A stretch of DNA of 64,000 bases from Candidatus Heimdallarchaeota archaeon (GTDB taxonomy: Archaea > Asgardarchaeota > Heimdallarchaeia > Heimdallarchaeales > Heimdallarchaeaceae), in NCBI GenBank assembly GCA_018238545.1, contig JABCTC010000014.1:15933-79932 (forward strand), written 5' to 3'. This document shows positions 1-64,000 of the stretch, piece after piece; the first letter of the stretch is position 1, and the number at the start of each line of letters is the position of its first letter. Below the pieces are notes generated by a model. That model searched no databases and had not been told where the DNA came from. It was given only the letters and a program-made list of their open reading frames with translations. The translations under genes were made by a program, and so were the position numbers.

Positions 1-388
1 TTTCTTCGGAAGGTAATGGGATTTTTTCTTGTTCAATTATTTCTTTAATCTCTTCCAAATTTTTATCAGAAACAATCTCTTCTACATCTTCTCCTGATAC
101 TGCTTTTGCTAAACCGATAGTAACCTCTTCAAGCTCTCTAGATCTTTTAACCTGTTCATGAACAATTTCTTCTTCTTCAACAACGCTTTCTTCAACAATT
201 TCATGAACAATTTCTTCTTCTTCAACAACGCTTTCTTCAACGGTTACCTCTTGTTCTTTCAGTTCATTTGCTTGAGCTGCTTCTTCTTTAGCTTTGGTCT
301 TTGCTAAATCATACAGATATTGGGCAAATCTAGATATATTCTTCTTGTCCCATTCAAGCATTTCATTCTCGTTTTCGTCGGAATTCAT
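1..388 (-). CDS. Partial acidic low-complexity protein (N-terminus only; runs off the window)
   Basis: Manually translated open frame from ATG at 388: MNSDENENEMLEWDKKNISRFAQYLYDLAK...EQEKIPLPSEE. Not in the ORF track because it is truncated. Confidence 0.75.
   Translation of the reverse strand, partial: MNSDENENEMLEWDKKNISRFAQYLYDLAKTKAKEEAAQANELKEQEVTVEESVVEEEEIVHEIVEESVVEEEEIVHEQVKRSRELEEVTIGLAKAVSGEDVEEIVSDKNLEEIKEIIEQEKIPLPSEE
155..241. repeat. Perfect 42-bp direct repeat x2 (period 45), in frame
   Basis: ttcatgaacaatttcttcttcttcaacaacgctttcttcaac at 155-196 and 200-241. Encodes VEESVVEEEEIVHE twice on the minus strand. Confidence 0.95.
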
Positions 389-586
389 AAGATAACCACT
401 TATCTAGAAATTCTAAATCCTTACTCTTACTTCTTTTCTTGTCTTATTAAATTTTCTTAAGCTTCTAAGATACAATTTTACAAAAATAAAAAACTTAATC
501 TATCTTAAATCTCTTTGCACATAGGAAAATAGACGCAAGAAGAAATAAACTAAACTTTAATAAGATATTTTAAGAATCATAGTCTG

Positions 587-1630
587 ATGAGTGATTCCCT
601 TAAACCATTATTAATTCGATTGGTAGATTCTTTCTCCTATTATCTGATAAATGAAGCAAGAATTAGCACTGGTAAAGAGGTTGTAAAGTCAAAAATCAAT
701 GATATTGCATATAGAAAAGCAAGTGGGAGATTTGGAGAAGTATATGTCATTGACGTGTTTTACAGTTCTGAGCATGGGGATCATAAGAGCAAATTAGCTA
801 TTAAATTCATTGATAATGTTGAAGATATAATTACAGAAATAAAAAATACTGCACTTCTAGAAAAGAAGTTTTCAACTCGGTCTATAGTTAGAATCCCACG
901 TTATATTTATGTAAATTTAAAAAAACCTACTTATATTGCCTATGAAGGAATGACAGGAATCAACTATGAGGACGCACATTCAGTTTCTGATAAGAGCTTC
1001 TGGGCAGGCTATATTCTATCAATTATACATGAAGGTAAGCCAAAGCCGGTGATTAAAGATATCTATGAAGAATTATACAGACGATTGATTTTATCCGTAT
1101 TTGGTGGTTCTGAAGAAGAACAAAGAATAATGGAAAAATCCAAAGTCTTGATTGAGATGGTTAAAGCTTCTCAAGGAGGTAGCGATTCTTTTGGTGATTA
1201 TCATCAAAGCAACCTTATGATTCGCGTTGCTCCAGAGGGTGAGACTGTGAGTATAGCATTAATTGATCCAACTTTCTGGATGCAAGGATCTTTTGATAGA
1301 TTTGAAGATATAGGGACATTCTTTGGAAGACAAGCATTTCTTGAATTTCGAGTTACAAAATTGCTAACGTCTGCGATAAGTGATATTCAACAATTTATTC
1401 AAGGTTATTCTGTTCACTTGAAAGAAATAAATGGTGTTCCTTTGGAGGAAATGTATACAAAAGGGTATCCCATAGATTTGTTTTTAGCAACATGGGCTAT
1501 GATGGATGTATTAGATAAAACTAATAGCTTCAACATAGCTGCTGATCATCCAGACATTATCTTGTTAAAAGAACTAGCACATTATCTGTTAACAGAACAA
1601 CCCATAGGAAATGAAGTAAACAATTTTTGA
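587..1630 (+). CDS. Protein-kinase-like fold (APH/choline kinase-type) atypical kinase
   Basis: Gly loop SGRFGEVY, beta3 LAIKF, helix-C Glu (ITEIK), catalytic loop FGDYHQSNL, Mg-binding LIDP, later RFEDIG. Confidence 0.7.
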   Translation: MSDSLKPLLIRLVDSFSYYLINEARISTGKEVVKSKINDIAYRKASGRFGEVYVIDVFYSSEHGDHKSKLAIKFIDNVEDIITEIKNTALLEKKFSTRSIVRIPRYIYVNLKKPTYIAYEGMTGINYEDAHSVSDKSFWAGYILSIIHEGKPKPVIKDIYEELYRRLILSVFGGSEEEQRIMEKSKVLIEMVKASQGGSDSFGDYHQSNLMIRVAPEGETVSIALIDPTFWMQGSFDRFEDIGTFFGRQAFLEFRVTKLLTSAISDIQQFIQGYSVHLKEINGVPLEEMYTKGYPIDLFLATWAMMDVLDKTNSFNIAADHPDIILLKELAHYLLTEQPIGNEVNNF

Positions 1631-1642
1631 TTCAATGAAGGG

Positions 1643-1657
1643 GAAAAAATTTATAGA
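1643..1657 (+). promoter_or_regulatory. Putative BRE + TATA box of the JAMM gene (leaderless)
   Basis: Purine run gaaaaaa followed by TTTATAGA (1650-1657), about 24 nt upstream of ATG 1682. Confidence 0.5.
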
Positions 1658-1681
1658 ACTAATACAATATAATTTTGAACA

Positions 1682-2524
1682 ATGACGGATTCTAATTCAG
1701 AAATAATGATATCAGCATATGCAATTGCTAAGATACTAGAGGTAGATGCTCTAGATACTTCAAAAGAATCTGCTGGTGTTCTCTTAGGTTATTTTGATGA
1801 AGAAACACAGAAGCTAATAATAACTGATTTTGATACTGGAAAACAAAGACAAACATCAACCTTTGTCGTTTTAGATGATGAAGCTCTTGTTCAGATTGTT
1901 ACAGATTTGCAGAAAAGAGATAAGAAAGAAACAATTGTTGGCTGGGCACATACGCATCCTTCATATGGTTGTTTCCTCTCTGGTACAGACAAGGGAACTC
2001 AAAGAATCTATCAAAATCTCTTCTCAAAAGCAGTAGCTTTAGTGATTGATCCTTCAAAATATTATCAGTCTCAAAAGAGTTCTGATTTAGAAATTCAGTT
2101 CTTTAGGTTAATAGATGATATAGATTACAAAGCAATACCTTATCATCTATATTTTGATGAACACACCATACACATTTCTAACTTAGCCAAGGTTGACCTC
2201 AAATGGGAATTGCCAAAACTAAGAAAAGAAGAGGTTCTACTTCTACATAAGAAGTTGGAAACGATTGTGACTCCGTCTTTAATTGAACAAGATAAGAAAT
2301 TACTTCATGGACTTGTTGATATACTCAGCGAATCTCATGAAATTCTTTCAGAAGTTGGCGAAGAGAAAGAAATTCTTGAAACTATTGATAAAAAACTACA
2401 CTCAATAAACGAGAATGTTACCCGAATTTACAATGAGGAAACAAATAACATCTATTCAATAATGAATGTAGTAGCTGTAATTGTATTAACTATATCTTGG
2501 TTTTTAATTGCTTACTTTGTGTAA
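1682..2524 (+). CDS. JAMM/MPN+ (Rpn11-like) metallo-isopeptidase with C-terminal helical region and tail membrane anchor
   Basis: ESAGVLLG ... IVGWAHTHPSYGCFLSGTD (intact E...HxH-x7-S-x2-D) and VALVIDP. Hydrophobic C-terminus IMNVVAVIVLTISWFLIAYFV. Confidence 0.88.
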   Translation: MTDSNSEIMISAYAIAKILEVDALDTSKESAGVLLGYFDEETQKLIITDFDTGKQRQTSTFVVLDDEALVQIVTDLQKRDKKETIVGWAHTHPSYGCFLSGTDKGTQRIYQNLFSKAVALVIDPSKYYQSQKSSDLEIQFFRLIDDIDYKAIPYHLYFDEHTIHISNLAKVDLKWELPKLRKEEVLLLHKKLETIVTPSLIEQDKKLLHGLVDILSESHEILSEVGEEKEILETIDKKLHSINENVTRIYNEETNNIYSIMNVVAVIVLTISWFLIAYFV

Positions 2525-2596
2525 TTTATTGAATATATTTCTAATCTTTCTTCAATTGATAGAAGGATTTTTCTAATCGAAATTTTAACTTGTTTC

Positions 2597-3412
2597 ATGC
2601 CTAACATTGAAATTATTGCAATTCCATCCCACAAAATAATTGAGGAGACTGATGATTTGTTTGATATATTAGTGGAATCAATGCAATCAAAATCAATAGT
2701 TTTTCAAGAAAATGATGTTTTAATTGTTGCTAGTAAAGTTGTTTCTGTAACTGAGGGAAGAGTGGTGAGTTTTGCTACAGTTTCTCCATCTCAGCTTGCA
2801 AAAAATCTTGCTGAACAAATGCATACTGCTGATGAATTCACTCAAATTATACTTAATGAGTGTGAAAATAATTATATTGGTGTTGTCCCAGGAGCTTTAA
2901 CTACCATTAACAAGTATGGCTTATTAGCAAATGCTGGTGCAGACCAATCCAATGTCAAAAAAAATGAAGTCATAGTTCTTCCTGTAAATAGCAAGAAATC
3001 GGCACGTAGTCTTAACTCAAAAATATTTGAGGCAACTCAACAAAAGGTTGGTGTAATAATTGCTGACTCCAGAACAATGCCAATGAGATTAGGCACTGTT
3101 GGCACTGCTTTGGCAACATATGGATTCAGATCAATAATTGATGAAAGAGGAAAGAGTGATCTATTTGGGCGACCAATGCACATTACTTCAAGGGCAATTG
3201 CAGACCAACTTGCTACAGCAGCTGAAATAGTAATGGGTGAAACAGATGAAAAAACACCTTTCGTAATTATCCGAAATTACCCCCTGATTCTTATATCTGA
3301 AGAAGATGAAAAGGACATAAATGAGTTGATCCCAGCTGATCTATGCATGTTTCTCGGACCACTCATGTCGTGCATTAAAGAGAAAATAGAAGGAGAAAAG
3401 TATAATGATTAA
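2597..3412 (+). CDS. cofE: CofE-family gamma-glutamyl ligase (F420-0:L-glutamate ligase or FolC2-like)
   Basis: DVLIVASKVVSVTEG, ANAGADQSN, GVIIADS, DLFGR, ADQLATAA..MGE motifs. Confidence 0.85.
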   Translation: MPNIEIIAIPSHKIIEETDDLFDILVESMQSKSIVFQENDVLIVASKVVSVTEGRVVSFATVSPSQLAKNLAEQMHTADEFTQIILNECENNYIGVVPGALTTINKYGLLANAGADQSNVKKNEVIVLPVNSKKSARSLNSKIFEATQQKVGVIIADSRTMPMRLGTVGTALATYGFRSIIDERGKSDLFGRPMHITSRAIADQLATAAEIVMGETDEKTPFVIIRNYPLILISEEDEKDINELIPADLCMFLGPLMSCIKEKIEGEKYND

Positions 3413-4256
3413 TGGATTTCTCGGAAATCTCCAAATTGGTGATAACTATCCAACTAGAATAATAGGGATTGTAAATTTATCAGAAACTTCATTTTTTAAA
3501 GGTTCAATAGCTTCTTCTCAAAATGAATTGCAAATCTCGATTGAGAAAATGATTGAAGATGGAGCAAGTGGAATCGATATAGGCGCTCAATCTACACGAC
3601 CAATTCAAATCTATGGCGGCAAAGGTCGACTCAATGAGAATCAAGAGCTAGAAATTATTAAAGAAGCAGTTAAAGCATCTCTAGATGTTCTGAGTAGTTA
3701 CGATAAAATAGTGCTATCAGTTGATACAACAAGAATATCTGTAGCAGAACATTCTCTTAAAGCAGGTGTTAAGGTAATAAACGATATTTCAGGTTTTAAG
3801 AAAGAGAAAGAAATAGCGAAATGCATTGCTGAATTTGATGCTAGTGTTGTTTTGATGGCAGCTAAATCTGAACCTGGTGACGTGTATGAAATTAACGATA
3901 TTTTACACGAGCTACGGACGAGTCTCTCCATTGGTGTTAGAGCTGGAATTGAAAAGCAAAATATGTTAGTGGATCCTGGAATTGGAAGCTGGGAAGCTCG
4001 AGATTTTAAGCATGATTATTCAATAATTAAGAATCTAAAAGAATTTCGGAAATTAGAATCGCCTATTTATGTTGGTATAAGTAGAAAAACGTCTATAGGG
4101 AAAATTCTTAATGATGCTCCACCTGAAGAACGGTTGTTTGGATCGTTAGGAGCTACTATTATAGCTATTGTAAATGGAGCTCATGTCATTAGAACTCATG
4201 ATGTCAGACCAACATTCGAAGCTGTTAAAGTTGCTGAGACAATCTTAAATTACTAA
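3405..4256 (+). CDS. folP: Dihydropteroate synthase
   Basis: GIVNLS.SF, DIGAQSTRP, SVDT, INDISG, VDPGIG, GISRK, IRTHDV. Overlaps the cofE stop by 8 bp. Confidence 0.93.
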   Translation: MINGFLGNLQIGDNYPTRIIGIVNLSETSFFKGSIASSQNELQISIEKMIEDGASGIDIGAQSTRPIQIYGGKGRLNENQELEIIKEAVKASLDVLSSYDKIVLSVDTTRISVAEHSLKAGVKVINDISGFKKEKEIAKCIAEFDASVVLMAAKSEPGDVYEINDILHELRTSLSIGVRAGIEKQNMLVDPGIGSWEARDFKHDYSIIKNLKEFRKLESPIYVGISRKTSIGKILNDAPPEERLFGSLGATIIAIVNGAHVIRTHDVRPTFEAVKVAETILNY

Positions 4257-4263
4257 GTTATCG

Positions 4264-5367
4264 TTAGATTGATGAATCATTGAAACTGTCTTTAAAGTAA
4301 ACACCCTCATCAAATTCAGCTAACCATGTTGGTAATTTTAATCTCGTTTTTATCCTTTGAAGAATATCTGCTCCATTTTCTTCTACCAGGAAAACGACAC
4401 ATCCTCCTAACCCGGCACCAGTTAATTTTCCTCCTAATGCTCCCTCTTCTATACCCGTTTTTACGATTCTATCCAGTATTGGTAGAGATACTTTAATACC
4501 ATCTCGGAGTGCATCTTGTTGTGAAGATAATAACTCTCCTAAATAATGGAGATCAGGTTTTATGCTCTGAAGTTCTCTTTCAGCAAGATCAGTATTTTCT
4601 CTAATTGATACTACTGCTCGAATGATACTAAATTCTTCATTCGAGAAATTTTTCTCATATTTTCCAATATCCTCTCTCTGGATGTTTTCTAGCTCTAAAT
4701 TTGTCATTTTTTTAATTTTTTGAACAACATTTTTTATTTTGGTAACTTTGGAACCATGCACATCACTTGTTAGTTTGGGTGTGTTGCTATTTACTATAAT
4801 GAGACCAGAATTAGGCTTATTTAAGTACTTAAGTTTAGGGGGATCTGTGCACGATAAACTGATAATTGATCCGTATGCGCTGGAATATTGATCCATTTTT
4901 CCACAAGGTATTTTCATTACATTATGTTCCGCATTATATGCTAATTCTGCTATTTCATCATTTTTCAAGTTTAACTCAAGAATTCCTGCAAGATGTGAGA
5001 TCCAACCAACCTGTAGTGCAGCAGAGCTAGAAAGACCACTTGCCACTGGTATGAGACTTTCAATTGTTGCACTAATCAAAGGTGTCTGTATGTCTTTGAA
5101 GTTTTGTTTAAGAGAAATAATCCCTGACTCCATGAATGATTTGAATGAATCGTTAGGGTTAGATAGTTTCTCAACTCTAGGAGAAACTCTAATAGATTTA
5201 TTCAAATTCTTGCTTGATATTGTTATATACTCTTTATTGATTTTCGCAGAAATTATGTTCAATCGGAGGTTAATTGCTGCAGGAATTACTTTTTGAAGCA
5301 AATAATCTTGATGTTCTCCGTATAAACATACTCTCGCTGGTGCGGATGATAGGTACACTATTATCAT
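4264..5367 (-). CDS. galK: Galactokinase (GHMP kinase)
   Basis: APARVCLYGEHQDY, PVASGLSSSAA, CGKMDQY, KLTGAGLGG. Confidence 0.82.
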   Translation of the reverse strand: MIIVYLSSAPARVCLYGEHQDYLLQKVIPAAINLRLNIISAKINKEYITISSKNLNKSIRVSPRVEKLSNPNDSFKSFMESGIISLKQNFKDIQTPLISATIESLIPVASGLSSSAALQVGWISHLAGILELNLKNDEIAELAYNAEHNVMKIPCGKMDQYSSAYGSIISLSCTDPPKLKYLNKPNSGLIIVNSNTPKLTSDVHGSKVTKIKNVVQKIKKMTNLELENIQREDIGKYEKNFSNEEFSIIRAVVSIRENTDLAERELQSIKPDLHYLGELLSSQQDALRDGIKVSLPILDRIVKTGIEEGALGGKLTGAGLGGCVVFLVEENGADILQRIKTRLKLPTWLAEFDEGVYFKDSFNDSSI

Positions 5368-5542
5368 CTTCCAATAATCCTCTGTCCTAATAATTCTTTC
5401 TTGAAAAATTAATTTGTGTGTAGGTCACCACTTGGATTTCTCGTTTCCGTTGTAACAAAGTATTTAAGGAAAAATTACTGTATAAAGCGTGGGAATAAAT
5501 TTCAAACAGCAGAGGTCATTTCCTTCAATTTGGTGTTAGAAT

Positions 5543-6784
5543 ATGAATTTATTAGAAAGAATATTCAAAATTTCACAATACCTTAAAGACGGAAACTATA
5601 ATGTTCAAGACCAAGAGTTTCAAAAAGACCCTTGGACAATGGAGTATTTACCTGAGTTATTTATTTCTTCTGAACAAGTTAACAGTCAGATTGCGCATTT
5701 AATTCAACATTTAACTGGTGGGAATGCCATGTGCTCAATTGTCGGTGGGCAAAAATCTGGTAAATCATATCTGATGAACATATTATATGATGGTCTGAGA
5801 GAAGATTTATGGAAATATACGAAGTATAGCAAAGTACATGTTTTGTTATTTAATCCTGATAATTTGAAGGAATGTTCTCGTACAAATTACTATATGGCAA
5901 TTGCGGATCAAGTGTTATCAAGGCATTTCACTTCATATGAAGAAGTGATTGTGGAGTTAAAGAGATATTTAGAAGGCAATAATGTTCTTCTAGTAGTTAT
6001 GCTAGACAACTTCCAAACTGACAATCTTTCTTCTATCATAAAAAATACCGCATTACTTCTAAAACCTCTGAAGAATCATTTCTCTTGTGTTTTATCAAAT
6101 CAAATCTACGAAGTTAAACTTTGTATTGAAAGTTTAGATAAAGGAGGAATGAAGCATTTCTCATATACAATTAGGATTCCTGAAGTTCTTTCACTAGAAG
6201 AAACTAAGTTATTGATTCAGAAACGCATATCATATGCTTTGAATCAAATTATTGTGAACGCAACTGACTTTTTCTCTGAAAGGGCAATAGAAGCTGCATG
6301 GATAGAATCTCAAGGAAAACCTTGGCAGTTAATCTCATTATTAGAAGATTCATATACTTATTCCAGGAATCAAGAATCAACAATTGTTTCCCATGATGAT
6401 GTGCTTACTGTAGCTAAACTATTTGATAGGTCAACAAATCAAGCGGGTGTTGAAGATCACGATACTTTTGCTATTCAACAAGCTTTGAACAATTTCCCCT
6501 ATCGAGAAAGACAAGTTTGCCAGTATCTTATGCAAAAGGATGCTAGCGCTAAAGAAATAACAATTTATCTATATGGCGAGCTTCCTTCTAATGAGTACAG
6601 GAGCAAATATATGGGAACTAAGAGTTTCTTAAAACGACTTAAAGATAAAAATGTAGTAGTGGTCAAAAAACAAACTGGGAGATCGTTGATATTTGGTTTA
6701 AACCCAAAGATGAAGGCTATGTTCTCTCAAGGAACTGATAAAAGAGATTCATCTTTAACAATAGAAAGTAAAATGGAAACTTAA
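5543..6784 (+). CDS. AAA+ ATPase with C-terminal winged helix (Orc1/Cdc6-like or archaeal ATPase-like), degenerate Walker B
   Basis: Walker A GGQKSGKS, Walker B VVMLDNF, sensor-II-like ESQGKPW, and C-terminal wHTH (ASAKEIT...FLKRLKDKNVV...GRSLIFGL). Confidence 0.7.
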   Translation: MNLLERIFKISQYLKDGNYNVQDQEFQKDPWTMEYLPELFISSEQVNSQIAHLIQHLTGGNAMCSIVGGQKSGKSYLMNILYDGLREDLWKYTKYSKVHVLLFNPDNLKECSRTNYYMAIADQVLSRHFTSYEEVIVELKRYLEGNNVLLVVMLDNFQTDNLSSIIKNTALLLKPLKNHFSCVLSNQIYEVKLCIESLDKGGMKHFSYTIRIPEVLSLEETKLLIQKRISYALNQIIVNATDFFSERAIEAAWIESQGKPWQLISLLEDSYTYSRNQESTIVSHDDVLTVAKLFDRSTNQAGVEDHDTFAIQQALNNFPYRERQVCQYLMQKDASAKEITIYLYGELPSNEYRSKYMGTKSFLKRLKDKNVVVVKKQTGRSLIFGLNPKMKAMFSQGTDKRDSSLTIESKMET

Positions 6785-6806
6785 AAAAGGAAAAAAGGGA
6801 GAAAAA

Positions 6807-7940
6807 CTATTTTTTGGCTATTAATTTGATTATTGTTATGATCTTGAAAATCACATATGCTAATAATAGATTTATTAACAGAAGGTTGGTGAATTCAGTA
6901 AATATTGGGAACCAAGTTGCTGATTCTAGATAGAAATAACCACCTTCAAAGAGATTCTGCAGAGGATAACTATAAGCGCATATTATTAGAAATGGAACAA
7001 GATTCAGTATAAAGAATGGTCCTTCAAAGTTATATCGTATTTTACCTGATGTTCCTTCAGCTCTTTGATAAGTGATAAAGGCCAAACCTATTCCAATTCC
7101 AAATCCTACTATTGGTAATATGTATAACCCATTCAGACCTGTAATAGCCATAAAACTACCATTTGGGACTTTCGAAAACATTTCGTTGAGAAATTGAGTG
7201 TTTGTTTCTCCAAAGATAGAAACTGCTGTAGCATAATCAAATATAGTATTTGATAAAACTATAAATGCAAGAGCTCCTATAATGCTTAATAATATTATAA
7301 TTTGACCAATGATCTCGAATTTCTTACCATTCAATTGTTTTGTAACGATTTTTCTTGAAATAATAATGAATATAATCATGAATATCAATGAAAAAACAGC
7401 TACAATAGTATCCCAAACTGGAACATTATTTATAAATTCTCCAAATGATATTCTTACTGAATTATTATGAAAATCAGTTTGAGCTTCTTGAAGAGATAAG
7501 AATATACTTACTCCCGATCCAATAAATCCTTGAAGACCGAAAACTATTCCTATTAATAGTAACCCAGTTCTTCCAGTCATCTCAATTGATGCAAAGAATC
7601 CTGCGAAGAAGGCTGTTACAATAAATATGATAAGAAGTGCAGCCAATCCTAATTCAACTGTTTCATATGGGTTGTAGAATGACAATACTGCCGCAGCACC
7701 TATAAGAATAGAAGCAACAACATTTTTTGCCATAGCACATGAAACAAAAATAATTGCCAAAGTGAAAGTTATTGTAATTGGAGTGATCCAGTTCCACAAA
7801 GTTTCTGCTTGTAGAATTCCCAACCATGGAAGAAGGAATTCAGTTACTGCAACCAAACCTGCTCCGAAAAACGTTGATAGTAAGGCTCTAAGCGAGAAAA
7901 ATTGTCCTAGATGAAAGTATTTTACGTTTGTCATATACAT
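6807..7940 (-). CDS. Polytopic membrane protein, unknown function
   Basis: About 10 hydrophobic segments. Confidence 0.75.
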   Translation of the reverse strand: MYMTNVKYFHLGQFFSLRALLSTFFGAGLVAVTEFLLPWLGILQAETLWNWITPITITFTLAIIFVSCAMAKNVVASILIGAAAVLSFYNPYETVELGLAALLIIFIVTAFFAGFFASIEMTGRTGLLLIGIVFGLQGFIGSGVSIFLSLQEAQTDFHNNSVRISFGEFINNVPVWDTIVAVFSLIFMIIFIIISRKIVTKQLNGKKFEIIGQIIILLSIIGALAFIVLSNTIFDYATAVSIFGETNTQFLNEMFSKVPNGSFMAITGLNGLYILPIVGFGIGIGLAFITYQRAEGTSGKIRYNFEGPFFILNLVPFLIICAYSYPLQNLFEGGYFYLESATWFPIFTEFTNLLLINLLLAYVIFKIITIIKLIAKK

Positions 7941-8027
7941 CGTACTCTCTGATATAATTTAACTAATATTATGGATATTAAGTCTTATGGGAAAAAAAAG
8001 CTTTTGGCTGTACCCAATCGAATACAG

Positions 8028-8402
8028 CTATTGAGGTTTCATTGAAATCATCGTACATCCAATGAACGTAATTAAACCAGATCCTGCTGCAATCATTATT
8101 GTCGCAATACTACTGATTGCGGGTTGAAGGGCTGCAAGATCATTTTGCCAAACAGCTAAGTATACTGTAAAAATTATCAGAGCTGCTATCATTAATCCTG
8201 TGAAAACAAGATATGCATTCTTTTCTTCAGATTTGAAGACTCTTGAAACTGATCCTAGCGAGAAACCACCTAATATTCCTATACCTAGATAAAACAAAAG
8301 CCACCAGAACTGTGTAGTTAATTCAACGATGGTAATCGTAACACCTGCGATTCCTATGGCAACTAATATTCCACCAATGAATGATATGGGTCTAGCACTC
8401 AT
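8028..8402 (-). CDS. Small 4-TM membrane protein
   Basis: Four hydrophobic helices; upstream GGAGA RBS-like motif. Confidence 0.75.
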   Translation of the reverse strand: MSARPISFIGGILVAIGIAGVTITIVELTTQFWWLLFYLGIGILGGFSLGSVSRVFKSEEKNAYLVFTGLMIAALIIFTVYLAVWQNDLAALQPAISSIATIMIAAGSGLITFIGCTMISMKPQ

Positions 8403-8516
8403 TAAATCATCTCCAGTATTTTATCTCCAAGTTTATTATATTAATATTTCTAAATCATTTGTGAATACAAATTTACTTTATTAGTTTCAAACCTTTCTTA
8501 ATAATAGAAAGAACAG

Positions 8517-9254
8517 CTATTCTTTAGACAAATCCTCGATAATTGTTCCATCATTCATTACAAGCTGTCTTTGAGCTAAAATTGCTTGGTCATTAGAGTG
8601 AGTAACATAAATTAGCGTTTTTTTATGTTCTTTGCTTAAGTCTATTAGAAGATCAAGGATTCTCTTACCTGTACTTGAATCAAGATTCCCTGTCGGTTCA
8701 TCCGCAAGTATTATCTCTGGATCATTTGCCAGAGCCCGTGCAATTGCAACTCGTTGTTGCTCTCCTCCGCTCAATTGGTCGGGTTTGTGATTTCTCCGTT
8801 CCAACAACCCTACAGCGCCAAGCAACTCTTCTACTCTTATTTTTCGCTCTTCTTTAGGTTTTTTTGATAGAATCAATGGAATTTCTATATTCTTTTCTGC
8901 GTTTAATTCTTCTAACAAATTGAAATTTTGAAAAACATATCCAATTGTTTCTCTTCGTACAAAGCTTAATTCCCTATCACTTAATTTGTTAAGCTCTTGA
9001 CCATCAACTGTAATGGTTCCTGAATCTAAGTAATCTAAAGCCCCAATTAGGTTTAGTAATGTTGTTTTGCCTGATCCCGAAGGACCAACTATGGATACTA
9101 TCTCACCTCTATGTATTGACACTGTAACGCTATCTAGCGCTTTGACCATCACTTCACCTAGAGAATACTTCTTCGAAACATCTATGATATTTATGAAGTT
9201 CTTTTTTGTTTTTCTCTTAGTTTTCCTTGCAGTGCTCGTAGATTCTTGAGACAT
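8517..9254 (-). CDS. ABC transporter ATP-binding protein (LolD/MacB type)
   Basis: [47 protein letters not shown]. Confidence 0.93.
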
Positions 9255-9276
9255 TATTTTCTACTCTCTCAAAATA

Positions 9277-9600
9277 TTATTTGTAGTTGTCGATTGTAGA
9301 AAACCTCTCTCTCATGGTTTCCATTTCTTTTATCCAAGCTTCTTCTAGGTTAATATCGTGAAGTATGCATAATTGCAAAAAGAGAGTGAAAACCTGCGCA
9401 AATTCTCTAGATAATCCTTGATTATCTGGTTTTTGGTGACCTTGTTCCTCAGTTTTATATCCTGAAGCAAAAATCAGATGTTTTCCTATCTCTCCTAGTT
9501 CTTCTACTAAATGAATGAAAACGTCGTTGGGGGAAAATTTTAACCAATTACGTTCTTCTAAAAAATTTTTCAAAGTGTTAATTATCTCATCTAATTCCAT
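9277..9600 (-). CDS. MazG-like nucleotide pyrophosphohydrolase
   Basis: ERNW...HLVEELGEI...EFAQV all-alpha NTP-PPase pattern. Confidence 0.75.
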   Translation of the reverse strand: MELDEIINTLKNFLEERNWLKFSPNDVFIHLVEELGEIGKHLIFASGYKTEEQGHQKPDNQGLSREFAQVFTLFLQLCILHDINLEEAWIKEMETMRERFSTIDNYK

Positions 9601-9614
9601 TAAACATCACGTTC

Positions 9615-11690
9615 TTAAGTAGAATACGTTTTTAGTGTCCTTTTTGTAACGCGGGTTTTGCAAATTGGGCACTCTTCTTTTATTTTAAGCCACTGTTCCA
9701 TGTGCTCTTTGTGGGCTAAATTGGTACATGTAGGGCATTCCATAACAGTCTCACCGTGCTTAATTAGTCCTTGACATATTGAGCACTTGGTAGGAAGCTC
9801 CTTACAGTTCTTACATGGTTCATTTACAGATTCAATAACATGCCCACATTTCAAACAGTGTGTCTTTTTAGATGGGAGTCTAATTCTTGTTAGTCTTTCA
9901 AAAGTTGATTGAGTTAGAGAACCTTGATAATAACCATGAGCAATAAGTTGACTAGTCATTTTGAAAATGTCAATTTCTGGCAGATTCAACTTCTCAGCAA
10001 TCGTTACTAGTCGGATTTTCCTTCTTCTGGATTTTTCTATCTCATTTACAACCCTAATATAGATTTCTCCAAGATCTTTTAGCTCTCTACTAGGTAAGAT
10101 TTTCTGGAAAGATTCAACGTATACAGCGCTTCCTCTGAGCTCAATATTTAGCAATCCAGAACCCACTAGTTCAAAAATTATGTTGGTTACAGCTACAGCT
10201 GATTTTTCCCAAATTTTCTGTATAGATTTCAAAGATGTTTTTGGATTAGAAATGATGTAGCCAAATATTTCCTGATAGTGAATAGGCAAGTCATCTAATT
10301 GAACAAGAGGTGGAAATAGAGGAATCTCTTCTGGAATGAGTTTATTTCCTTCTATTGATCCTTTAATTAACCCCTTACCATAGAAACCATATAGTCTTTC
10401 TTTTGCATGGTGCTTGTCAATACCTAATGCAAGCGATATATCTTTGGTTGTAATATAAGCTTTAGAAACAATCATTCCTAGAACTATTTTTTCCCATCTT
10501 TCTAATGTTCCTTCTTGAGCCCTACTATATCTCTTGATTCCTTCTATAATCAGAACGTTTCCACTTAATGAGCATTTTACAAATCCTTCCAAAAGTAAGT
10601 TAATGACTCCTTCTAAAATCTCTCCATCGGTTCTATTCATTAAGGCACCAAGTCTTCGTAACGAAATTTTCTTTTGTGTCGAAAGAAGGCCAAATAGTGC
10701 TTCATAACTAAAGAATGATAAAGTCGCCATCTCCTCTATTGTTCTTGTTGGACTAAATTCAGGTATAGTAACTGGTACAATATCGTTTGTTCCTAAAAAT
10801 ACAACTTGGAAGGTTCCTCTTGCAGTTAGAGTTGCTAAAGTTCTTAGAATTTCGTTTCTTTCCTTTCCTATGAATTTGCTAATCTCTTGATGAGAAGCTT
10901 TTTTGGTTAATAAGAGGTAACCTATAACTTCTTTTTCAATTCCTTGTAAAGTTGATAAAGGAATAATCTTAGGTTCGATAATATATTTTGTAATATTGAT
11001 GAATACTGAAGTGGTTCCAAGTTTTTTCTTCTTGAATTCCAATTCTGCTTCTAATTTCTTTAACAGCAAAAGCTTTGATATTTTTTCTATGATTACTTCT
11101 TTAGGAAATTCAGTAATTTTTGAAATTGTGATTATGTTTGCTTTTCTCAGCATCATAGCAATTCCAACAATAAATGTATCGTCTTCCGTAAGTTTAATTT
11201 TCTCGTCTGGTGCCCAGTTCCATTGTACAAAAACATTCTCTTGCTTTATTGATCCTATAAATAAACCCCGACTTGTCAGGAAAAATAAGTGATTAATAAG
11301 TTCTTTCTTTGATATGCCTACTATTTCTGAAAGATTCGACATACTCACTTTTTCTGATTGAGATAAAAATCCAAGAATTATCTTTCTTAATGGTGTCACT
11401 CGTGAAGAATTTATTTTGGGATACTTGTATATTGTTGCTATAGAAAATATGCTTCTTCTGTATGAACCTCTCACAATGAGAGCTTGTACCATTAACTGAA
11501 TATAATCTTTAATTGCTTCAACTGGAATTTTATAGTTAGTTGAAAACTCTGTTAAATTAATCTCTCTCAGCAAGTATAATTGAGTTAAAATTTGTGCTCT
11601 CATACGTTTTGAAATGTCAACTTCTGGAAGATCTAAATCACTAAACTTAATTTCATAGACATCATCTCTCTCAAAAGCCAGTTGTACCAT
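9615..11690 (-). CDS. Tandem winged-helix (PCI-like) repeat protein with C-terminal Zn ribbon and RING finger (putative E3 ligase)
   Basis: About 8 wHTH-like repeats, then CLKC..CKNC, then CSIC-x12-CPTC-x4-H-x2-H..W..CPIC. Confidence 0.75.
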   Translation of the reverse strand: MVQLAFERDDVYEIKFSDLDLPEVDISKRMRAQILTQLYLLREINLTEFSTNYKIPVEAIKDYIQLMVQALIVRGSYRRSIFSIATIYKYPKINSSRVTPLRKIILGFLSQSEKVSMSNLSEIVGISKKELINHLFFLTSRGLFIGSIKQENVFVQWNWAPDEKIKLTEDDTFIVGIAMMLRKANIITISKITEFPKEVIIEKISKLLLLKKLEAELEFKKKKLGTTSVFINITKYIIEPKIIPLSTLQGIEKEVIGYLLLTKKASHQEISKFIGKERNEILRTLATLTARGTFQVVFLGTNDIVPVTIPEFSPTRTIEEMATLSFFSYEALFGLLSTQKKISLRRLGALMNRTDGEILEGVINLLLEGFVKCSLSGNVLIIEGIKRYSRAQEGTLERWEKIVLGMIVSKAYITTKDISLALGIDKHHAKERLYGFYGKGLIKGSIEGNKLIPEEIPLFPPLVQLDDLPIHYQEIFGYIISNPKTSLKSIQKIWEKSAVAVTNIIFELVGSGLLNIELRGSAVYVESFQKILPSRELKDLGEIYIRVVNEIEKSRRRKIRLVTIAEKLNLPEIDIFKMTSQLIAHGYYQGSLTQSTFERLTRIRLPSKKTHCLKCGHVIESVNEPCKNCKELPTKCSICQGLIKHGETVMECPTCTNLAHKEHMEQWLKIKEECPICKTRVTKRTLKTYST

Positions 11691-11788
11691 CTCTAAAAGG
11701 TTAGATTAAATTAGTTAAACATGACTTATTAAAGTTCCCTTATTAAAAATGATTGAATAGTTAATACAGTGAAGAATAGAAGAGTAGT

Positions 11789-13123
11789 TTAAGCTCTCTC
11801 TAAATATTTTAGATATTCCCATTCCCATTCTGCTTCTTTGCTTGTAGATTTAGCTTCCGAATGCTCTTTACATTCTTTTCTTTTCACTTCTAAGAAAATG
11901 TCTGTGATTTCTTTCCCTATTACTTCAGAAACTAAAGTGCTACTTTCTAAATGATCCAAGGCATCACTTAAGCTGGAAGGGAGTTGGGTGATTCCCATTT
12001 CTTTTCTTTCTTGGATAGTTAGTTTTTCTATGTTTTTTACAGTAGATTGAATGGGTTCAATTTTCTTCTTCATACCATCTAATCCAGCAGCTAAAAGTAA
12101 AGCAGAAGCAAGGTAGATGTTTGTAGCACCATCCGTTGCACGAAATTCAAGTCTTGCTTTCTTTTCATATCCTGGAACTCGGATCAACGCTGTACGATTA
12201 GCGATTCCCCACGATTTGAATGCTGGTGCTTCATGACCAGGTACTAATCTTTTGTACGAGTTTGTAGTTGGATTGAATATTGCAGTCATTGCATCGACAT
12301 TTTCTAATATACCACCAACAAAATATCTTAAATTGTCACTTATTCCTTTTTCTTTATCTGAAAAAATATTAACTCCGTTCTGAGTAAGAACCTGATGTAT
12401 ATGTAATCCATTTCCAGCCAGATTCTCAAAAGGTTTAGGCATGAAAGTAGCAATTACTTCATCAAAAAGCGAGTTTGCTTTGATGATTAACTTTGCAGTT
12501 TGGGTATTATCAGCTTGTTTTAAAGCGTCTAAAACACCAAATTCTATCTCTTGTTGAGCATGTCCACATTCATGATGAATTGTCTTAACGGGTATTCCCA
12601 TCTCTAACATATCCCTTGCCATATTTCGTCTTAAGATACCTAAAATATCAAATGGCAAAGTATCCATGTATTCGCCGTCTTCAACTGGATCTAATTCATC
12701 ATCAAGAAAATACCACTCTAGTTCAGGTCTGGTTTTGTATTCAAATCCAAGATTATTGGTCTGACCCATCACTTTTTTTAGCACGTTCCTTGGGTCTGTA
12801 GGATGAGGAGTACCATCATTTTTTTGAATGTCACAGATGAACCTAGCAATTCTTGGTTCCCACGGGATTATGGTCACTGTTTCCAAATCTGGGACAACAA
12901 TCATGTCGCTTTGCTCAGTTTGTAAGAAGCCTAATGAAGACCCGTCTACTCCACTTCCTTCCTGCATCTCTTCCCAGATACTTGCTGGAAATTCTACTGA
13001 CTTTAGTTCTCCAAAAATTGTTGTAAACTGAAATTGTATAAACTCGATTTTGTTTTCTGTAAAGAACTTATTCAAATCACTCATTTCAATCATCACGCTT
13101 TCTAACTCTGTGTCAACCATCAT
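11789..13123 (-). CDS. glnA: Glutamine synthetase type I
   Basis: DGSS, PELEW, HHE...QQEI, FMPKP..GNGLHIH, NSYKRLVPGHEAP, NRTALIRVP, RLEFR. Confidence 0.9.
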   Translation of the reverse strand: MMVDTELESVMIEMSDLNKFFTENKIEFIQFQFTTIFGELKSVEFPASIWEEMQEGSGVDGSSLGFLQTEQSDMIVVPDLETVTIIPWEPRIARFICDIQKNDGTPHPTDPRNVLKKVMGQTNNLGFEYKTRPELEWYFLDDELDPVEDGEYMDTLPFDILGILRRNMARDMLEMGIPVKTIHHECGHAQQEIEFGVLDALKQADNTQTAKLIIKANSLFDEVIATFMPKPFENLAGNGLHIHQVLTQNGVNIFSDKEKGISDNLRYFVGGILENVDAMTAIFNPTTNSYKRLVPGHEAPAFKSWGIANRTALIRVPGYEKKARLEFRATDGATNIYLASALLLAAGLDGMKKKIEPIQSTVKNIEKLTIQERKEMGITQLPSSLSDALDHLESSTLVSEVIGKEITDIFLEVKRKECKEHSEAKSTSKEAEWEWEYLKYLERA

Positions 13124-13229
13124 TTGAATTCTATTTATATAGTTTTGTCAAGGATGGAACAATTTGATGAATTATTTATTTCAATTCGACAATTATTTAA
13201 GGCTGTAACAATTGAATAACAAGACACGA

Positions 13230-13790
13230 ATGACAACACCAAGTAGATTCTGGATTACCAGCGGGATAGGTGAATCTAATGTATCAGAGCTTTCTGCATT
13301 CGATGAATCTTTAATGAAAGCAGGAATAGGTTATCAAAACCATGTGTTAGTTTCGTCCATACCCCCATCTATTGAAATCCAACCAAAAATTGTTGCTCAA
13401 CATGGTTTAACACATGTTCCTGTAGGCGATGAATGGAAACTTATACCTTCGAGCTCGATACTCTATGTTGTTCGGGCTATGAAAACTGGTAAAAGAGGAG
13501 ATAATATCGCAACCTGTATTTCTTTAGCTAAGATTGCTGTAGATACAACCGATCCAAGTCTTGAATGTATTTTAGCATATGAGGCTAAAGGGTCAAGTCT
13601 AGAATTAGTAGAAGCGATGGCATTATCTGGTTTAAAGGAGATGGTAAAAAGAAGACAAGCAATTCTCGATGAAAGTTGGGGAAAATTTGGATTTAAAACT
13701 ATTTCATCTTCTTTAGAAATAACGAAGGAATACGGATGTTCAGTATCTTTTGTTGTCATGGATCCTTTTACTTTCAAACATGAAATTTAA
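13230..13790 (+). CDS. pdaD: Pyruvoyl-dependent arginine decarboxylase
   Basis: SGIGES..ELSAFDESL..AGI..QN.VLVSSIPP with the Ser-Ser autocleavage site. ATG 13230 preferred over TTG 13212. Confidence 0.8.
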   Translation: MTTPSRFWITSGIGESNVSELSAFDESLMKAGIGYQNHVLVSSIPPSIEIQPKIVAQHGLTHVPVGDEWKLIPSSSILYVVRAMKTGKRGDNIATCISLAKIAVDTTDPSLECILAYEAKGSSLELVEAMALSGLKEMVKRRQAILDESWGKFGFKTISSSLEITKEYGCSVSFVVMDPFTFKHEI

Positions 13791-13861
13791 ACTTCACAAA
13801 AGAAGGTACGAGACAAAAAGCATAAAAACACTATAATTTACACCTACCAAGCAGAGTTAAA

Positions 13862-15736
13862 GTGGAAGATATGAATATTAGAAAAGTTAACACATTAATA
13901 ATCTTAACAATATTATTTGCCTCAATGACATTAGGTTTTAGTGCGAATTATAATGTCCTTGCTGCTAACACAGCAGAACCTACAATAGAGCGTATTATGG
14001 TTGATGAAGAAGAAATAGATTATTACAGTTTTGAAAATAATACAATTGTCACAGTGGAATACTCAGTAAACCGAGACGTTGGAGTAGATGGAGTTATTCT
14101 AATTGGTTTTGGTTCTGAATTGGATATGGATCCATTCAATAGTATTAACCTAACCTGTTCCTACTCTCTACAAGATAGAACATACTATGTTGGTGATATT
14201 GAGCTTACTGGTAACAGTTATTTCAAAGGTTATGGGTGGGTTGGAGATATAACAAATGGAACATATGAAGAAGTTGAAGAATTCAATCATCTTGGTCAAT
14301 GGCACTATTTGTTTGTAAATGAGGATGGTGTCCCTCCACAATTTCATGGAATTGAAAATGCAACATCCACAGGATTTCATACCTACTATGCTCCAGCAAA
14401 CCAAACTAATCATACCATAGTAATTTCTTATAGAGTTTATGGAGGAACAGAAAATGATTCTGTGACTCTTGTCTATTCTGTTTATCGAGATAAACTTTAC
14501 AATGCATCACTCAATATTTTTGATAGCACTGTCATTTTTAAGAATATGACTTATGCTGATGACTCAACAGAAACCTATGTTGTTTTTAACACGACCATAG
14601 AACTCACAGAGAGAACACTTTACTTTGCGGCCAATAATTCTTATGGTTGGGACACATGGGATGATGGTCTTCTTAAGAATAACTTGAATATTTATAAAAT
14701 TAACAATGGATTCGATTTTAATTCAGATACTGTGCTTCATGAATCAATAACAGATGTTGATGAGGTTGATATTATCATAACAACATTAAACAGTACAGAA
14801 TATGACTCATTTGGTATAGGGTATTATGTTATTGAAAGTTTAGAAAATGATACTGAAATTGTTTCATGGACTGAGATTGATGGGACATTACAAAGCAATT
14901 ATACAGAGGTAAACGACCTTGGTTTCAATGATACAATGCGGGAATATAATGTGTCCCTTGGGATATTTGACGTTGATAATATCATCTACTTTGAAGCTTA
15001 CAATATCTATTATGGCGAACTTTACAACGAAACAGTTGGACACTATCACACTATTAGAATTTATGATTCCAAGCCTTATCTAGAACTGTTCCCTGTAAGT
15101 GGATCTTATGTGAACCACGAAGATGTCTCTTTCAGTTTTGATATCTTGTTAAATAGAGGGAATATAACCGAAATCTTAATGGATTATGGTGATGGTTCCC
15201 CCGTTGCTAACCTTACAGCTTTAGAAGCAGATGAAGACACTGGAATATATTATGTAATCCATTCTTATCCTGTAGCAACTGATGGTTACAATGTTACACT
15301 CACAGTTAATACTTCTTTAGGAACATTCAACACTACGACAAACTATCTTTATCTCGATTTCGATGCTCCGACTCTTGAAATCACTGATTTCACGAATAAT
15401 ATCACTGAGATAACAGATGGTTATGTTGAGTTATACTTTACTTACGTTGATGACTATTCTGGTGTTTGGAAAGTAACCATAGATTGGGGAGATGGTATTG
15501 TTCAAAATGTAACAGATGATAATTTTGCTTTCCATTACTATGTTAAAAATGGTACTTATAATGTCGTAGTAGAGGTTCAAGATAAAGGAGGCAACACTTT
15601 CAGCATGAATATTGTTTATACAATTGAACTGCCAGAGACTACTCCAACTGATCAGGCACCATTCGCAGCTCTATCTGTATTTATCTCACTACTTTCCTTG
15701 GGCTGTATTGTATTCCTAATAAGGAAGAGAAAATAA
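13862..15736 (+). CDS. Cell-surface glycoprotein with PKD/Ig-like domains, signal peptide and C-terminal TM anchor
   Basis: N-terminal hydrophobic segment, MDYGDGS and IDWGDG PKD motifs, many N-x-S/T sequons, APF-TM-RKRK tail. Confidence 0.85.
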   Translation: MEDMNIRKVNTLIILTILFASMTLGFSANYNVLAANTAEPTIERIMVDEEEIDYYSFENNTIVTVEYSVNRDVGVDGVILIGFGSELDMDPFNSINLTCSYSLQDRTYYVGDIELTGNSYFKGYGWVGDITNGTYEEVEEFNHLGQWHYLFVNEDGVPPQFHGIENATSTGFHTYYAPANQTNHTIVISYRVYGGTENDSVTLVYSVYRDKLYNASLNIFDSTVIFKNMTYADDSTETYVVFNTTIELTERTLYFAANNSYGWDTWDDGLLKNNLNIYKINNGFDFNSDTVLHESITDVDEVDIIITTLNSTEYDSFGIGYYVIESLENDTEIVSWTEIDGTLQSNYTEVNDLGFNDTMREYNVSLGIFDVDNIIYFEAYNIYYGELYNETVGHYHTIRIYDSKPYLELFPVSGSYVNHEDVSFSFDILLNRGNITEILMDYGDGSPVANLTALEADEDTGIYYVIHSYPVATDGYNVTLTVNTSLGTFNTTTNYLYLDFDAPTLEITDFTNNITEITDGYVELYFTYVDDYSGVWKVTIDWGDGIVQNVTDDNFAFHYYVKNGTYNVVVEVQDKGGNTFSMNIVYTIELPETTPTDQAPFAALSVFISLLSLGCIVFLIRKRK

Positions 15737-15779
15737 ATTTTCTCTCTTCTACAATCATTTTTTACTTTTTCAAAGATAC

Positions 15780-17696
15780 TTACAGTTTTCTTAGAATTTT
15801 TCTTAGAATTTTAATCTTAAAAGAGAAACTTTTTTCTTCCATTCTTTGAAGTTGTGGTATTATCATTCTAAGACTGAGTTCATAATTTCCGAAATCTTTC
15901 TCAATTTTCACGTCAATGTTTTCTGGGATATTAACTTCTAAACCTGAGTTAAGTTCTTTATTGAAAATTTTAACGTTACTACTTTTGTCGATTTGTTTTT
16001 CTTCAAACACTTCAATCACCTCTTGTGAAAGGAAATGTGTATGGTGTTCTCCTAAGTTTATTTTTGATAAACTTATAATGCTGAATTCATCTGATTTATT
16101 ACCAAAATTCTTTAGATTATAATGAACATTGAAACTAGATGAGTTTTTTTCAAATTCGAAATGTTTTGATAACAAAATATCTTCCGTAGCATAGATTGAA
16201 AGCATTATTACTTTACTGTCTTCTTTATCTAACCAATTGTATGTGTATCTTTCATTAAAAAGATTAAATTGACCACTATGTCGTTTGGAGATGACATCGT
16301 ACATAAGCCCGTATCTTGGTTCATGAGTTACTTTGTCTATAGCCAAATCTTTGGAAGGACATGAAGTAAGAACTATCCCTTTTTTTAAATCTATAAGATT
16401 AGTAATTATTCCTCCTTTATCCGTTAAACTACAAAACAAGTCATTGTCAATGAATGTGAATTCTGTACATTCTTGTCCATGACTTGTGAGTGTATCTATT
16501 TGATTAGTTTCTTTTTCCAAAAACATTTTCGCTATACTTTCTATCAAATCTAGATGCTTAATGCTTTCCCAGTTATTTGCATTTGCTAATGTGTTTGTCC
16601 CTTTAATTGGTGTAGAAAATATATCAAAACAGAAATTGTGTTGTTTTGTTATTAAGTAATTGTGAGCATACCTTAGAAGATTTGCAACTTTCAGATTTAT
16701 TTCATTCGAGGAAGCATTACTATGTTTTTCTATACTCTCTAAAATTGTTAAGTGTTTTTGAAATGCTTTACTACATCTTAAGCAATATGGAGTTAACTTC
16801 AATCCTCGTTGATACCCCATTGTCAAAGTAACTTCGTAAGGATATGCTGATTTTATATCAATCTCCTGAATATCTTCAAACTTTTCTATAATTTCAGAAG
16901 GTTTCAGAAAAATTGCCGGTTGTTCCATTAACTTGCTTGCTTCACGAAGATAGTTTTCGAAATCGAAATGAGGTTGAAAAACAGGAAATTTCATGTCGTT
17001 TAAATCGATTGAAAGAAGACCGCAATAATCTTGGTTAGTATCTTTTGAGATTTCAATTCCGTCTTTAATTACTTTCATTAAGTTCTCTAATTCTCCTGAA
17101 CGTATTGCTTCATCATATGTTTCAGGATAATTCCTGTAAACGCTACGCAGGTTAAATGATGGAAGAACGAAAATATTTTTGTCCTTTAGCTTAAAAGGTT
17201 TAAAATACTCAACTTCAAAAACTCCAGATGGTTTTGGATTGAGAGTTTTCGCTATAATATGCCAATCTATTATTACATATCTGTATTCTTGATTTACTAA
17301 TGTGTCAGAAGATCTTTTATCCCACACTCCAAAAGGTGGATAATATCCTTTGATATATTTTGCTGGAAAAATATTGTTAAGAATTGTTGTTGCTTGGTTG
17401 ATTTGGAGATTAATAAGACGCTCTTCATACGGTAGGTTCATCGGAATGAAGTTGGAATACATCGAAGATGATAACTCAATTTGACCCGCTAAGCACAATT
17501 TTGACAAATTTTTAAGAATAGTTTTATTTCCCCACATGTTTGATAATAAGAAAAGAGAGTTTGTTGATATAACTCCTCTTGCGGATTGGTTAACTAAGAA
17601 CCAATTGACGATTTTGGTATACTTGTCATACTCATCTCGTGTAACTGGAACTAAAAATCTAGCTAAATTGAAATGAGTTGAAATGTATACTACCAT
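15780..17696 (-). CDS. GH57-like (4-alpha-glucanotransferase architecture) protein, catalytically degenerate
   Basis: GQIELSSSMY, EERLINLQI, KGYYPPFGVWD, YRYVIID, and a C-terminal beta-sandwich (GGIITNL, FNVHYNLKN). Confidence 0.65.
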   Translation of the reverse strand: MVVYISTHFNLARFLVPVTRDEYDKYTKIVNWFLVNQSARGVISTNSLFLLSNMWGNKTILKNLSKLCLAGQIELSSSMYSNFIPMNLPYEERLINLQINQATTILNNIFPAKYIKGYYPPFGVWDKRSSDTLVNQEYRYVIIDWHIIAKTLNPKPSGVFEVEYFKPFKLKDKNIFVLPSFNLRSVYRNYPETYDEAIRSGELENLMKVIKDGIEISKDTNQDYCGLLSIDLNDMKFPVFQPHFDFENYLREASKLMEQPAIFLKPSEIIEKFEDIQEIDIKSAYPYEVTLTMGYQRGLKLTPYCLRCSKAFQKHLTILESIEKHSNASSNEINLKVANLLRYAHNYLITKQHNFCFDIFSTPIKGTNTLANANNWESIKHLDLIESIAKMFLEKETNQIDTLTSHGQECTEFTFIDNDLFCSLTDKGGIITNLIDLKKGIVLTSCPSKDLAIDKVTHEPRYGLMYDVISKRHSGQFNLFNERYTYNWLDKEDSKVIMLSIYATEDILLSKHFEFEKNSSSFNVHYNLKNFGNKSDEFSIISLSKINLGEHHTHFLSQEVIEVFEEKQIDKSSNVKIFNKELNSGLEVNIPENIDVKIEKDFGNYELSLRMIIPQLQRMEEKSFSFKIKILRKILRKL

Positions 17697-17866
17697 AGTA
17701 ACATCTTATACTTGACTTTAAAATCTCTTTCGCTTAATTTTGACAATTTTTTAATCTATTGTCATTATTTCTAAGTAAACTGTAAGAATTACTTTTTAAT
17801 TAATCCTTCTCTATACATATCAAATTTATGTATTATGGCGCTTCTAACGTCTTTTGATTGGTTAGA

Positions 17867-17874
17867 TTTATATA
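17867..17874 (+). promoter_or_regulatory. TATA box of tfb
   Basis: TTTATATA about 26 nt upstream of the ATG cluster at 17900-17908, implying a leaderless start rather than TTG 17858. Confidence 0.6.
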
Positions 17875-17899
17875 CGTGAGTGCGCATCGTATCATAGTG

Positions 17900-18859
17900 A
17901 TGATGATGAGTGAAGAACGTTGCTCCAACTGCAATTCAAATGAGATAGTTAGTGACTACTCTCGTGGTGAATCTATTTGTAGTAACTGTGGCGTTGTCCT
18001 CTCTAAACTAATAGATACCACTCCAGAGTGGAGAAGTTTTACAGCTGAGGAGAAATCTAACAGAAGTAGAACAGGTGCCCCAATCTCTTCTTTGAAATCT
18101 GATTTTGGGATTTCATCCCAGATTAGTTTTAGCAATATAGATATTTATGGTAGGAAGCTAGAGCCTGCTGTTGTTGCAAAGATGCGAAGATTGCGATGGT
18201 TAAACAGACGAGATTCAAGATCTCATATTAGAAACCTTCGTATAGCTTTACGAGAGTTGCGAAGAATTGTAAGCCAACTTGAATTAAGTGACGAAATCGC
18301 TGAATCTGCAGCGACAAATTACAGGAAAGCATTGAAAGCAGATCTAATCAGAGGAAGAAGCATTGAATCCATGGTAGCAGCTGCAATATATATTGCTTCT
18401 CGACAATATAATAATCCTACAACTTTAAAGGACATTGAAAAACACATCCACGCTGATAGAAAAGTTATAGCAAGATGTTTTCGAATATATGTTCAAGAGC
18501 TGAATATGAAGCCTACACCACTTGATCCTGCAGTATTATTGGCTAAATTATGTAATGAATTAGACCTAACTGTTGCAACTCAAAACGAGGCTTTGAAAAT
18601 TTTGGAGGAGAGTAGATCACGACGTTTAGATATGGGTAAAAACCCCCTAAGTGTCGCAGCAGCTGCAATTTACATTGCAAGTATTAGAACAGGAGAGAGA
18701 AGAACCCAACAACAAGTTGCCAAAGTTGCAAAAACAACACCAGTTACATTACGAAATCGTTTCAGAGAAATAGTTGATTCTCTAGATTTGGCAAATGTGA
18801 TTGTTAAACGAGGAGCCGCAAGTGCCCCTGTTTATGTAAGAGATCCCTGGAAGTTTTAG
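17900..18859 (+). CDS. tfb: Transcription initiation factor IIB (TFB)
   Basis: Zn ribbon CSNC..CSNCG, IDTTPEWRSF, RSRTGAP, two cyclin repeats (LIRGRS, GKNP..VAAAAIY, TLRNR). Confidence 0.96.
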   Translation: MMMSEERCSNCNSNEIVSDYSRGESICSNCGVVLSKLIDTTPEWRSFTAEEKSNRSRTGAPISSLKSDFGISSQISFSNIDIYGRKLEPAVVAKMRRLRWLNRRDSRSHIRNLRIALRELRRIVSQLELSDEIAESAATNYRKALKADLIRGRSIESMVAAAIYIASRQYNNPTTLKDIEKHIHADRKVIARCFRIYVQELNMKPTPLDPAVLLAKLCNELDLTVATQNEALKILEESRSRRLDMGKNPLSVAAAAIYIASIRTGERRTQQQVAKVAKTTPVTLRNRFREIVDSLDLANVIVKRGAASAPVYVRDPWKF

Positions 18860-19001
18860 AAACTCCTATCTCCTTTATTTCTTTGTTATATTTGCTCTTT
18901 TTTCTTGATATTCTTTCTTTAACTAGTAGTACCACCATATTATTACTGTATTAATGTTGTTTTAAGAATGAAAATAGCTTCTTTTGCATGGTGAAAACCA
19001 T

Positions 19002-19355
19002 ATGGGAATAAAACGATTAGTTTCTCGTAAGTCCACAGAAAAGAAAGAGGACACTAAGATTGTTAATCAAACACCAGGTGTAAAATTCTATTCACTATTG
19101 GATGTTGTAAAAACTGAAAGAATTATCGATGATGTTGAAAAAGGCAATCTCGTTTTTCTAAATATTAGTAGGATATCAGCATTTCCTGAAAGAAAGAGAG
19201 ATTTTCTTAAAACACTCAAAGCTAAATCTGCGGAATTACACGCAACCCTAAAAATGGTTTCAGAAGAAACAGTGATGGTTGCCCCTCCATCTGTACCAAT
19301 TGAAATTAGATCTTTGTCGCCACTAAACGTTGACAAATACAATAAAAAAGAGTAG
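19002..19355 (+). CDS. sepF: Archaeal SepF-like (DUF552) cell-division protein
   Basis: IIDDVEKGNLVFLNI...LK...VSEETVMVAPPSV pattern; GGTGA RBS before ATG 19002. Confidence 0.65.
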   Translation: MGIKRLVSRKSTEKKEDTKIVNQTPGVKFYSLLDVVKTERIIDDVEKGNLVFLNISRISAFPERKRDFLKTLKAKSAELHATLKMVSEETVMVAPPSVPIEIRSLSPLNVDKYNKKE

Positions 19356-19380
19356 ATTGGTTTTAGAGGAGATACTTAAT

Positions 19381-22140
19381 CTAAACCATCTTTTTGATAA
19401 TCTCTTTCGCTTGAATTAGGATATGGGGTATTTTGTCTACTGCTAATCCTCCACCTATGGCTACTTCTCCTTTTCCTCCACCAGATCCCCCAGCAATTGT
19501 TGATAATTCTTTTATTACAGCTACAATATCAAAATCCAGCTCTTTGTTTCTCGCACCAACTAAAACTACCCTATTGCTATCTGAGGAAACTAGAATGCAT
19601 ATTCCATTTGGATATTGTTTAACAGCTTCTGTAGCTTGAAGAATTAACTCTTTTTGACCACCACTTGCTTCTTGAACAATAACGTCAATCTGTTCTATTT
19701 TCTCTGGTTTTGTTGAATTATTGGAGTATTGCAACTCAGCAATTTTCTTTGTTAGAACTTCAATTGTCTTTTTCTGTTCCTTCCACTCATTGAAAAACCT
19801 CTTTGCTGTTTTTGGTAGCATTTTAGGTTCAACACTTAAGATAGCAGAAGATTCCTTGAGTATGTTTTCTTGCTCTTGAATGTATCTTAGAGCAGGTTCT
19901 CCTGCCAAAATGTCCAATCTTACAATACCATCTTGTATCCTCTCGCTACTTGTAAGTTTGATTATCCCGATATCACCTGTATTATCTAAATGTGTTCCAC
20001 CACAAGCTTCAGTATCCCATTTATCAATTGAAACAATATGAAGCGTTTTTCCAGGAACAACTCCACCTTGATAAATTTGAAAACCATAATCTTTCTCTGC
20101 TTCATCTCGATCTACATCTACTTTTGAAATCTTTCTCTTCTCGAAGATAATTCTATTTGCAATATTTTCCATCTCTTGTAGTTCTTCAGTGCTAACGGAT
20201 TGATAATGTGTGATGTCCAACCTTGCTTTTTTCTCTGTTTTGTCCGCTCCTGCTTGCCAAATATGTTTTCCTAGTACCTCTCGCGCAGCATTATTAATAA
20301 CATGAACTGCAGTATGGTGGCGCATTATTGCCATTCTCCTCTTTGAATCAATTTCTCCAGTAATTGTCATTCCTTTCTTTAAGTCACACCGCTCTTTTAA
20401 TTTATGCAAAATAGAAGAACCTCTTTTTACAACTTCAACAACATAATATTTCTTTGCTTCAAATACAATGGTTCCTGTATCATGAATTTGACCCCCACCT
20501 GTAGGATAAAACATAGTTTTGTCAAGAATCAAATATTGATCACTAATGATTTCTAAAATTTTTGCTGTAAATTTACTTTTGTAAACATTCTCATAGTAGA
20601 GTAGATCAGTTTGAAACTCCTTTTCTAGTTGTATCTCTGTTTCATCTTTTCTAATCTTTTGCTGTTTCTTTTGTTCAGCAAAATATTCTTCAATCCTGAT
20701 ATAGAAATCTTCAGGCACATCTATTTCTAAATTCTTCTCTTTTGCAAGTTCTTTAACCATCAATGGATTAATGCCATTATTCTGATAAAGATCTACAAGT
20801 GTTTTGAAACTGAATTCAGTTTTCTCTTGTAGTAATTTGCTGATTATTCTTCTACCAGATTTTTTAGTTTCACTATAACGCTTAACTTCTAAATCTACTA
20901 TCTTATGAATCTCCTCCTTATGTTCCTTTACTCTTGGGAAGGAAACGCTTAGATTATTAATTTGAAAATCAAATAATTTTTCGATAGAAAATTGCAATTT
21001 GTACAGTTCCTTCAAAGCAATGATTCTACGAAGTAAAATTCTTAGATTATACCCTCCTCCAACGTTAGATGGAATTGCTCCATCTGCGATGGTCATGGAT
21101 AAAGTTCTAGCATGATCTCCAATTGCATAAATTGCTTCTTGTGGTCCTAGAATATCAAGCATTTCTTCATAAGACATCCCTAGCTTGCCAGCTAATTCCA
21201 CCCGCTCTTCTTTAAGATCCTTGACGTCTTCTACTGCTAATAGACCAGATAACTTACTGTAATCCATTAGTAATTTTTGATCTACTTTGTATCCATTTTC
21301 TTTTTGTAAATATTCTATAACATTTGGAAAAATCGCTTCGTAAATAGTTGGAGTACCTTGAGTGAACCATGATGTTCTGTCAAGTCCCCAACCAACATCT
21401 ATAACTTGCATATCAAGCTTCTTTACAGCTCCGTTTTCAAAACCATAGGCAATAAAAACGTTGTTTACAAGTTCTGTTCCATATGCAAAAGCTTCAAGGT
21501 TTGGACCAAAATTTCCTCCACCAGACCAAATTCCTTCTGCATAAGTAATTTCTTCAGGTTTGAGACCAATTTCTTCAGTTAGGTATTGGAAGTTTAGATC
21601 AATACACCTATCCATCCAATAACCACCAGTCAGTTTCTCTGAATTAAACGCGTGCTGACCAAACATAACAAAGCTTGTTAGATGTCTAGCTGTTTTTCCT
21701 ATATTGTCTATATCGGAGAACTCTCCACCTGTTCGTATACACATCTGAGGGACTACTAATGGGTTAGCAGGTGGGTCAATAATGCCCTCTAATACCCAAG
21801 GTTGAAAATCTGCAATGGAAGCAATTGTAAATTCCATATCGGCTCTCCATCTAGCAACAACAGGATAGTCCTTAATGGCAGTATGGCCATTTTTTACAAA
21901 GAAGTTTGTTAAACTTTTAATAGTTTCATCAAAATTAAGGTTCGTGCCCTTTTTTCCTAAGAACTGGTATCCACCGGAACAACGGGTGTCACCACAAGTT
22001 TCTTGATCAGAAACTAAAGTCCAAAATTTATGATTACAAATTGAACAAGATTTTCTAATGAAACCTTTTTCTTTGAAGAGTTTCACCTCATAATCTTCTC
22101 TTTTGAACTTTTCTTTTAGTTGTTTTTTAGACATAGACAT
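19381..22140 (-). CDS. alaS: Alanyl-tRNA synthetase (archaeal type)
   Basis: YPVVARWR, FTIASIADFQP, RHLTSF, GGGYNLR, HHTAVH, EACGGTH, DHHA1 GGSGGG. Start corrected to MSMSKK, which removes the overlap with the divergent gene. Confidence 0.96.
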   Translation of the reverse strand: MSMSKKQLKEKFKREDYEVKLFKEKGFIRKSCSICNHKFWTLVSDQETCGDTRCSGGYQFLGKKGTNLNFDETIKSLTNFFVKNGHTAIKDYPVVARWRADMEFTIASIADFQPWVLEGIIDPPANPLVVPQMCIRTGGEFSDIDNIGKTARHLTSFVMFGQHAFNSEKLTGGYWMDRCIDLNFQYLTEEIGLKPEEITYAEGIWSGGGNFGPNLEAFAYGTELVNNVFIAYGFENGAVKKLDMQVIDVGWGLDRTSWFTQGTPTIYEAIFPNVIEYLQKENGYKVDQKLLMDYSKLSGLLAVEDVKDLKEERVELAGKLGMSYEEMLDILGPQEAIYAIGDHARTLSMTIADGAIPSNVGGGYNLRILLRRIIALKELYKLQFSIEKLFDFQINNLSVSFPRVKEHKEEIHKIVDLEVKRYSETKKSGRRIISKLLQEKTEFSFKTLVDLYQNNGINPLMVKELAKEKNLEIDVPEDFYIRIEEYFAEQKKQQKIRKDETEIQLEKEFQTDLLYYENVYKSKFTAKILEIISDQYLILDKTMFYPTGGGQIHDTGTIVFEAKKYYVVEVVKRGSSILHKLKERCDLKKGMTITGEIDSKRRMAIMRHHTAVHVINNAAREVLGKHIWQAGADKTEKKARLDITHYQSVSTEELQEMENIANRIIFEKRKISKVDVDRDEAEKDYGFQIYQGGVVPGKTLHIVSIDKWDTEACGGTHLDNTGDIGIIKLTSSERIQDGIVRLDILAGEPALRYIQEQENILKESSAILSVEPKMLPKTAKRFFNEWKEQKKTIEVLTKKIAELQYSNNSTKPEKIEQIDVIVQEASGGQKELILQATEAVKQYPNGICILVSSDSNRVVLVGARNKELDFDIVAVIKELSTIAGGSGGGKGEVAIGGGLAVDKIPHILIQAKEIIKKMV

Positions 22141-22246
22141 AAGTAATCTATATTTAGGAAAGAGCTGAAATATAATAAAATTTTGCTTCAATATTAATTT
22201 TATTGAGTGACAATATCTTTTTAAGAGTTTTTTACCGCATTTTTGT

Positions 22247-23437
22247 ATGAAAAAGATTAGAATTGAAGAATTGCAAGGAGATAACATTGATCCAATACTC
22301 GAAATGGCCTTCTATGCTTTTTTCAGCTCTCCTGGTAATCTCGAGCAAATGGTTAAAAAAAAACCATTCTTCAAAGAAGATCTGTGTTTAGCTCTTTATG
22401 AAAATGATGAAGTTGTAGCAGGTTTAATGTGTAAACCTATAATGCAAAATGTTCGAGGAGCCATTAAACCCATGTGTGGTGTTGCAGAAGTTGTAACTAA
22501 ACCTGAAGCTCGAAGGCAAGGTTACTCTAAAAAATTGATGAATTTGGCTCTAAAGAAAATGAAAGTGCAAGGACAGATATTCTCAACATTGTATCCTTTC
22601 AAGGAGTCGTTTTACGAAAAATTAGGTTATATTACTTTCCCTCAATATAGAAATGCTATTTTCTCACCAACCTCTTTAGTTAGTCTATTGAAGGAAAATT
22701 ATGAAGGAAAAATTGAAAGGGTTAACATAAAAGACGGGTTAGATATTTATCTGAATTTCTTAGAAAAAATTCAGAAAAAGGTTCATGGAATGGGGATAAA
22801 ACATAGAACTGAGCAAGAACGTTTAAAGGAATCACCAAATTTCTGGTTAGCAATTGCTAGAAATAACGAAGACGAAGTAATTGGTATAATGACTTATCGA
22901 ATAACTGGTTTCTGGAAGGAATTAAAGGTAAGAAGTTTTTTCTATATTAATTCTCTAGCTAAGTATTTGCTCTTACAATGGTTAGCTCATCATTCAGATC
23001 AAGTTAGAGAAGTTCATTTGCCTGTTCCTCATCATACTTATCCTGAAACTTGGTACAATGATACATTCTGGGGAGAGAAAGGGAAAATTGTAAATAGAGA
23101 ATGGGTGCCTTCTGTGATGGGTAGAGTGGTTTCTGTAAATGAATTATCTGGAATAAATGTTGGAGAAGGGAAAGTGTCAATTAAAATCACAGATGAGCAA
23201 TGTGAATGGAATAATAATTCATATGTTTTTACAGGTAGTAATGGTGTTCTAGAAGTTTCAGAGACCTCAGATTATGACTGCGAACTTACTATACAAGGAT
23301 TTTCAGCAATTGTTTATGGATGTTATAACTTGGATGATTTTCCATTCAAGAAATGGGGTAATATATCAGAAGAAACTAAAATCAAAATTGAAAATCTGTT
23401 TCCACCAGCTTATCCATATCTACATGCTGACTTTTGA
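22247..23437 (+). CDS. Eis-like GNAT acetyltransferase
   Basis: GVAEVVTKPEARRQG, STLYPF..SFYEKLGY, C-terminal SCP2-like region (DEQCEWNN). Confidence 0.88.
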   Translation: MKKIRIEELQGDNIDPILEMAFYAFFSSPGNLEQMVKKKPFFKEDLCLALYENDEVVAGLMCKPIMQNVRGAIKPMCGVAEVVTKPEARRQGYSKKLMNLALKKMKVQGQIFSTLYPFKESFYEKLGYITFPQYRNAIFSPTSLVSLLKENYEGKIERVNIKDGLDIYLNFLEKIQKKVHGMGIKHRTEQERLKESPNFWLAIARNNEDEVIGIMTYRITGFWKELKVRSFFYINSLAKYLLLQWLAHHSDQVREVHLPVPHHTYPETWYNDTFWGEKGKIVNREWVPSVMGRVVSVNELSGINVGEGKVSIKITDEQCEWNNNSYVFTGSNGVLEVSETSDYDCELTIQGFSAIVYGCYNLDDFPFKKWGNISEETKIKIENLFPPAYPYLHADF

Positions 23438-23459
23438 TTTACAGAAGTTTCTCACTTTT

Positions 23460-24437
23460 TTACATTAAAGCTTCCCAGACTGTTGGAGCCGAATCTGGGT
23501 AGAAATTTTTTATGTCCTTTATTACAATAGCAATTTGACCAGTCTTTCCATGAACAGAGTAAGGCATTCTACTAACTCTATTGGTGTCCATCGTTACTTT
23601 TCTATCAATTCTTGGGTAACGGCGCAAAACTATCTCACTAGAGAGTTTCTTTCTAACAGCTGAATCATTGGGGATGAGAATATTGTACTTTGTGTGATCA
23701 AAATCATCACTATTTTGAACCTGTTTTATGATGTCTTTCGCTTTATTTACAGATATGCCAAATTCATGTAATTTCTTAGATGTTACTTTTTCAAGATAAG
23801 ATTTGGCAGTAAGAGCATAAATTCTATTTCTCAAAGGTTTGGCTTCATTAGGAATTTCATCTATAGATTGAGATCGTTTTTCATCATGGATAAATGTTAA
23901 ATAGTCTAGAATTGCAACTCTTTCATTTTTATCAAATTTTTGAATAATAGGATCCCTTACCCATCCATGCACTCCTCTTCTTCCGGAAAAAATCCAGATT
24001 ATATCGTTAAAACCAAAATCTTCTCGCATTGTTTGATCGATAAAGACTGCTGCATCTTGAATGAGAGACCAACATTCTTTACAGTATTGAGCACCTTGAC
24101 AACCACAGGTTCTCACTAAATCATATTCATCAATATCAATATCATAGATAAATTCCCTATAGTTCCACTTTAGTTTCTGTATTGGATGTTCTTTTGATGG
24201 AGGAGTATCGAAAACTGCCCCAACATAGGCATCTTTTACGGAATTTTTTACCATAAACTCTAGCAGTTTTTCTGTGTTCTTAAAAGAAATATTTCTCACA
24301 AATCTGTTTTTACCAACCACAAAACCAAATTCTCTATTCTTAAAATTGGAGAGACCTATAAATGACATGAATTTGTCAATTGGAAATTTTGTTTCATAAT
24401 AAGTAGAGATTATTTCTGGTGTCAATTTCTTTTTCAT
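23460..24437 (-). CDS. priS: DNA primase small (catalytic) subunit
   Basis: NREFGF, EFIYDIDIDEY, Zn CGC..CKECW, FSGRRGVH, RIDRKVT..RMPYSVHGKTG. Confidence 0.95.
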   Translation of the reverse strand: MKKKLTPEIISTYYETKFPIDKFMSFIGLSNFKNREFGFVVGKNRFVRNISFKNTEKLLEFMVKNSVKDAYVGAVFDTPPSKEHPIQKLKWNYREFIYDIDIDEYDLVRTCGCQGAQYCKECWSLIQDAAVFIDQTMREDFGFNDIIWIFSGRRGVHGWVRDPIIQKFDKNERVAILDYLTFIHDEKRSQSIDEIPNEAKPLRNRIYALTAKSYLEKVTSKKLHEFGISVNKAKDIIKQVQNSDDFDHTKYNILIPNDSAVRKKLSSEIVLRRYPRIDRKVTMDTNRVSRMPYSVHGKTGQIAIVIKDIKNFYPDSAPTVWEALM

Positions 24438-24439
24438 AT

Positions 24440-25807
24440 CTAGACCTTCTTTTGCTTGTCATTTGTTTTTGAATTGTTTGTTTTAGTTTCCTTCTTCTTA
24501 TAGAAGCGCTTGTATGCATCTTGGGCATATTTTAACATGTGATTTATTTGAAATCCTCTAACTTTCCAACCAGTTAATAATGTAAAATACCTTGCGCACG
24601 CTGATTGATATCTCTGGTTTATGATTAATCTGGAAATTTCCTCTATCGCTTTATCTACAACTTCACTATTTCTTTTAGACATCTTTACTTTGATATCTTC
24701 AATTATGTCTTCGAGTTTTTTGTGAGCCCAATAACAGTAATATCCATTAATACACGTTTTGCAGCTTGGAGGATCATAGTCAACACCACCACCAGTTTTG
24801 CCATAAATATGATTGATTTGGTATCCTACACGTTGAACAAATTCTTCATAAGACATCCCAACATTATCAATTGAATTGCTATACCAAAATCGTAATTGAT
24901 CATCTACACTCATACCTATCCTTTTCAAAAATGTTCCAAGTTGCCAGTTTTCAACATGGGAAAGATGCCCTTTAGCTTTCAGTGTGGTAACTAATTCTTG
25001 GATACAAGGTGGGAATATATCCGGTTTGGTGTGTATGGCGTCTCCTTCAGCAAACCCTAGATTCTTGAAATCTCCAGAATATCTTGTTGATCTCGCAATT
25101 TTTGATATTCTATCTTTGATTGGTTTAACTGTTACTTCTAATTCCTCGTCCTTTTCGATTAAAACTTTAGATTTTTCTATAACATCTTTTAGTTGTTTCT
25201 CAAACTCTCTTTTTACTGAAAGTCGGATATCAGCTAATCTAACTATCCCCCAACCTTTATAGAGCAAAGCTTTCTTTGCTCCTATGACCTTAGGAATTTT
25301 ATGAAAACGAACAGCTAATCTTGTATCTAGAACCTTCACCTTTGATCCATATTTTTGTTTTGATTTTGCATACTTACCAGATCTGTAAACTGAGTCTGCT
25401 AAGTTGAATTCTCGGTTCAGATTTATTTTGAAAAGTTCATTAATTTCTTCTGTAGTTTTTACATTATTTTTTCCATATAAATCTTTTAAAACTTGGATTC
25501 TTTCCTCAAATTTATTACTGCTAATAAAACGGAATTCGAAAAGATCTCCTTCAACTTCTACTAACCAAGAACTTAATCTTGGATCTGTTGCTACAGCAAG
25601 TCTAAGAAGAAGATGCCCCCCTATATCTTCTGATATCGTTGAAAACCAATCCTCATCGGACATCCAGTTAGGTCTATTTATAATCCACTCATCTTCAGCT
25701 AAAAAACGTTCTAATCTTGTTTCTGCAAATTTGTACCAACTAGCTACGTCTATACTAATGTCTCCTGGATCTTTTAATACATACCAATCTGGAAGCTTGA
25801 TAGACAT
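24440..25807 (-). CDS. priL: DNA primase large subunit (eukaryote-like PRIM2 type)
   Basis: GHLLLRLA, E.DLFEFRF, FPPCI, HLSH...LGTFLKRIG, YQINHIYG..DYDPPSCKTC (Fe-S domain). Confidence 0.92.
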   Translation of the reverse strand: MSIKLPDWYVLKDPGDISIDVASWYKFAETRLERFLAEDEWIINRPNWMSDEDWFSTISEDIGGHLLLRLAVATDPRLSSWLVEVEGDLFEFRFISSNKFEERIQVLKDLYGKNNVKTTEEINELFKINLNREFNLADSVYRSGKYAKSKQKYGSKVKVLDTRLAVRFHKIPKVIGAKKALLYKGWGIVRLADIRLSVKREFEKQLKDVIEKSKVLIEKDEELEVTVKPIKDRISKIARSTRYSGDFKNLGFAEGDAIHTKPDIFPPCIQELVTTLKAKGHLSHVENWQLGTFLKRIGMSVDDQLRFWYSNSIDNVGMSYEEFVQRVGYQINHIYGKTGGGVDYDPPSCKTCINGYYCYWAHKKLEDIIEDIKVKMSKRNSEVVDKAIEEISRLIINQRYQSACARYFTLLTGWKVRGFQINHMLKYAQDAYKRFYKKKETKTNNSKTNDKQKKV

Positions 25808-25834
25808 GAGATACTCCTTTCTCTATGTCCTTAT

Positions 25835-26977
25835 TTAGTCTGACTTATTAAAAAATTGTGCTAAAGTTTTTTGATGAGCATCTATTTTTTTTAGATTTGA
25901 TATTTTTACACCAACTAATCTTATACTAAAAGGGTTTTTTGAAGAATATTCTTCTAATAAACCCCTTACTACCTCTCTAACTTGCTTTTCAGATGTTTCA
26001 TGACATTGAAGAGAACGAGCTCTTGTAGCTGTTTCAAAATCATTGAACCTTATTTTTAGAGTTATCGTTCTAAAATGCATTTTCTTTTCTTTAGCTTTTG
26101 AAACTATAGTTTTTATAGCAGAATCAATATGAATCCAAATGTCCAACCACGAGCTATAATTGTTGAAGAATGTACGTTCTTCACTTATCGATTTCCTTTC
26201 GTGATTACTGAATTTGTCATCAGTTTTTTCTGTATTATAACCATTAACTAACTTCCATGTCTTCAATCCGTATTTTCCGAATCTTTGGAATACTATCTGA
26301 TATGGTAAATTAGCTAAATCACCGCAAGTTTCTATCGATTTGCTTTGAAATACTTGGTAGCTTTTTTTACCTATTCCGGGAATAACCGTTATTTTTAAAG
26401 GTGCAAGAAATTCACTTATCTCCAAGGGTTTTAACACAGTTAATCCATTAGGTTTATCTACTTCACTTGCAATTTTCGCTAATATTTTTGTTGGTGCAAC
26501 ACCTATAGAGCAAGTTAAATGCTCACTTGCATAGACATCGTCCTTCAACTCCATTGCTAATCTTTTAGCTTCTTCATAATCACTAACTACATTAGTGATA
26601 TCTAGATATGCTTCATCATTTCCTGCTATCTTCATAATAGGAGAATAATTGGATAAAACCTTCATAATATTTTCTGATACTTTAGAGTAGAGATTGTAAG
26701 TTCCTCTGACCATTGTAACGTGAGGGCATAATTTCACTGCTTGAGAAATGGGCATGCCTGAATGAATGCCATACTCTCTAGCTTCGTAAGAGCAAGTACT
26801 TACTACTCCTCTCTTTGTCTGAGGATTACCTCCTACAATTAAGGGAATACCAGAAAGTTTTGGATTTTCTCGAATTTCAACACTAGCAAAAAAAGCATCT
26901 AAATCCATGTATAAGATGATTTTATCAAATGATTGTTCCTTTTCAGAGAAATATGTCATTTGATTAGCTAATGTCAT
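25835..26977 (-). CDS. dinB: Y-family DNA polymerase IV
   Basis: MDLDAFFASVE, STCSYEAR..G, DEAYLD, LAKIAS..KPNG, KSISEERTF, IRLVGV. Confidence 0.95.
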   Translation of the reverse strand: MTLANQMTYFSEKEQSFDKIILYMDLDAFFASVEIRENPKLSGIPLIVGGNPQTKRGVVSTCSYEAREYGIHSGMPISQAVKLCPHVTMVRGTYNLYSKVSENIMKVLSNYSPIMKIAGNDEAYLDITNVVSDYEEAKRLAMELKDDVYASEHLTCSIGVAPTKILAKIASEVDKPNGLTVLKPLEISEFLAPLKITVIPGIGKKSYQVFQSKSIETCGDLANLPYQIVFQRFGKYGLKTWKLVNGYNTEKTDDKFSNHERKSISEERTFFNNYSSWLDIWIHIDSAIKTIVSKAKEKKMHFRTITLKIRFNDFETATRARSLQCHETSEKQVREVVRGLLEEYSSKNPFSIRLVGVKISNLKKIDAHQKTLAQFFNKSD

Positions 26978-27035
26978 ACTAGCTTAAGGTGATTTTAATA
27001 TAAAAATACAAAAAAGAAAAAAATGAAGTAAAGGG

Positions 27036-29084
27036 TTATTTTCTTCTCTTAACAAAGAAGATAGATGTTATACCAATCAATCCAATTATTATAATGAAGA
27101 ACCCTAATTCAGTGAATTCAGTTGCAGCTGTAATCTCTACATCTCCGGGAGATGGAGTGTCAATTATGAAATCAGTATCGCAGTTGTTAGTATCTTCATT
27201 AGCTGGATATCTTTGTAAGGTTTCATCCTCACCTGTGGTAGAACCGCTCCAAGAAGTTGTACCTGATGCGCTTCCTGATCCCCAAGCAACTGCATCTTTG
27301 GTGTTTCCTGCTGAATCCTTTAGTATCACTTCATCACCAGTATTTCCAAGAGCTAAATTTCCAAGACCATAATCTGCTGCAGCTACTGTTATGCCTAAAG
27401 CACTCATTTCACTAACATAAGTTGCACTATCTTGAGCAAATACTAAAACCTCAGAACTACTAATTTCTGCTCCTTCAGGTATTGTGATTACGCCTTCATT
27501 GTCTGTTATCGTCCATCCTTCAATAGATACAGCAAAACTAAAACCATTATAGATTTCAGCATACTCGCCATTTGGTTCTGAATCGCCATCATACCTAACT
27601 TCTGATATTAGGAGTAACCAATCTCCAGTGTTGATAATATTAACATCTTTTATGATTTCTATCGGACTTCCCACTGTTGGTGTTCCTATTATTTTGATTG
27701 TGTGAATACCATCAGTATATGATGATGTATCAACACTTTTGCTTACAATTCCAATTGGATTTGTCCAAGTATGAATTGAAACAGAATCTATCAGCAGTTC
27801 ACCGGAAGTATATGTGTTTACTGCAAATGAGGCTTGAAAGTTGTAATTTCCAGAAGCAATTCCACCTGGAGTTGGTGATACAAGAGCAACTGGTTGAGCA
27901 TAACCAACTGGAGTTTCTCCAGCAGCCCAATCATAGTCAAATACTGTTTTGAAATAAGCTGCTACATTTGCATTCTTTACTATAGCTCCAGCTTCCCGAT
28001 TATTTACAAACGAGTTATTAGACCAGTTTATACTAGAAACTTGAACTGTTTCATCATCAACTGAAATATATTTATTGTGATCATACATTCCTTTGAAGAA
28101 CTTAACTTGAATACCATTATTAATTAATAATTCAGTTACATTTCCAGTAGCTGAATCAGGTTCAGGAATTAGAACTCTTACAGCTACTCCTCTTAAAGCT
28201 GCATCTATAACATCATACAAAGCATCACAATCAAATTTGATGTATTGTAATTCTAAATCTATAGAAGTTGTAGCGTTTTTTATCATACTAGAAATAAGCT
28301 CGTAACTGTTATCTGGAGCGAATATTGGTGTTACTTCAGCGTATTCAACAAAGGTAGTTGGAGAAAATGGGTGTTCGTATGTACCGCTTGTTTCAGGTGA
28401 TTGTAAATCGTCTCCATGGACCATTACTGAATATGGTGTGGAAATTAAACCATCATCATTAAACACATCTTCGTAATATGCTGCTATACTAGCATCATTA
28501 AACACAAATCCCATCTCTCTATTCGTTCTAGCTTCAGGTGATTCAGGCATGCTTGATGGTGCCCAGTTACCTGAATAAACGTATGCGATTTGACTATCTA
28601 CAATCCAGAACTTTGCGTGAGTGAAAACAAATGTAGAACTTGTCCAGTATACATCAATTCCAGCATCATTTAACCTCCATGCTGCTTCTTCTGTGTAGGC
28701 ATCTTCATAACTATTAACTCTATCATCAGACAGTTGAACAATGACTTCAACACCTCTGCCATGTGCTGCGATCAATTCATCAACTAAAGATTCACTCGAA
28801 AGCGTGTAGACTTCTAAATAAAAAGAAGTTACGGCATTCTTTATAGATCCTATCACTATAGCATGAGCATTATCTGGTCCTACGAAAGCTGTGATATTTG
28901 TAGTTCCTTTAAAAGTCGTCGTCGTAAGTGCGTCAAGTTTTGTATCAGTTGGTGTTTGTATGTTGGATTCTTCCCCTGAGACAGTATGTGAAAAATCAAG
29001 AACTACAAACGAACTGAATAGTAAAACTAACAAGACAAAATTAGTAATCTTTATTCTTTTCATAATTATATGATATTTTTTCAC
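27036..29084 (-). CDS. Secreted/anchored phospholipase D-family protein with lamin-tail domain
   Basis: Two HKD motifs (HAKFWIVD, HNKYISVD), LTD (LLISEVRYD..EYAEIYN..LGNTGDEVIL), signal peptide and TM-KRRK tail. Confidence 0.88.
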   Translation of the reverse strand: MKKYHIIMKRIKITNFVLLVLLFSSFVVLDFSHTVSGEESNIQTPTDTKLDALTTTTFKGTTNITAFVGPDNAHAIVIGSIKNAVTSFYLEVYTLSSESLVDELIAAHGRGVEVIVQLSDDRVNSYEDAYTEEAAWRLNDAGIDVYWTSSTFVFTHAKFWIVDSQIAYVYSGNWAPSSMPESPEARTNREMGFVFNDASIAAYYEDVFNDDGLISTPYSVMVHGDDLQSPETSGTYEHPFSPTTFVEYAEVTPIFAPDNSYELISSMIKNATTSIDLELQYIKFDCDALYDVIDAALRGVAVRVLIPEPDSATGNVTELLINNGIQVKFFKGMYDHNKYISVDDETVQVSSINWSNNSFVNNREAGAIVKNANVAAYFKTVFDYDWAAGETPVGYAQPVALVSPTPGGIASGNYNFQASFAVNTYTSGELLIDSVSIHTWTNPIGIVSKSVDTSSYTDGIHTIKIIGTPTVGSPIEIIKDVNIINTGDWLLLISEVRYDGDSEPNGEYAEIYNGFSFAVSIEGWTITDNEGVITIPEGAEISSSEVLVFAQDSATYVSEMSALGITVAAADYGLGNLALGNTGDEVILKDSAGNTKDAVAWGSGSASGTTSWSGSTTGEDETLQRYPANEDTNNCDTDFIIDTPSPGDVEITAATEFTELGFFIIIIGLIGITSIFFVKRRK

Positions 29085-29126
29085 TTAATAAATATTTATC
29101 GACAAAACAAAAATTTGAAATGCTGT

Positions 29127-29597
29127 TTACAGTATTTTCTCTAAAATTTCATAAGCATTTACTATATCTGCAGAAGCTGAAGATCTTCTTGCTGCTGACC
29201 TTAACATTCGTGAATATTGTCTTAAATCTCTATCTGTTACATCTAACAGAGTCATTATGTCTTCTTTTGTTAGTTTATCTGCGTTAGGGATTTCATTCAA
29301 TTCAGAAGCAAATGCGAGAGGTGTCATTTTTTCAACTATTTTTTGAATTGGTTCTCCAAAAAACTGTTTTAGGTAAATTATATCTTCATCCTTAGCTCCC
29401 CATACATATATCAACGTTTTTTGATCTCTAAATTTTTCTACGATTTTAATTTTAGATTTAACAAAAACAAATTTTCCTTTACCAATATCCTGTTCTAACA
29501 CAGATGTTTGATAATATTCTGCAATTTTCTCTAATTGGTTTGAGATATTTTGCTTATTTTCAGGTTCAAAAATGACTTTCATATTACTACTTTTCAT
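29127..29597 (-). CDS. Hypothetical protein
   Basis: 156-aa ORF filling the gap between same-strand genes. Confidence 0.7.
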   Translation of the reverse strand: MKSSNMKVIFEPENKQNISNQLEKIAEYYQTSVLEQDIGKGKFVFVKSKIKIVEKFRDQKTLIYVWGAKDEDIIYLKQFFGEPIQKIVEKMTPLAFASELNEIPNADKLTKEDIMTLLDVTDRDLRQYSRMLRSAARRSSASADIVNAYEILEKIL

Positions 29598-29637
29598 ACT
29601 TAAAATAAAATTGTTTCTAACGAATCATTGTATTCTC

Positions 29638-31791
29638 TTAACCATGGAATTCGAAGAACTTCTTTAACCTCTCTGAAATTTTTTCTTTTACTGGTTGAAC
29701 GACATGAAAGTTCTCTTTTAACCAGTTGGGGAGGTGTTTTTTATAATAGTGACGAGCAAATCGGTAATCTAGGAGTACGATAACGGCATAATCCTCTAAG
29801 CTACGAATAGGTCTTCCAGCTGCTTGAGAAGCTCTAGTTAATGCAGGAATATTATACCCAAATTCTCTTCCTTTGGTTGGAAATTGGCTTTCCAAATATT
29901 CTATAGATGCATTGACAGTAGGCGTTGGTCGAGCATAAGGTATCCCCACTACAATCACACTTTGCATTTGGCTACCAGGATAGTCGCTCCCCTCTGATGA
30001 CCTTCCTCCAAGTACGGATAATAAGACTCCACCCTCTCTCTTAGATTCTTTCTTGAAGGCATTGATTAAATCATCTGTTTCTAAAGAAGACATACCTTTG
30101 TGAGTTGTGAATAACGGTTTTGACAACTTCTTTTCAAGATCCGAATCGAGTAGACTCTCCATTACAACATAACTTGCACAAAAAATACCCGTGTTTTTCG
30201 GAGTTGAATCTACAACTGCTTCAATGATACTTACCATGCTTGCATAAGTTGTAGGTGTTCTATCTTCCAATTTTGATGATAATTTGTCGATTACTAAAGT
30301 TACATGATTTTCATTTTTATATGGTGATGGTAATAGTAAAGGTACAACCTTATTTGAATTTAAACCAATTAAAGACATATATGATTCAATTGGGTCAAGT
30401 GTTCCAGATGCAGAAACTGTCGAATATGCTTTTGAGAATATTTCTTCTGTCATTGTTCGTGGATCTAACGACAGTGTTACTAATCTTGGAATTGGGTTAC
30501 CAGTTTTTGATTCACTTTTTGTCAGAAAATGGGCGAATTCAACCTTTTCTTTAGTTTCTACTAAAACACTAAGATGATTTGCAACAGCTGAAGCATAGGA
30601 TAGAGGTGCTTTGTTTTGCTTGATTTGCTGATTTTTTACTAAATCACCTAGATGGTTGAGAGACTGAATTAATTCTTTATCTATTGTCATATTAGCTCTT
30701 CTTTCTACAGTAAGAAGAAAATCCGATGAATCAATTCTTATTTCCTGATTTTTGTCCATGTTTTTTATTTCATTCATCAAAGTAGCTGAAAAAGATTCAA
30801 GAAAATCATAAACTTCTCCTTCTCTGTGTTTCATAGCTTCTGACAAAGCAGTATCAATAGAATAGTTTGACAAACTTGAACTACTTATATCAACAGCAGT
30901 TGAAGGAAGATTGTGTGCTTCATCAATAATAACTATAAGATTTGAAAGCTCTTTCTCAAGCTTGGTTAAGAGAATTTTTCTAATGAATGGATTGAAAACA
31001 TATTGATAACTTGTTGCAACCACATCTACTTTAGGAAGTGACCTGACTGAAATTTCAAAAGGGCACACTTCGAGATTCTGACCAATTTCTATTAATTCTT
31101 TACTGTCTAGAACCTTATTTTGAATTATTTTATCTGCACTATCTGACTTTGATTTATTTGCAAGGTTTGTGAAATATTTGCATTTTCCTTCCTTCTTTAG
31201 AAACCTGCAGATGTCAGCTGCATTAGCTGCATCCACTGAGAATTTTTTGATAATATGATGTAAACATAATTCTCTTCTCCCCCTTAGTGCTAAACCTGAT
31301 ATTTGATTGAGTTGTTTTATTAGTTTTAATTCTTCAACAACTCTACTCATTTGTTGATGAGTTCTACAACAATATACAATTGTTTTCTTTTTTTCTTTTG
31401 CTATTGGCAAAGTAGCTGATAATAAAGAGATGGTTTTTCCAACACCATTTGCAGCTTGAATAATAATTTGAGAGCCTTCAGACATATTTTCAGAAATCGT
31501 TTCTATCATCTGTTTTTGTAGGGGTCTTATCTCTAGATAAGGAAAGTACTTCTCCCATTCTACAGTTGCTGAACTTATGTCCTTTTTAATGCCTACTGTG
31601 CTCTCTTTCAATTCTTCTTGTAAATGATCTGAATCAATGTCTCCGTTTCCTAAGCTGTCATTTACAGCGATATATGATCCACATTTTGTGCATCTAGATT
31701 TTCCGTCTATCACCAGAATTTTTCCACAGGTGGGACAAAAAGTGTAGTGATCTTCAATCTTGGATACTTTGCCCGAGCGATTATTGTTCAT
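29638..31791 (-). CDS. xpd: XPD/Rad3/DinG-family Fe-S DNA helicase with N-terminal Zn ribbon
   Basis: FPY..IRP.Q, AANGVGKT, RTHQQ, Fe-S Cys (ELC, DIC, KC, VCPF), DEAHN, SGTL, SEGSDY, QAAGRPIR. Confidence 0.9.
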   Translation of the reverse strand: MNNNRSGKVSKIEDHYTFCPTCGKILVIDGKSRCTKCGSYIAVNDSLGNGDIDSDHLQEELKESTVGIKKDISSATVEWEKYFPYLEIRPLQKQMIETISENMSEGSQIIIQAANGVGKTISLLSATLPIAKEKKKTIVYCCRTHQQMSRVVEELKLIKQLNQISGLALRGRRELCLHHIIKKFSVDAANAADICRFLKKEGKCKYFTNLANKSKSDSADKIIQNKVLDSKELIEIGQNLEVCPFEISVRSLPKVDVVATSYQYVFNPFIRKILLTKLEKELSNLIVIIDEAHNLPSTAVDISSSSLSNYSIDTALSEAMKHREGEVYDFLESFSATLMNEIKNMDKNQEIRIDSSDFLLTVERRANMTIDKELIQSLNHLGDLVKNQQIKQNKAPLSYASAVANHLSVLVETKEKVEFAHFLTKSESKTGNPIPRLVTLSLDPRTMTEEIFSKAYSTVSASGTLDPIESYMSLIGLNSNKVVPLLLPSPYKNENHVTLVIDKLSSKLEDRTPTTYASMVSIIEAVVDSTPKNTGIFCASYVVMESLLDSDLEKKLSKPLFTTHKGMSSLETDDLINAFKKESKREGGVLLSVLGGRSSEGSDYPGSQMQSVIVVGIPYARPTPTVNASIEYLESQFPTKGREFGYNIPALTRASQAAGRPIRSLEDYAVIVLLDYRFARHYYKKHLPNWLKENFHVVQPVKEKISERLKKFFEFHG

Positions 31792-32111
31792 AAGTTCGTT
31801 TCTTCTTTCAATGTGCCTTATTAAAATCTTTGTCAAGACTAAGGTGCATAATTAAGAAACTATAAATTTAGTATATTTTCACTAGAATTTTTTGTTCGAT
31901 TGCTTAACTTTATATGAATTCGTGTACAATATATGTATAGTTGCTACTTAAACCAGATTTGAATAGAAATTCAAGTAAATGTTTATATACAACAGATTCA
32001 CAAAAGTAATTTCGTGAGAATTAAGCTCACAAAATATGGTTCAGAACTAATTCAGCAAGTTTTACTTGCTTTAGAGGTCACAGTAGAAAGTCTGGTTTCA
32101 GGTAAAGCTTA

Positions 32112-33887
32112 ATGACTCAAGAACAGAATAGAAATTTAGAAGAATTGTTGGAAAATACCGCCGTCCTATTGGATACTATAGCTTCTGAAATCATACATTC
32201 GACAAATAAAATCTATGCCTGCTACCACCCTGGTGACATTAATTCTAGTCTGTTCGATTTTAAAAACAGAAATATAATTGATGATTTTAATCAAAACTTT
32301 GGTGTAATTAAGGAAACACTGAAGAAAAACATTGCTTCTCTTCCATACAAAGAGAAAAACGATGAAATTCTAATTTTAGCAAACCTTCTCTCCGAATTGA
32401 AGGAATTTGATTTAGCTTTAGATTTGTACAAAAATCTCGCGAAACTAGACAATAACCACTTTGCTTGGACAAATCTTATGACAATTTATATCCATAAGGG
32501 GATGCATTCAGATGCAATGGAATGTTATCTTTATTTGCCTCCTGATTTCATTGAGCATTCAACCAATGAAAAAACTGATTCAAGTGCAGATTCTTACAGG
32601 ATTTTGAATATTTCAACTACTTACCCCATGTATCATTCACTTCGTTCTTTAGGGAGTCAAGTGAAAGAATCTAAAGAATTAAAACAACAATATGAACAAG
32701 AACTGAGAGACTTGTACTCCATAAAAGAATTTGTGAAAGGTCAAGAAGAATTAGCAAATGGGAACTTCGATGAAGCTTTCATTCAGCTTACAAGTATCTC
32801 ACAGAAATTCTCTGATAGTCATGTTCTGCAATTTTTCATTGGTAGTGCTGCTTTGGAAGGCAAACATTATATCATAGCAGAAGAATACTTTAAGAAAGCA
32901 ATTCAGATCAAAAGTGAGATTCCCGAGTATTGGGGTGAGCTCGCTGAATGTTTCTTTGCACAACATAAGAATGATCAAGCTATAAAGTCTTTGAAAACAG
33001 CTTTAACAATTGATCCTGCCAGCCAAAGATGTTGGGAATTGGCAGGGAGAATGATTTTTACTATTGAATCACAAGGAGAATATGATTATTTTATCAAACA
33101 GATACAGTTGATGCCTTCAGCTGCTGCGATTCTAAATTTTGTTGATGGACTTATACAAAAGAAGAGATATGATAATACATTAGAAATTCTTCAAATTGGT
33201 GTTTCTAAGTTTCCTGAAAATACTAACATAATGGAAAACCTAGCTCTAGTTTATGAACGAATGGGTAAATTTGATGAAGCAATTGGGATATACGAAGAGC
33301 TTCTTATGTCTGGTAAATCAGTTCAGAAATACTTAAGAAAAATCACTTCAATCCTTACAGTTTTACACGATGACAAGAGACTTGTAAAAATCCTCAAGAT
33401 GGTATCCTCCTATCTTCCATGGGATGAAACTACTCTATGGAATAAAATAGGTGATTTGCTTATGAGAGCTAAAGATTATCTTGGAGCAAGTGAAGCGTTC
33501 AGAAAAGTAATCTCTTTTGATGCTGCTGATCCTCGTATTCTATTCAATTTAGGTCTTGCCTATCAAGAATTAAACCTTTACAAGAAAGCTGAAGAAACAT
33601 ATAGAAAAGTACTTTCCTTAAATCCTAATGATCATGCTGCATTAAATAATCTTGGAAATGTATTGAAAGAGTTAAAGCGATATGATGAAGCTATTGACAC
33701 ATATCAAACAACTATTGATATTGAACCAAAGAAAGCTATTTCTTGGGCTAACTTAGGTATTCTTTACGAAGAACTAAAATTAAAAAATGAAGCAAGAGAG
33801 TGCTATCAGAAAGCTAAGGACATTGCTTTAAAAAACAAGGATTACAAATCAGCTGCCCAATTCGAAGAATGGGAAAACTCCTTATGA
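32112..33887 (+). CDS. TPR-repeat protein
   Basis: Multiple TPRs (e.g. ALNNLGNVLKELKRYDEAIDTYQTTI, SWANLGILY). Confidence 0.9.
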   Translation: MTQEQNRNLEELLENTAVLLDTIASEIIHSTNKIYACYHPGDINSSLFDFKNRNIIDDFNQNFGVIKETLKKNIASLPYKEKNDEILILANLLSELKEFDLALDLYKNLAKLDNNHFAWTNLMTIYIHKGMHSDAMECYLYLPPDFIEHSTNEKTDSSADSYRILNISTTYPMYHSLRSLGSQVKESKELKQQYEQELRDLYSIKEFVKGQEELANGNFDEAFIQLTSISQKFSDSHVLQFFIGSAALEGKHYIIAEEYFKKAIQIKSEIPEYWGELAECFFAQHKNDQAIKSLKTALTIDPASQRCWELAGRMIFTIESQGEYDYFIKQIQLMPSAAAILNFVDGLIQKKRYDNTLEILQIGVSKFPENTNIMENLALVYERMGKFDEAIGIYEELLMSGKSVQKYLRKITSILTVLHDDKRLVKILKMVSSYLPWDETTLWNKIGDLLMRAKDYLGASEAFRKVISFDAADPRILFNLGLAYQELNLYKKAEETYRKVLSLNPNDHAALNNLGNVLKELKRYDEAIDTYQTTIDIEPKKAISWANLGILYEELKLKNEARECYQKAKDIALKNKDYKSAAQFEEWENSL

Positions 33888-34447
33888 ACTCTGAAGAAAA
33901 AGTAAATCTTCCAGATTGGAAGATAGCTCAAAAGTCCATAGCTAAGTTTCTATCAGACAAAAGTTTTAACGTGTGGGAAGAAAGATCTATAGGGAAAAAA
34001 CGAGTAGATGTATTAGCTAAACGTGAATATAAGGGAAAAACATTCTATCTTATTTTTGAGGTAAAGCATTATCAAAATGTTACTCCCAGTGTAGAAGAAA
34101 AATTTGTTCTACAACTAGAAGAATACGTACAAGCTCTTATTTTAAGAGAAACAAAAAGGAAATCAAGCAACCAAATTTTTGAACATTATGTATTCATAGG
34201 ATATCTGATACTATCAAAGGATTATGGTATTTTTTTGAATAGAAAAAAGAATTGGCGGAAAAAACCATTTTTTATAGAAAATGTTGAGTTAAGTAAAATA
34301 TGGAAGAGAAATGTTCACTTTTATTGTTCATCACCCAAATTCATTAGAAAAAACTTGGAGTCACAGGGAATTTCTTTCTATACACAATCTAAGATATCAG
34401 ATTTTCTGACGCACAGTAGCAATAATCATAAAAATCCTAAATTGTAA
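33884..34447 (+). CDS. PD-(D/E)xK superfamily nuclease
   Basis: E..I..RVDVLA...IFEVK motif; ATGA overlap with the TPR gene. Confidence 0.7.
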   Translation: MNSEEKVNLPDWKIAQKSIAKFLSDKSFNVWEERSIGKKRVDVLAKREYKGKTFYLIFEVKHYQNVTPSVEEKFVLQLEEYVQALILRETKRKSSNQIFEHYVFIGYLILSKDYGIFLNRKKNWRKKPFFIENVELSKIWKRNVHFYCSSPKFIRKNLESQGISFYTQSKISDFLTHSSNNHKNPKL

Positions 34448-34458
34448 TTATCTAATAG

Positions 34459-35382
34459 ATGAGTATTAATCTTTCATCACTAAAGGATCAAATGTTTGCA
34501 ATCCATATAATCGATCAAGGTATAAGTTTACATAGTGAGAAATTCTCTGATTTTCTTAACATAGACAATGTTTTGGTTTTGGGGTTTATCTCTGCTCTTC
34601 AAAGTTATACATATTCAATTGGTGATGAAGAAGTTCTCTCGATGGACTTTGGAAAAGCGAAGTTTTTGTTTAGATCTCTTTATGATAAAAAATTACTTAT
34701 TGTTATAATGAAGAAAGCTTTATCTCAAGAACAAGAACAAGCTATACTCGATGAATTAGCAACAAAATATGAGTTCATAGTATCTGATAAAGATATATCT
34801 GAAATTCAATCTCTTATTGATATTAAAGAGAGATTAATACCACTTGAATTAGTTGTTGAAATGAGGAGAAAAGGTGAAAAGCTCCCATCGTCAGTTTCAA
34901 TTGACGACGCAATACTTATTCCTCCTCCACCTTCTATCTTAGCAATACCGGAGGTGAAAGTGGAACAATTTTATCTAGAGGTTTTGGTAAACGAAATTGT
35001 TCTTACAGAGGAAATCATGAATCAAATAAAGAAAACTCTTAGTAACTTCTTTCTAGGTTACAAAAAACTTTTAGTGGGTCTATTTGTAATTGCAAAAAAT
35101 AACGCTCTTATTCCATTCGCTTTTAGCAGAAAACCAATAGACGAAGTATACCCCCTAATACAGAATGTTCTAGCCAATCCTGTTATTCGAGATAAAACAT
35201 TAGATACGGATCATAACTACCCTCAGAAGATTGAGATAGAAAACCAAGAACTCTGGGTTCTTACAAATACAGCGAGCAAACATGCTGCTCGTACTGTTTT
35301 GTTCAGTCTTTCAGAAGACGAACTTAACTCAATGATTCCACATTTGAGCAGAATTATGCATTTTTTCAAGAAGATAGTGTGA
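34459..35382 (+). CDS. Longin-like domain protein (Asgard type) with a second C-terminal domain
   Basis: IHIIDQGISL...D..LVLGFISALQSY...SMDFG..F.F....LLIVI pattern; Pro-rich linker PPPPS. Confidence 0.6.
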   Translation: MSINLSSLKDQMFAIHIIDQGISLHSEKFSDFLNIDNVLVLGFISALQSYTYSIGDEEVLSMDFGKAKFLFRSLYDKKLLIVIMKKALSQEQEQAILDELATKYEFIVSDKDISEIQSLIDIKERLIPLELVVEMRRKGEKLPSSVSIDDAILIPPPPSILAIPEVKVEQFYLEVLVNEIVLTEEIMNQIKKTLSNFFLGYKKLLVGLFVIAKNNALIPFAFSRKPIDEVYPLIQNVLANPVIRDKTLDTDHNYPQKIEIENQELWVLTNTASKHAARTVLFSLSEDELNSMIPHLSRIMHFFKKIV

Positions 35383-35535
35383 TTTATTGCCACTTTTTAT
35401 ATTAATCTCCCATTTTACTATAAATGAACATTAGTCAGAATAATTTTTAAACACGCGAAATATTTAAATCACAAACAAAGATAAGATTGATAAAGGGTAA
35501 ACTGTTAAACATTCTTTAGAGAATTGGTGGATAAA

Positions 35536-35913
35536 ATGAGCTTATCAGGACAACAGATAGAAAAAATGCTACATGAGTTTGAATCAAATACTGAAGGAGT
35601 ACTTGGTTGTTCAATAATAACTGCTAAGGATGCACTATTATTAGCTGAATCCTCACAAAAATTTGAACGATTGGTTATTCAATGGTTAAGTGAAAAAATG
35701 TTATCTTTAGCAAAAGAATCGCTTAAACAACTCATGAATGAATTTACTTTGATGAGTGTAACCATTGAGGAAAAAGATAATTTAATATATCTGAGACCAA
35801 TCGGTGAATATTACTATGCTGTGATAATTACAACGAAAGAAGAAAATAGAGGTCTTTTAGAGCACAATATCAAGAGATTATTGCAACAGCTTGCCCCAAT
35901 GATGATTAAATAA
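35536..35913 (+). CDS. Roadblock/LC7 (MglB-like) protein
   Basis: EGVLGCSIITAKDALLLA...SVTIEEKD..IYLRPIG..YAVII..NRGLL. Confidence 0.8.
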   Translation: MSLSGQQIEKMLHEFESNTEGVLGCSIITAKDALLLAESSQKFERLVIQWLSEKMLSLAKESLKQLMNEFTLMSVTIEEKDNLIYLRPIGEYYYAVIITTKEENRGLLEHNIKRLLQQLAPMMIK

Positions 35914-35928
35914 TCTAAGTACTAAAGG

Positions 35929-36324
35929 TTGAAAATTATGGATGTTACAACGTTAAAAATATTAGCAAAAATGGCTAATGGTGAGGAAGGGAAAAATATC
36001 AGATTCCAATTTGTTTCTTCTGATAGTGATGAAGTTATTTGTTCATCCAGCACTTTAGAGGAACTTTATGAATGTGTTACTAAGATTGATCCTGATGTTT
36101 TGCATAAGCACGTTTGTGCATGCGAAGATTCAGAAGAGACTACTAATGCAAAAGATCTTGCTTTTTATGTTCATTATGTTTTTGGTGACATAGAATTATC
36201 CATGAAATTGTATAGTGCAGCAGAACGATTTCAAGATGATCCTAAAAAGTTGAAACTTGAAATTGGGAACCTATTTTTTACTAGACTTCTAAATTTCAGT
36301 GAAATAGCACTAATTCCAGATTAA
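35929..36324 (+). CDS. DUF5752-like protein
   Basis: FQF...STLEELYECV..ID...L.KH...DLAFYV..VFGD.EL pattern. Confidence 0.55.
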   Translation: MKIMDVTTLKILAKMANGEEGKNIRFQFVSSDSDEVICSSSTLEELYECVTKIDPDVLHKHVCACEDSEETTNAKDLAFYVHYVFGDIELSMKLYSAAERFQDDPKKLKLEIGNLFFTRLLNFSEIALIPD

Positions 36325-36392
36325 GGTGATAATCACAATTCTTTTTTATAATTTCTTTTTGTTAGTTATTATTCTAAATTAACAGGTGTTAT

Positions 36393-38525
36393 ATGTTGAA
36401 AGCTAAATGTCCGAATTGCAAAGGTAAAGGCACTGTAATTACTGAAAAGATGAACTGTCCAACATGTTTAGGGATTGGAAAAACATCCTTTTCGTTAGGA
36501 AGTGGAGATGAAGGTCAACCTTGTGAGAAATGCAAAGGTACAGGAAAAGTTATTTTTCAGTCCAAATGCAAGACATGTGATGGCTCAAAATTCGTTTTCT
36601 TCTGCAAACAATGTAATAAAATGATGAAAACCCAAACTTCTTCAGGTTTGTGTTTGACTTGCCAAAACAAAAAAGATCCTGTAGTATACTCGCTTAAACC
36701 TCCAATGGATTCCCAATTAGTGAGAAAGGAGATGCATCTTCTGTCAAGAGTTGAAAGTGTGAAAAAGATGGGTGTTTTTGTTAAGGTTGCACCAGATACC
36801 AATGTACTAATACGCTCAAATGATGTAACACAAGATTATGCATGGGATATAGGGGAAGAAGTAATTGTAAAGATATCTTATATCAATGATAAAGGAAAAT
36901 TCTTCGGTGTTCCTGTCCATTTCAAAAAATTTGTTGTTGAACCGTTAAGAGGAAGAGTTAGGAAGCTTCGGGTTGAGGATTTAAAACCTAATATGATGGG
37001 CTCATTTATAGGACTAACTGCTAAGATTGTATCAGTTATGCAGACACCTGGTCCAACAAGATTCAATTTAGTTGATCCTACAGGCTCAATAAGTGGAGCG
37101 GCTTTCACTAAACCCGGTGAAAGAGCCTTCCCTGAATTTGAAGAAGATATGGTAGTTTCTGTATTTGGTGAAATTAATACTCATCGTGATGTTATTCAGA
37201 TTGAGATTCGTGATATGGACCAATTAGATTCTGATGAAAGTAATATCCTAATCGATGAAATTGAAAAAGCGATAGATAAAAAAGCAACTCCTAAGAAAAT
37301 TGATTTTTCAATAAAAAGTCCGATACTCGATAAGCTGCGACCTGGTTTAACAGATGCTGCTAAACGAATAAAACGGGCAATTTTAACTGGGCAACCAATT
37401 CACGTTCGAAATCATGCTGATGCGGATGGAACTGTTGCTGGTTTTGCAGTACAATTAGCTATTAAGAAACTTATGGAGACGGAAGGATACGATCCTGATA
37501 CTATACGAACTAGACTGAAAAGACTTCCAAACAAGCCTCCTTTTTATGATGCTATTGATGTTACAAAGGATTTGGATTTTGCTTTAGCTGATCAAGTTAG
37601 ATTTGGAGATAAACTACCTCTGTTTGTGTGTCTGGATTTTGGATCTAGTACAGAGTCCTTATTCCCATATCTACAGATAAAAGCTTTAGATTTAGAAATA
37701 ATTGTAATAGACCACCATTTACCAGACAAGGAAATACAAGATCTGGTTGACATTCATGTTAATCCTTATTTTGTTGGTGGAGGTTATGAGCTTTCAGCTG
37801 GAATGTTAGGTGTTGAACTAGCTAGAATTATCTATCCTGATGTTCACGAAGAAATCATTCATTTACCCGCAATAGCGGGGTTAATGGACAGGGTCGAAGG
37901 GAAAGAAATTATAGCGTATATAAAACTTGCAGAGAAAAAAGGTTACTCTGTTGATGATCTAAGAACTATAGGTTTAGCTATTGATTTTGAGGTTTATCAG
38001 CTAAGATTTTCTGAAGGTTATAATACTATGAAAATACTTTTTGGAATTGAAACTAATCAAGAATGGCATTCTAAAATGTATAATCTAATTGGGAATGAAG
38101 CAAAAAAATTACTTGAAACTTCCTTAAAAGACTCATTACCTCATTGTAAAAAGAAAGTATTAGCAAATGGAACACTTCTAGTTACAATTGATGTTGAATT
38201 GTATACCCATCGTTTCACATTTCCAAATCCTGGAAAAATAACCGGACTGATATTTGACCATTTTTGCTCTAAAAATAAGGACAAAGCAGTTGTAACACTG
38301 GGGGAAGGACCAGATTTTCTTATACTTCGCTCCAAAGGATTAAACATCAATTTCCCTGAAGTAGTAAAATTAATGCGAAAGGAGATATCTGAAGCTGGAG
38401 TCGAGGGAGGAGGACATGAAGTTGTAGGTTCTCTGAAGTTTTATGAAGGGGAACGAGATAAAGTTAAAACATTTTTTGTAGAACACCTGACAAAATTAAA
38501 AACTAATATAGAAAAAGCAGAATGA
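36393..38525 (+). CDS. Archaea-specific RecJ-like DHH exonuclease with DnaJ-type Zn finger and S1/OB domains (COG1107/HAN type)
   Basis: CxxCxGxG repeats, QTPGPT OB fold, RNHADADG, LDFGS, VIDHH, GGGH. Confidence 0.9.
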   Translation: MLKAKCPNCKGKGTVITEKMNCPTCLGIGKTSFSLGSGDEGQPCEKCKGTGKVIFQSKCKTCDGSKFVFFCKQCNKMMKTQTSSGLCLTCQNKKDPVVYSLKPPMDSQLVRKEMHLLSRVESVKKMGVFVKVAPDTNVLIRSNDVTQDYAWDIGEEVIVKISYINDKGKFFGVPVHFKKFVVEPLRGRVRKLRVEDLKPNMMGSFIGLTAKIVSVMQTPGPTRFNLVDPTGSISGAAFTKPGERAFPEFEEDMVVSVFGEINTHRDVIQIEIRDMDQLDSDESNILIDEIEKAIDKKATPKKIDFSIKSPILDKLRPGLTDAAKRIKRAILTGQPIHVRNHADADGTVAGFAVQLAIKKLMETEGYDPDTIRTRLKRLPNKPPFYDAIDVTKDLDFALADQVRFGDKLPLFVCLDFGSSTESLFPYLQIKALDLEIIVIDHHLPDKEIQDLVDIHVNPYFVGGGYELSAGMLGVELARIIYPDVHEEIIHLPAIAGLMDRVEGKEIIAYIKLAEKKGYSVDDLRTIGLAIDFEVYQLRFSEGYNTMKILFGIETNQEWHSKMYNLIGNEAKKLLETSLKDSLPHCKKKVLANGTLLVTIDVELYTHRFTFPNPGKITGLIFDHFCSKNKDKAVVTLGEGPDFLILRSKGLNINFPEVVKLMRKEISEAGVEGGGHEVVGSLKFYEGERDKVKTFFVEHLTKLKTNIEKAE

Positions 38526-38533
38526 AGAGGAAA

Positions 38534-40009
38534 TTATCTCTTCTTTTTCTTATCTTTTCTTCTGAAAACTTTGTTGAAACCTTTCGTTACGCCTTTTTTG
38601 CTTGCGGTATATGCTCCAGTTATGGTTCCAGCTACTTTTTTAGATGGATCAACAAATACTTTCTTTGCAGTTGATTTAGCTCCGGCCTTTACACCTTGTT
38701 TAATAAGCGTATTTGCATATTGTTTCCAAGAATCTTCTCCTTTTCGAACTCTGTCTATTCTCTCTACTAGTTCTTCGTAAGGTGGTAGAAACTCAAATCG
38801 ATATAAAGTTGGTGAGCCATATCTCCTAAAATCTTCAGACCATAAATAGTTAAGCAAGAAGAATATCAATAAACAAGTAAGTAATATTACTGCAAATTTA
38901 TCTTTTATTCCAACTAGTTCATTCTTTGTCAAGAAGAACTCACTAAAAATATCGTCACCCGATAGAAATTGCAGATAAGTCACATGATAGCTTAGAATCA
39001 AACCCATAACAGTCATAAGTATCCCTAATGGTCCGATTGATCTAGGGATATTAAGAAGAGCCCATCTTTCCTCCCCTTCCTCATCTATCTTTTCTATTTC
39101 TATGTCTCCTATCTCTATTGATTTCTTTTCTTTTTCTTCTTGTTCAACAGTTTCATCTTTAGTTGAATCTGCTTCTATTTTCTTGATTTTCTTTGCATAA
39201 TTAGAAACAGTATAGAAAATGAAAAACAATGCAACTAGTACGCTTCCAACATTATCGCTAGGTAATGAATCCGTTACAGTGTAATATGTTAGTTTCCAAA
39301 GAGTAAAGGAAGCTATAACGTAGAAGAAAGATAAAATTGTGTAAAATACATCATCTTTTTTGCCAAGCTTAAAAATAATTATGTTAACTAAAATAATAGC
39401 TATTAGCGAGAATCCAGCTGTTATTAGCAAAGAAAGATTGAATTGATTAAATGACCTGAAGATGAGATATCCCGTCATGCCCAAGTTAACTAATGACAAA
39501 ATGAAAACAACACTTCCAAACAGTACCGAGCCTTCATCAGCTCTCTTTCCAATAAACATTACACTCCCAAACATTCTATTTCCCCAAAAATTTCGTGATA
39601 AAGAGAATGTTAGAAATACAGAAATTAAAATCCAACCAAGATACCCAATTGCTGCAATATAGGGTGATATTGCGGGGAGGAAATATATTGTCGCAGATCC
39701 ACCCGCAGCTGCTATGAAAGCAGGAATTCCCCAATACTTTAAGGGATATCTAGCAAATAGTAAACCAAAAAACACATATGTAACAGCGAAGGATAATTCC
39801 ACCACGATTAAGATAGAACTTATCTCTCTTAGAAGTTCAGCGGAAACCGATTGTATATTTGCTCCAATTAAGTAGAAAACCGTTGAAGTAACTGATATTA
39901 GAAAGAATGCTATTGTATAAAATAAGTATTTCTTACTAAAGAGTATTCTGAAACCACTTGTGAATATGTTCTTGATATACTGATAAAATGCTTTTTCAAC
40001 ATATGACAT
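38534..40009 (-). CDS. Polytopic membrane protein, unknown function
   Basis: About 10-11 TM segments, an acidic loop and a basic C-terminal tail. ATG 40009 preferred. Confidence 0.75.
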   Translation of the reverse strand: MSYVEKAFYQYIKNIFTSGFRILFSKKYLFYTIAFFLISVTSTVFYLIGANIQSVSAELLREISSILIVVELSFAVTYVFFGLLFARYPLKYWGIPAFIAAAGGSATIYFLPAISPYIAAIGYLGWILISVFLTFSLSRNFWGNRMFGSVMFIGKRADEGSVLFGSVVFILSLVNLGMTGYLIFRSFNQFNLSLLITAGFSLIAIILVNIIIFKLGKKDDVFYTILSFFYVIASFTLWKLTYYTVTDSLPSDNVGSVLVALFFIFYTVSNYAKKIKKIEADSTKDETVEQEEKEKKSIEIGDIEIEKIDEEGEERWALLNIPRSIGPLGILMTVMGLILSYHVTYLQFLSGDDIFSEFFLTKNELVGIKDKFAVILLTCLLIFFLLNYLWSEDFRRYGSPTLYRFEFLPPYEELVERIDRVRKGEDSWKQYANTLIKQGVKAGAKSTAKKVFVDPSKKVAGTITGAYTASKKGVTKGFNKVFRRKDKKKKR

Positions 40010-40179
40010 GAAGATATAATAGACGGAGATAAATAAAAAACTTCGCATAACAAGCTTCAAATCTAGAAGAAATTGTCTTAAACTACTCTTTTTAAATCTG
40101 CATTGATTTTCCTTTAATAATTCTCTTTATTGTGTCATCTACGCTCCAATGTATTTATGAATAAGGAGAAGATTGTTTT

Positions 40180-41061
40180 TTGAATACTATGGATTCCCTA
40201 TCTAATCCTTTCGACATGTTCAATACTTTTCTGTTTGATGGTGACGGAGTTATCTATAAGGAAAATGAGCCTCTTCTTGGAGGAATAGAATTTATCAAGT
40301 TGTTACAAAAAAGAGAAAAAAAGGTTTTTTTACTCACAAATAATAGCACAAAAACTAGAGATGAATTTAAAGCTAAATTTTCTGCTTTAGGTTTAGATTT
40401 ACCTATTGAGAATATTCTTTCATCAGCATACTTAACAGCTCACTATATATCTAAAGAAAAACCCTCTGCTAGTGTATATATTATTGGTGAGGAGGGTCTT
40501 AAGAAAGAATTTACCAATTTTGGAGTGGATATTGTAAACAGAAATGAAGAAACTAATGAGGAAGACATCTTTGCTATGGATATGAATAACATAGATTATG
40601 TTGTGACAGGGATGGATAGAGAATTAAATTATGTTAAAATCTCTCGAGCAGTTAATATACTAATGTCATATGAAGAAACAAAATTCATTGCAACAAATGC
40701 TGATTTTACTTTTCCAACGGTTCAAGGTCTTATACCAGGAGGTGGGGCAATGATAAAAATTCTTGAGGAACTATCAGGAAGGAAAGTAGAAACAATAATA
40801 GGTAAACCTAATTCGGAAATGTTTGAAATTGCAATAGAACTCTCACAAACCAATAAGGAGCAAACAATTATGTTTGGAGATAGATTAGAAACTGATATTT
40901 TAGGTGCAAAGCTAGCAGGAATAAAAACTTGTCTAGTTCTTTCTGGTGTAACCTCCATGAAGGATTTGGCTGATCTCACGGATGAAAATAGTCCTGATTT
41001 GATAATGAATAATCTACAAGATGCATACGATTCTTTTCTAAATACTAACCTAGAAAAATAG
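40180..41061 (+). CDS. HAD-IIA (NagD-like) phosphatase
   Basis: FDGDGVI, LTNNS, IATNAD, GKP, GDRLETDI, VLSGV. Confidence 0.93.
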   Translation: MNTMDSLSNPFDMFNTFLFDGDGVIYKENEPLLGGIEFIKLLQKREKKVFLLTNNSTKTRDEFKAKFSALGLDLPIENILSSAYLTAHYISKEKPSASVYIIGEEGLKKEFTNFGVDIVNRNEETNEEDIFAMDMNNIDYVVTGMDRELNYVKISRAVNILMSYEETKFIATNADFTFPTVQGLIPGGGAMIKILEELSGRKVETIIGKPNSEMFEIAIELSQTNKEQTIMFGDRLETDILGAKLAGIKTCLVLSGVTSMKDLADLTDENSPDLIMNNLQDAYDSFLNTNLEK

Positions 41062-41131
41062 AAAAACAACAACAAATACTATTCGCAGTTAATCCCCCTA
41101 CATTTTTAAATATTTAATACTACATTCTTAC

Positions 41132-43939
41132 GTGAGATATCTAACGAAAATTAAATACCACATTGGTTGCTTTGTACTGATTTGTTGTTGCATTTTCTCC
41201 TACAGTTCAATTATGAACGTGCAATCATCTAATCTAGTTAATGTAAAAGAAACTAAACTATCTATAAATGATATATTTAGAGAAACAAAATTTCTTGAAC
41301 AATTCACAAAAGCAAACTGTGATACTGAATTCAGGGTGGTTGTAAAAATATCTCCAACTACAACTGAGTTATATTTGGAGAAATTTGGGCACAGTATATC
41401 TTATTTTCATTCTTTTCAAGGTCTAGCTATCTCGATTTCCAAAGAAAATTTACTTCATCTGATACATAAACAGAAGATTAACGAAATTTGGAATAATTCT
41501 CTAATTTATGGTGCAAATTCAGTCAATGAACTCTTGATTAATGACACAAGATCCCTCTGTGATTTCAATGAAAAAATAGGTTCAGATTTTTTGTGGAATT
41601 TAACTCTATATGGAGACGATGTAAAAATAGCCATCTTGGATACAGGATTGAACGCAAGTAATCCAGCTTTGAATCAAACAATGACTCATCAAAGTAGGAT
41701 AATTGGTAAATGGAATTTTCTTCAAAGAAATGAAGATGTTTTCGATGATAATGGACATGGAACAGAAGTAGCTGGTATTATAGGAAGTAATGGATTATTC
41801 GGTTATATGTCTGGAGTTGCTCCTAATTGTAAATTCTTGATAGGGAAAATCTTAGACTATAATTCAGTTGGAACAGTAGAAACACTTATTCAGGGAATTG
41901 ATTGGGCTATAGAGAACGATGCCGACGTAATTAATCTGTCGTTAGGAAAAGTAGTTTCAAATTTAACCTCTCCAGAAGTAGAAGCAGTAAATTTTGCAGT
42001 AAAAAGCGGCGTATTAGTATGTGTCTCAGCAGGCAATGCTCGCGGAATAGAAGAGTTTGGTTACAATGATCTTCACACAATACTAAGCCCTGGAATTGCC
42101 TCTAAAGCAATTACAGTAGGAGCTATTGATAATAATAATGTCCTTTATGAATACAGTAGTGCTGGACCAGTAGCTATAAATTTTGACAGCGAAACTTCTG
42201 ACTATCTATATGACTCAATTCCTAAAACTACAACTTGGCTAAAACCAGATGTTGTAGCGCCCGGTGTTCTTCTTAATACTACATCTGCAAATGGAAAAAA
42301 TTTGAATGTAGTTTCAGGAACTAGTTATGCAACTGCTGTTGTTTCTGGGTTATGTCTCCTTCTAATACAACAATACTATGACACAGATCCTTCCTTAGTG
42401 AAAGCTTCATTAATTAAAACTTGTAATCCAATATCGCTGAATGTTGTTTCCCCATTTTTACAGAATATTAACATACCAATTGCTCCATATTTTCAAGGTT
42501 CTGGTTTAGTAGATTCTTCTGGGGCTTTTTCATATATTAATACTCATGGAGATTTTGCATTAACGAGTTCATTAATCCCTTACTTGGACAATTATTATTT
42601 CAAAAATACAGAAACAAGTTTCAATATCCAGTTATACGTACATCAAGCACTTGACAACATCGAACTAACAATTTCTGAAAACTTAGCAAATGTTTTGTAT
42701 GTTTCTCCTCTTCCCTCTTCATTAGCTGTGGGTCAATATGATCTCATGATAAATATTGATACTGAACAAGCTCTAACTGGTTTCCATCAAGGATTTTTAA
42801 TGTTTGAAAGTGCTGATTCAATTCAAAAAATTAATGTTGCATTTAATGTGAAAAAGGCTTATGGGAGAATTTTACTAGATTACCAAGATGAAGGAAGCGA
42901 TATCAGATATTCTTTAAATGGTAATCTATACAACATTATTTCTATTTCAAAGAAATATGGTCTAATACCCATAATTAATTCACAAGATATACATTACTCC
43001 ACATTTAACTCTATGAATCTCAATGAATTTGAAGTGATTGCATTAATCAATTCGAAGAATACCTTGCTTAACCCAATTTCAAACGCAGATGTAGCTGCTC
43101 TTTCTGATTACGTTCTTCCAGAAGGAGCATATTCAGGAGGAGCTTTAATTGTTTTACCATCAAGAAATAGTGATTTTAATATAATAAACGAGATACTTTC
43201 TGAAGTTAATGTATCCTATTACCAAGATTTTTCTGTAAATGTTAGTTTAGATGTATCTTCATCGTTTAATATCTTACTTTCAGACCCATTTTTCTTAAAT
43301 AATCTTTTTCTTCCATATCCTGTTTCATTAAATGTAACTAATACAAATTACAATCCTTACAGTGACAAATTGGTTTATGGTAACCAACATTATTCAAATG
43401 GTTCTCTCTTCGTAGGGGGAAACACTTTAGACATGTTTCTGGATTCTCCTTATCTCTATTCATCCTATGAATCTGAATACTCAGAAATTTTCGTGAGCGC
43501 ATATTATGGTGATAATTATCAACTTCTTGAAAATATGATAAGTTCAACTGTGGTTAGAAGTTTGATGTTCAACTATTCTCTTAAATCCTCAGAGGTTTCT
43601 ATAAAAGACAATATAATGATGACCATTAACTCTGCAAATACATTAAAAATTATGCCAAATTGGGAGTTTTATATGACGCTTTCAAATGAATATGGCACGC
43701 ACGTTAAAGAAAACACGTTTGAGTCATTCGCTAATGGTACAACTATTTTCAATATGAAAATCGAAGATATGGATATCTCAGCAGGCTCGTACATTCTGAA
43801 AATTCATTCATTGTCTGGAACAGAATCTTGGGATATCAAAATTGTTGCATCTGTTTCATTAGGACCTATAATAATTAGTGTATCGCTAGTTCTATGCAGT
43901 GTTTTCTTAATTATGTTTAGGAAGAAAACTAAGAAGTAA
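41132..43939 (+). CDS. Membrane-anchored S8 subtilisin-like protease
   Basis: Catalytic triad ILDTG, HGTEVAG, SGTSYA; oxyanion SAGN; KPDVVAPG; N-terminal signal and C-terminal TM-RKK. Confidence 0.9.
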   Translation: MRYLTKIKYHIGCFVLICCCIFSYSSIMNVQSSNLVNVKETKLSINDIFRETKFLEQFTKANCDTEFRVVVKISPTTTELYLEKFGHSISYFHSFQGLAISISKENLLHLIHKQKINEIWNNSLIYGANSVNELLINDTRSLCDFNEKIGSDFLWNLTLYGDDVKIAILDTGLNASNPALNQTMTHQSRIIGKWNFLQRNEDVFDDNGHGTEVAGIIGSNGLFGYMSGVAPNCKFLIGKILDYNSVGTVETLIQGIDWAIENDADVINLSLGKVVSNLTSPEVEAVNFAVKSGVLVCVSAGNARGIEEFGYNDLHTILSPGIASKAITVGAIDNNNVLYEYSSAGPVAINFDSETSDYLYDSIPKTTTWLKPDVVAPGVLLNTTSANGKNLNVVSGTSYATAVVSGLCLLLIQQYYDTDPSLVKASLIKTCNPISLNVVSPFLQNINIPIAPYFQGSGLVDSSGAFSYINTHGDFALTSSLIPYLDNYYFKNTETSFNIQLYVHQALDNIELTISENLANVLYVSPLPSSLAVGQYDLMINIDTEQALTGFHQGFLMFESADSIQKINVAFNVKKAYGRILLDYQDEGSDIRYSLNGNLYNIISISKKYGLIPIINSQDIHYSTFNSMNLNEFEVIALINSKNTLLNPISNADVAALSDYVLPEGAYSGGALIVLPSRNSDFNIINEILSEVNVSYYQDFSVNVSLDVSSSFNILLSDPFFLNNLFLPYPVSLNVTNTNYNPYSDKLVYGNQHYSNGSLFVGGNTLDMFLDSPYLYSSYESEYSEIFVSAYYGDNYQLLENMISSTVVRSLMFNYSLKSSEVSIKDNIMMTINSANTLKIMPNWEFYMTLSNEYGTHVKENTFESFANGTTIFNMKIEDMDISAGSYILKIHSLSGTESWDIKIVASVSLGPIIISVSLVLCSVFLIMFRKKTKK

Positions 43940-44312
43940 GTACCTGATAAACTTTCTTTGCATGTTTTCCAAGAACATTCATTGCTAAAGCAAGGCTATA
44001 ATTCTCTTTTGAAGCTGCTAATACAATAAATCTATCCAAATTTTGGAGAATAACAAATCCTTCAGATCCTTTTATTATTACCTGATCAAGGCTTCCACAT
44101 TTAATCTGCCCTACTGTTTGTTGTCCTGCCGAATTCAAAGCGGAAGCTAAAGCAGACATGATTACTTGGTCTGTTCCTTTTTCAGCAAAAAAGGCTAGTT
44201 CTTGACCCTCTGAGCTAACTACTGCAATTGCTTCCAAACTACAATCTTTTGAAATTTCTCTTAAAATTTCCAGTAAATTATTCTTTTTTTCAGGCGCTAA
44301 ATCTCCAATCAT
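43929..44312 (-). CDS. Roadblock/LC7 (MglB-like) protein
   Basis: AIAVVSSEG...MSALASAL...LDQVIIKGSEGFVIL. Confidence 0.9.
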   Translation of the reverse strand: MIGDLAPEKKNNLLEILREISKDCSLEAIAVVSSEGQELAFFAEKGTDQVIMSALASALNSAGQQTVGQIKCGSLDQVIIKGSEGFVILQNLDRFIVLAASKENYSLALAMNVLGKHAKKVYQVLTS

Positions 44313-44355
44313 AAAAACAATAAAACATCTAAAAATTAAAAAGTTTCTTCTAGTT

Positions 44356-44991
44356 CTAGATTAAACGATGTCTGTGTGTTTTGCACACAGGTGTATATAC
44401 TTCTTCACTTGAGCCTTTATTTTTATAGATCCATCTATTGTAGACATACGCAGGTTTACCACAGATATAACACGAGCGCTCATCTCTGAGAGGAAATTTC
44501 TTTCTAGACGTCCTATTCCAATGATCTTTGAAATCTTCAAAGCTATCAGTATACTTCTTATGAAATCTTTTAGCTTCCTCATCTTCACTCGGTTTCTTGC
44601 CTAATATGAACAAGATATAGCTCCAGACTGCTATTGTAAGTATATTTCCAAAAGATTTGATAGGTATGTAATGATAACCACTTAATTTAATTGTACTAGA
44701 ACTGTGTCCTGTTGCATAATCTATCATTAGGTCTTTTCTGTGAGATTTTTGACCTACATCAATGCCATATTTTTTGGATATAGCGACGAGTCGTTTACTG
44801 AGTTCATCAAATAACCAATCCACAGTTTTTTGGCTACCTTTTCTTCTTACATTTAGAAATTTTATTTCAATAATAGGAAAAGAGATCGTAATAAAGGTTT
44901 CATTTACAGAACTATTAGCCTTTCTAACCAGATACTCATAGATTTCAGATGGGAAGGTTATTTTCTTTCTTTCAGTTGACAACTTATTCAC
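44356..44991 (-). CDS. Hypothetical protein with C-terminal Zn finger
   Basis: CYICGKPA...VCKTH. Confidence 0.7.
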   Translation of the reverse strand: MNKLSTERKKITFPSEIYEYLVRKANSSVNETFITISFPIIEIKFLNVRRKGSQKTVDWLFDELSKRLVAISKKYGIDVGQKSHRKDLMIDYATGHSSSTIKLSGYHYIPIKSFGNILTIAVWSYILFILGKKPSEDEEAKRFHKKYTDSFEDFKDHWNRTSRKKFPLRDERSCYICGKPAYVYNRWIYKNKGSSEEVYTPVCKTHRHRLI

Positions 44992-45051
44992 TTATGGGTA
45001 GTGATATACTAAAGAAATAGATGTTTCCCCCCCTAAAAATGTAACGCTAAA

Positions 45052-45381
45052 TTAATTCTTTTTAATAGTTTCTTCAATTAATTTACTTAGTTTTCCTCGA
45101 TTTGAACCTATTAGAGAACTGTATGGTTTACCTTCTTTGAAGATTATGAAAGTAGGTAGACTTTGCACCATATATCTTTGTGCAAATGTATATTCTTCGT
45201 CCATATTCATTCTTACGAATCTCATATTTTGACTATGCTTTTCAGCTAATTGCTCAAAAAGAGGCTCTATACTCTTACATGGTCCACACCATGGAGCCCA
45301 AGTGTCAACAATTATAAGCTTAGATTCGTTTTTCAATATTTCATTGAATTCATCAGTAGTTATATTAGAAACGTTACCCAT
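45052..45381 (-). CDS. trxA: Thioredoxin
   Basis: WAPWCGPCK, SLPTF. Confidence 0.95.
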   Translation of the reverse strand: MGNVSNITTDEFNEILKNESKLIIVDTWAPWCGPCKSIEPLFEQLAEKHSQNMRFVRMNMDEEYTFAQRYMVQSLPTFIIFKEGKPYSSLIGSNRGKLSKLIEETIKKN

Positions 45382-45596
45382 ACTTTTCCCCTTTACTCAG
45401 TAGATAGTTTTGTTCGAAATTTCTTACACTTATATTTATCTGTTACTTTTGTATTAGGAATTTTATCAAATTATAAATTTATGTAAAACATTGGTGGAAA
45501 ATTACTTCTATGAATATACCTCGTAGAAGCAAACTTTTTATTGTTAATAACGCTTTTTAGCAAGAAAAGAGTTATATTCAAGGAGTAATTTAAAAT

Positions 45597-47621
45597 ATGA
45601 TTTCACGTCCTTACGATGAAATAAAACAATTGATAGAAAGTTATCTCGAGAAGGAATTTTCAATGAAATCTGATTTGATTTGGTCAAAGCCACCTTCAAT
45701 TGAATTAGGTGATATTAGTTTTCCTCTTTTCAATATTGCAAAAGAGCTAAAGATTAAACCTATAGAACTGGGTGAGAAAATAATCTCGGAAATCAGTTTT
45801 CCAAAAATTATCGAGAAAGTAAATCTACAAGGAGGCTTTCTTAATCTGGCATTCAACAGAAGTATTTTCGTTACTCAAGTACTTCAAACAATTTTGGAAC
45901 AAACTAAATATGGTCAAAATTCCAGTCTGAACTCTGAAAGGATAATTGTTGAGCATACTTCTAGCAATCCAACCGGCCCCCTTCATATTGGTAATTTTAG
46001 GGGTTCAGTTCTAGGGGATGTTCTTGGAAGACTTTTTTCATTTCTAGGAGCTGCAGTTAATGTACGATACTATGTAAATGATTTAGGAAGACAAATTGCC
46101 CCCTTAGTAATAGGCTATTTTCTTTTGAAAGAAACAAAATTTGAAATTGAAGAAAAAGGTGACCTATGGCTTGGTAAAGTATATGCTAGCATGTACACAT
46201 TTCTAGAGATACAACAACTCAAAAAGAAGTTAATCGTGCTAGGCTGGAAACTTCAAAGCAGTGCATCTCTCTATAGTTTAGATGATTCTGATCTCAAGAC
46301 CATACCTGATTTCTTGAATATTTTACCTGTAGAAAATAAAGAAAAAGACAATACCCACAAATGGTTTTCAAAATTAGCAAGAATCCAGAGCTCACTTATT
46401 GAAAGAATCCCAGATGTATATGAAAAACTCAATAAATTGACATCTTCAAGAATAGAGAATTTAGAATCTATGACAAATCAGTATGTTAAGAACTATCAGG
46501 AAGGTAAGGATAAATCAATAGTTGAAAAGTTTAGAGAAGTTACAAAAATGGCTTTAGATGGACATGTGGAGACCTTAAACCTATTTGAAATATATCATGA
46601 TGATTTTGATTGGGAATCAGATGTAGCTTGGTCAGGTGAAGTTCAAACTATGTTAACTGAATTAGAAGACAAGAAATACCTAAGACATGATGGAAAAGCT
46701 CGACTTCTAAGAAATGATACAATTGCTGAAGAATTAGGATACAAAACAAAATATTCAATAAATTATGAAATTCCTGATACTATAATAATAAACTCAGAAG
46801 GCATCACTCTTTATCCATGTCGAGATATTGTTTATCATCTTCATAAACTTGAGAAATTCAATGCTTCATTATGCTATAATGTAATCGCTAAAATGCAACA
46901 ATTGCCTCAATTATCTGTCAGATTAGCTCTTTATGGTTTAAACCGAATAGATACTGCAGACAAAGTTCATCATTTTGATTATGAATATGTATCTCTAATT
47001 GGTAGAAAGATGGCGGGAAGAGAATTTGATTATGTGACACCAGATGAGTTATTCGTTTTAGCTCAGAAGGAAATTAAAATAATTATTGAAGAGAGAGATT
47101 ATTCAGAAGAAGAGCAACAAAAAATTATAAAAAAAGTTGCTGCAAGTAGTATCAAATATCACATCCTAAAAATGGATCCACAAAAGTCTGTAGCTTTTGA
47201 TGTAAAGAAAGCTGTTGATCCAAATGAAAATTCAGGATCTTTTCTACAATATTCCTATGCAAGAGCATTAAGTATTCTTAATAGATCTTCGAAACATGGG
47301 ATAAATATTCAAAAAATCCTAGAATCTACTGAAAAAGAGAAGCTGATAATAGAAAAACAAGCAGAATGGGAACTGGTTAAACTAATGGAAGAACTCCCAT
47401 CAATCTTGGTTAAAGCAGCGAAGTTCTTAAGACCAGATTCTGTAGCCAACTTTTCATATTCACTTGCCTCAGCGTTTCACAAATTCTACGATGCATGTCC
47501 AGTATTAAAAGCAGAGAATCCCAAATTAGTTAAGTCTAGAGTAATGATTGTACTTTCAATAACTAAGTGTTTAGAAAGCTTGTTCGAAGTAATGGGTATT
47601 GAAACATTAGAGAAAATGTGA
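45597..47621 (+). CDS. argS: Arginyl-tRNA synthetase
   Basis: VEHTSSNPTGPLHIGNFR, YYVNDLGRQ, KMAGR, FLQYSYAR, FHKFY, EKM C-terminus. Confidence 0.96.
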   Translation: MISRPYDEIKQLIESYLEKEFSMKSDLIWSKPPSIELGDISFPLFNIAKELKIKPIELGEKIISEISFPKIIEKVNLQGGFLNLAFNRSIFVTQVLQTILEQTKYGQNSSLNSERIIVEHTSSNPTGPLHIGNFRGSVLGDVLGRLFSFLGAAVNVRYYVNDLGRQIAPLVIGYFLLKETKFEIEEKGDLWLGKVYASMYTFLEIQQLKKKLIVLGWKLQSSASLYSLDDSDLKTIPDFLNILPVENKEKDNTHKWFSKLARIQSSLIERIPDVYEKLNKLTSSRIENLESMTNQYVKNYQEGKDKSIVEKFREVTKMALDGHVETLNLFEIYHDDFDWESDVAWSGEVQTMLTELEDKKYLRHDGKARLLRNDTIAEELGYKTKYSINYEIPDTIIINSEGITLYPCRDIVYHLHKLEKFNASLCYNVIAKMQQLPQLSVRLALYGLNRIDTADKVHHFDYEYVSLIGRKMAGREFDYVTPDELFVLAQKEIKIIIEERDYSEEEQQKIIKKVAASSIKYHILKMDPQKSVAFDVKKAVDPNENSGSFLQYSYARALSILNRSSKHGINIQKILESTEKEKLIIEKQAEWELVKLMEELPSILVKAAKFLRPDSVANFSYSLASAFHKFYDACPVLKAENPKLVKSRVMIVLSITKCLESLFEVMGIETLEKM

Positions 47622-47631
47622 GCGATAATAT

Positions 47632-48624
47632 ATGTCAAATAATGATAGAATATTTGGTGGGTTTGATTTAACTTTTGTAGATATCAACATTCGCCCATTA
47701 GATGTTAATAATAACTTAATTGAAAAATTTCCTGCTCTAGGTTCTCATCATGCTAAAACTGATATAGAGTTCACACCTGGTGGCAATGGATTCAATTTCT
47801 GTCGTACATTAGCTAATTTAGGTAGAAAGGTTACATTTGTAGGTGCTTCATCAGATTTCTTTGAAAATCTTGTTTCGATGAGGAAAATACCTCTGGAAAT
47901 AGAAGTTATTGATTGTGCTAAAGTAAATTACACTTCAATCCTCAATCTAAATGATGGGGAAATACAGTTCAATTCAGTGAAAAACAATCTATCACCTAAT
48001 CACTTGACTGAAAAATTAGTGTCCATCTATCGTGGAAGTAAACTGAAGCATATCAGCAACATTGCACTGAACAGCACTTCTATTGAATGGGTTAGTTCTC
48101 TGCTTCTTTGTTTAGTCAATCCTGAACATCCCTATGTTTTTGATTCGAAAGTAGACGTTGTTTCAAAGATTAACCTTCTGCAAGATACTAGTTTCGAAGG
48201 AGTAATGTTCATTGATCCTTCAGATATTAGCCATTTCGAAAGGCTTACAGATTTTGTTAAAATATTAAAGTCAACCGCAAAATTAAGTGGAGAAAAATAT
48301 CTTTCTATTAATGAACATGAGATGTTAACACTGCAAAATTATCTGAAGAAATCACCTCAAGAGATAGCAGATTTTCTAAACATGCCTCTAATTTTCCATA
48401 CTTCTGATTTTGTAAAATTTTTTGGAAAGGAAAATTATGAACTAAAAACAAAAAACATTGCACATAAGAAAACTTTTGTTGGTGCTGGCGATTGTTTCAA
48501 TGGATCTTTCTTACACCAGATATTAAAATCTAGTTCTTTAGAGGATTCATTGGAATTTGCTATAGAAGGTGCATCCTATCTAATTGAAACAGGTCAGTAC
48601 CCCACACAATCCTCAATCCACTAA
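47632..48624 (+). CDS. PfkB-family carbohydrate kinase
   Basis: PGGNGFN, SINEHE, VGAGDCFNG. Confidence 0.85.
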   Translation: MSNNDRIFGGFDLTFVDINIRPLDVNNNLIEKFPALGSHHAKTDIEFTPGGNGFNFCRTLANLGRKVTFVGASSDFFENLVSMRKIPLEIEVIDCAKVNYTSILNLNDGEIQFNSVKNNLSPNHLTEKLVSIYRGSKLKHISNIALNSTSIEWVSSLLLCLVNPEHPYVFDSKVDVVSKINLLQDTSFEGVMFIDPSDISHFERLTDFVKILKSTAKLSGEKYLSINEHEMLTLQNYLKKSPQEIADFLNMPLIFHTSDFVKFFGKENYELKTKNIAHKKTFVGAGDCFNGSFLHQILKSSSLEDSLEFAIEGASYLIETGQYPTQSSIH

Positions 48625-48697
48625 CTGAAAGTTATAACAGAGACTAATGAGTACAATAGTTAAACTAATAAAATTAAATTGGAAGTTTGTATAAGAC

Positions 48698-49729
48698 ATG
48701 TCACTAGAAGTTGAAGGTTCTGAAGCTTATAAGAAGATAAACACGAGAATTACATTATTAGAACTTTTAAAACAGTATTATGGTGCTGGAGGTAATCTCT
48801 ATGATTTTGATTCAGGAGAAATTCCTGTTCGTCAGCTAATTGCATTTATGTCTGATGAGGGATATCCTAGACGACTGGTTGAAGCTGAACATATTCTAAA
48901 CAGAATTGATACCGAAATTATAGAACTAGAATCTAAGAAAAAAAGTATGAGATTACAAGAGATGGAAGATCGTCATTTAAACTCCTTGTTAATTATAACC
49001 TCTTGGACCAAGCTGATTAATACACCAACAAAAGGCATCTATTTGAACCGCCCCGTTGTTGATTTGAGAAGAGATACAATCGTCATGCTTACTGATGAAA
49101 CTCAAACATTTAAAGAAATTAACGATGAAAGAATATCTGTAATTTTTGGTCCAGGGATCTATTATACAGAATTTTCAGTTGACAAAGGGAACTATTTAGA
49201 GGATTATTTTGAAATAAATGGCGTTTGTCTCCCACTTGATCTTCTGGGCAAGATATATACAGCAGAAAAAATTTATCGATCAGACAAAATAGACGCTACA
49301 ATTACAGAAGTGTCAACAATACTGCCATTCCACATCCTTGAACAAGCTGAAACAGTTCAAACATATGTTAAGGGTATTATCAGCCGAAATGTTTTTCACC
49401 CAAATAGGAATGCTTTGGAAAAATTCAATCAGCATATATCTGACCCTACTTCTTATCAGCAGGAAGATGGTTTCAAAATTATGAGTGCCCATCCGCTTTG
49501 GTATAATAAACTGTTAGTTGAATCTGATCAAGTTTATAGAACTGGTAGTGGAAAACGTGCATATAGCACAGCAGGAATTGGTTCATTATCAAGCATGGTG
49601 CATAAAATAAAACCTATTCTGTTCTCAACACCGAATAAAGAAAAAGAACAGTTGGAGAGAATCACTGAAATTGTTAAACAATATAAAGAGATGGGCGTGA
49701 AACTTCTGAGTACATGGTTACCTACTTAA
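48698..49729 (+). CDS. Hypothetical protein
   Basis: 343-aa ORF; no motif recognised. Confidence 0.75.
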   Translation: MSLEVEGSEAYKKINTRITLLELLKQYYGAGGNLYDFDSGEIPVRQLIAFMSDEGYPRRLVEAEHILNRIDTEIIELESKKKSMRLQEMEDRHLNSLLIITSWTKLINTPTKGIYLNRPVVDLRRDTIVMLTDETQTFKEINDERISVIFGPGIYYTEFSVDKGNYLEDYFEINGVCLPLDLLGKIYTAEKIYRSDKIDATITEVSTILPFHILEQAETVQTYVKGIISRNVFHPNRNALEKFNQHISDPTSYQQEDGFKIMSAHPLWYNKLLVESDQVYRTGSGKRAYSTAGIGSLSSMVHKIKPILFSTPNKEKEQLERITEIVKQYKEMGVKLLSTWLPT

Positions 49730-49734
49730 CTGTG

Positions 49735-50253
49735 TTAAAAAATCTCCACTACAGCTATTTTTTCCAGAACCTCTTTTTCTAACAAAATAGAATCTTTCTC
49801 ACAACTATAATATTCAAGTAACTTCTGAGTATCTGTTATGGGCAATTCTGTATTTTTTACTTGTTCTAAATCTGTTTTGGAGAAAAATTGCTCTAAGATC
49901 GATTCATTTTCCTTGTAACTACCACCATACGCAATAAAAAGTAAGGTACTGGTTTGATCATTTATTCCAAATGCTGTTACCGCCTTCTTTATTTGTCTTA
50001 AACCTGAAAGGCGGATAAATAATTCTGTTTCGCTTCTTTTCGCGATATTTCTACCGTTTTTGAAAGCTTTTAGTGTATGATATACAGCTGCTTGAAGATG
50101 TTTTTTGCTTACAATCCATGTTGGATCAATGACTTGGATAGATATGGCATCATTTTGATTTTCCTTGATAAGTTCAAAAAGGCTATCTGCCGATAATCTT
50201 GGTGATTTTCTGCAAATTTTGTAACTGTATGTTACGTCACTGGGATTATCCAT
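49735..50253 (-). CDS. cgi121: KEOPS complex subunit Cgi121
   Basis: IVSKKHLQAA...AF..G.NIA...ETELFIRLSG.RQI..A...FGI. Confidence 0.88.
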   Translation of the reverse strand: MDNPSDVTYSYKICRKSPRLSADSLFELIKENQNDAISIQVIDPTWIVSKKHLQAAVYHTLKAFKNGRNIAKRSETELFIRLSGLRQIKKAVTAFGINDQTSTLLFIAYGGSYKENESILEQFFSKTDLEQVKNTELPITDTQKLLEYYSCEKDSILLEKEVLEKIAVVEIF

Positions 50254-50261
50254 CTTACCTT

Positions 50262-51785
50262 CTATAGCTCCTTTGGACCACGAATCACTTCTAGTATCAT
50301 CTTTTCAGTGTCTATTGGTTGAAAATCTGAAGTTGCCAATTTAATAGCTGAAGTTAGTAACTCTTCCGAAGAAGAATGGATCTCGAAAAGAGTATCGCCC
50401 TTATTGTATTTGTTTCCTCTTTTTACTTTTAGATGAACCCCTGCAGTTTTATCACTTGGAGCTCCAGCTTGTCTTGCAATAGCTGAAACTGCAGCACTCT
50501 CAACACCATAAACAACTCCGTCATCTTTTGCATATATTGCATCAACGTAGCTCGCAACGGGTATATCATCTACCTTGATATTCTCATCTCCGCCTTGTGC
50601 GCCTACTATCTCTCTAAATTTGGTGAGAGCTTTTCCACTTCTTAGAATTCCCTCTGCATACTCATATCCATAGCCTCTTGGGCACCAATTTTGAGCTTCT
50701 AAAATAATCCCTGATAAAGACAGAGCTTTTTTCATGAGATCATTACTGCCAGTTTGATCCGTTAAAATTTGTAGAACGTCTTTAGCTTCTAATGCTGGTC
50801 CTATCATGCTTCCAATTGGTCTATCTCCTGGACTAATTATACAATCAAGTTTAATCTTAAGTGCATATCCTATTGTGGTGAATAATCCACCCAATTCGTG
50901 GGCATTTTCTCTGTGAATGACCTTTGCCCCTTTCCCTGTTGGTAGATCTATTAGAACATATTCCGATCCCGCTGCAATTTTTTTAGACAAAATGCTAGCA
51001 ACCATGAACTCCCTTGGATCTATCTTTATTGTCTTTATAACAGATATTATCTTATCCGAGACATCAGCTAATCCTACTGTTTCTCCGTTAGCTATACATC
51101 CGCCAGTAGTGTCAACTACTTCTGTCATTTCTTCTAAGGTTAAATCACAAGGCATCAATAATTCAACGGTATCTATTGTCCCAGCCGGTGAGGTTATAGC
51201 TCTTGTTGAAACCTTAGGTATTGTTAGACCCGAAGCTGCAAGGATGGGGATCATAACTGGAGTTATTCTATTGCCTGCTATCCCTCCAATACTGTGTTTA
51301 TCTACAACTGGTTTCTTTTTAGGATGAAGAATCTGTGATGTACTAATTATTGCTTTTGCAACAGATGTTGTTTCTTCAAGTGATAATCCTTGAACTTGGA
51401 ACAATGACATCAAAACTGCAATTTGAGTTGGTTGCATTAGATTTTTGTCTATTAAATTAAAAATTGAAATAATTTCATCATCTTTGAGAGCTTCTCCTCT
51501 CATCTTCTTATGAATTAGGTGTATAATCCTTTCATTGGAAATTTCTTTAATAGAAATTTCATCTCCCTTGTAAATACCAAACTCAATAGAAGTTTTGCTT
51601 GATATTCCTAAGTGTTGCTCAGAGTAATTATCGCTTGTATAAACCTTCAACCCTATTTTATAAGGTGCTAATTCGATAAGTTGCCCGGGCATTATATCAT
51701 ATTTCTTAGCTAAATCAGAATTAATTAAAACATAGTTAGGCTCTGAATCTAACATCTTTTCGATTTTTACTGTAAGTTGTACCAT
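50262..51785 (-). CDS. deoA: AMP phosphorylase (archaeal thymidine phosphorylase family)
   Basis: VDKHSIGGIAGN, PKVSTRAITSPAGT, SILSKK.A.G, IDLPTGKGAK, IGPALEA, ARQAGAP. Confidence 0.92.
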   Translation of the reverse strand: MVQLTVKIEKMLDSEPNYVLINSDLAKKYDIMPGQLIELAPYKIGLKVYTSDNYSEQHLGISSKTSIEFGIYKGDEISIKEISNERIIHLIHKKMRGEALKDDEIISIFNLIDKNLMQPTQIAVLMSLFQVQGLSLEETTSVAKAIISTSQILHPKKKPVVDKHSIGGIAGNRITPVMIPILAASGLTIPKVSTRAITSPAGTIDTVELLMPCDLTLEEMTEVVDTTGGCIANGETVGLADVSDKIISVIKTIKIDPREFMVASILSKKIAAGSEYVLIDLPTGKGAKVIHRENAHELGGLFTTIGYALKIKLDCIISPGDRPIGSMIGPALEAKDVLQILTDQTGSNDLMKKALSLSGIILEAQNWCPRGYGYEYAEGILRSGKALTKFREIVGAQGGDENIKVDDIPVASYVDAIYAKDDGVVYGVESAAVSAIARQAGAPSDKTAGVHLKVKRGNKYNKGDTLFEIHSSSEELLTSAIKLATSDFQPIDTEKMILEVIRGPKEL

Positions 51786-51925
51786 AATTTAGCCTCACAT
51801 TTTTTATCTCTTAACAATTAAATGTAATGCTTTCAATAATAAAATTTCCTACTAGATGTATTTTTTGAAAAATATGACATTTCTCCCAAAAAATTCTTAT
51901 CCTTTGAGCACCATATAGATAAAAT

Positions 51926-52078
51926 ATGGAACATAATAAGGATTCATCAACCGAGAAAAAAGAATCAAAAAATGAAGAGAAACCCTTCAATTGTACTGGT
52001 TGTGGCTCTCCTTTGGATAAGTATGATGAAAGTTGCCCTAACTGCGAAAGATTGAATCCTAATTATGTCTTAAAATGA
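51926..52078 (+). CDS. 50-aa Zn-ribbon microprotein (not in ORF track)
   Basis: MEHNKDSSTEKKESKNEEKPFNCTGCGSPLDKYDESCPNCERLNPNYVLK*; CxxC-x10-CPxC. Confidence 0.75.
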   Translation: MEHNKDSSTEKKESKNEEKPFNCTGCGSPLDKYDESCPNCERLNPNYVLK

Positions 52079-52142
52079 TCAATAACTCTATACAAAAAAT
52101 TAAATACAACAGTTGACTTCACTATTCTGTAAGGTTATAAAA

Positions 52143-52325
52143 ATGGTAGACATTCCTTTGCCACCAAGTTCAACTGGTTCAAAAGATGAAAAATCAAATG
52201 CTACCTGTGAGAAATATGAAGAGATTATGGGAGGATATTGTAAGTATTTTATAACAAAAAGTGGAGAATGTATGGTTAAGTACGGTCTTTGTGATGGGTT
52301 TGGAGTTTTGAAAAAGAAATTCTGA
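52143..52325 (+). CDS. 60-aa Cys-rich small protein
   Basis: MVDIPLPP...CEKY...YCKYF...ECMVKYGLCDG; four Cys. Confidence 0.6.
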   Translation: MVDIPLPPSSTGSKDEKSNATCEKYEEIMGGYCKYFITKSGECMVKYGLCDGFGVLKKKF

Positions 52326-52332
52326 AAACTCG

Positions 52333-53175
52333 TTATCTTCTTATTAACTGATCTAAATCAGTACTTACTTCTTTTACGTTAGCAACAATTCTATTTTGAC
52401 CTAATCCTTTTGTTCCATCATCCTCGATAGTTGCAGCTGTTAAAAATAATGGTTTATAGAATTCTCTGATCATTTGCTTCCCGTCTCCTAGCAAACAAGA
52501 ACATGTACCTGTGTATTTGTCTCCATCAGTTCTCTTAACTCTAAAGAAACTAACATGATTTGCTCTCTCTCTCCAGATAATTAGATTTGCACTAAGGATT
52601 ATATTGTCTCGTATAATGTGACCCAGGAAAACGTTTGGATCTAAACCTAATTCATATAATTTACTGCTTGGAACTTCATCGAAGTTTGTAAGAATCATCA
52701 TCTTCGTATTCTTAGATAACTGTTTGTATCTTTCAAGTGGAACCTGCTCTGTTGATTCTTTAATTACAAAAGTATAGGACCTATCTCTTCGTAATGTATA
52801 TGCAGCTTGGTATTCTATCATTGCTGACGCAAGATTCAGTATGATTAGAGCTTCATTTTTGTTAAGTTCAAATTTATCAACAGACTGAACTGGTACTTTA
52901 GACTTCGAAAGTAAACTACATATTAAAACTCCAATCAAATCATGAGATAAAGATCCCGCTATAATACATCCAGATGGAAGAACAATTGCAGGTAGAGGGT
53001 TTAGTGGAACTCCTTTCTTCTCAGCTGTTTCCCTGCTCTTGTTAACTTGGTGCACTTTCACCTTTATTTCATCAGTCTTAAGTGCTCCAATAACAGCAGT
53101 TAAGAATTTCAGAGTAGGTATACAATGATTACAATTTTCCTCATGAATGTAAATTTCTATTTCCATAAGCCCCAC
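52333..53175 (-). CDS. Thioredoxin/glutaredoxin-like domain fused to a putative DICT-like sensory domain
   Basis: N-terminal CNHC and cis-Pro-like PLPAIV; C-terminal LASAMIE..A...ERYKQLS pattern. Confidence 0.55.
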   Translation of the reverse strand: MGLMEIEIYIHEENCNHCIPTLKFLTAVIGALKTDEIKVKVHQVNKSRETAEKKGVPLNPLPAIVLPSGCIIAGSLSHDLIGVLICSLLSKSKVPVQSVDKFELNKNEALIILNLASAMIEYQAAYTLRRDRSYTFVIKESTEQVPLERYKQLSKNTKMMILTNFDEVPSSKLYELGLDPNVFLGHIIRDNIILSANLIIWRERANHVSFFRVKRTDGDKYTGTCSCLLGDGKQMIREFYKPLFLTAATIEDDGTKGLGQNRIVANVKEVSTDLDQLIRR

Positions 53176-53250
53176 TAATAGATTCGATAATTTGAATAAG
53201 AGAGAATTAGATATTATTATTATAAAGATTACTGTTCTTTGATTGCTTTC

Positions 53251-54489
53251 TTACTTCTTCTTTGCATACATTTTTTCTAGATACTTGCTTTTTGCTAATT
53301 TAAGAGCTTCAAGGGCATGATTGAAACAATGCAATCTTCGCTCAGGAATAGGATCCCATCCTCTGCCATCGCTATTTTCAGCCATTAAAAGGTGCTTCCA
53401 TAATTCGTCATCGATTTCTTCTGGAGTTAATTGATTCATATACCATCTAGCTTCACAACATAAGCGCTCAAGTTTTTGATTATCTTCATCTTTGGTCCAC
53501 AAATCTAATCTTCTATCAGGAGCCCAACTCCCAGTTTTCATATAACCAATTTCTGATGGTTTGTTATTTTCTAAATATTTCTCAGGCAATATCATTGAAT
53601 TATTATCAATATTCGTTATTCTAATCAGAAGTTTCTTAAGAGATTCAGGAGTAATTAATTTTCCATCAACCAAACTTCTATATCCAAAAAATTCTATGTC
53701 TGTTCCGTATGGAATTACAAGACCAGGTTGTTTATTGAACCTTGAAATTATTTTTGTTACGTTTTTTATTGATAAAAATGGAAAGCCCATGAGACTAGCA
53801 CTTGTGAAAATCGACCAACTTTGAGGAACCCTTAAACCTGTAATTGTACCTTTAGCTCCTTTTATTTCAACGGGTTCAAACTTAGTATCTTTGATCATTT
53901 TTTTCATCCTTTTTATTGCCTTTCTAAAGAGTAATATTTTTCTAAATATTCCTTTAGCCTTTAAGAAATCAACAACGTAGTGAGTAGCAGAATAGTAATC
54001 AGTATTGTACAGGTTGGCGTCATTTAATAATGGCGAACTCATTTTGTATAATTCATCATCGATGAACATGTACGAGAAACCATATTCTTTCAGAATTTTT
54101 GGGAGCGTTGGGTCGTAAGCTAATTCAGGAAGCCAAAAACCCTTAGGTACATAATTCAGAGTTTTTTCAAGAACTTCAAGATTAAATTCTATTTGTTTAT
54201 TGATATCTTCAATTGGTAATAATGGAAAAATGGGGTGAGAGTATCCACATCCTGTTAATTCAAATTTCTCTTTTTTGATACCTTCTTTTAACAATTCTAT
54301 AACTTCAGGATATTCATTGTAAAGAATTTCAAGAGTAACACCTGTGAAATTTAGTACGACTGCAATGTTTGGAATTTCAAGAAGTAGGGAAAGAACAGGA
54401 ATATAGCTTTGTTCAACAACATTAGGAATCTCATCAACAGGAATCTCTGCATATTGGAGATTGGCATGTAATATTATAGTTGAATACAC
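53251..54489 (-). CDS. GH57 alpha-galactosidase
   Basis: HANLQYAEIP, YSHPIFPLL, GFWLPELAYDP, GTDIEFFGY, AENSDGRGW (Pyrococcus GalA-type motifs). Confidence 0.9.
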   Translation of the reverse strand: MYSTIILHANLQYAEIPVDEIPNVVEQSYIPVLSLLLEIPNIAVVLNFTGVTLEILYNEYPEVIELLKEGIKKEKFELTGCGYSHPIFPLLPIEDINKQIEFNLEVLEKTLNYVPKGFWLPELAYDPTLPKILKEYGFSYMFIDDELYKMSSPLLNDANLYNTDYYSATHYVVDFLKAKGIFRKILLFRKAIKRMKKMIKDTKFEPVEIKGAKGTITGLRVPQSWSIFTSASLMGFPFLSIKNVTKIISRFNKQPGLVIPYGTDIEFFGYRSLVDGKLITPESLKKLLIRITNIDNNSMILPEKYLENNKPSEIGYMKTGSWAPDRRLDLWTKDEDNQKLERLCCEARWYMNQLTPEEIDDELWKHLLMAENSDGRGWDPIPERRLHCFNHALEALKLAKSKYLEKMYAKKK

Positions 54490-54599
54490 GAGTCAAAACA
54501 ATAGATTGGACATAAAAAGATTTTGGGAGTAATTTACTGATTAATTTCTTCCTAATTATACGAAGATATTAAATAAATATAAGATAAATTATAATTCGA

Positions 54600-55556
54600 A
54601 TGACATCCCGTGAGATAAGAAAAAACCCATTTACAGGAGAATGGGTAATCTTTTCCGAGAAAAGGCAAGCTAGGCCAGACAGGAAAGAGGGTGAATGTCC
54701 CTTATGTGTAGGTTCTGAAGAAGTACCAAGTTTTACTAAACCTTTACGTTTAGATAACAAGTTTCCTGCTCTTTCGACAGAGGGAGAAATAAAACGACAT
54801 AAAATGGGAGAGTTTTATGAGAAAATGAATGGTTATGGAATCTGCCAATTAGTTGTTTATACTGATAAACATGATTCAGAATTTTTGTCATTATCACCAG
54901 ATAATATTATGCAAATCTTTGAAGTATGGATGACAGCAACTAAAGAAAATAGCTTGAACCCTTCCTTGAAATATATTCTGCCTTTTGAGAACTATGGAAC
55001 AGACGTAGGTGCAACACTAATTCATCCTCATGGACAAATTTATGCCTTCTCTTTTATACCAAATGAGATCAAAAGAGAATTTGACACAATACAACAATAT
55101 CGCGAGAAAAACAAAGAGTGTATGGTTTGTAATTATATCTCTGAGGAACTTGATAAGGATGTAAGAGTAGTTTATCACGATGAAAGTGTTATCGCTTTAA
55201 TTCCTTTTTACGCTAAATATGCGTATGATGTATATATTTACCCTAAACGGCATTACAATTTCCTACATCAAGGAACGAGAAGCGAATTCAATTTAATGAT
55301 TGATCTTTTACCAAAACTTATTACTGCAATAAATAGTATTTTTGAGAAAGAGGTAAGCTACTCCCTATCTTTACACCAAGCGCCTCTAAATACCAAAAAT
55401 TCTTCTTTTTACCATTTGTACTTCAAACTTCATTCGCCACAAAGAAACACTTCCTCACTCAAATTACTCGGTGCGGTCGAGACAAGTACAGGTACTTTCA
55501 TTAATGGAATCCTTCCAGAAAATGCAGCAGCTAAATTGAGAAAAATTATGATGTAA
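54600..55556 (+). CDS. galT: Galactose-1-phosphate uridylyltransferase
   Basis: R.NP.TGEWV....RQARP, CPLC, NKFPAL, FENYG..VGATLIHPHGQ. Confidence 0.93.
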   Translation: MTSREIRKNPFTGEWVIFSEKRQARPDRKEGECPLCVGSEEVPSFTKPLRLDNKFPALSTEGEIKRHKMGEFYEKMNGYGICQLVVYTDKHDSEFLSLSPDNIMQIFEVWMTATKENSLNPSLKYILPFENYGTDVGATLIHPHGQIYAFSFIPNEIKREFDTIQQYREKNKECMVCNYISEELDKDVRVVYHDESVIALIPFYAKYAYDVYIYPKRHYNFLHQGTRSEFNLMIDLLPKLITAINSIFEKEVSYSLSLHQAPLNTKNSSFYHLYFKLHSPQRNTSSLKLLGAVETSTGTFINGILPENAAAKLRKIMM

Positions 55557-55741
55557 TTAATTTCTCCTATTTTCCTGATTTTTGCAATACTAATTAATTA
55601 CAGATGAATTGTTATAATGACTAGACTGTTGTTGCGTTAGTCTCTATTTTTCTCGAAGTTGTTATCTTGGTTGGAATCTAAAAGAATCTTTATATTAATC
55701 TTATACCATAGTTGTCATTAGACAAAAATTGGAGGTCTAAA

Positions 55742-58700
55742 ATGAAATTTAAAACAATTATGGGTTCGACTTTAGTTGGTTTTACAATCATTCTACTAAC
55801 AATGAGTAGTACAGTTACACAAGCTCATATATCCTCACAGAATGCTAGTTCAAACCTCGAAGTAGATCCAATATTTATTGAAGAAATGAATATTATAGCA
55901 GGTAAAGATTCAGCTGCACTAGTACAATTAATTTTACTAGGTGCGAGCGCTCCAACCATTGCATCAAACTCACTATTCGCAAGTGTAATGAATTGGTTAT
56001 TTATTGCCTCAGATCAAGCAGATTATCTTCCATATCTTGTAAGAAGACCTTTCAGAGCTGCAGATAATGCAACATTAATTTTAGAAATTGATGGCTCTTT
56101 AGGTGCTACTGGAAGTCTTGCTCATGCTGTGCAATTAAGTATCCTTTTTGCAACATATTACGATGTAGGTTTGTTCTGGTCAGGAGCTGACAAACTTCCA
56201 AATAACAACTACCTATACTACTTTACAGGTGGTATGGAGAACACAATTTTTAATACTCTAATTACAGAGATAAAAACTGATGTTGGTACAGGTTTTGCTT
56301 CACTACTTGACCCAGCAACAGTTAGTGGTGCTCCCGTAAAAGCCGTTGTTATTGGTGAAGGGTTTATTGAAGGAAGAATGCTTCCTGTTCGTGGAGTTTT
56401 CTACGTAGATGCTACCGCAATTACAGGTACAACAACTTACACAATGTCAACTTTAGAGTTGTTTGGAACAGATGTAGTTGCAAAAACTGGTGTTGGGATA
56501 TACTATTCTACACTAAAATTCAACTTTCCATATACAATTAATCCTCTCGAAATATCCCCAAGAACAGATAATTTTGCCCCTCATATAACTGGAAAAATGG
56601 ATTGGTTGCTTAATGCACCTTGGCGATTAGCTAGACCAGCTCAAGAGTATTATGTTATTTTTGACATTAATCATGAAGCGTTGACTTCAGCTCCTAGAGT
56701 TTCTGTAAATATGGCATATGATCAAGACATGCTAAATAATGAAGGTCGTTTACAGATGGATTATGTTGTGACCAATACAGGAACAGAAAACGCAACCGAT
56801 ATTGATATAAGTTACCCACTTGGACCAGACTTTCTAGACTTTCTAGCTAGTAGGCCAAAAATGCCAACACTAAATCCAGATGTTGAAATCGATGAGACAG
56901 CATTAATCGTTATAAATGCAACAATCGATATTGTCATTGATGGTACATTAGGAGAAGCTGTAGAAGATCAGCATTTCAACCAAATTGCTCTAGTATTAGA
57001 GGGTTGGTATAGATGGAAAGCAAATGGCTCTTTGGTTGATTTTGATCCGCTTGTGACCGATGCTGTTGTGAAATCAGAAGTAGCATTTGTAGATGCAGGA
57101 TATGACGTTTCTGGAACTGTAACTTCAACTATAGCTCTACATTGTGACGATGGACTTTCAAACATACTAGTATCAGAATCTATCGCTTTTCTAGCTGATA
57201 TAGATATAGCTGATTACACACCCTCTCTTTTAACAATTAGTGAAATCTTAGCAGATTATGAAACTGAGCTATGGGGTGCAGTAGAAGCTACTGGAACTCG
57301 ATTATATAATTTACTATACACAGAGCAAACTATCTTTAATCCTGACCCAATGAACTTTACATTCTCTGTTCGAGATGTAGGAGTAATTGGATCTGATTCA
57401 TATCATGAGGAAGTTTTCTTAAGTACAACAATATTATCCCTAGCTCCCGGTGAATCAGTAAATGTCAGTTGGGCATTAGATAATATACCAGCTAAAGACG
57501 ATTTATTTGGAATCATGCATGTTGAAGTAATTGATAACGGAGATTCTACATTTGCAATTAAACTAAAAACAATTCAAAGAGATGGTTATGACTTGATGAG
57601 ATTGCTTTTCGGTTTAGGAGATCCAGGTGCAACATTCACATATAGTCGCCCACTCAGTTTCTATAGTCCATGGGACAACAACTGGATTTCAGTAGGTGCT
57701 AGATATAGTTATCTTGATGAACAAGGTTTCGAATATTATGGTTTCAGTAACGGTATAAACTTACAAATTGCCGATGATGAAGCTGTTCTTAATATCCATG
57801 TTTCATTAGATCAAACTGGTTACACAGTTGGAGACGCAACAACTGTAACTTATTCTGTTACAAATACTGGAAATCTTGCTGCTGAAAATGTCAAAATCTA
57901 TCTCTTCCATGGAAGAATGGGTAGCGACTGGCAAATTAGAGATGCTGAAATGTTCTGGTATGATGACGTTGGAACAGTTGTTGCTGGTGGAAGTTACGTC
58001 GGAACAGCTGATGTTTTCGCCAATTCATTCCTAGGAATTCATCCAGTGTATGCTATTGCAGAATTCGATACTGATGTTGGTCAAACCACAGCATTTATCG
58101 ATTTCGGAAACGGTTTAACTGCTTTCTTTGAAGGCGCAGCAGAAACTCACCATTTAGTATTATCTAATATGGATTGGGCTATGTTACTCCCTGACACAAC
58201 TAATAGAGAACCAGCATTCCCACAACCAATACTATCAATCGATGTATCTGTGTTATTCATCATCCCAGATGATGCTCCTTGGGAATTAGAGATTTCTATT
58301 ACTATCACCAACATTGGTGACGAGACTACTCACTTGACCATCTATCAGATATACAATGCAACTTCAATGGACTTATTGCACAAAGAATCCACTTTAGGTA
58401 GCATTGCTAATGATACAGCTTATGGATTAGGTGTTATTGTTTTCATGGGTATAACACTAGCTCCTGGTGAATCAGTCGAGATTACTATGCGATGGTTATT
58501 CCTAACAAGCAGTGGATGTTTCATTCCAGGAATTCGTATAGTCTATGATAGTAGATTTGAGAATGAACTGGGTGATGATCCAATGGGTGATCCTCCAGAA
58601 GCAGCTGTTATGTCAGCGATGAATGGTCAAGCTCAAGATAATGAAGATTGGGAAGACTATGGAGAATCAACATCAACAGGATCTTCAGCTGGTGCTGATG

Positions 58701-58822
58701 TCTTTACTGGTGGAGATAACACTCGTAGAACAGGATCATTTGATGCCATTTATTGGTCATTAGGTGCAATCTTCATTGCTGCAACAGTTTCAACCATGTT
58801 AAGAAGAAAACTTAAACACTAA
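55742..58822 (+). CDS. Large acidic cell-surface / S-layer-like protein with Ig/CARDB-like domains
   Basis: GGAGG RBS, signal peptide, repeated V/ITNxG and LAPGES motifs, C-terminal TM + RRKLKH. Confidence 0.8.
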   Translation: MKFKTIMGSTLVGFTIILLTMSSTVTQAHISSQNASSNLEVDPIFIEEMNIIAGKDSAALVQLILLGASAPTIASNSLFASVMNWLFIASDQADYLPYLVRRPFRAADNATLILEIDGSLGATGSLAHAVQLSILFATYYDVGLFWSGADKLPNNNYLYYFTGGMENTIFNTLITEIKTDVGTGFASLLDPATVSGAPVKAVVIGEGFIEGRMLPVRGVFYVDATAITGTTTYTMSTLELFGTDVVAKTGVGIYYSTLKFNFPYTINPLEISPRTDNFAPHITGKMDWLLNAPWRLARPAQEYYVIFDINHEALTSAPRVSVNMAYDQDMLNNEGRLQMDYVVTNTGTENATDIDISYPLGPDFLDFLASRPKMPTLNPDVEIDETALIVINATIDIVIDGTLGEAVEDQHFNQIALVLEGWYRWKANGSLVDFDPLVTDAVVKSEVAFVDAGYDVSGTVTSTIALHCDDGLSNILVSESIAFLADIDIADYTPSLLTISEILADYETELWGAVEATGTRLYNLLYTEQTIFNPDPMNFTFSVRDVGVIGSDSYHEEVFLSTTILSLAPGESVNVSWALDNIPAKDDLFGIMHVEVIDNGDSTFAIKLKTIQRDGYDLMRLLFGLGDPGATFTYSRPLSFYSPWDNNWISVGARYSYLDEQGFEYYGFSNGINLQIADDEAVLNIHVSLDQTGYTVGDATTVTYSVTNTGNLAAENVKIYLFHGRMGSDWQIRDAEMFWYDDVGTVVAGGSYVGTADVFANSFLGIHPVYAIAEFDTDVGQTTAFIDFGNGLTAFFEGAAETHHLVLSNMDWAMLLPDTTNREPAFPQPILSIDVSVLFIIPDDAPWELEISITITNIGDETTHLTIYQIYNATSMDLLHKESTLGSIANDTAYGLGVIVFMGITLAPGESVEITMRWLFLTSSGCFIPGIRIVYDSRFENELGDDPMGDPPEAAVMSAMNGQAQDNEDWEDYGESTSTGSSAGADVFTGGDNTRRTGSFDAIYWSLGAIFIAATVSTMLRRKLKH

Positions 58823-58856
58823 TTTTTCTTTCTTTTTCTTTTATTTTTATTCTTTC
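58823..58856 (+). terminator. Oligo-T tract, putative archaeal terminator
   Basis: tttttctttctttttcttttatttttattcttt directly after the stop codon. Confidence 0.5.
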
Positions 58857-58910
58857 GTAATAGCTGGTTTTAAATATTGATTTGTCGCTAGATTTCAAGA
58901 GTGGAATACG

Positions 58911-61883
58911 ATGTCTTCTTTAGTACTAAAATCAGATAACTTCATATTTCATCGTCTGACGCTCTGCAATTTTAAGATGCATAAGTTCACAGAATTAGAA
59001 CTGTCTGAACTGCCGATTATAGTAATTTCGGGCGCAAACGGAAGTGGAAAGACACAGTTACTTGAAGCTCTTATACTTTCAATTGGGCATACACCAAGCA
59101 GAGTAAGTTTAAGTTCGTACAAAGATCTTGTTGGACCCTTTGATGATCATTGTATAATTCAACTATTTTTGCGTAATCCTATAATAAATGATCAAAGAAT
59201 AATTTCTAGTTCAGATCCTGATATTAGCAACATTGTAAACAAAGATAGATTTCATTTAGAAATAAGAATCAACAAAGAAGGAGATATGAGAAGAAGTATT
59301 GTAGACACTAAAGGTAAAAAGCAATCTATTGCTCGAAAGCAAGTACAAAGATTAATGAAAAGCATTGGCATTTATGATGATACAATGCTCAATTTTACAG
59401 AGGAGGGGTATCTAAGCTCATTTGCTGATGGTTCCCCTCGTAAGAAACTAGACAGTCTTCTTGCAGCTACTGGACTAAAAGAGATATTTGCAAGTTATTT
59501 AACTTCAAAGAGGAGAGTTGATGAAAAAAATAAAGAATTCTCTCCTTTGGTGTTGCAACTTGAAAAAGAAAAAACTTCTCTGAGCAAACTGAAAGAAAAT
59601 TTCGAAAGATTAGAAAAAAAGAAAGAACTTATCACCCGTTTTGAGAATGTTGATAGAGAATTGGTTTGGTTTAACGCACTCGAGAGCAAAGACAGATTGC
59701 GAGAATCTAAAGAAGAACTTACATCCAAGAAGAATGAATTAAGTAATCTAAGCACACAGCTCCAATCTACCAACGAGGACTATAATAAAACTAGAAAAGA
59801 ACTTGAGAATCTCGAGAAAGACAATAATAACTTGATCAATGAGAGAGACATTTTAAGTGACAAAGTAAGCCGATTCGAGGGACAAAAAGAGGAAAAGGAA
59901 CGAAAAATAAACCAATTCAAGGAAACTCTCAACAACTTAGATGAGAAACTTACTGAATTTCGCAAAGTAAAAACAAATGATACTTTGAATGAAAAAATTA
60001 ACCTTCAAGATCAACTTAACAGTATTAAGAAGCAGCAGAAGCATATGAATGTTAGAATATTAGATATCTCAAAGGAATTGAAAGAAAAATCCAATGAAGA
60101 GAACGTGATCAAGAAACGTATAGATGAACGAGCTAGTCTATATGGTGACTTAAGTGAATATGAGCGAAATCTTGTAAAAGATTCTATAAAATTCAAAGAA
60201 GGTATCAAATCCTCTCACTACTCAAAAGAAATTATTGGACCAGTTTATGAAGTTATAACAATCTTGCCTGATTTTGTGAAGTATTCTGAAGTAATAAAAC
60301 AAGCTTTAGGTAGAAATTTATTTGGATTCATTGCTACTTCTGAGGAGGCATATCATGCAGCCAAAGAAATTTATGATAACATCTTCCCATCATTCAAGCC
60401 TAACTTCACTGTAGGAAGAGTATTAGAAGAAGAACAAGGTCCTAAACCTGATTATCTCACGTCCACTAGTTTGAAGGAGAAACCAGATGGTGTGATTGAT
60501 AATGTTATTAATTTAATAAAAACCTCTACTCAAGTTAAACTATATCTTAAACGATTTGTAAACATTGTTCTTGCATTTCCTGAATTACCTCCAAATCTCC
60601 TCACTAATTATGCAAAACAAATCAGGGCAAATATTCTAACAACTGATGGTAAGAGCTTCTATCTATCTAGAGAAGCTTTTTCCAGACCACCAAGTAAATA
60701 TCGTGTGAGATTAAACGTTTCTTTGGATAAATACTTATCAATAGAAAGAATACGAGAAAATTTACAAGCTCTTTACACTAACATGGAAGAGTTAGCTGCG
60801 GAAGAAAGTCAATATATTCAGGAAAGAAGTGAACTTGAAAATAAGAAAAGAGAGATAGAAAATCATCTTCGTCCATGGGAAATGTCAGGTGATGAAGTAG
60901 AAAGAGAATTCATCAATCTAGAAAGTAGAAAGAATGAAGTGGAACAACAATTAGGCGAAGAACGCAATGGTTTGGAGCAGATAAATGCTAAAATCGAAAA
61001 TCATGCCTCTCAATTAATAAAAATGGATAATGGGTTGAAAATCAAGAGAGGTCTCGAACAAAATAAGAGAAGCGAATTTTCAGAGTTATCTCACAGAATC
61101 AATGAACTTTCATCCAGAAAAAATAGAATTATTAGACATGTTGAATTGTTGAAAATAGAGGTTGAGGAAATAGATAAACTACTCAGTGAATTACTCAGTT
61201 TAGCTCAAGAGAAAGGTTTGCAACCTGAAGTGATTCGTGAAAATAAAGAAGATATCTTTTCTGAATATAGCAAAATTAAAGGACAGCTTGAACTTCTTGA
61301 AATAACACCTGAAGTTACAGAAGAAACTCTGAAAGAACAAGATCGTAAAGTTGAGGTACTACAGACAGAAGTAGAAGAAAATCAAAAACACTTGGACAAT
61401 CTTAAGAAAGATCTGGCAAAACGTTTAGCGGAATGGGAAGGTAGTTTAAAACAAATCGTTTCTCATCTTAATAAGATGCTCAATTTACTTCTGAAAGATG
61501 TTTTTGAGAATATCTCTTTAAGCATTGTAAATTACAATGATGAAAAAAATTCCGGGTTAATAATTGAGGCTGAAACTAAAGGCGATGATAGAAAGTATAG
61601 ACAGTTATCAGGTGGAGAAAAAACGTTAATAGCTCAAGCCATAATCTTAGCACTTCATATGATAAACCATTCCCCGATTCATGCCATTGATGAATTCACA
61701 CAAAAATTAGATAAGAAAAATAAGTCATTAGCTTTTGCAATGGCTTTAGCTACTTACGAGATAGCAAAGGAGAACAGATCTATAACTCCTCAATTTATTC
61801 TAATTACTCCTTCGCTTGATGATGTTCAACTTTCCGATGAGTTTACACATAAAATATTAATTGAATCAAAGGTGATTGTATGA
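58911..61883 (+). CDS. SMC5/6-type SMC ATPase
   Basis: NFK.H, Walker A GANGSGKT, long coiled coils, hinge IIGPVYEVI...ALG..L.GFI, signature LSGGEKT, Walker B SPIHAIDEFTQKLD, QFILITP. Confidence 0.9.
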   Translation: MSSLVLKSDNFIFHRLTLCNFKMHKFTELELSELPIIVISGANGSGKTQLLEALILSIGHTPSRVSLSSYKDLVGPFDDHCIIQLFLRNPIINDQRIISSSDPDISNIVNKDRFHLEIRINKEGDMRRSIVDTKGKKQSIARKQVQRLMKSIGIYDDTMLNFTEEGYLSSFADGSPRKKLDSLLAATGLKEIFASYLTSKRRVDEKNKEFSPLVLQLEKEKTSLSKLKENFERLEKKKELITRFENVDRELVWFNALESKDRLRESKEELTSKKNELSNLSTQLQSTNEDYNKTRKELENLEKDNNNLINERDILSDKVSRFEGQKEEKERKINQFKETLNNLDEKLTEFRKVKTNDTLNEKINLQDQLNSIKKQQKHMNVRILDISKELKEKSNEENVIKKRIDERASLYGDLSEYERNLVKDSIKFKEGIKSSHYSKEIIGPVYEVITILPDFVKYSEVIKQALGRNLFGFIATSEEAYHAAKEIYDNIFPSFKPNFTVGRVLEEEQGPKPDYLTSTSLKEKPDGVIDNVINLIKTSTQVKLYLKRFVNIVLAFPELPPNLLTNYAKQIRANILTTDGKSFYLSREAFSRPPSKYRVRLNVSLDKYLSIERIRENLQALYTNMEELAAEESQYIQERSELENKKREIENHLRPWEMSGDEVEREFINLESRKNEVEQQLGEERNGLEQINAKIENHASQLIKMDNGLKIKRGLEQNKRSEFSELSHRINELSSRKNRIIRHVELLKIEVEEIDKLLSELLSLAQEKGLQPEVIRENKEDIFSEYSKIKGQLELLEITPEVTEETLKEQDRKVEVLQTEVEENQKHLDNLKKDLAKRLAEWEGSLKQIVSHLNKMLNLLLKDVFENISLSIVNYNDEKNSGLIIEAETKGDDRKYRQLSGGEKTLIAQAIILALHMINHSPIHAIDEFTQKLDKKNKSLAFAMALATYEIAKENRSITPQFILITPSLDDVQLSDEFTHKILIESKVIV

Positions 61884-62635
61884 CAGACCAAGAATCTACA
61901 GGTGAAGAAAAGGGCTCTGAGACAACTATTGTTGAAGAGACAGGGGATTGGTCTGAAATAATCTTTCAAACTCTCTTTGAATTAGAGAAAAAGTATTCTA
62001 AATCACTCAGGAAGAAAGAAGTAGTTGGAGTGTATGAGTCGGAAAATGATAGGAAGCGAGTATCTGATGCATATATCTACCTTAATAGTCAGAGGGAGAG
62101 CTTAGTGGATTCTGCGCTGTATGAGGGCTTCATCAACATGAGTGAGTTGAGAGAATCAAGTTATTTGGAACAGATGTTTCTTCTAGAACAAAGATTGAAT
62201 GATTTTGGGCAATTTGTCGCAAAATCATGTCAGTCGGTATTTTTTACAATGGGGAAGCCTACTATAGAATATAGCAGTATTGATTTCGAAGCTAAAACAG
62301 AGTTGATAGCAACTGATGATAAGGCTGAAATCAAGCTCTTCATTCGGAAAAATCAAGATAGACTTAGAGTGTTTGAAAGCACTTTTTTGAGTTATGGTGA
62401 TATATTGAATTATGAAAAAGACTTATTTGAAAAGCTTCTAAATAAAAGATTCAAGAAAAAGGAGTTAGAAGATTTATTATCAGTAATTGAAACTGAAATC
62501 TTATCTAAGCTGATTAGTGAGAAAAAAATACGGATGGTTCAAAAAGGCGAATATCTTGTATTTTCAAAAAATGGTGATTATGAAGAAATAGAAGGAATAT
62601 CTAGTAGCGTTCTTCTATCTCCAAAGAAAAACTAA
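61880..62635 (+). CDS. Putative kleisin (Nse4/ScpA-like)
   Basis: ATGA overlap with the SMC gene; 251 aa; C-terminal ILSKLISEKKIRMVQ..YL resembles the kleisin C-terminal winged helix. Confidence 0.55.
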   Translation: MTDQESTGEEKGSETTIVEETGDWSEIIFQTLFELEKKYSKSLRKKEVVGVYESENDRKRVSDAYIYLNSQRESLVDSALYEGFINMSELRESSYLEQMFLLEQRLNDFGQFVAKSCQSVFFTMGKPTIEYSSIDFEAKTELIATDDKAEIKLFIRKNQDRLRVFESTFLSYGDILNYEKDLFEKLLNKRFKKKELEDLLSVIETEILSKLISEKKIRMVQKGEYLVFSKNGDYEEIEGISSSVLLSPKKN

Positions 62636-62638
62636 GAA

Positions 62639-63250
62639 GTGATTGTGCTAATGGAAGAGGATTTTAACAATATTGACGAAATGCAAGGCACCAAACCTGA
62701 AGTTGTCAAGCTTCCAGCAGCTATAACAGATGAAGAAAAAAGTGAATTATTCAAAGAGCTAACTACTATACTGTCTAGAAAATGGGTAAAAAACAAAATA
62801 TTCGTTTTTGGGAGTTCAGAGATTGATCTTCTGCTTGCAACAAGATTTGATATCGATACACTTCGTGAGATCATTGAAGAATACAAAAGCTTTGTTGAAA
62901 TTCTTGGCCTGGAAGTGGTGGAATACACTATTGATGGTGAAACATGGTATAGTTTGAAATCTGCATTTTATGCTCCTTCAGAATTATTAAAGAGTGAGTT
63001 TATTGTTCTTGGAACAATAATTGGAATCCTTGAAACCCAAACTGGACCTCTTTCTACCAAGACAATTAAAGAAAAACTAACTGATACAAACAGAATGAAA
63101 GCATATCAAGTAGATTTATGTTTACGAAAATTAGTACAACAAGGTTACATAAAGAAGTTACACAACGTTTGGTCATATAATTATAGAACTCTAGTCGAGT
63201 TTGGAGAAGAGGAAAGGAGAAAAATAACAGAGGAGTTTCGAAAAATTTGA
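62639..63250 (+). CDS. Putative KITE subunit (Nse1/Nse3-like tandem winged helix)
   Basis: LREIIEEY...LGLEV...GE.WY.L (WH-A) and LRKLVQQGYI....WS...RTLVEF (WH-B). Confidence 0.7.
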   Translation: MIVLMEEDFNNIDEMQGTKPEVVKLPAAITDEEKSELFKELTTILSRKWVKNKIFVFGSSEIDLLLATRFDIDTLREIIEEYKSFVEILGLEVVEYTIDGETWYSLKSAFYAPSELLKSEFIVLGTIIGILETQTGPLSTKTIKEKLTDTNRMKAYQVDLCLRKLVQQGYIKKLHNVWSYNYRTLVEFGEEERRKITEEFRKI

Positions 63251-63702
63251 AAGAACTTGAAATTTTACACTGTTATATTAGATGTGCGTTTTGTAATTCA
63301 CTGATGATGGTGAAAGAAGCGGCATTAGAAGGCTGGGAAGTCTGTAATGGCTGTCAATTAGTATTTTGTTCTAAATGTAAAGACGAATATAAATCATTAG
63401 AAGTTTGTCCGGGTTCAGTTTATGTTAGTGAACACAAACCTATTTTTGACTTGTTGCCTATCGAACAGATATTTGATCTCTCAAAGCAGATGCAAAGAAA
63501 ACCAAAAGAGGGACGGTTTGTTGCGAAAATATTTTTCGAAGATGAAAAAACAAAAGTGAATATTATAGAAAATAGAAACAAACAGAAACTAGAAGCTGAT
63601 TTCAACATAGTAAGATTCAGAGAAGAACAATGGAGAAAATTTGGAACTGTTTTGGTAAAAAGAAAGGATGGAAAATTTCTCACTTGGGGTCAAATTGATT
63701 AA
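63247..63702 (+). CDS. RING/PHD-like Zn-finger protein (Nse1-RING-like)
   Basis: C-x2-C-x16-C-x2-C-x4-C-x2-C-x9-C-x8-H. TTGA overlap with the KITE gene and upstream GAGGAG. Confidence 0.65.
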   Translation: MKELEILHCYIRCAFCNSLMMVKEAALEGWEVCNGCQLVFCSKCKDEYKSLEVCPGSVYVSEHKPIFDLLPIEQIFDLSKQMQRKPKEGRFVAKIFFEDEKTKVNIIENRNKQKLEADFNIVRFREEQWRKFGTVLVKRKDGKFLTWGQID

Positions 63703-63722
63703 AAAACAAAAGAGAAAGGAAT

Positions 63723-63920
63723 TTACTTATTCCTTTTTTTTATATAAATGATTGAACTTAAAACCAAAAGTCCTGATATGGAAAACCATATTGATATTGG
63801 CGCGGTACTAATGTCGTTTATTTCAATTGTTGCTGTGTTTCCAAATGTGTCTGTTAGAGTAAAATGCAATGTTTTCGAACCACCGTAGTCAACTGATGAG
63901 CAGAAACTTACCCAATCTTG
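63723..63920 (-). pseudogene. C-terminal fragment of a surface protein (Ig-like strand + TM + basic tail), preceded by an in-frame stop
   Basis: Minus frame reads *QDWVSF...LHFTLTDTFGNTATIEINDISTAPISIWFSISGLLVLSSIIYIKKRNK*, with no ATG after the upstream TAA. Confidence 0.45.
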
Positions 63921-64000
63921 TTATGAGGAAAAACTCCTCCTAGCTGACTTTTCTTCGCGTTTATATACCATTCTGTGGATAAATAGGTGAAGACGATGGT

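Follow-up and report, generated by a model that had tools for sequence, protein, structure and literature searches.

A predicted tail-anchored Rpn11-like JAMM isopeptidase from a heimdallarchaeon, with counterparts in many Asgard lineages

The gene at positions 1682..2524 (+ strand) of the window, the whole 64,000-nucleotide stretch of Candidatus Heimdallarchaeota DNA that was analysed, encodes an apparently active, catalytically competent MPN+/JAMM zinc isopeptidase of the CsRpn11/Rpn11 type that ends in a predicted membrane anchor. The reading that we consider the probable one, with some reserve, is that of a cytoplasm-facing, membrane-tethered ubiquitin C-terminal hydrolase that acts on Asgard ubiquitin and is linked to the ESCRT system. 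The domain, the motif, the predicted transmembrane (TM) helix, their conservation and the gene neighbourhood were established by computation and are described below. The open reading frame starts with ATG and specifies 280 amino acids plus stop, arranged in three parts on the + strand: an MPN+ (JAB) catalytic domain (residues 1-157; 1682..2152), a helical stalk (residues 158-256; 2153..2449) and one hydrophobic helix at the very terminus (residues 257-280; 2450..2521). A TATA-like TTTATA that follows an A-rich tract (1649..1654, + strand), 28 nt before the ATG, was noticed on reading the sequence and is a possible promoter of the gene itself. What appears to be new is the membrane-anchored layout of a known Rpn11-type enzyme and its conservation across many Asgard lineages; no description of an anchored JAMM in Asgard was found in the literature searched, which covered few subscription journals and does not prove absence.

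The catalytic domain was recognised by profile search, with Pfam JAB (PF01398) matching residues 5-113 at E 1.4e-12 (47.9 bits, cut-off 22.5) and Prok-JAB likewise scoring above its own cut-off. Its extent was set with the secondary structure of the AlphaFold2 (AF2) model, in which most of the domain has a pLDDT of 77-90, and with Foldseek. The original prediction of an intact Rpn11-like JAMM site, VIDP included, was confirmed: the zinc-binding motif H90-T-H92-x7-S100-x2-D103 (1949..1990, + strand) could be read directly within GWAHTHPSYGCFLSGTD (residues 87-103), and VIDP occupies residues 121-124. The catalytic glutamate, E29 in KESAG (1766..1768, + strand), aligns with the Glu of REVAG in CsRpn11 and of MEVMG in Rpn11. 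All five catalytic positions (E29, H90, H92, S100 and D103) are invariant in the alignment of 21 family members and also in that of 23 TM-ended JAMMs from other lineages, at 25-51% identity, and from the sequence we infer a zinc-dependent activity. An Ins-1-like segment, TGKQRQTSTFVVL (residues 52-64; 1835..1873, + strand), was aligned with TGEQYGTPAYVQL of CsRpn11, placing TGKQ.QTSTFV opposite TGEQYGTPAYV, with T52, G53, Q55, Q57, T58 and V62 invariant within the family. The corresponding segment of CsRpn11 pairs with the ubiquitin tail (PMC6043591).

CsRpn11 from Caldiarchaeum subterraneum (PDB 6FJU/6FJV/6FNN) is the closest solved relative, with eukaryotic Rpn11 next, as judged from sequence matches in the PDB (CsRpn11, E 7.5e-25 and 91 bits; Rpn11, 65 bits; CSN5, 49 bits; AMSH, 25-36 bits). 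In Foldseek the AF2 model found Rpn11 and CsRpn11 at a probability of 1.0, with TM-scores of 0.75-0.84 normalised to the target, the score for eukaryotic Rpn11/PSMD14 being about 0.8 over the MPN domain and the identity to CsRpn11 in these structural alignments 33-36%. With CsRpn11 the protein shares its MPN+ core and catalytic residues, and the Ins-1 segments of the two are alike; with Rpn11/PSMD14 it shares the JAMM motif in its eukaryote-like GW.H.HP…FLS..D context. However, CsRpn11 is a soluble protein of 202 amino acids encoded inside a Ub/E1/E2/E3 operon, whereas the 280-residue protein described here is unlinked to ubiquitin genes and carries in addition a stalk of about 100 residues and the terminal TM helix. 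A quick maximum likelihood tree of the domain placed CsRpn11 with the TM-ended JAMMs and put the operon-type Asgard JAMMs together with Rpn11 (SH-aLRT 93), an arrangement to which the pairwise scores to Rpn11 are opposed (65 bits for the TM-ended JAMM vs 47 bits for the operon paralogue). RPN11_C (PF23594) was undetected in the protein by the same Pfam scan that found it in the eukaryote-type proteins P0120, P0123 and P0125, and a MIT domain was also undetected in that scan. The earlier label of Rpn11-like thus holds for sequence and fold similarity but does not extend to orthology with Rpn11, CSN5 or AMSH.

The stalk was modelled by AF2 as four helices (residues 160-168, 182-194, 202-217 and 228-256), at low confidence (pLDDT 46-73), with residues 228-279 forming a single continuous helix that runs into the terminal segment. 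The heptad-like character proposed for it was borne out by the family alignment, in which a segment at residues 231-250 (2372..2431, + strand) keeps a 3-4-3-4-3 hydrophobic repeat: positions 232, 235, 239, 242, 246 and 249 are 95-100% V/I/L/M/F, the intervening positions vary, and the hydrophobic periodicity is about 3.5-3.6. The string quoted for it, ILETIDKKLHSINENVTRIYNE (residues 231-252), is present in the translation, as is that quoted for the active site. From residue 158 to 280 no Pfam family above cut-off and no Atlas neighbour were obtained, and the stalk itself had no fold match; a sub-threshold AAA_6 hit in the stalk (16 bits vs a cut-off of 25) was dismissed.

A single TM helix at the extreme C-terminus, without a signal peptide, likewise stood up to hydropathy and insertion-energy scans. 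The topology is predicted from sequence, and the call combines these two scales with the AF2 helix. Over I257-V280 the Kyte-Doolittle mean (19-residue window) is 2.32, with all 21 homologues at 2.3-3.0, and the summed Hessa insertion energies are negative; the segment spans 24 residues and leaves none beyond it. Neither a second TM segment nor a signal peptide is predicted, because the best hydropathy window outside the tail reaches only 1.14. The sequence directly before the helix is net acidic and does not follow the positive-inside pattern. Y258, N262 and W273 are invariant in the helix within the family, and the conserved heptad segment together with the invariant Asn suggests self-association or a membrane partner. 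From lineage to lineage the tail helix changes in sequence yet keeps its hydrophobic character, its length and its place at the terminus, which is the pattern of a lipid-embedded segment and not of a specific protein interface; the stalk ranges from about 40 to 100 residues. The layout resembles that of tail-anchored proteins such as SNAREs and Sec61beta, with a cytosolic N-terminal domain, a heptad helix leading into a terminal TM and no signal peptide, but differs from theirs in that the domain carried is a protease and the stalk matched no SNARE or other family. SNARE-like proteins have been reported in Heimdallarchaeota (bioRxiv 10.1101/810531). The source genome encodes homologues of Get3/ArsA (contig C48, 37332-38267; E 4.8e-80) and of EMC3/DUF106 (E 9e-16); both also match archaeal control genomes and are therefore no specific evidence for a tail-anchor insertion route.

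We then examined genomes grouped into coded families (f-numbers), sampling one to a few per family for the anchor. Non-conservation of the helix would have counted against the original prediction; the terminal TM was retained in 28 of the 30 genomes of the JAMM's own family, the two others being 89% and 81% complete. A search for the same architecture across Asgard found it widely: MPN proteins with a terminal TM occur in families labelled Heimdall, Baldr, Frey/Jord, Hel and Odin, and a terminal TM was seen in sampled genomes of f2-f4, f7, f10-f16, f26, f27 and f33 and, among the 68 top-scoring cluster representatives that were checked (P0052-P0119), in 35. Some Nitrososphaerota have such proteins as well, and the Aigarchaeal homologues terminate in a short basic amphipathic tail. 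No TM-ended JAMM was found among the genomes examined of the Promethearchaeota/Loki-type families f19 and f20 or of the large-genome Heimdall-class family f5, all of which have ubiquitin and ESCRT genes, so the anchor is not required for the Asgard ubiquitin-ESCRT system. Published surveys counted JAB genes or cut JAB proteins down to their catalytic core (PMC9192718, PMC10936438, PMC6043591), a treatment under which a terminal TM would escape notice.

The case for ubiquitin as the substrate draws on phyletic distribution and on the ends of the ubiquitins themselves. Asgard archaea have genes for ubiquitin, E1/E2/E3 and ESCRT-I/II/III, and Asgard ESCRT-I/II proteins bind ubiquitin; to our knowledge, the enzyme that matures or removes ubiquitin in this pathway has not been pinned down so far. 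Across 399 Asgard genomes the presence of the JAMM profile mirrors that of ubiquitin at family level (both in 286 genomes): the families without the profile are those without ubiquitin, and all families with a TM-ended JAMM have ubiquitin. In the source genome, contig C21 carries a 78-aa ubiquitin ending in GGY, an E1-like gene, a UEV/Vps23/Vps28 fusion, EAP30, Vps25, Vps4 and two Snf7 genes, and no JAB gene was found within this cluster. Such a ubiquitin needs trimming, and the sole other JAB gene of the genome lies in a separate E2-JAB-x-x-Ubl-E1 cluster whose Ubl, of 119 amino acids and encoded on contig C114, ends in …STAG. Two Odin genomes, 97% and 98% complete, have the TM-ended JAMM as their only match to PF01398 or PF14464, and their ubiquitins end in GG+RADTRRGGIL and GG+SVKY, i.e. 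with 4-10 extra residues. Extensions after GG were also found elsewhere (Y in the source genome, L in H. aukensis, LEY in f4, A in f3, PY in Frey and T in Hel). Several lineages with a TM-ended JAMM (f12, f11, f10, f33, f7 and f2) have a ubiquitin that already ends in GG, so the trimming of precursors cannot be all that the enzyme does. Within 10 kb of the JAMM gene, no homologue of E1, E2 or Ub was detected in 13 long-flank loci or in the flank available in the window, and the link to ubiquitin is therefore phyletic, not syntenic. It was also considered whether the anchored JAMM belongs to a ubiquitin operon in lineages where it is the sole Rpn11-like gene; this was rejected, ubiquitin and the JAMM being on separate contigs or hundreds of kb apart (131 kb vs 956 kb in Odin).

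The genes that do accompany the JAMM gene are of other kinds. Directly upstream and on the same strand lies a conserved partner of 347 amino acids (587..1630, + strand), APH/protein-kinase-like by its Atlas neighbours, which are APH-family clusters; it had no Pfam, NCBIfam or PDB sequence match, the APH pointer coming from the language-model Atlas alone. A kinase-like gene is found directly upstream in all 26 family loci for which this flank is available, and a second family has it there in 6 of 11 genomes, the pair being preserved across the two at about 30% identity. That it accompanies the JAMM everywhere was rejected: the genes are unlinked in f2 and f3, and in f7, which has the JAMM, none of 12 genomes has a kinase orthologue. 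In Odin, Jord, Baldr, f12 and f26 the neighbours are instead a pair of genes encoding 410 and 260 amino acids. By coordinates from genome scans, the 260-aa gene lies beside the TM-ended JAMM or within 3 kb of it, on the same strand, in f14 (5/5), f27 (3/3), f26 (1/1), f11 (3/3) and f12 (16/19). The 410-aa and 260-aa partners of Odin, Jord and Baldr matched no Pfam or NCBIfam family; neither partner had a profile relation to MPN or to the kinase-like gene, nor a significant homologue in the source genome, where a single weak match (E 0.003) was dismissed. With the AF2 model of the 260-aa protein (pLDDT 73), Foldseek found nothing (best E 0.27) and VIA-align gave Z of 3.3 or less (Sm-like). Members of this family also occur under the labels 'Thor', 'Ran' and 'Loki'. 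It is present in 83 of 89 genomes of f31-f33, in which ubiquitin and JAMM are each found in only 3 of 89, indicating that the function of this partner is independent of the JAMM.

These neighbours bear on whether an anchored and active enzyme might have a substrate other than ESCRT-linked ubiquitin, be it a second Ubl, a SAMP/Urm1-type modifier or another Gly-Gly-ended or peptide substrate tied to the adjacent genes. JAMM enzymes elsewhere process SAMPs, MoaD or CBASS conjugates, and weak NCBIfam matches to families acting on these were obtained here. The source genome has a second Ubl, and no ubiquitin-system genes are among the conserved neighbours, of which the kinase-like gene is retained in two families and the 260-aa gene is linked to the TM-ended JAMM in five. 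We nonetheless regard such a substrate as unlikely, though deserving of attention: CsRpn11, the nearest relative of known activity, shows specificity for its own ubiquitin and does not accept SAMP precursors (PMC6043591), a separate JAB gene is already present in the operon of the second Ubl, the Odin ubiquitins need trimming with no other JAB gene available, and the 260-aa family is widespread in f31-f33, mostly where ubiquitin and JAMM are absent.

The C-terminal helix could alternatively be buried in a soluble oligomer or helical bundle, leaving a cytosolic enzyme comparable to Rpn11 or CSN5. Rpn11 is soluble and active only in the proteasome lid, and the C-terminal helices of Rpn11 and CSN5 assemble the lid and signalosome bundles; the full-length model aligns loosely with full-length Rpn11 (Foldseek, 274 columns, rmsd 8 Å), and the invariant Asn, Tyr and Trp of the helix, with the heptad before it, point to helix-helix contacts. 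Against this, a 24-residue run of hydropathy 2.3-3.0 and negative insertion energy that closes the protein is what a tail anchor typically looks like, the helix varies in sequence across lineages while its hydrophobicity, length and position persist above stalks of very different length, and no lid or PCI partners, Rpn8 included, are encoded near the gene; a buried helix is in our view very improbable. Less credible still is a membrane-bound MPN protein that lacks catalysis and serves as a scaffold or ubiquitin receptor, similar to Rpn8 or CSN6, since the five JAMM residues are invariant across very divergent members, the signature of an MPN+ and not an MPN- protein, even if many MPN proteins are pseudo-enzymes that serve as partners.

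Returning to the membrane-tethered ubiquitin hydrolase, we infer the substrate, the topology and the ESCRT link as follows. After translation the last 24 residues would probably enter the cytoplasmic membrane, the N-terminus staying inside and practically nothing emerging outside, and would hold the catalytic domain in the cytoplasm atop the roughly 100-residue helical stalk. The enzyme would cut after the C-terminal Gly-Gly of the organism's ubiquitin, taking the one-residue extension off the precursor (…RTKGG-Y) encoded beside the ESCRT genes, would probably also strip ubiquitin from membrane-associated conjugates, and would supply the deubiquitinase missing from the Asgard ubiquitin-ESCRT gene cluster. 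The CsUb precursor is cut after GG by CsRpn11, whose C-terminal helices are dispensable for catalysis (PMC6043591; Fuchs et al. 2018), and this trimming of residues after GG of an archaeal ubiquitin fits the need posed by the GGY ubiquitin. A tethered deubiquitinase, as the original prediction had it, is therefore the reading that the sequence appears to support best, but the recycling of cargo ubiquitin proposed there has to be shared with precursor maturation, which is at least as likely because the nearest characterised relative processes ubiquitin precursors. A functional analogy may be drawn with AMSH/AMSH-LP/Sst2, JAMM enzymes at the membrane alongside ESCRT, with the ESCRT link being putative here; STAM and ESCRT-III bring AMSH to the membrane as a peripheral protein, whereas the archaeal protein would be integrally anchored. 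We know of no eukaryotic JAMM deubiquitinase that is an integral membrane protein.

A broader reading, which we put forward tentatively as a possibility, is that membrane tethering is old and general in archaeal Rpn11-like hydrolases and that the Asgard ubiquitin-ESCRT system has the anchored enzyme as its deubiquitinase. Most Asgard lineages and some Nitrososphaerota would use the tail anchor for tethering, whereas the Aigarchaeota enzymes, CsRpn11 included, would rely on a C-terminal helix that is basic, amphipathic and MinD-like; the anchored enzyme would mature ubiquitin and remove it from membrane cargo ahead of ESCRT-III scission. If this were true, ubiquitin recycling at membranes would be older than eukaryotes and would have been done by an integral-membrane enzyme, later replaced by peripherally recruited AMSH/Doa4, the soluble paralogue having gone to the proteasome lid. 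The anchored Rpn11-type enzyme, as the only JAB protein in two near-complete Odin genomes, is a concrete candidate for the Asgard deubiquitinase, and its predicted tail makes it a defined client for studies of archaeal Get3/Oxa1-type insertion. Its anchoring would place ubiquitin removal at the inner face of the membrane, and bears on the origin of the soluble lid, signalosome and AMSH enzymes from archaeal precursors.

The open reading frame at 1682-2524 (+) begins with ATG and encodes a 280-residue protein, here TM-JAMM, which matched the Pfam JAB/MPN family PF01398 with 47.9 bits (cut-off 22.5, E 1.4e-12) and also, barely above its own cut-off, Prok-JAB. The JAMM signature is complete (E29 in KESAG, and H90-T-H92-PSYGCFL-S100-GT-D103), in line with the intact site originally predicted, and the catalytic residues E29, H90, H92, S100 and D103 are invariant in an alignment of 23 TM-ended JAMMs sharing 25-51% identity. 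The top solved relative by sequence was CsRpn11 of Caldiarchaeum subterraneum (6FJV; 91 bits, E 7.5e-25), with eukaryotic Rpn11 (65 bits), CSN5 (49 bits) and AMSH/Sst2 (25-36 bits) next in order, and a Pfam scan of the protein detected neither RPN11_C nor an MIT domain. In an AlphaFold model built with 21 homologues as input (mean pLDDT 73.6), the MPN domain spans residues 1-157, and its Foldseek partners were yeast and human Rpn11 and CsRpn11 (probability 1.0, target-normalised TM-score 0.75-0.84). On these sequence comparisons, TM-JAMM is a predicted Rpn11/CsRpn11-like enzyme, orthologous to neither Rpn11, CSN5 nor AMSH.

The MPN domain is followed in the model by helices at residues 160-168, 182-194 and 202-217 and then by a single long helix, 228-279. 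The final 24 residues (I257-YSIMNVVAVIVLTISWFLIAYFV-280) have a 19-residue Kyte-Doolittle mean of 2.32 and a negative sum of Hessa insertion energies, and no window in the remainder of the protein exceeded 1.14, which argues against a signal peptide or a second TM. Both scans bear out the single TM at the extreme C-terminus and the missing signal peptide. Each of the 21 family members in the alignment has this tail, even at 50% identity, with hydropathy means of 2.3-3.0 and with Y258, N262 and W273 invariant. The proposed heptad-like stalk is real, in that positions 232, 235, 239, 242, 246 and 249 are 95-100% V/I/L/M/F, with variable positions between them and a period of about 3.6, but it extends over only about three heptads. 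Polar residues in TM helices are associated with helix-helix contacts, and the invariant TM Asn beside the heptad segment suggests such an association here.

TM-JAMM was found by profile search, full-length or truncated by contig ends, in 28 of 30 genomes of its own family, Heimdallarchaeaceae (3.6 Mb and 92% complete for the genome studied here); the other two are 89% and 81% complete. For other Asgard families, the best profile matches of one to a few genomes each were retrieved and translated, making absences provisional. This search across Asgard archaea for the same architecture, which the original prediction had proposed, recovered TM-ended JAMMs from three families of the same order (f2, f3 and f4; 278-312 aa), from one of the same class (f7; 272-289 aa) and from other classes (f10-f16, f26, f27 and f33; 218-251 aa, with shorter stalks), among them Baldrarchaeota (f11), Freyarchaeota/Jordarchaeia (f14), Helarchaeota (Hel_GB_B; f16) and Odinarchaeota (f27). 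Stalk and TM sequences are unconserved among the 23 aligned proteins, which keep only the hydrophobicity and terminal position of the TM. JAB proteins were present, none of them TM-ended, in the sampled genomes of f5/f6 (large-genome Heimdall-class families), f9, f17, f19/f20 (Promethearchaeota/Loki-type; about 275 aa), f28 and f29 (Sifarchaeum). Independently of these genomes, 1.84 billion cluster representatives were searched with an HMM; of the 68 top-scoring ones that were checked (P0052-P0119), 35 have a hydrophobic C-terminus. A word-index search retrieved TM-ended JAMMs of 255-266 aa labelled Nitrososphaerota.

Two other layouts were observed. Loki-type JAMMs of 265-284 aa (L131-L156, Promethearchaeota/Hermodarchaeota records) carry the JAB in the C-terminal half, after an N-terminal extension of about 90 residues, and end in an acidic, strikingly conserved C-terminus (…LPEILKFMNPIIEGKAVYLEYDED). 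Records labelled Bathyarchaeia and Thermoplasmata (L128:620-2203, L129:9992-11275, L176:9965-11293, P0087, P0107, P0115 and P0117) combine an N-terminal JAB, one TM at about residues 185-207 and a presumably extracellular C-terminal domain of 200-350 residues.

A quick maximum likelihood tree of MPN domains (60 self-chosen rows, arbitrary root, SH-aLRT support only) placed the TM-ended proteins with the aigarchaeal CsRpn11 group and short soluble Asgard JAMMs on one side, and eukaryote-type Rpn11 representatives with operon-type Asgard JAMMs, including the second, soluble JAB of the genome, on the other (SH-aLRT 93 for the division). A few soluble proteins branch inside the TM-ended set, and the TM forms of Nitrososphaerota inside the soluble aigarchaeal group, so the anchor was lost or gained more than once. 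Unlike the tree, pairwise scores against Rpn11 (47 bits for the operon paralogue, 65 bits for TM-JAMM) do not back the paralogue as the more Rpn11-like of the two. The soluble CsRpn11-like homologues of Aigarchaeota/Caldarchaeum (P0237-P0275, 202-247 aa) share a basic amphipathic motif at the C-terminus (…GFLGKAKKLFG, …ERAKKLLRP, …LSNFLKKIRDRVG) that is conserved and resembles the membrane-targeting helices of MinD/FtsA. The last 30 residues of each protein hold its strongest helical hydrophobic moment (median percentile 0.994) and have a net charge of about +3; such tails suggest that CsRpn11-type enzymes bind membranes peripherally.

Neither in the window nor at 13 long-flank loci of seven lineages does TM-JAMM have an E1, E2 or ubiquitin homologue within 10 kb, and the conserved neighbour differs by lineage. 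In Heimdallarchaeaceae it is a kinase-like gene of 347 aa (587-1630, +), immediately upstream on the same strand in all 26 loci with that flank available. The pair is directly adjacent in six of 11 f4 genomes and about 2.5 kb or less apart in the other five, at identities to Heimdallarchaeaceae of about 27% (JAMM) and 32% (kinase); in f2 and f3 the kinase-like gene is unlinked to TM-JAMM, and no orthologue of it occurs in f7. The 347-aa protein had no Pfam, NCBIfam or PDB sequence match; its motifs (GRFGEVY…AIKF, HQSN, IDP) and Atlas neighbours place it, as a putative member, with APH/choline-kinase-like phosphotransferases. TM-JAMM may also have its own promoter, as suggested by a TTTATA box 28 nt ahead of its start codon. 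A paralogue of the kinase-like gene occurs elsewhere in the genome (G000:C125:4237-5214), and f5 has related kinases (E ~1e-26), with no anchored JAMM in the genomes sampled. Downstream of TM-JAMM come a CofE-family (F420-0:gamma-glutamyl ligase) gene and a pterin-binding, FolP-like gene, the first running 8 nt into the start of the second (2597-4256, +); the two follow TM-JAMM in the window's genus and lie on the opposite strand or elsewhere in other genera. A 691-aa RING-finger protein is encoded about 7 kb downstream (9615-11690, -), with a homologue of 50% identity about 6 kb downstream of the JAMM in a second genus of the family (L097:12876-14909), a proximity that may reflect synteny alone and no functional link.

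In Odinarchaeota (L125:7963-9982), Freyarchaeota/Jordarchaeia (L102:7871-9871), Baldrarchaeota (L104:6520-8559), f26 and f12, two genes specific to Asgard archaea, about 410 and 260 aa long, precede TM-JAMM on the same strand, directly or within 3 kb, some of these neighbourhoods being derived from genome-scan coordinates. Neither protein had a family assignment in Pfam or NCBIfam or a recognisable fold. No member of the 260-aa family occurs in the Heimdall class or in Loki-type families. The family is present in 83 of 89 genomes of f31-f33, which mostly lack both ubiquitin and the JAMM (each in three of the 89), so it is the JAMM that looks like an addition to the gene pair, and not the pair to the JAMM.

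In a set of 399 genomes from the phylum, the JAMM profile and ubiquitin (PF00240) coincide by family, both being present in 286, and the families without one are those without the other, related genomes not being independent. The genome studied here encodes two modifier systems. One (G000:C114:18000-34000, ORFs 4384-11047) comprises E2, a 242-aa soluble JAB, Ubl and E1; also present are genes of unknown function (368, 192 and 244 aa) and, next to and divergent from the E2, a gelsolin-repeat protein gene, and the 119-aa Ubl has an acidic/lysine-rich N-terminal extension and ends …STAG. The other is a complete ubiquitin-ESCRT cluster (G000:C21:26000-44000, ORFs 4278-11678), whose 78-aa ubiquitin ends …RTKGG-Y and which also contains an E1-like gene, a UEV/Vps23-core/Vps28 fusion (a single 487-aa protein), EAP30, Vps25, Vps4 and two Snf7 genes, and has no JAB or deubiquitinase gene within it. 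A strict ESCRT role for TM-JAMM is argued against by three facts: its gene is unlinked to this cluster, sampled Loki-type and f5 genomes have ubiquitin but no anchor, and TM-ended forms exist in Nitrososphaerota.

Ubiquitin of the …VSAIGG…RTxGG type was present in every TM-JAMM lineage checked, frequently with residues after GG (Y here, L in H. aukensis, LEY in f4, A in f3, PY in Frey, T in Hel, W in one f13 genome, SVKY and RADTRRGGIL in Odin). In two Odin genomes (97% and 98% complete), TM-JAMM is the sole PF01398 or PF14464 match at E <=0.01. Ubiquitin is encoded already ending in GG in f12, f11, f10, f33, f7 and f2, so deconjugation would be required besides maturation if ubiquitin is the substrate.

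Asgard JAMMs were previously placed beside CsRpn11 with all sequences trimmed to the core, in a study that left membranes unmentioned and in whose structure CsRpn11 residues 174-202 are unresolved (Fuchs et al. 2018, PMC6043591), and ubiquitin-ESCRT surveys merely counted JAB/MPN genes (PMC9192718, PMC10936438). Full-text literature searches found no tail-anchored or transmembrane JAMM in Asgard archaea; the enzyme family is already known, and its integral-membrane architecture and the breadth of that architecture appear undescribed.

From the domain and motif assignments, the TM prediction, the conservation and the genomic context, all obtained computationally, we infer an activity, substrate, topology and ESCRT connection as follows. 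TM-JAMM would be synthesised in the cytosol and its C-terminal helix inserted post-translationally; the genome has Get3/ArsA and EMC3/DUF106 homologues, both families also matching archaeal control genomes. The MPN+ domain would then stand on its helical stalk at the inner membrane face, perhaps as a dimer, and cleave after the Gly-Gly of ubiquitin, both in its precursors and where it is conjugated to membrane or ESCRT-associated proteins. CsRpn11 removes C-terminal extensions of ubiquitin and deconjugates its own ubiquitin (PMC6043591), and on the simplest reading TM-JAMM, by analogy, would trim and deconjugate ubiquitin in the same way at the membrane.

Follow-up and report, generated by a model that had tools for sequence, protein, structure and literature searches.

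Within the window, that is the whole stretch of 64,000 nucleotides of Candidatus Heimdallarchaeota archaeon DNA analyzed here, one open reading frame on the minus strand occupies the whole of coordinates 9615..11690. The encoded 691-aa protein is organized, in order, into an N-terminal acidic peptide, eight winged-helix (WH) units, a zinc ribbon and a RING. An AlphaFold2 (AF2) model of the protein, for which a 23-sequence alignment served as input, reached a pLDDT of 87.5 and a pTM of 0.66. The individual features, with the evidence used to delimit them, are:

9615..11690, minus strand: whole gene (P0001), 691 aa, ATG start (ORF list and translation, homologues, AF2 model)
11616..11690, minus strand: N-terminal acidic segment, residues 1-25 (alignment A1, charge count, model)
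11415..11615, minus strand: WH1, residues 26-92 (DSSP of AF2 model, hhalign)
11211..11399, minus strand: WH2, residues 98-160 (AF2 model/DSSP, profile comparison)
10977..11192, minus strand: WH3, residues 167-238 (AF2 model/DSSP, profile comparison)
10767..10949, minus strand: WH4, residues 248-308 (AF2 model/DSSP, profile comparison)
10713..10766, minus strand: WH4-WH5 linker 'RTIEEMATLSFF..', residues 309-326 (column identity in A1)
10530..10712, minus strand: WH5, residues 327-387 (AF2 model/DSSP, profile comparison)
10320..10505, minus strand: WH6 ('GFYGKGLIKG'), residues 396-457 (conservation in A1, VIA)
10101..10289, minus strand: WH7, residues 468-530 (AF2 model/DSSP, profile comparison)
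9888..10073, minus strand: WH8, residues 540-601 (AF2 model/DSSP, profile comparison)
9798..9863, minus strand: zinc ribbon (C612, C615, C626, C629), residues 610-631 (invariant Cys in A1 and A2)
9651..9791, minus strand: RING, residues 634-680 (Pfam zf-RING_2, phmmer to ARK2C/RNF165/Arkadia, fold match, E2 complex prediction)

The acidic N-terminal segment carries a net charge of -6, was modeled as a short strand followed by a helix and contains two residues, E7 and R8, that are invariant among the close family (alignment A1). Downstream of it the original prediction had counted about eight tandem WH repeats, and DSSP of the AF2 model indeed identified exactly eight consecutive H-S-H-H-S-S winged-helix units, located at residues 28-91, 100-158, 169-236, 250-306, 329-385, 398-455, 470-528 and 542-599; these are joined by short linkers and lack helical-repeat (TPR-like) segments. 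Self-BLAST detected no internal repeat in the protein because the units are too divergent, and profile comparison was therefore needed. All 28 pairs among the eight WH sub-alignments matched each other with probabilities of 93-98.7% and scores of 33-70 (95.8-97.5% by hhalign for WH1 and the remaining units), whereas reversed or column-shuffled controls did not exceed 6.5% or a score of 15.6. By profile comparison the WH units are thus mutually homologous, and the repeat motif as first read, 'kis...la..l......i...l..l...G.i.g.i', recurred as the consensus when 144 WH units were aligned. WH6 was the best-conserved unit (0.77 in A1), and the linkers on either side of it (residues 386-397 and 456-469) reached 0.86-0.88, while the WH4-WH5 linker was likewise highly conserved, with a column identity of 0.75 versus 0.60 over the whole protein. 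The protein has a net charge of +23 and a pI of 9.3, and all individual WH units are basic (pI 8.3-10.1).

Closer examination of the individual units revealed structural matches to scaffold subunits as well as to regulators. WH2 gave weak HTH_24/ArsR matches in Pfam and a Csa3/CARF-type wHTH match in PADLOC, WH3, the beta-hairpin wing of which is longer, aligned with the WH domains of BirA, TFE-alpha and MarR (VIA-align Z 8-9), and WH4 matched TrmB in Pfam (22.4 bits), the DDRGK1 WH (8c0d_E, VIA Z 8.4) and many wHTH domains (Z 8-9). WH5 superposed on the PCI WH of CSN3 (4d18_C, VIA Z 8.3, rmsd 1.3 A, 57 residues), WH6 on the DDRGK1 WH (8c0d_E, VIA Z 8.6, rmsd 1.7 A, 59 residues), WH7 on a PCI subunit of the 26S proteasome lid (22mm_a, VIA Z 8.5) and WH8 on a TREX-2 PCI subunit (9upb_B, VIA Z 8.4), the latter unit also matching PCI in Pfam at residues 557-594 (17.6 bits). 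The winged-helix fold is shared with the wHTH domains of BirA, MecR2, MarR, ArsR, Z-alpha and TFE-alpha at VIA Z 8-9, so that single units tie structurally with DNA-binding domains; against ESCRT-II single WHs scored VIA Z 6.6-7.0.

The top PDB matches of the 144-unit WH profile were to DDRGK1/UFBP1, which is the partner protein of the UFM1 ligase UFL1; with E 1e-9 to 9e-7 it outranked every wHTH regulator. Archaeal regulators and PCI subunits followed, with CSN4, Rpn9, Rpn3, Rpn6 and eIF3c among the matches. The Pfam PCI model (PF01399) matched 19 of 25 family members (best E 2.7e-14), of which P0069 (53.6 bits), P0060 (48.1) and P0045 (38.9) passed, while the 691-aa protein itself stayed under the cut-off (17.6 versus 22 bits). 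Helix 3, the recognition helix, is acidic/hydrophobic in the WH consensus and has few conserved basic columns, which argues against sequence-specific DNA reading. On sequence grounds, the repeats belong to the PCI/DDRGK1-like WH class rather than to the typical DNA-reading HTHs; the alternative of ordinary DNA-binding HTHs thus finds the sequence against it but keeps the structural tie of the single units. No match of the protein to the E3_UFM1_ligase (PF09743) or DDRGK (PF09756) profiles was obtained at E <= 1, and the two profiles matched 2 and 3 of the 25 relatives, respectively, weakly and below threshold; the DDRGK Pfam model also matches control genomes, its WH part therefore not being very specific.

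A link of the array to the PCI, ESCRT-II, cullin and UFL1 scaffolds had been proposed together with a Foldseek comparison. The UFL1-DDRGK1 chimera was indeed the first Foldseek match of the whole model (E 1e-7), but with a TM of 0.09-0.22 and an rmsd of 15 A, and the WH5-WH6 sub-model gave a TM of 0.29 and an rmsd of 12.9 A; predicted models of flexible arrays may not be decisive on this point. ESCRT-II (3cuq_A) was the first match of WH5-WH6 with an E of 1.5e-4, but a TM of 0.30 and an rmsd of 16.5 A. Tandem-WH proteins in general (ESCRT-II EAP30/EAP45, ScpB, JetB and Nse1) were weak Foldseek matches (E 1e-4 to 2e-2, TM <=0.31), as were the Nse1 structures 5hvq_C and 7dg2_A (E 0.015-0.04). 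Since the multi-WH superpositions on UFL1-DDRGK1, ESCRT-II, SelB, ScpB, TFIIIC, RPC62, STK19 and Nse1, made with predicted models of flexible arrays, remained at TM <=0.31 with rmsd >10 A, they give no grounds for asserting a common array geometry. The comparisons gave no evidence for specific descent from, or the inter-domain geometry of, PCI horseshoes, ESCRT-II, cullins or UFL1, and neither a full-length eukaryotic homologue nor a one-to-one eukaryotic counterpart was found. Of the proposed link to eukaryotic scaffolds, what stands is a kinship limited to the WH domain class. An atlas structure search retrieved only a different Lokiarchaeial family and low-TM GATOR2/IFT rows, and a language-model atlas search returned one weak, uninformative cluster (0.83).

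Both zinc-binding modules at the C terminus had been read correctly from the sequence. The CxxC..CxxC zinc ribbon has four cysteines (C612, C615, C626 and C629), none of which varies in the close or the distant homologues (A1 and A2). The RING follows the ligand pattern C636-x2-C639-x12-C652-x2-C655-x4-H660-x2-H663-x10-C674-x2-C677, and its eight ligands are invariant across 23 close and 25 diverse homologues as well as 43 Asgard cassettes. P675 of 'CPIC' is invariant too and W667 ('EQWL') nearly so in close and distant homologues, all eight ligands together with P675 and W667 being kept down to 19-25% identity. Conservation extends to the E2-contact position I/V638 and to the basic linchpin position K678. 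The domain is not a textbook C3H2C3 RING, as N657 aligns with the usual ligand-4 His (versus ARK2C) and a CxxC knuckle, C652-x2-C655, provides the ligand in place of C-x-H. Pfam zf-RING_2 scored 25.2 bits, below the gathering threshold of 27.3, and was matched at E <= 1e-3 by 19 of 25 relatives. Among the RING-H2 ligases in the PDB, ARK2C/RNF165/Arkadia were matched at E 6e-8 (phmmer), EL5, RNF126 and RNF38 were matched as well (phmmer/hmmsearch), and the profile of the Asgard-wide ZnR-RING cassette to which zinc ribbon and RING belong matched RNF4 (E 6e-9). The fold agreed with those of RNF4 (4ap4_A, Z 8.4, rmsd 2.3 A, 57 residues), the Prp19 U-box (Z 8.4, rmsd 1.7 A, 55 residues) and Ring1b. 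Judged by sequence and modeled fold, the C terminus is a bona fide RING-H2-like domain.

Structure prediction with an Asgard E2 had been suggested as a check. The RING fragment (residues 600-691), the 155-aa UBC-type E2 encoded at G000:C71 and three zinc ions were predicted to form a complex with a score of 0.68, versus 0.00 for the best of three controls. Of 80 solved complexes 58 attained that mark, as did 2 of 110 mismatched pairs, counts that calibrate this prediction only roughly because an own alignment and zinc were supplied. Contacts agreed by 100% among the three runs, and the partner pLDDT was at least 92. The predicted interface joins RING residues 637-641, 667, 675-676 and 678 to helix 1 and residues 61-62 and 93-95 of the E2, and thus comprises the canonical surface made of the I638, W667, P675 and K678 positions. 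As RING and E2 are a textbook pair, this canonical docking in silico shows likeness only and may stem from what the model has memorized.

The genome encodes a ubiquitin cascade with four UQ_con (E2-like), two ubiquitin and three ThiF (E1-like) matches, and two Ub-E1-E2 operons are located on contigs C21 and C114, the latter with a RING gene close by. No ubiquitin, E1 or E2 gene adjoins the WH-array RING gene itself. Ufm1 (PF03671) and UFC1 (PF08694) had no match in this genome, which is 91.8% complete, and UFM1-type chemistry was therefore set aside; the UFC1 profile matched none of the control genomes either, so that the lack of a match is no proof of absence.

Apart from a few relatives, the complete architecture is restricted to a single order of the Heimdallarchaeia, in which all 45 genomes searched (families f1-f4) have it. 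The gene is single-copy, and almost all of the 43 near-full-length homologues are exactly 691 aa long. Its neighborhood is stable and of a housekeeping kind (GlnA, a dCTPase-like gene and an ABC ATPase). GlnA was considered as a substrate on account of the conserved adjacency and dropped, because synteny extends over whole 10-kb neighborhoods and because loci L035 and L037, like distant relatives, lack the adjacency.

We propose that the gene product is probably a cytosolic E3 ubiquitin ligase of the RING type, made of a single chain and equipped with a novel WH-array scaffold. The ZnR/RING cassette would bind three zinc ions and recruit a ubiquitin-charged UBC-type E2, which would be contacted via the canonical surface of I638, W667 and P675, with K678 at the 'linchpin' position priming E2~Ub for discharge. 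Rather than reading DNA sequence, the eight WH domains would form a defined, uniformly basic scaffold that may hold a substrate or large partner within reach of the RING, and the near-invariant linkers around WH5-WH6 would be the likeliest partner-binding or rigidifying elements. Because of the charge and the analogy to UFL1-DDRGK1, one might guess at the ribosome, chromatin or another nucleic-acid-containing assembly as the target. Quite unlikely in our judgment is a more far-reaching version, according to which the family would correspond in archaea to the UFL1-DDRGK1 type of WH-array ligase, or would descend from relatives of its precursor, the array acting either as a rigid WH clamp on a large ribonucleoprotein (e.g. 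the large ribosomal subunit) or in lid/CSN-like nucleation with a JAMM protease, and the RING ubiquitylating one defined site.

Other readings of the same architecture have to be weighed against a ligase. GATOR2 and IFT-A proteins have ZnR-RING cassettes of the same layout, the role of which is mainly in assembly, and the whole cassette is collinear with the C termini of WDR19/IFT144 (E 1.4e-6), MIOS (2.4e-6), WDR24 (1.5e-5) and WDR59 (4e-5). By this analogy with GATOR2/SEACAT and IFT-A, the protein could be a non-catalytic assembly scaffold in which the ZnR-RING is a zinc-stabilized interaction module and the WH array nucleates a multi-subunit complex, with no ubiquitin transfer taking place. 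The lack of linkage to Ub, E1 and E2 genes fits such a role, as does the notion that PCI-type WH domains are classic oligomerization modules (PMC10936438). We nevertheless regard it as rather unlikely, given that active RING-H2 ligases gave the RING better scores (6e-9 to 1e-7) than GATOR2/IFT domains did, that conservation covers both the E2-contact residues and the basic residue at the linchpin position and that the predicted complex has the E2 on the canonical surface.

Nucleic-acid binding is a second alternative. The eight basic WHs could bind DNA or RNA in the manner of SelB, TFIIIC tau138, RPC62 or archaeal wHTH proteins, the zinc modules assisting binding or dimerization, and the protein would then be a regulator or a chromatin/RNA-associated factor. 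Consistent with this are the charge of the protein and of every WH, the weak TrmB, ArsR, HTH_24 and Csa3/CARF wHTH matches, the presence of TFIIIC tauB, SelB and RPC62 among the top Foldseek matches of the array, the DNA-linked domains of two relatives (a C-terminal Mrr nuclease, Mrr_cat, matching the ZorD nuclease, in P0076 and an N-terminal serine recombinase, or resolvase, in P0067), the names 'DNA-binding transcriptional regulator' or 'TFIIE alpha' given to some homologues by JGI, and single WHs that are structurally indistinguishable from DNA-binding wHTH domains. What makes a nucleic-acid reader improbable in our view is a helix 3 without conserved basic/polar DNA-reading positions, best sequence relatives (DDRGK1 and PCI WHs) that mainly bind proteins or the ribosome, and a conserved E2-contact surface on the RING that it leaves unexplained; a low-GC, Lys-rich proteome may also inflate the pI. 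Some prokaryotic defense systems use ubiquitin-like conjugation, and the swapping of effectors among the relatives (RING, ZorD-like Mrr_cat, N-terminal resolvase) would suit a defense or mobile-element component in which the WH array would serve as the sensor for foreign nucleic acid, on which a variable effector would then act. PADLOC and NCBIfam returned only generic wHTH matches for the 691-aa protein, and the fixed-length, single-copy gene with its housekeeping neighborhood in all genomes of the order has a core-gene-like distribution, which is the opposite of the patchiness typical of defense genes; a defense system was rejected as very improbable indeed.

Returning to the proposed E3 ligase, the layout of a WH array with a RING is previously undescribed, and no description of such a family was found in the literature on Asgard RING, PCI, UFL1 and winged-helix proteins. 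The archaeal RING E3s described to date are mainly small, stand-alone proteins in ubiquitin operons, e.g. in the Caldiarchaeum cascade (PMC5654768). The candidate ligase is large, rigid-looking, multi-domain and vertically conserved in the Asgard lineages nearest to eukaryotes, and the WH domains of its putative substrate-binding part belong to the class found in eukaryotes in the proteasome lid, CSN, eIF3 and the UFM1 ligase. Ligase activity, if present, would mean that Heimdallarchaeia had substrate-specific, scaffold-type ubiquitylation; the protein would then be a tractable single chain for reconstituting an Asgard E1-E2-E3 cascade, and its DDRGK1-like WH units would be a sequence bridge for tracing the origin of the PCI and UFL1 scaffolds. 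The alignment of the ZnR-RING cassette with GATOR2/IFT-A zinc modules bears on the origin of protocoatomer-type proteins. Should the protein be a counterpart of UFL1-DDRGK1, Heimdall/Hod archaea would have had, before eukaryogenesis, a ubiquitin-like ligation of the scaffold type that is directed at ribosomes, and also the PCI-type WH that eukaryotic ubiquitin-system complexes use.

Among known systems, the RING-H2 E3s (Arkadia/RNF111, ARK2C/RNF165, RNF38, EL5 and RNF4; zf-RING_2 PF13639) share with the C terminus the eight-ligand cross-brace RING, the features that serve E2 binding and the linchpin ('CxIC', the 'W-L' helix and 'CPxC-K/R'), significant sequence similarity, the fold and the canonical predicted E2 interface. 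They differ in that ligand 4 is here provided by the C652-x2-C655 knuckle, which results in a PHD/Nse1-like spacing (C4H2C2), and in that an obligate zinc ribbon lies directly upstream of the RING; unlike in eukaryotic RING ligases, the substrate-binding part would be an array of eight WHs. Nse1 of SMC5/6 is likewise a single chain in which WH domains precede a RING whose ligands have PHD-like spacing, and the spacing found here presumably resembles that of its C4HC3 RING, while the Nse1-type Pfam model zf-RING-like had no match in the 691-aa protein. Nse1, the tandem-WH 'kite' proteins and ESCRT-II contain two WHs only, versus eight, and in contrast to Nse1 the gene described here has no kleisin or SMC context. 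With the PCI domains of the proteasome lid, COP9 signalosome and eIF3 (PF01399) the array has the signature of the WH subdomain in common, but no helical-repeat subdomain precedes any of its WHs, and PCI proteins have one WH per subunit as opposed to eight in one chain. UFL1-DDRGK1/UFBP1 (8b9x, 8c0d, 8ohd and 8qfc) is a long linear array of PCI-like WHs serving an E3 function, and the DDRGK1 WH is the closest solved sequence relative of the WH consensus. UFL1, however, lacks a RING and works with UFC1 and UFM1, whereas the protein described here carries a RING; the UFL1-DDRGK1 array is made of two chains instead of one, and its inter-domain geometry does not superpose, with a TM of at most 0.25 and an rmsd of 13-15 A. 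A Lokiarchaeial WH-array/Vps28-like family of about 785 aa (loci L053-L058), which belongs to a different Asgard class and has a Vps28-like end in place of the RING, combines zinc fingers with a WH array of the same class, scores above the Pfam cut-offs of E3_UFM1_ligase (at 66-71 bits), PCI and DDRGK and aligned with the present family in several registers at 96% hhalign probability over 286 columns.

The WH8-RING gene (9615-11690, minus strand) is a single ORF filling these coordinates from an ATG start and encodes 691 aa; it is located on contig C7 of a 3.6 Mb genome with a completeness of 91.8%, and the G+C content of the window is 31-37%. The AlphaFold2 model of the protein, built from the 23-sequence alignment of its close family (A1), is confident (mean pLDDT 87.5, pTM 0.66) and displays eight winged-helix (WH) units in succession, followed by a zinc ribbon, which is small and rich in beta structure, and by a RING of the alpha/beta type.

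WH units in the secondary structure of the AlphaFold2 model
Residues 28-91: WH1
Residues 100-158: WH2
Residues 169-236: WH3
Residues 250-306: WH4
Residues 329-385: WH5
Residues 398-455: WH6
Residues 470-528: WH7
Residues 542-599: WH8

BLAST of the protein against itself detected no internal repeats. The diverse-family alignment A2 (25 sequences, identity down to 19%) was split into eight WH sub-alignments, and pairwise comparison of their profiles matched all 28 pairs with probabilities of 93-98.7% (scores 33-70); controls made from reversed or column-shuffled units did not exceed 6.5% (median 0.3-0.7%). This identifies the WH units as genuine repeats of old origin, exactly eight in number. 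Together with the model and the invariance in A1 and A2 of zinc ribbon residues C612, C615, C626 and C629 as well as RING residues C636, C639, C652, C655, H660, H663, C674, P675 and C677, this confirmed the original prediction of eight tandem WH repeats, a Zn ribbon and a RING; the conserved RING Trp it had pointed out (EQWL) corresponds to W667 and is nearly invariant in both alignments.

Comparison of single WH units by VIA-align resulted in ties at Z 8-9 among BirA, MecR2, MarR/ArsR, Z-alpha, TFE-alpha, proteasome and TREX-2 PCI subunits, DDRGK1 and ScpB. WH5-WH6, the most conserved pair, was modeled separately (pLDDT 87.4, pTM 0.81).

Top structural matches of the WH5-WH6 model
BirA: Z 8.7, rmsd 1.6 A, 62 residues aligned
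DDRGK1: Z 8.6, rmsd 1.7 A, 59 residues aligned
CSN3: Z 8.3, rmsd 1.3 A, 57 residues aligned
Proteasome lid subunit: Z 8.2, rmsd 2.4 A, 67 residues aligned

Judging from these models, structure alone cannot assign single WH units to a class, and sequence profiles discriminate better. PCI was the commonest Pfam WH match among the 25 diverse members (19/25, best E 2.7e-14), its threshold being passed by P0069, P0060 and P0045, while weak matches were obtained for DDRGK (three members) and E3_UFM1_ligase (two). A pan-WH profile (144 WH units, 64 positions) searched against all PDB sequences matched best to the WH domain of DDRGK1/UFBP1, the partner of the UFM1 ligase UFL1, over 54 of its 64 positions (8b9x_A, 1e-9; 8c0d_B, 6.7e-9; 8qfc_D and 8ohd_C, ~1.6e-7; 1wi9, 9e-7). 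The archaeal factors PF0095 (3e-5), PH1932 and LrpA followed, and CSN4, Rpn9, Rpn3, Rpn6 and eIF3c were found lower, at 0.004-0.04. By profile, the repeats are akin to PCI, as originally proposed, and to DDRGK1, at the level of the WH domain class; in structure the single units tie with wHTH regulators. Since E. coli and other control genomes likewise contain matches to the DDRGK Pfam model, and WH2 matches Csa3/CARF-type wHTH domains, the boundary of the WH class is soft. Elsewhere in the genome, a 257-aa ORF (G000:C86:28634-29182; loci L050/L052) with a UFL1 Pfam score of 23.6 bits against a cut-off of 23.2 and a weak DDRGK match probably encodes another small tandem PCI-like WH protein.

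Foldseek with the whole model returned known WH arrays as first matches, led by the UFL1-DDRGK1 chimera 8b9x (E 1e-7) and including TFIIIC tauB, UFL1 on the 60S subunit, SelB, RPC62, STK19 and Nse1, with superpositions of TM 0.07-0.25 and rmsd 15-37 A. For WH5-WH6, ESCRT-II ranked at the top (3cuq_A, E 1.5e-4), followed by UFL1-DDRGK1, ScpB and SelB (TM <=0.31, rmsd >10 A). Proteins named in the original prediction were retrieved only as successive WH domains, and the superpositions reveal no packing in common with the array.

On the RING, the Pfam model zf-RING_2 scored 25.2 bits, slightly below its cut-off of 27.3. A phmmer search of residues 600-691 against all PDB sequences identified ARK2C/RNF165 and Arkadia (E 6e-8 to 2e-7), then EL5, RNF126, RNF24 and RNF38, and the family profile search gave the same RING-H2 matches. 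By fold, residues 634-691 match RNF4 (4ap4_A; Z 8.4, rmsd 2.3 A, 57 residues), the Prp19 U-box (Z 8.4, rmsd 1.7 A, 55 residues) and Ring1b. In the alignment to ARK2C, C655 is ligand 3, N657 takes the usual place of the ligand-4 His, C652 is extra, and H660 and H663 occupy positions 5 and 6. The most economical reading of this alignment would have ligands 3 and 4 supplied by a C652-x2-C655 knuckle, with a resulting spacing of C-x2-C-x12-C-x2-C-x4-H-x2-H-x10-C-x2-C. The positions which we take to be E2-contacting in RING-H2 domains, going by the c-Cbl, RNF4 and RNF38 complexes (I/V638, W667, P675 and K678, the basic "linchpin" that follows the final Cys), are kept in the homologue alignments.

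Zinc ribbon (ZnR) and RING form a cassette.

Cassette in the window
9651-9863, minus strand: ZnR-RING cassette (A4, alignment of Asgard cassettes)

Its consensus in A4 is CxxCG...CPxCG...CxVC...CPxC...AHxxHLxEWxKxKGxCPxC. The A2 profile search detected the cassette Asgard-wide, in 279 of 399 genomes, at the end of many kinds of protein, some with extracellular-type domains. Over its entire length the cassette can be aligned to zinc modules at the C-termini of WDR19/IFT144 (1.4e-6), MIOS (2.4e-6), WDR24 and WDR59, a sequence likeness that hints at a connection with C-terminal RINGs of the protocoatomer type. The same cassette ends a ~1000-aa Heimdall-class family (P0095, P0099 and ORFs of 1013-1022 aa in f7 genomes), whose first 900 residues match no Pfam model.

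Residues 600-691, with their alignment, were modeled in complex with the best-scoring UBC of the genome (a 155-aa E2 on contig C71) and three zinc ions. The in silico complex score was 0.68, with 0.00 for the best of three controls; among solved complexes 58 of 80 attain this mark, among mismatched pairs 2 of 110, counts that are approximate here because the run used an alignment of our own and included a ligand. Contacts were 100% common to three runs, the partner pLDDT was at least 92, and the predicted interface follows the textbook pattern (RING 637-641, 667, 675-676 and 678 against E2 helix 1 and residues 61-62 and 93-95). The pass denotes likeness rather than proof of binding and may reflect model memory, because solved structures include many RING-E2 complexes.

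The genome contains matches to UQ_con (n=4), ubiquitin (n=2) and ThiF (n=3), and two separate ubiquitin operons (loci L002, L004-L006 and L012). On contig C21 (30298-32105), Ub, E1 and an E2-like gene adjoin each other, while contig C114 (22668-31673) carries E1, Ub, a JAMM protease and an E2 adjoined by a gelsolin-like gene, with a RING protein ~3 kb beyond. A ubiquitin cascade is therefore available, and the WH8-RING gene lies outside both operons. Ufm1 and UFC1 profiles had no match in this 91.8%-complete genome; the UFC1 model was also without a match in all control genomes, so that the missing matches do not establish absence.

No ubiquitin-system genes adjoin the WH8-RING gene or its homologues at the loci examined. 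In 28 Heimdall species the order GlnA, WH8-RING gene, 105-107-aa gene and ABC ATPase is near-constant, the third gene following in almost all 28 and starting ~15-35 bp past the second.

Neighbors in the window
9277-9600, minus strand: DCTPP1/RS21-C6 (MazG-like) NTP pyrophosphatase, 107 aa, 14 bp downstream of the WH8-RING gene
13862-15736, plus strand: PKD surface protein
6807-9254, minus strand: ABC ATPase and membrane proteins

The pyrophosphatase matches PDB 2a3q and 6sqw (E 4e-5) and has no Pfam match. Gene order alone says little, because entire 10-kb blocks are syntenic in these genomes. Two neighbors recur near homologues of just 23-28% identity: a PKD-domain surface protein of ~600 aa that carries a TM helix and a basic tail at its C-terminus (L059, L021), and the ABC ATPase together with a pair of membrane proteins lacking annotation, of 124 and 377 aa (L060, whose large downstream gene is unrelated to the PKD-domain protein). 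Their recurrence reflects either a remnant of ancestral synteny or a functional connection.

Homologues derive from Candidatus Heimdallarchaeota MAGs, including Ca. Heimdallarchaeum aukensis, endolithica and AB_125. A word-index search detected 43 relatives, nearly all exactly 691 aa, a few of them named "E3 ubiquitin protein ligase" or "RING finger domain-containing protein"; database names of the homologues take in just the RING. Searched exhaustively with HMMER, 1.84 billion representatives yielded 26 clusters below 1e-30, most of 680-700 aa, collinear and 23-28% identical, those with names belonging to Heimdallarchaeota or Hodarchaeales. Among 399 Asgard genomes searched with the A2 profile, full-length matches were present in every genome of families f1-f4, which make up the window's order (29/29, 1/1, 3/3 and 12/12) and in three genomes of families f32 and f33; in other Asgard genomes the match was restricted to the C-terminal ~85 residues.

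With its architecture, repeat homology, ligand and E2-surface conservation, cascade availability and vertical, core-like inheritance directly supported, the WH8-RING protein is probably a single-chain RING E3 with eight WH domains of the PCI/DDRGK1-like class as a new kind of scaffold. Its RING would recruit an E2, the protein would act in catalysis as a RING E3, and the WH array would be the scaffold binding a substrate or partner. The uniformly basic WH units (net charge +23, pI 9.3) and the analogy to UFL1-DDRGK1 suggest that the target may be a nucleic-acid-containing assembly, though a Lys-rich proteome could account for the charge. The cassette is also collinear with the C-terminal domains of GATOR2 and IFT-A (E 1e-6 to 4e-5), which speaks for a non-catalytic assembly module of that type; set beside the kept E2-contacting positions, we consider this unlikely. 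That the protein is a nucleic-acid-binding regulator, as JGI names for a few relatives would have it ("DNA-binding transcriptional regulator", "TFIIE alpha"), seems improbable as well; helix 3 of the WH consensus is acidic/hydrophobic ("..EIL..LY.LI..G") without conserved basic positions and in this resembles PCI domains more closely than DNA-reading regulators. A part in a defence or mobile-element system, viewed alongside the occurrence throughout the window's order, is very hard to credit.

Within the literature on Asgard RING/WH-array proteins, no paper on the WH8-RING family was found. In architecture, the candidate RING ligase is a new variant, occurring in the archaeal lineages closest to eukaryotes. 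We do not assign it to the PCI, UFL1, ESCRT-II or Nse1 families: some of their defining features are missing from it, and comparison on the others gave no clear outcome.

Other ends occur on related arrays: a Mrr-type restriction nuclease end in P0076 (Hodarchaeales, 942 aa), and an N-terminal serine recombinase and HTH, with the RING kept, in P0067 (892 aa). A separate ~785-aa family (L053-L058, e.g. L055:445-2790, minus strand), present in 20 of 25 sampled f20 genomes and closest to a Promethearchaeota cluster in the ESM Atlas, combines N-terminal Cys-rich fingers and a WH array with a Vps28-like domain at the end, and probably corresponds to the Vps28-C family that PMC10936438 describes as "HTH/PCI". 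From arrays with RING, Mrr, recombinase or Vps28-like ends we infer that Asgard archaea appear to reuse arrays of the same WH class as scaffolds, with varying effector modules. The ~785-aa family scores above the Pfam thresholds for E3_UFM1_ligase (66-71 bits), PCI (65-84) and DDRGK (45-51). Its alignment to the WH8-RING family, obtained in several registers, spans 286 columns with a probability of 96%. As a UFL1-like scaffold it is tied to ESCRT, whereas the array of the WH8-RING family is tied to a RING.

What the first reader, a model, noticed from the sequence alone, without database searches (positions are those of the whole stretch)
58911..63702. Four-gene SMC5/6-like operon: SMC + kleisin + KITE + RING, a candidate minimal archaeal SMC5/6 complex
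Seen: four co-oriented ORFs joined by an ATGA overlap, a 3-bp gap and a TTGA overlap. The SMC has a hinge (IIGPV...ALG) and head motifs LSGGEKT, P..AIDEF.Q.LD and QFILITP. Knowledge: these head motifs match SMC5/6 (SMC5 DEINQGMD...QYFLITP; SMC6 DEFDVFMD) rather than condensin-type Smc (DEVDAALD) or Rad50, which uses a Zn hook instead of a hinge. Eukaryotic SMC5/6 works with kleisin Nse4 and KITEs Nse1/Nse3, and SMC5/6-related proteins such as Sulfolobales coalescin are known in archaea. Inference: this operon encodes a homodimeric SMC ring with its own kleisin, KITE and Zn-finger partner. It could model the pre-duplication SMC5/6 ancestor and might act in chromosome maintenance or in restricting extrachromosomal DNA. 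No Wadjet JetD-like nuclease is present in the operon.
Basis: partly seen in the sequence, partly recalled or inferred. Interest (0 to 1): 0.92.

Follow-up and report, generated by a model that had tools for sequence, protein, structure and literature searches.

The report
Asgard SMC5/6-like operon with RING-like subunit
This Asgard archaeon has four linked genes for an SMC5/6-type chromosome-handling ring: three are of a published kind, and the fourth is an undescribed zinc-finger partner that, in related archaea and some bacteria, sits between these genes and a private ubiquitin-like tagging kit that this lineage lacks.

Summary
The four ORFs, junctions and motifs are as described. The genome belongs to Ca. 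Heimdallarchaeaceae. The SMC profile is closest to SMC6 (1e-39, versus 1e-19 for canonical Smc and 6e-9 for Rad50). ORF2 folds like a kleisin (weak match), ORF3 looks like a kite, and ORF4 has an eight-ligand RING-like finger (weak fold match). SMC-kleisin-kite operons of this kind are already published for Asgard and TACK archaea (van Hooff et al.); the fourth gene is not. In Gerdarchaeales-type Asgards, other Asgard families and Planctomycetota, the operon continues with, or co-occurs with, JAB, E1, Ubl and E2 genes with intact catalytic motifs. The window's family lacks that Ubl/E2 (0 of 25 other genomes) and nearly always lacks canonical Smc-ScpAB, yet keeps ORF4 under the strongest purifying selection of the four genes (dN/dS about 0.05), with a mostly polar predicted E2-binding face. 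Best reading: the family's only SMC loop-extruding complex, with a retained, probably non-catalytic RING subunit. A direct proto-SMC5/6 is not shown: the tree is unresolved, and two related families lack the system. This scan already reported the system on other genomes.

The parts
58911..61883 (+). SMC ATPase, 990 aa, SMC5/6-related (called clade A here): N-head, coiled coil, globular hinge (about aa 430-600), coiled coil, C-head; no zinc hook
   Evidence: Family profile against PDB sequences: human SMC6 7e-39 and yeast Smc6 6e-37 with the hinge aligned; SMC4 3e-26; SMC5 3e-25; archaeal Smc 1e-19; Rad50 6e-9. Orthologues pass the Pfam SMC_hinge cut-off; the window protein itself does not.
59031..59054 (+). 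Walker A motif (GANGSGKT)
   Evidence: sequence; invariant in 18 family members
59394..59408 (+). Q-loop region (FTEEG); Glu165 aligns with the Q-loop Gln of SMC6
   Evidence: alignment to human SMC6; E165 nearly invariant
60231..60323 (+). start of the hinge (IIGPV ... ALG)
   Evidence: aligns with the yeast Smc6 hinge; positions
61605..61811 (+). signature (LSGGEKT), Walker B/D-loop (AIDEFTQKLD) and QFILITP strand
   Evidence: sequence; invariant columns
61880..62635 (+). kleisin-like protein, 251 aa: N-terminal helical domain, unstructured linker, C-terminal winged helix
62639..63250 (+). kite-like tandem winged-helix protein, 203 aa
   Evidence: Not folded. Atlas features: uncharacterised Asgard clusters 0.92, MAGE 0.82, DUF4194 0.79. 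The shallow profile's best PDB hit is Nse1 (E 0.15). The deep profile hits the third gene of other Asgard SMC operons (E 8e-8 to 2e-3; hhalign E 6e-4 over 129 columns).
63247..63702 (+). RING-like zinc-finger protein, 151 aa (ORF4): N-terminal finger plus a conserved C-terminal helical part ending in an E-x-W...KRxxGKFxTW motif
   Evidence: Small family: 55 hits among 1.8 billion representatives. dN/dS 0.04-0.06. Sequence and fold hits are mostly RING/U-box, all weak.
63283..63435 (+). zinc-ligand array C13-x2-C16-x16-C33-x2-C36-x4-C41-x2-C44-x9-C54-x8-H63
   Evidence: All eight invariant in 14 own-order homologues. C13, C33, C36, C41, C44 and C54 invariant in 42, with C16 replaced by His in some; C41 is Asp in family f16. 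pLDDT 84-93 over residues 11-80.

Best explanation
The operon encodes a homodimeric SMC5/6-type ring. Two SMCs join at the hinge, the kleisin bridges the neck of one and the cap of the other, and two kites bind the kleisin linker; ATP cycling at the heads drives DNA loop capture and extrusion (inferred from established SMC architecture). ORF4 is a fifth, stoichiometric subunit, probably docked by its conserved C-terminal motif (inferred). In the older form of this clade, ORF4 was the RING-type E3 or adaptor that tied the complex to a dedicated JAB-E1-Ubl-E2 conjugation pathway. The gene linkage is shown in other Asgard families and Planctomycetota; the activity is inferred. Heimdallarchaeaceae lack that pathway and nearly always lack canonical Smc-ScpAB (shown as non-detection). 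So here the complex most likely serves as the main chromosome organiser, and ORF4 is kept as a structural or regulatory pseudo-ligase (inferred).
For: SMC6 is the best solved relative and the hinge aligns. The tree separates the clade from canonical Smc. Kleisin-like architecture, with SMC5/6 and condensin chains among the full-length fold hits. Coupled four-gene order across families. The RING gene was not seen beside the other SMC5/6-like clades. In the loci examined it sits right after the kite in archaea, and it is kept elsewhere in Planctomycetota genomes whose operon is broken up. Eight-gene form with intact JAB (E, HSH, S, D), E1 (GxGxxG, Cys), Ubl ending in VG and E2 (HPR, Cys). Dedicated E2: 0/25 family genomes, 8/9 in f6 and 2/2 in f27. 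Ubl and E2: 0/40 genomes of the own order, with positive controls. Two single-contig family genomes have only this hinge SMC. ScpB: 0/30 over the cut-off. The three canonical Smc hits among 30 family genomes lie on 2.6-3.9 kb contigs, one 71% identical to a Gerd-type Smc, so probably misbinned. ORF4 has the lowest dN/dS. The helix position after the sixth ligand is K/R in 14 of 16 family sequences, but non-basic and nearly always hydrophobic in all 25 cascade-linked sequences. Neighbouring genes are housekeeping genes conserved across genera.
Against: The kleisin, kite and RING calls all rest on sub-threshold matches. The AU test does not reject grouping this clade with canonical Smc (p 0.16), and SMC5 sequences could not be added to the tree. 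The polar E2 face is a single lineage event, and the window's own protein keeps Tyr at the +4 position. The small families f2 and f4 lack the E2 but keep a hydrophobic +1 residue. A second, shorter RING paralogue tracks with the cascade in f6, f16 and f27 and could be the true E3. The genome has general E1, E2 and Ubl genes elsewhere that ORF4 might use. Most genomes are incomplete MAGs.
Confidence: 0.55

Rival explanations
1. Same complex, but ORF4 is still an active E3 that now uses the genome's general ubiquitin-like machinery (E1, E2 and Ubl on other contigs) to modify chromosome proteins.
For: G000 has E1-Ubl-JAB-E2 genes on C114, an E1 with a UEV/E2-like neighbour on C21 and an E2 on C71. 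All eight ligands and the Cys-Pro of loop 2 are kept. Strong purifying selection. The window protein has Phe15 and Tyr48 at typical E2-contact positions (positions from my knowledge of RING-E2 structures).
Against: The +1 helix position is Lys/Arg in 14 of 16 family sequences and +4 is mostly polar. There is no genetic link to those E2 genes.
Confidence: 0.18
2. The complex mainly restricts plasmids or viruses, like Wadjet or eukaryotic SMC5/6; in the long form, Ubl conjugation is the effector step.
For: The distribution is patchy. Two separate Planctomycetota groups nest among the Asgard sequences, which suggests transfer. In cascade-bearing lineages it is a second SMC beside canonical Smc. 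Bacterial E1-E2-JAB systems are often antiviral (my knowledge).
Against: No nuclease or other effector in the operon. It is a single-copy, vertically kept locus with housekeeping neighbours in 23/25 family genomes. It is the only hinge SMC in two single-contig genomes.
Confidence: 0.12
3. ORF4 is not a RING but a FYVE-, IBR- or B-box-like binuclear finger that binds DNA or protein; its position between kite and JAB is incidental, and the SMC and Ubl modules are only co-regulated.
Against: Most top-ranked structural hits and nearly all PDB hits of the deeper sequence profile are RING or U-box. The best single Pfam E-values are RING (2e-4). The link to E1/E2/Ubl persists through several rearrangements and in two domains of life.
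Confidence: 0.1
4. The SMC is a fast-evolving condensin-type Smc with divergent ScpA and ScpB; the SMC6 likeness is an artefact.
For: The AU test does not reject this clade grouped with canonical Smc (p 0.16). Deep nodes collapse under C20 when Rad50 is included.
Against: The profile E-value for SMC6 is 20 orders better than for Smc. Genomes G055, G152 and G048 carry both this SMC and a canonical Smc. Canonical Smc is a 100/100 group without Rad50. ORF2 versus ScpA gives hhalign probability 0.6%.
Confidence: 0.05

Closest known systems
Archaeal SMC5/6-related SMC-kleisin-kite operons of TACK and Asgard archaea (van Hooff et al., 10.1101/2024.01.07.573240; Yoshinaga and Inagaki, PMC8665677)
   Same: One SMC5/6-type SMC followed by a kleisin and a kite, in that order, with a homodimer proposed. 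Their supplementary table includes a genome of family UBA460 (which I take to be this family), plus Hermod and Sif genomes.
   Different: No fourth gene and no ubiquitin-like module are described. The paper states that the Nse1 RING is a eukaryotic gain absent from archaeal kites. It reports no Planctomycetota members. Here the canonical second SMC complex is missing.
Eukaryotic Smc5/6 holocomplex (Smc5, Smc6, Nse4, Nse1-Nse3, Nse2, Nse5/6)
   Same: SMC6-like heads and hinge, kleisin plus kite architecture, and a RING-type finger encoded directly after the kite, in the same order as the kite-RING domains of Nse1.
   Different: One SMC and one kite gene; the RING is a separate protein with a C7H ligand set and its own C-terminal domain; no SP-RING. 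Homology of ORF4 to the Nse1 RING was not shown.
Prokaryotic Smc-ScpA-ScpB (condensin type)
   Same: Gene order SMC-kleisin-kite, homodimeric ring.
   Different: Separate clade, shorter arms (990 versus about 1190 aa), Walker B DEF..LD, and no ScpB hit. It coexists with this system in other Asgards.
Wadjet JetABCD / MksBEFG
   Same: Four-gene SMC operon with kleisin and kite; weak DUF4194 and MksE likeness of the kites.
   Different: The fourth gene is a zinc finger, not a toprim nuclease; different gene order; stable housekeeping context.
ClsN/Sph (ASRP) and Rad50
   Same: SMC-superfamily ATPase heads.
   Different: These dimerise by a zinc hook (PMC9389158); this SMC has a globular hinge and no CxxC.
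Archaeal ubiquitin operons (Ubl-E1-E2-RING-JAB; Caldiarchaeum, PMC3082918, listed but not read; content from my knowledge)
   Same: Relatives of this operon hold the same five functions.
   Different: They are tied to SMC genes; the Ubl ends in a single Gly (VG) and the E2 has HPR. The window itself has only the RING-like gene.

Membership tests
Archaeal SMC5/6-related complex | SMC with a globular hinge, not a zinc hook | tested here: met
   No CxxC. The hinge aligns to yeast Smc6. Orthologues in G069, G112 and G048 pass the Pfam hinge cut-off.
Archaeal SMC5/6-related complex | SMC sequence closer to SMC5/6 than to Smc, SMC1-4 or Rad50 | tested here: met
   PDB profile search: SMC6 7e-39, SMC4 3e-26, SMC5 3e-25, Smc 1e-19, Rad50 6e-9.
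Archaeal SMC5/6-related complex | Phylogenetic placement with SMC5/6, apart from canonical Smc | tested here: inconclusive
   LG tree: with SMC6 and clade C 80, plus Bathyarchaeia 91, plus clade B 89. C20 without Rad50: canonical group 100/100; split A,C,D,SMC6 versus B,canonical 97/93. AU test for clade A with canonical Smc: p 0.16. No SMC5 in the set.
Archaeal SMC5/6-related complex | Adjacent Nse4-related kleisin (N-terminal helical domain, linker, C-terminal winged helix) | tested here: inconclusive
Archaeal SMC5/6-related complex | Adjacent Nse1/3-related kite (tandem winged helix) | tested here: inconclusive
   Not folded. Atlas leads MAGE 0.82 and DUF4194 0.79; Nse1 E 0.15; cross-hits to the third genes of other Asgard SMC operons.
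Archaeal SMC5/6-related complex | Conserved SMC-kleisin-kite gene order | tested here: met
Eukaryotic Smc5/6 holocomplex | Smc5-Smc6 heterodimer | tested here: not met
   One SMC gene in the operon and no second hinge SMC in G000 or two single-contig relatives.
Eukaryotic Smc5/6 holocomplex | Two different kites, with the RING fused to Nse1 | tested here: not met
   One kite gene; the RING is a separate ORF in every locus read. The longer RING-family proteins (243-363 aa) had no kite family hit, and the one checked is not beside an SMC.
Eukaryotic Smc5/6 holocomplex | ORF4 homologous to the Nse1 RING or the Nse2 SP-RING | tested here: inconclusive
   The Nse1 RING family is not among the 25 listed Pfam matches of 42 members. 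Chains of Smc5/Nse2 structures appear only at Foldseek E about 3.
Eukaryotic Smc5/6 holocomplex | Nse5/6 loader | not tested
   No such gene in the operon; not searched genome-wide.
RING E3 ligase | Eight zinc ligands in four pairs | tested here: met
   C13, C16, C33, C36, C41, C44, C54, H63; the spacing of the last pair is atypical.
RING E3 ligase | Cross-brace RING fold | tested here: inconclusive
RING E3 ligase | Hydrophobic E2-contact face on the central helix | tested here: inconclusive
   Window protein: +1 Lys, +4 Tyr. Family: +1 K/R in 14/16. Cascade-linked orthologues: hydrophobic in nearly all of 25.
RING E3 ligase | Ubl transfer activity | not testable with these tools
   needs biochemistry
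Wadjet (JetABCD) | JetD toprim nuclease in the operon | tested here: not met
   The fourth gene is the zinc finger; relatives continue into ABC-transporter genes.
Condensin-type Smc-ScpAB | ScpB-family kite and canonical Smc clade | tested here: not met
   No PF04079 hit for ORF3 or the genome; the SMC lies outside the canonical group.
Rad50 / ClsN / Sph (ASRP) | Zinc-hook CxxC at the apex | tested here: not met
   No CxxC; the genome's hook-bearing Rad50-like protein is on C73.

The most novel reading that the evidence does not exclude
This SMC clade is the Asgard lineage from which eukaryotic Smc5/6 descends. Kite plus ORF4 is a split Nse1, and the linked JAB-E1-Ubl-E2 module is a prokaryotic forerunner of the ubiquitin/SUMO arm of Smc5/6. 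The ligase link would then predate eukaryotes, and Heimdallarchaeaceae would show an SMC5/6-type complex taking over chromosome organisation after losing both the cascade and condensin-type Smc.
Probability: 0.15. Interest if true: 0.9.

Novelty: new variant of a known kind. Interest (0 to 1): 0.62.

Why it matters
Smc5/6 is the least understood eukaryotic SMC complex and the only one with built-in ubiquitin and SUMO ligases, which the current reconstruction treats as eukaryotic additions. A prokaryotic SMC5/6-type complex with its own RING-like subunit, tied in sister lineages to a complete Ubl cascade, shows that SMC plus Ubl conjugation exists outside eukaryotes, by descent or by convergence. 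It offers a four- to eight-gene system that can be rebuilt in vitro. The window's family is a natural 'cascade-minus, condensin-minus' version, which allows the structural role of the RING subunit to be separated from its ligase role. It also allows a test of whether an SMC5/6-type complex alone can organise a chromosome. The three-gene core is already published, which limits the surprise.

Tried and rejected
The complex prediction of kleisin + 2 kites + ORF4 gave no answer (runs 0.49, 0.00, 0.02) and is not used as evidence either way. Pfam names none of ORF2-4. An early profile hit of ORF2 to Nse1 (E 1e-3) vanished with the deeper alignment, and the model does not have two winged helices, so ORF2 as a second kite was rejected. 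A fused kite-RING form was sought among the longer ORF4 relatives and not found; no dedicated 'longer' search was run. SMC5 sequences could not be retrieved (one search returned only Bathyarchaeia proteins), so the tree lacks SMC5 and SMC1-4. The supports drawn were misplaced by rerooting; those are the correct ones. The JAB-like gene at window 1682-2524 is only a distant paralogue (E 3e-5) with unrelated neighbours and was rejected as the missing operon gene. The ThiF gene near clade C SMC operons follows a primase gene and was not taken as a link. The promoter and terminator scan found nothing above chance. Contamination as the source of the Planctomycetota copies was rejected: there are many independent MAGs, GC ranges from 33 to 72%, the neighbours look bacterial, one copy is on a 5.97-Mb contig, and dispersed partner genes occur in the same genomes. 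Literature searches for SMC plus ubiquitin/JAB in Asgard or Planctomycetes found no description; the library lacks most subscription journals.

Full report
Observation. The four ORFs, their junctions (ATGA overlap, 3-bp gap, TTGA overlap) and the quoted motifs are exactly as described. The window is G000:C7:15933-79932, and the contig ends 298 bp after ORF4. Close SMC homologues are named Ca. Heimdallarchaeaceae, and Heimdall AB_125 is in the same genus. All four genes are under purifying selection against relatives whose SMCs are 86-89% identical. dN/dS is 0.11-0.13 for the SMC, 0.12-0.16 for ORF2, 0.12-0.21 for ORF3 and 0.04-0.06 for ORF4.

The SMC. A profile of 18 family members ranks human and yeast SMC6 first among solved structures (7e-39 and 6e-37, hinge included). 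SMC4 (3e-26), SMC5 (3e-25), archaeal Smc (1e-19) and Rad50 (6e-9) follow. There is no zinc hook, and orthologues pass the Pfam hinge cut-off. In head-domain trees (284 columns; SMC6, canonical Smc, three other prokaryotic SMC5/6-like clades; no SMC5) the window's clade A has full support. Under LG it groups with SMC6 and an Asgard clade C (80), then with Bathyarchaeia (91) and an Asgard clade B (89), away from canonical Smc. Under C20 without the long Rad50 branch, canonical Smc is a 100/100 group, and the order among A, C and SMC6 is unresolved. An AU test does not reject clade A with canonical Smc (p 0.16). So 'SMC5/6-related' is well supported by similarity and moderately by the tree; 'direct ancestor' is not shown.

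ORF2 and ORF3. The ORF2 model has a long N-terminal helical domain, a low-confidence linker and a C-terminal winged helix, which is the kleisin plan. The best Foldseek hit is a chain of the SMC5/6 core complex aligned over both domains (7tve_G, E 0.03). 7qcd_F and condensin chains also appear; that these are Nse4 and condensin kleisins is my knowledge. ORF3 was not folded. Its leads are uncharacterised Asgard clusters (0.92), MAGE (0.82) and DUF4194 (0.79), Nse1 at E 0.15, and the third genes of the other Asgard SMC operons. Both calls are probable from position plus weak likeness, not proven.

What relatives add. The same four genes in the same order occur in other Heimdallarchaeia, in further Asgard families and in Planctomycetota MAGs. 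In Gerd-type Heimdallarchaeia (L084, L088, L089, L102, L104, L116) and Planctomycetota (L092, L094, L128) the operon runs on into JAB, E1, Ubl and E2, and in the archaeal loci into a small acidic ORF. Catalytic residues are intact: JAB E/HSH/S/D; E1 GxGxxG and Cys; Ubl ending in VG, with a C-terminal extension in some Planctomycetota; E2 HPR and Cys. The link survives rearrangement. Family f16 has Ubl-E2-RING2 head-to-head with the SMC arm and JAB-E1 converging. G048 has SMC-kleisin-kite-RING-JAB-E1, with Ubl-E2 elsewhere. Four Planctomycetota genomes with a lone SMC keep RING and Ubl-E2 elsewhere. Clades B, C and the Bathyarchaeia operon have SMC, kleisin-sized and kite-sized genes but no ORF4 homologue. 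ORF4 was not found in family f3 (0/9) or in f5 (0/19 large genomes; probably Hodarchaeales, my inference).

What is special about this window. Its family has ORF4 in 23/25 genomes but the dedicated E2 in 0/25; Ubl and E2 are missing from all 40 genomes of the order searched, with working positive controls. A short second RING paralogue that tracks with the cascade is also not found. Canonical Smc-ScpAB is not found in G000 (91.8% complete) or in two single-contig family genomes, and ScpB is over the cut-off in 0/30. The three canonical Smc hits in the family lie on 2.6-3.9 kb contigs and look misbinned. Lineages with the cascade have canonical Smc as well. In ORF4, the helix position after the sixth ligand, an E2-contact site in known RINGs (my knowledge), is Lys or Arg in 14 of 16 family sequences but nearly always hydrophobic in 25 cascade-linked ones. 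This is one lineage, and the window protein keeps Tyr at +4, so it is a hint only. The wider spread of the long form makes loss the simpler reading, but no root was tested.

Mechanism. Shown: gene content, linkage, conservation and the non-detections. From established knowledge: SMC-kleisin-kite rings capture and extrude DNA with ATP. Inferred: ORF4 is a subunit docked by its C-terminal motif; it was the E3 or adaptor for a private Ubl pathway; in this family it persists as a structural pseudo-ligase on what is now the only SMC complex and hence the main chromosome organiser (0.55). Rivals: an active E3 using the general E2s (0.18), a defence role (0.12), a non-RING finger (0.10), a divergent condensin (0.05).

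Comparison and novelty. Van Hooff et al. (10.1101/2024.01.07.573240) already describe SMC5/6-related SMC-kleisin-kite operons in TACK and Asgard archaea and propose homodimers; they state that the Nse1 RING is a eukaryotic gain. ClsN is a zinc-hook ASRP, not SMC5/6-related (PMC9389158). I found no paper on the fourth gene, the Ubl module or the Planctomycetota copies. It works like a simple Smc5/6; it is a member of the archaeal SMC5/6-related kind, not of the eukaryotic holocomplex. Earlier notes of this scan report both the four-gene and the long forms on other genomes. I reached the cascade link before reading them, and they are not independent support. Verdict: real, a new variant of a known kind, interest 0.62.

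Noticed in passing
window 1682-2524 (+): JAB/MPN-family protease gene with a C-terminal hydrophobic segment, after a kinase-like ORF and before folate/F420-ligase-like genes; only distantly like the operon JAB (E 3e-5).
   Followed up: partly
window 9615-11690 (+): 691-aa protein with repeated winged-helix-like segments and a C-terminal Cys/His array that looks like a canonical RING-H2 finger.
   Followed up: no
window 55712-58822 (+): 1036-aa secreted or membrane-anchored protein with CARDB/DUF11 Ig-like domains, kept directly upstream of the SMC across several genera of the family.
   Followed up: partly
window 52333-53175 (-): 280-aa protein with a thioredoxin-like CxxC N-terminus and an unassigned C-terminal part, conserved in the genus (L061).
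   Followed up: no
window 59394-59408: The Q-loop Gln of SMC6 aligns with a nearly invariant Glu (FTEEG) in this clade.
   Followed up: partly
L092, L094, L098, L099, L119, L121, L128; L107-L109, L117, L124, L125; L155-L163: Planctomycetota carry the system as two separate groups nested among Asgard sequences, some as full operons and some dispersed; several have a Ubl with a C-terminal extension after VG.
   Followed up: yes
L118 (G155, 5.97-Mb contig) about 5959-8709: The SMC match stops at query residue 862 and is followed by a transposase-like ORF; the genome keeps E2 copies but no RING hit, so the system may be decaying.
   Followed up: partly
L144:14639-15280 (G069): A duplicated 5' fragment of the SMC together with a partial copy of the upstream gene lies before the intact operon in a single-contig genome.
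   Followed up: no
L055:9264-9845 (G024): A TATA-binding-protein-like gene on the opposite strand is inserted between the SMC and the kleisin.
   Followed up: no
L136-L138 (families f23, f20): A different SMC5/6-like Asgard clade with the SMC6-type Walker B (DEFDVFLD/DEFDVYLD), followed by kleisin-sized and kite-sized genes, the primase large subunit and a ThiF gene; at least as close to SMC6 in the tree as the window's clade.
   Followed up: partly
L139-L143, L148 (families f10, f13, f26): A third SMC5/6-like clade, typically flanked by an upstream AAA ATPase and a downstream TFIIB-type zinc-ribbon/winged-helix gene.
   Followed up: partly
L134 (G083): A lone clade-A-like SMC, with a kite-like gene 4.5 kb upstream on the other strand and no kleisin or RING hit in the locus.
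   Followed up: no
G000 C114:22386-28232 and C21:30606-35107: General ubiquitin-like loci of this genome: E1, Ubl, JAB and E2 on C114; E1, a UEV/E2-like gene and ESCRT-II-like genes on C21.
   Followed up: partly
P0046, P0050, P0054, P0058, P0059 (L164): Longer proteins (243-363 aa) with a helical N-terminus and the same zinc finger at the C-terminus; the one checked is not next to an SMC.
   Followed up: partly
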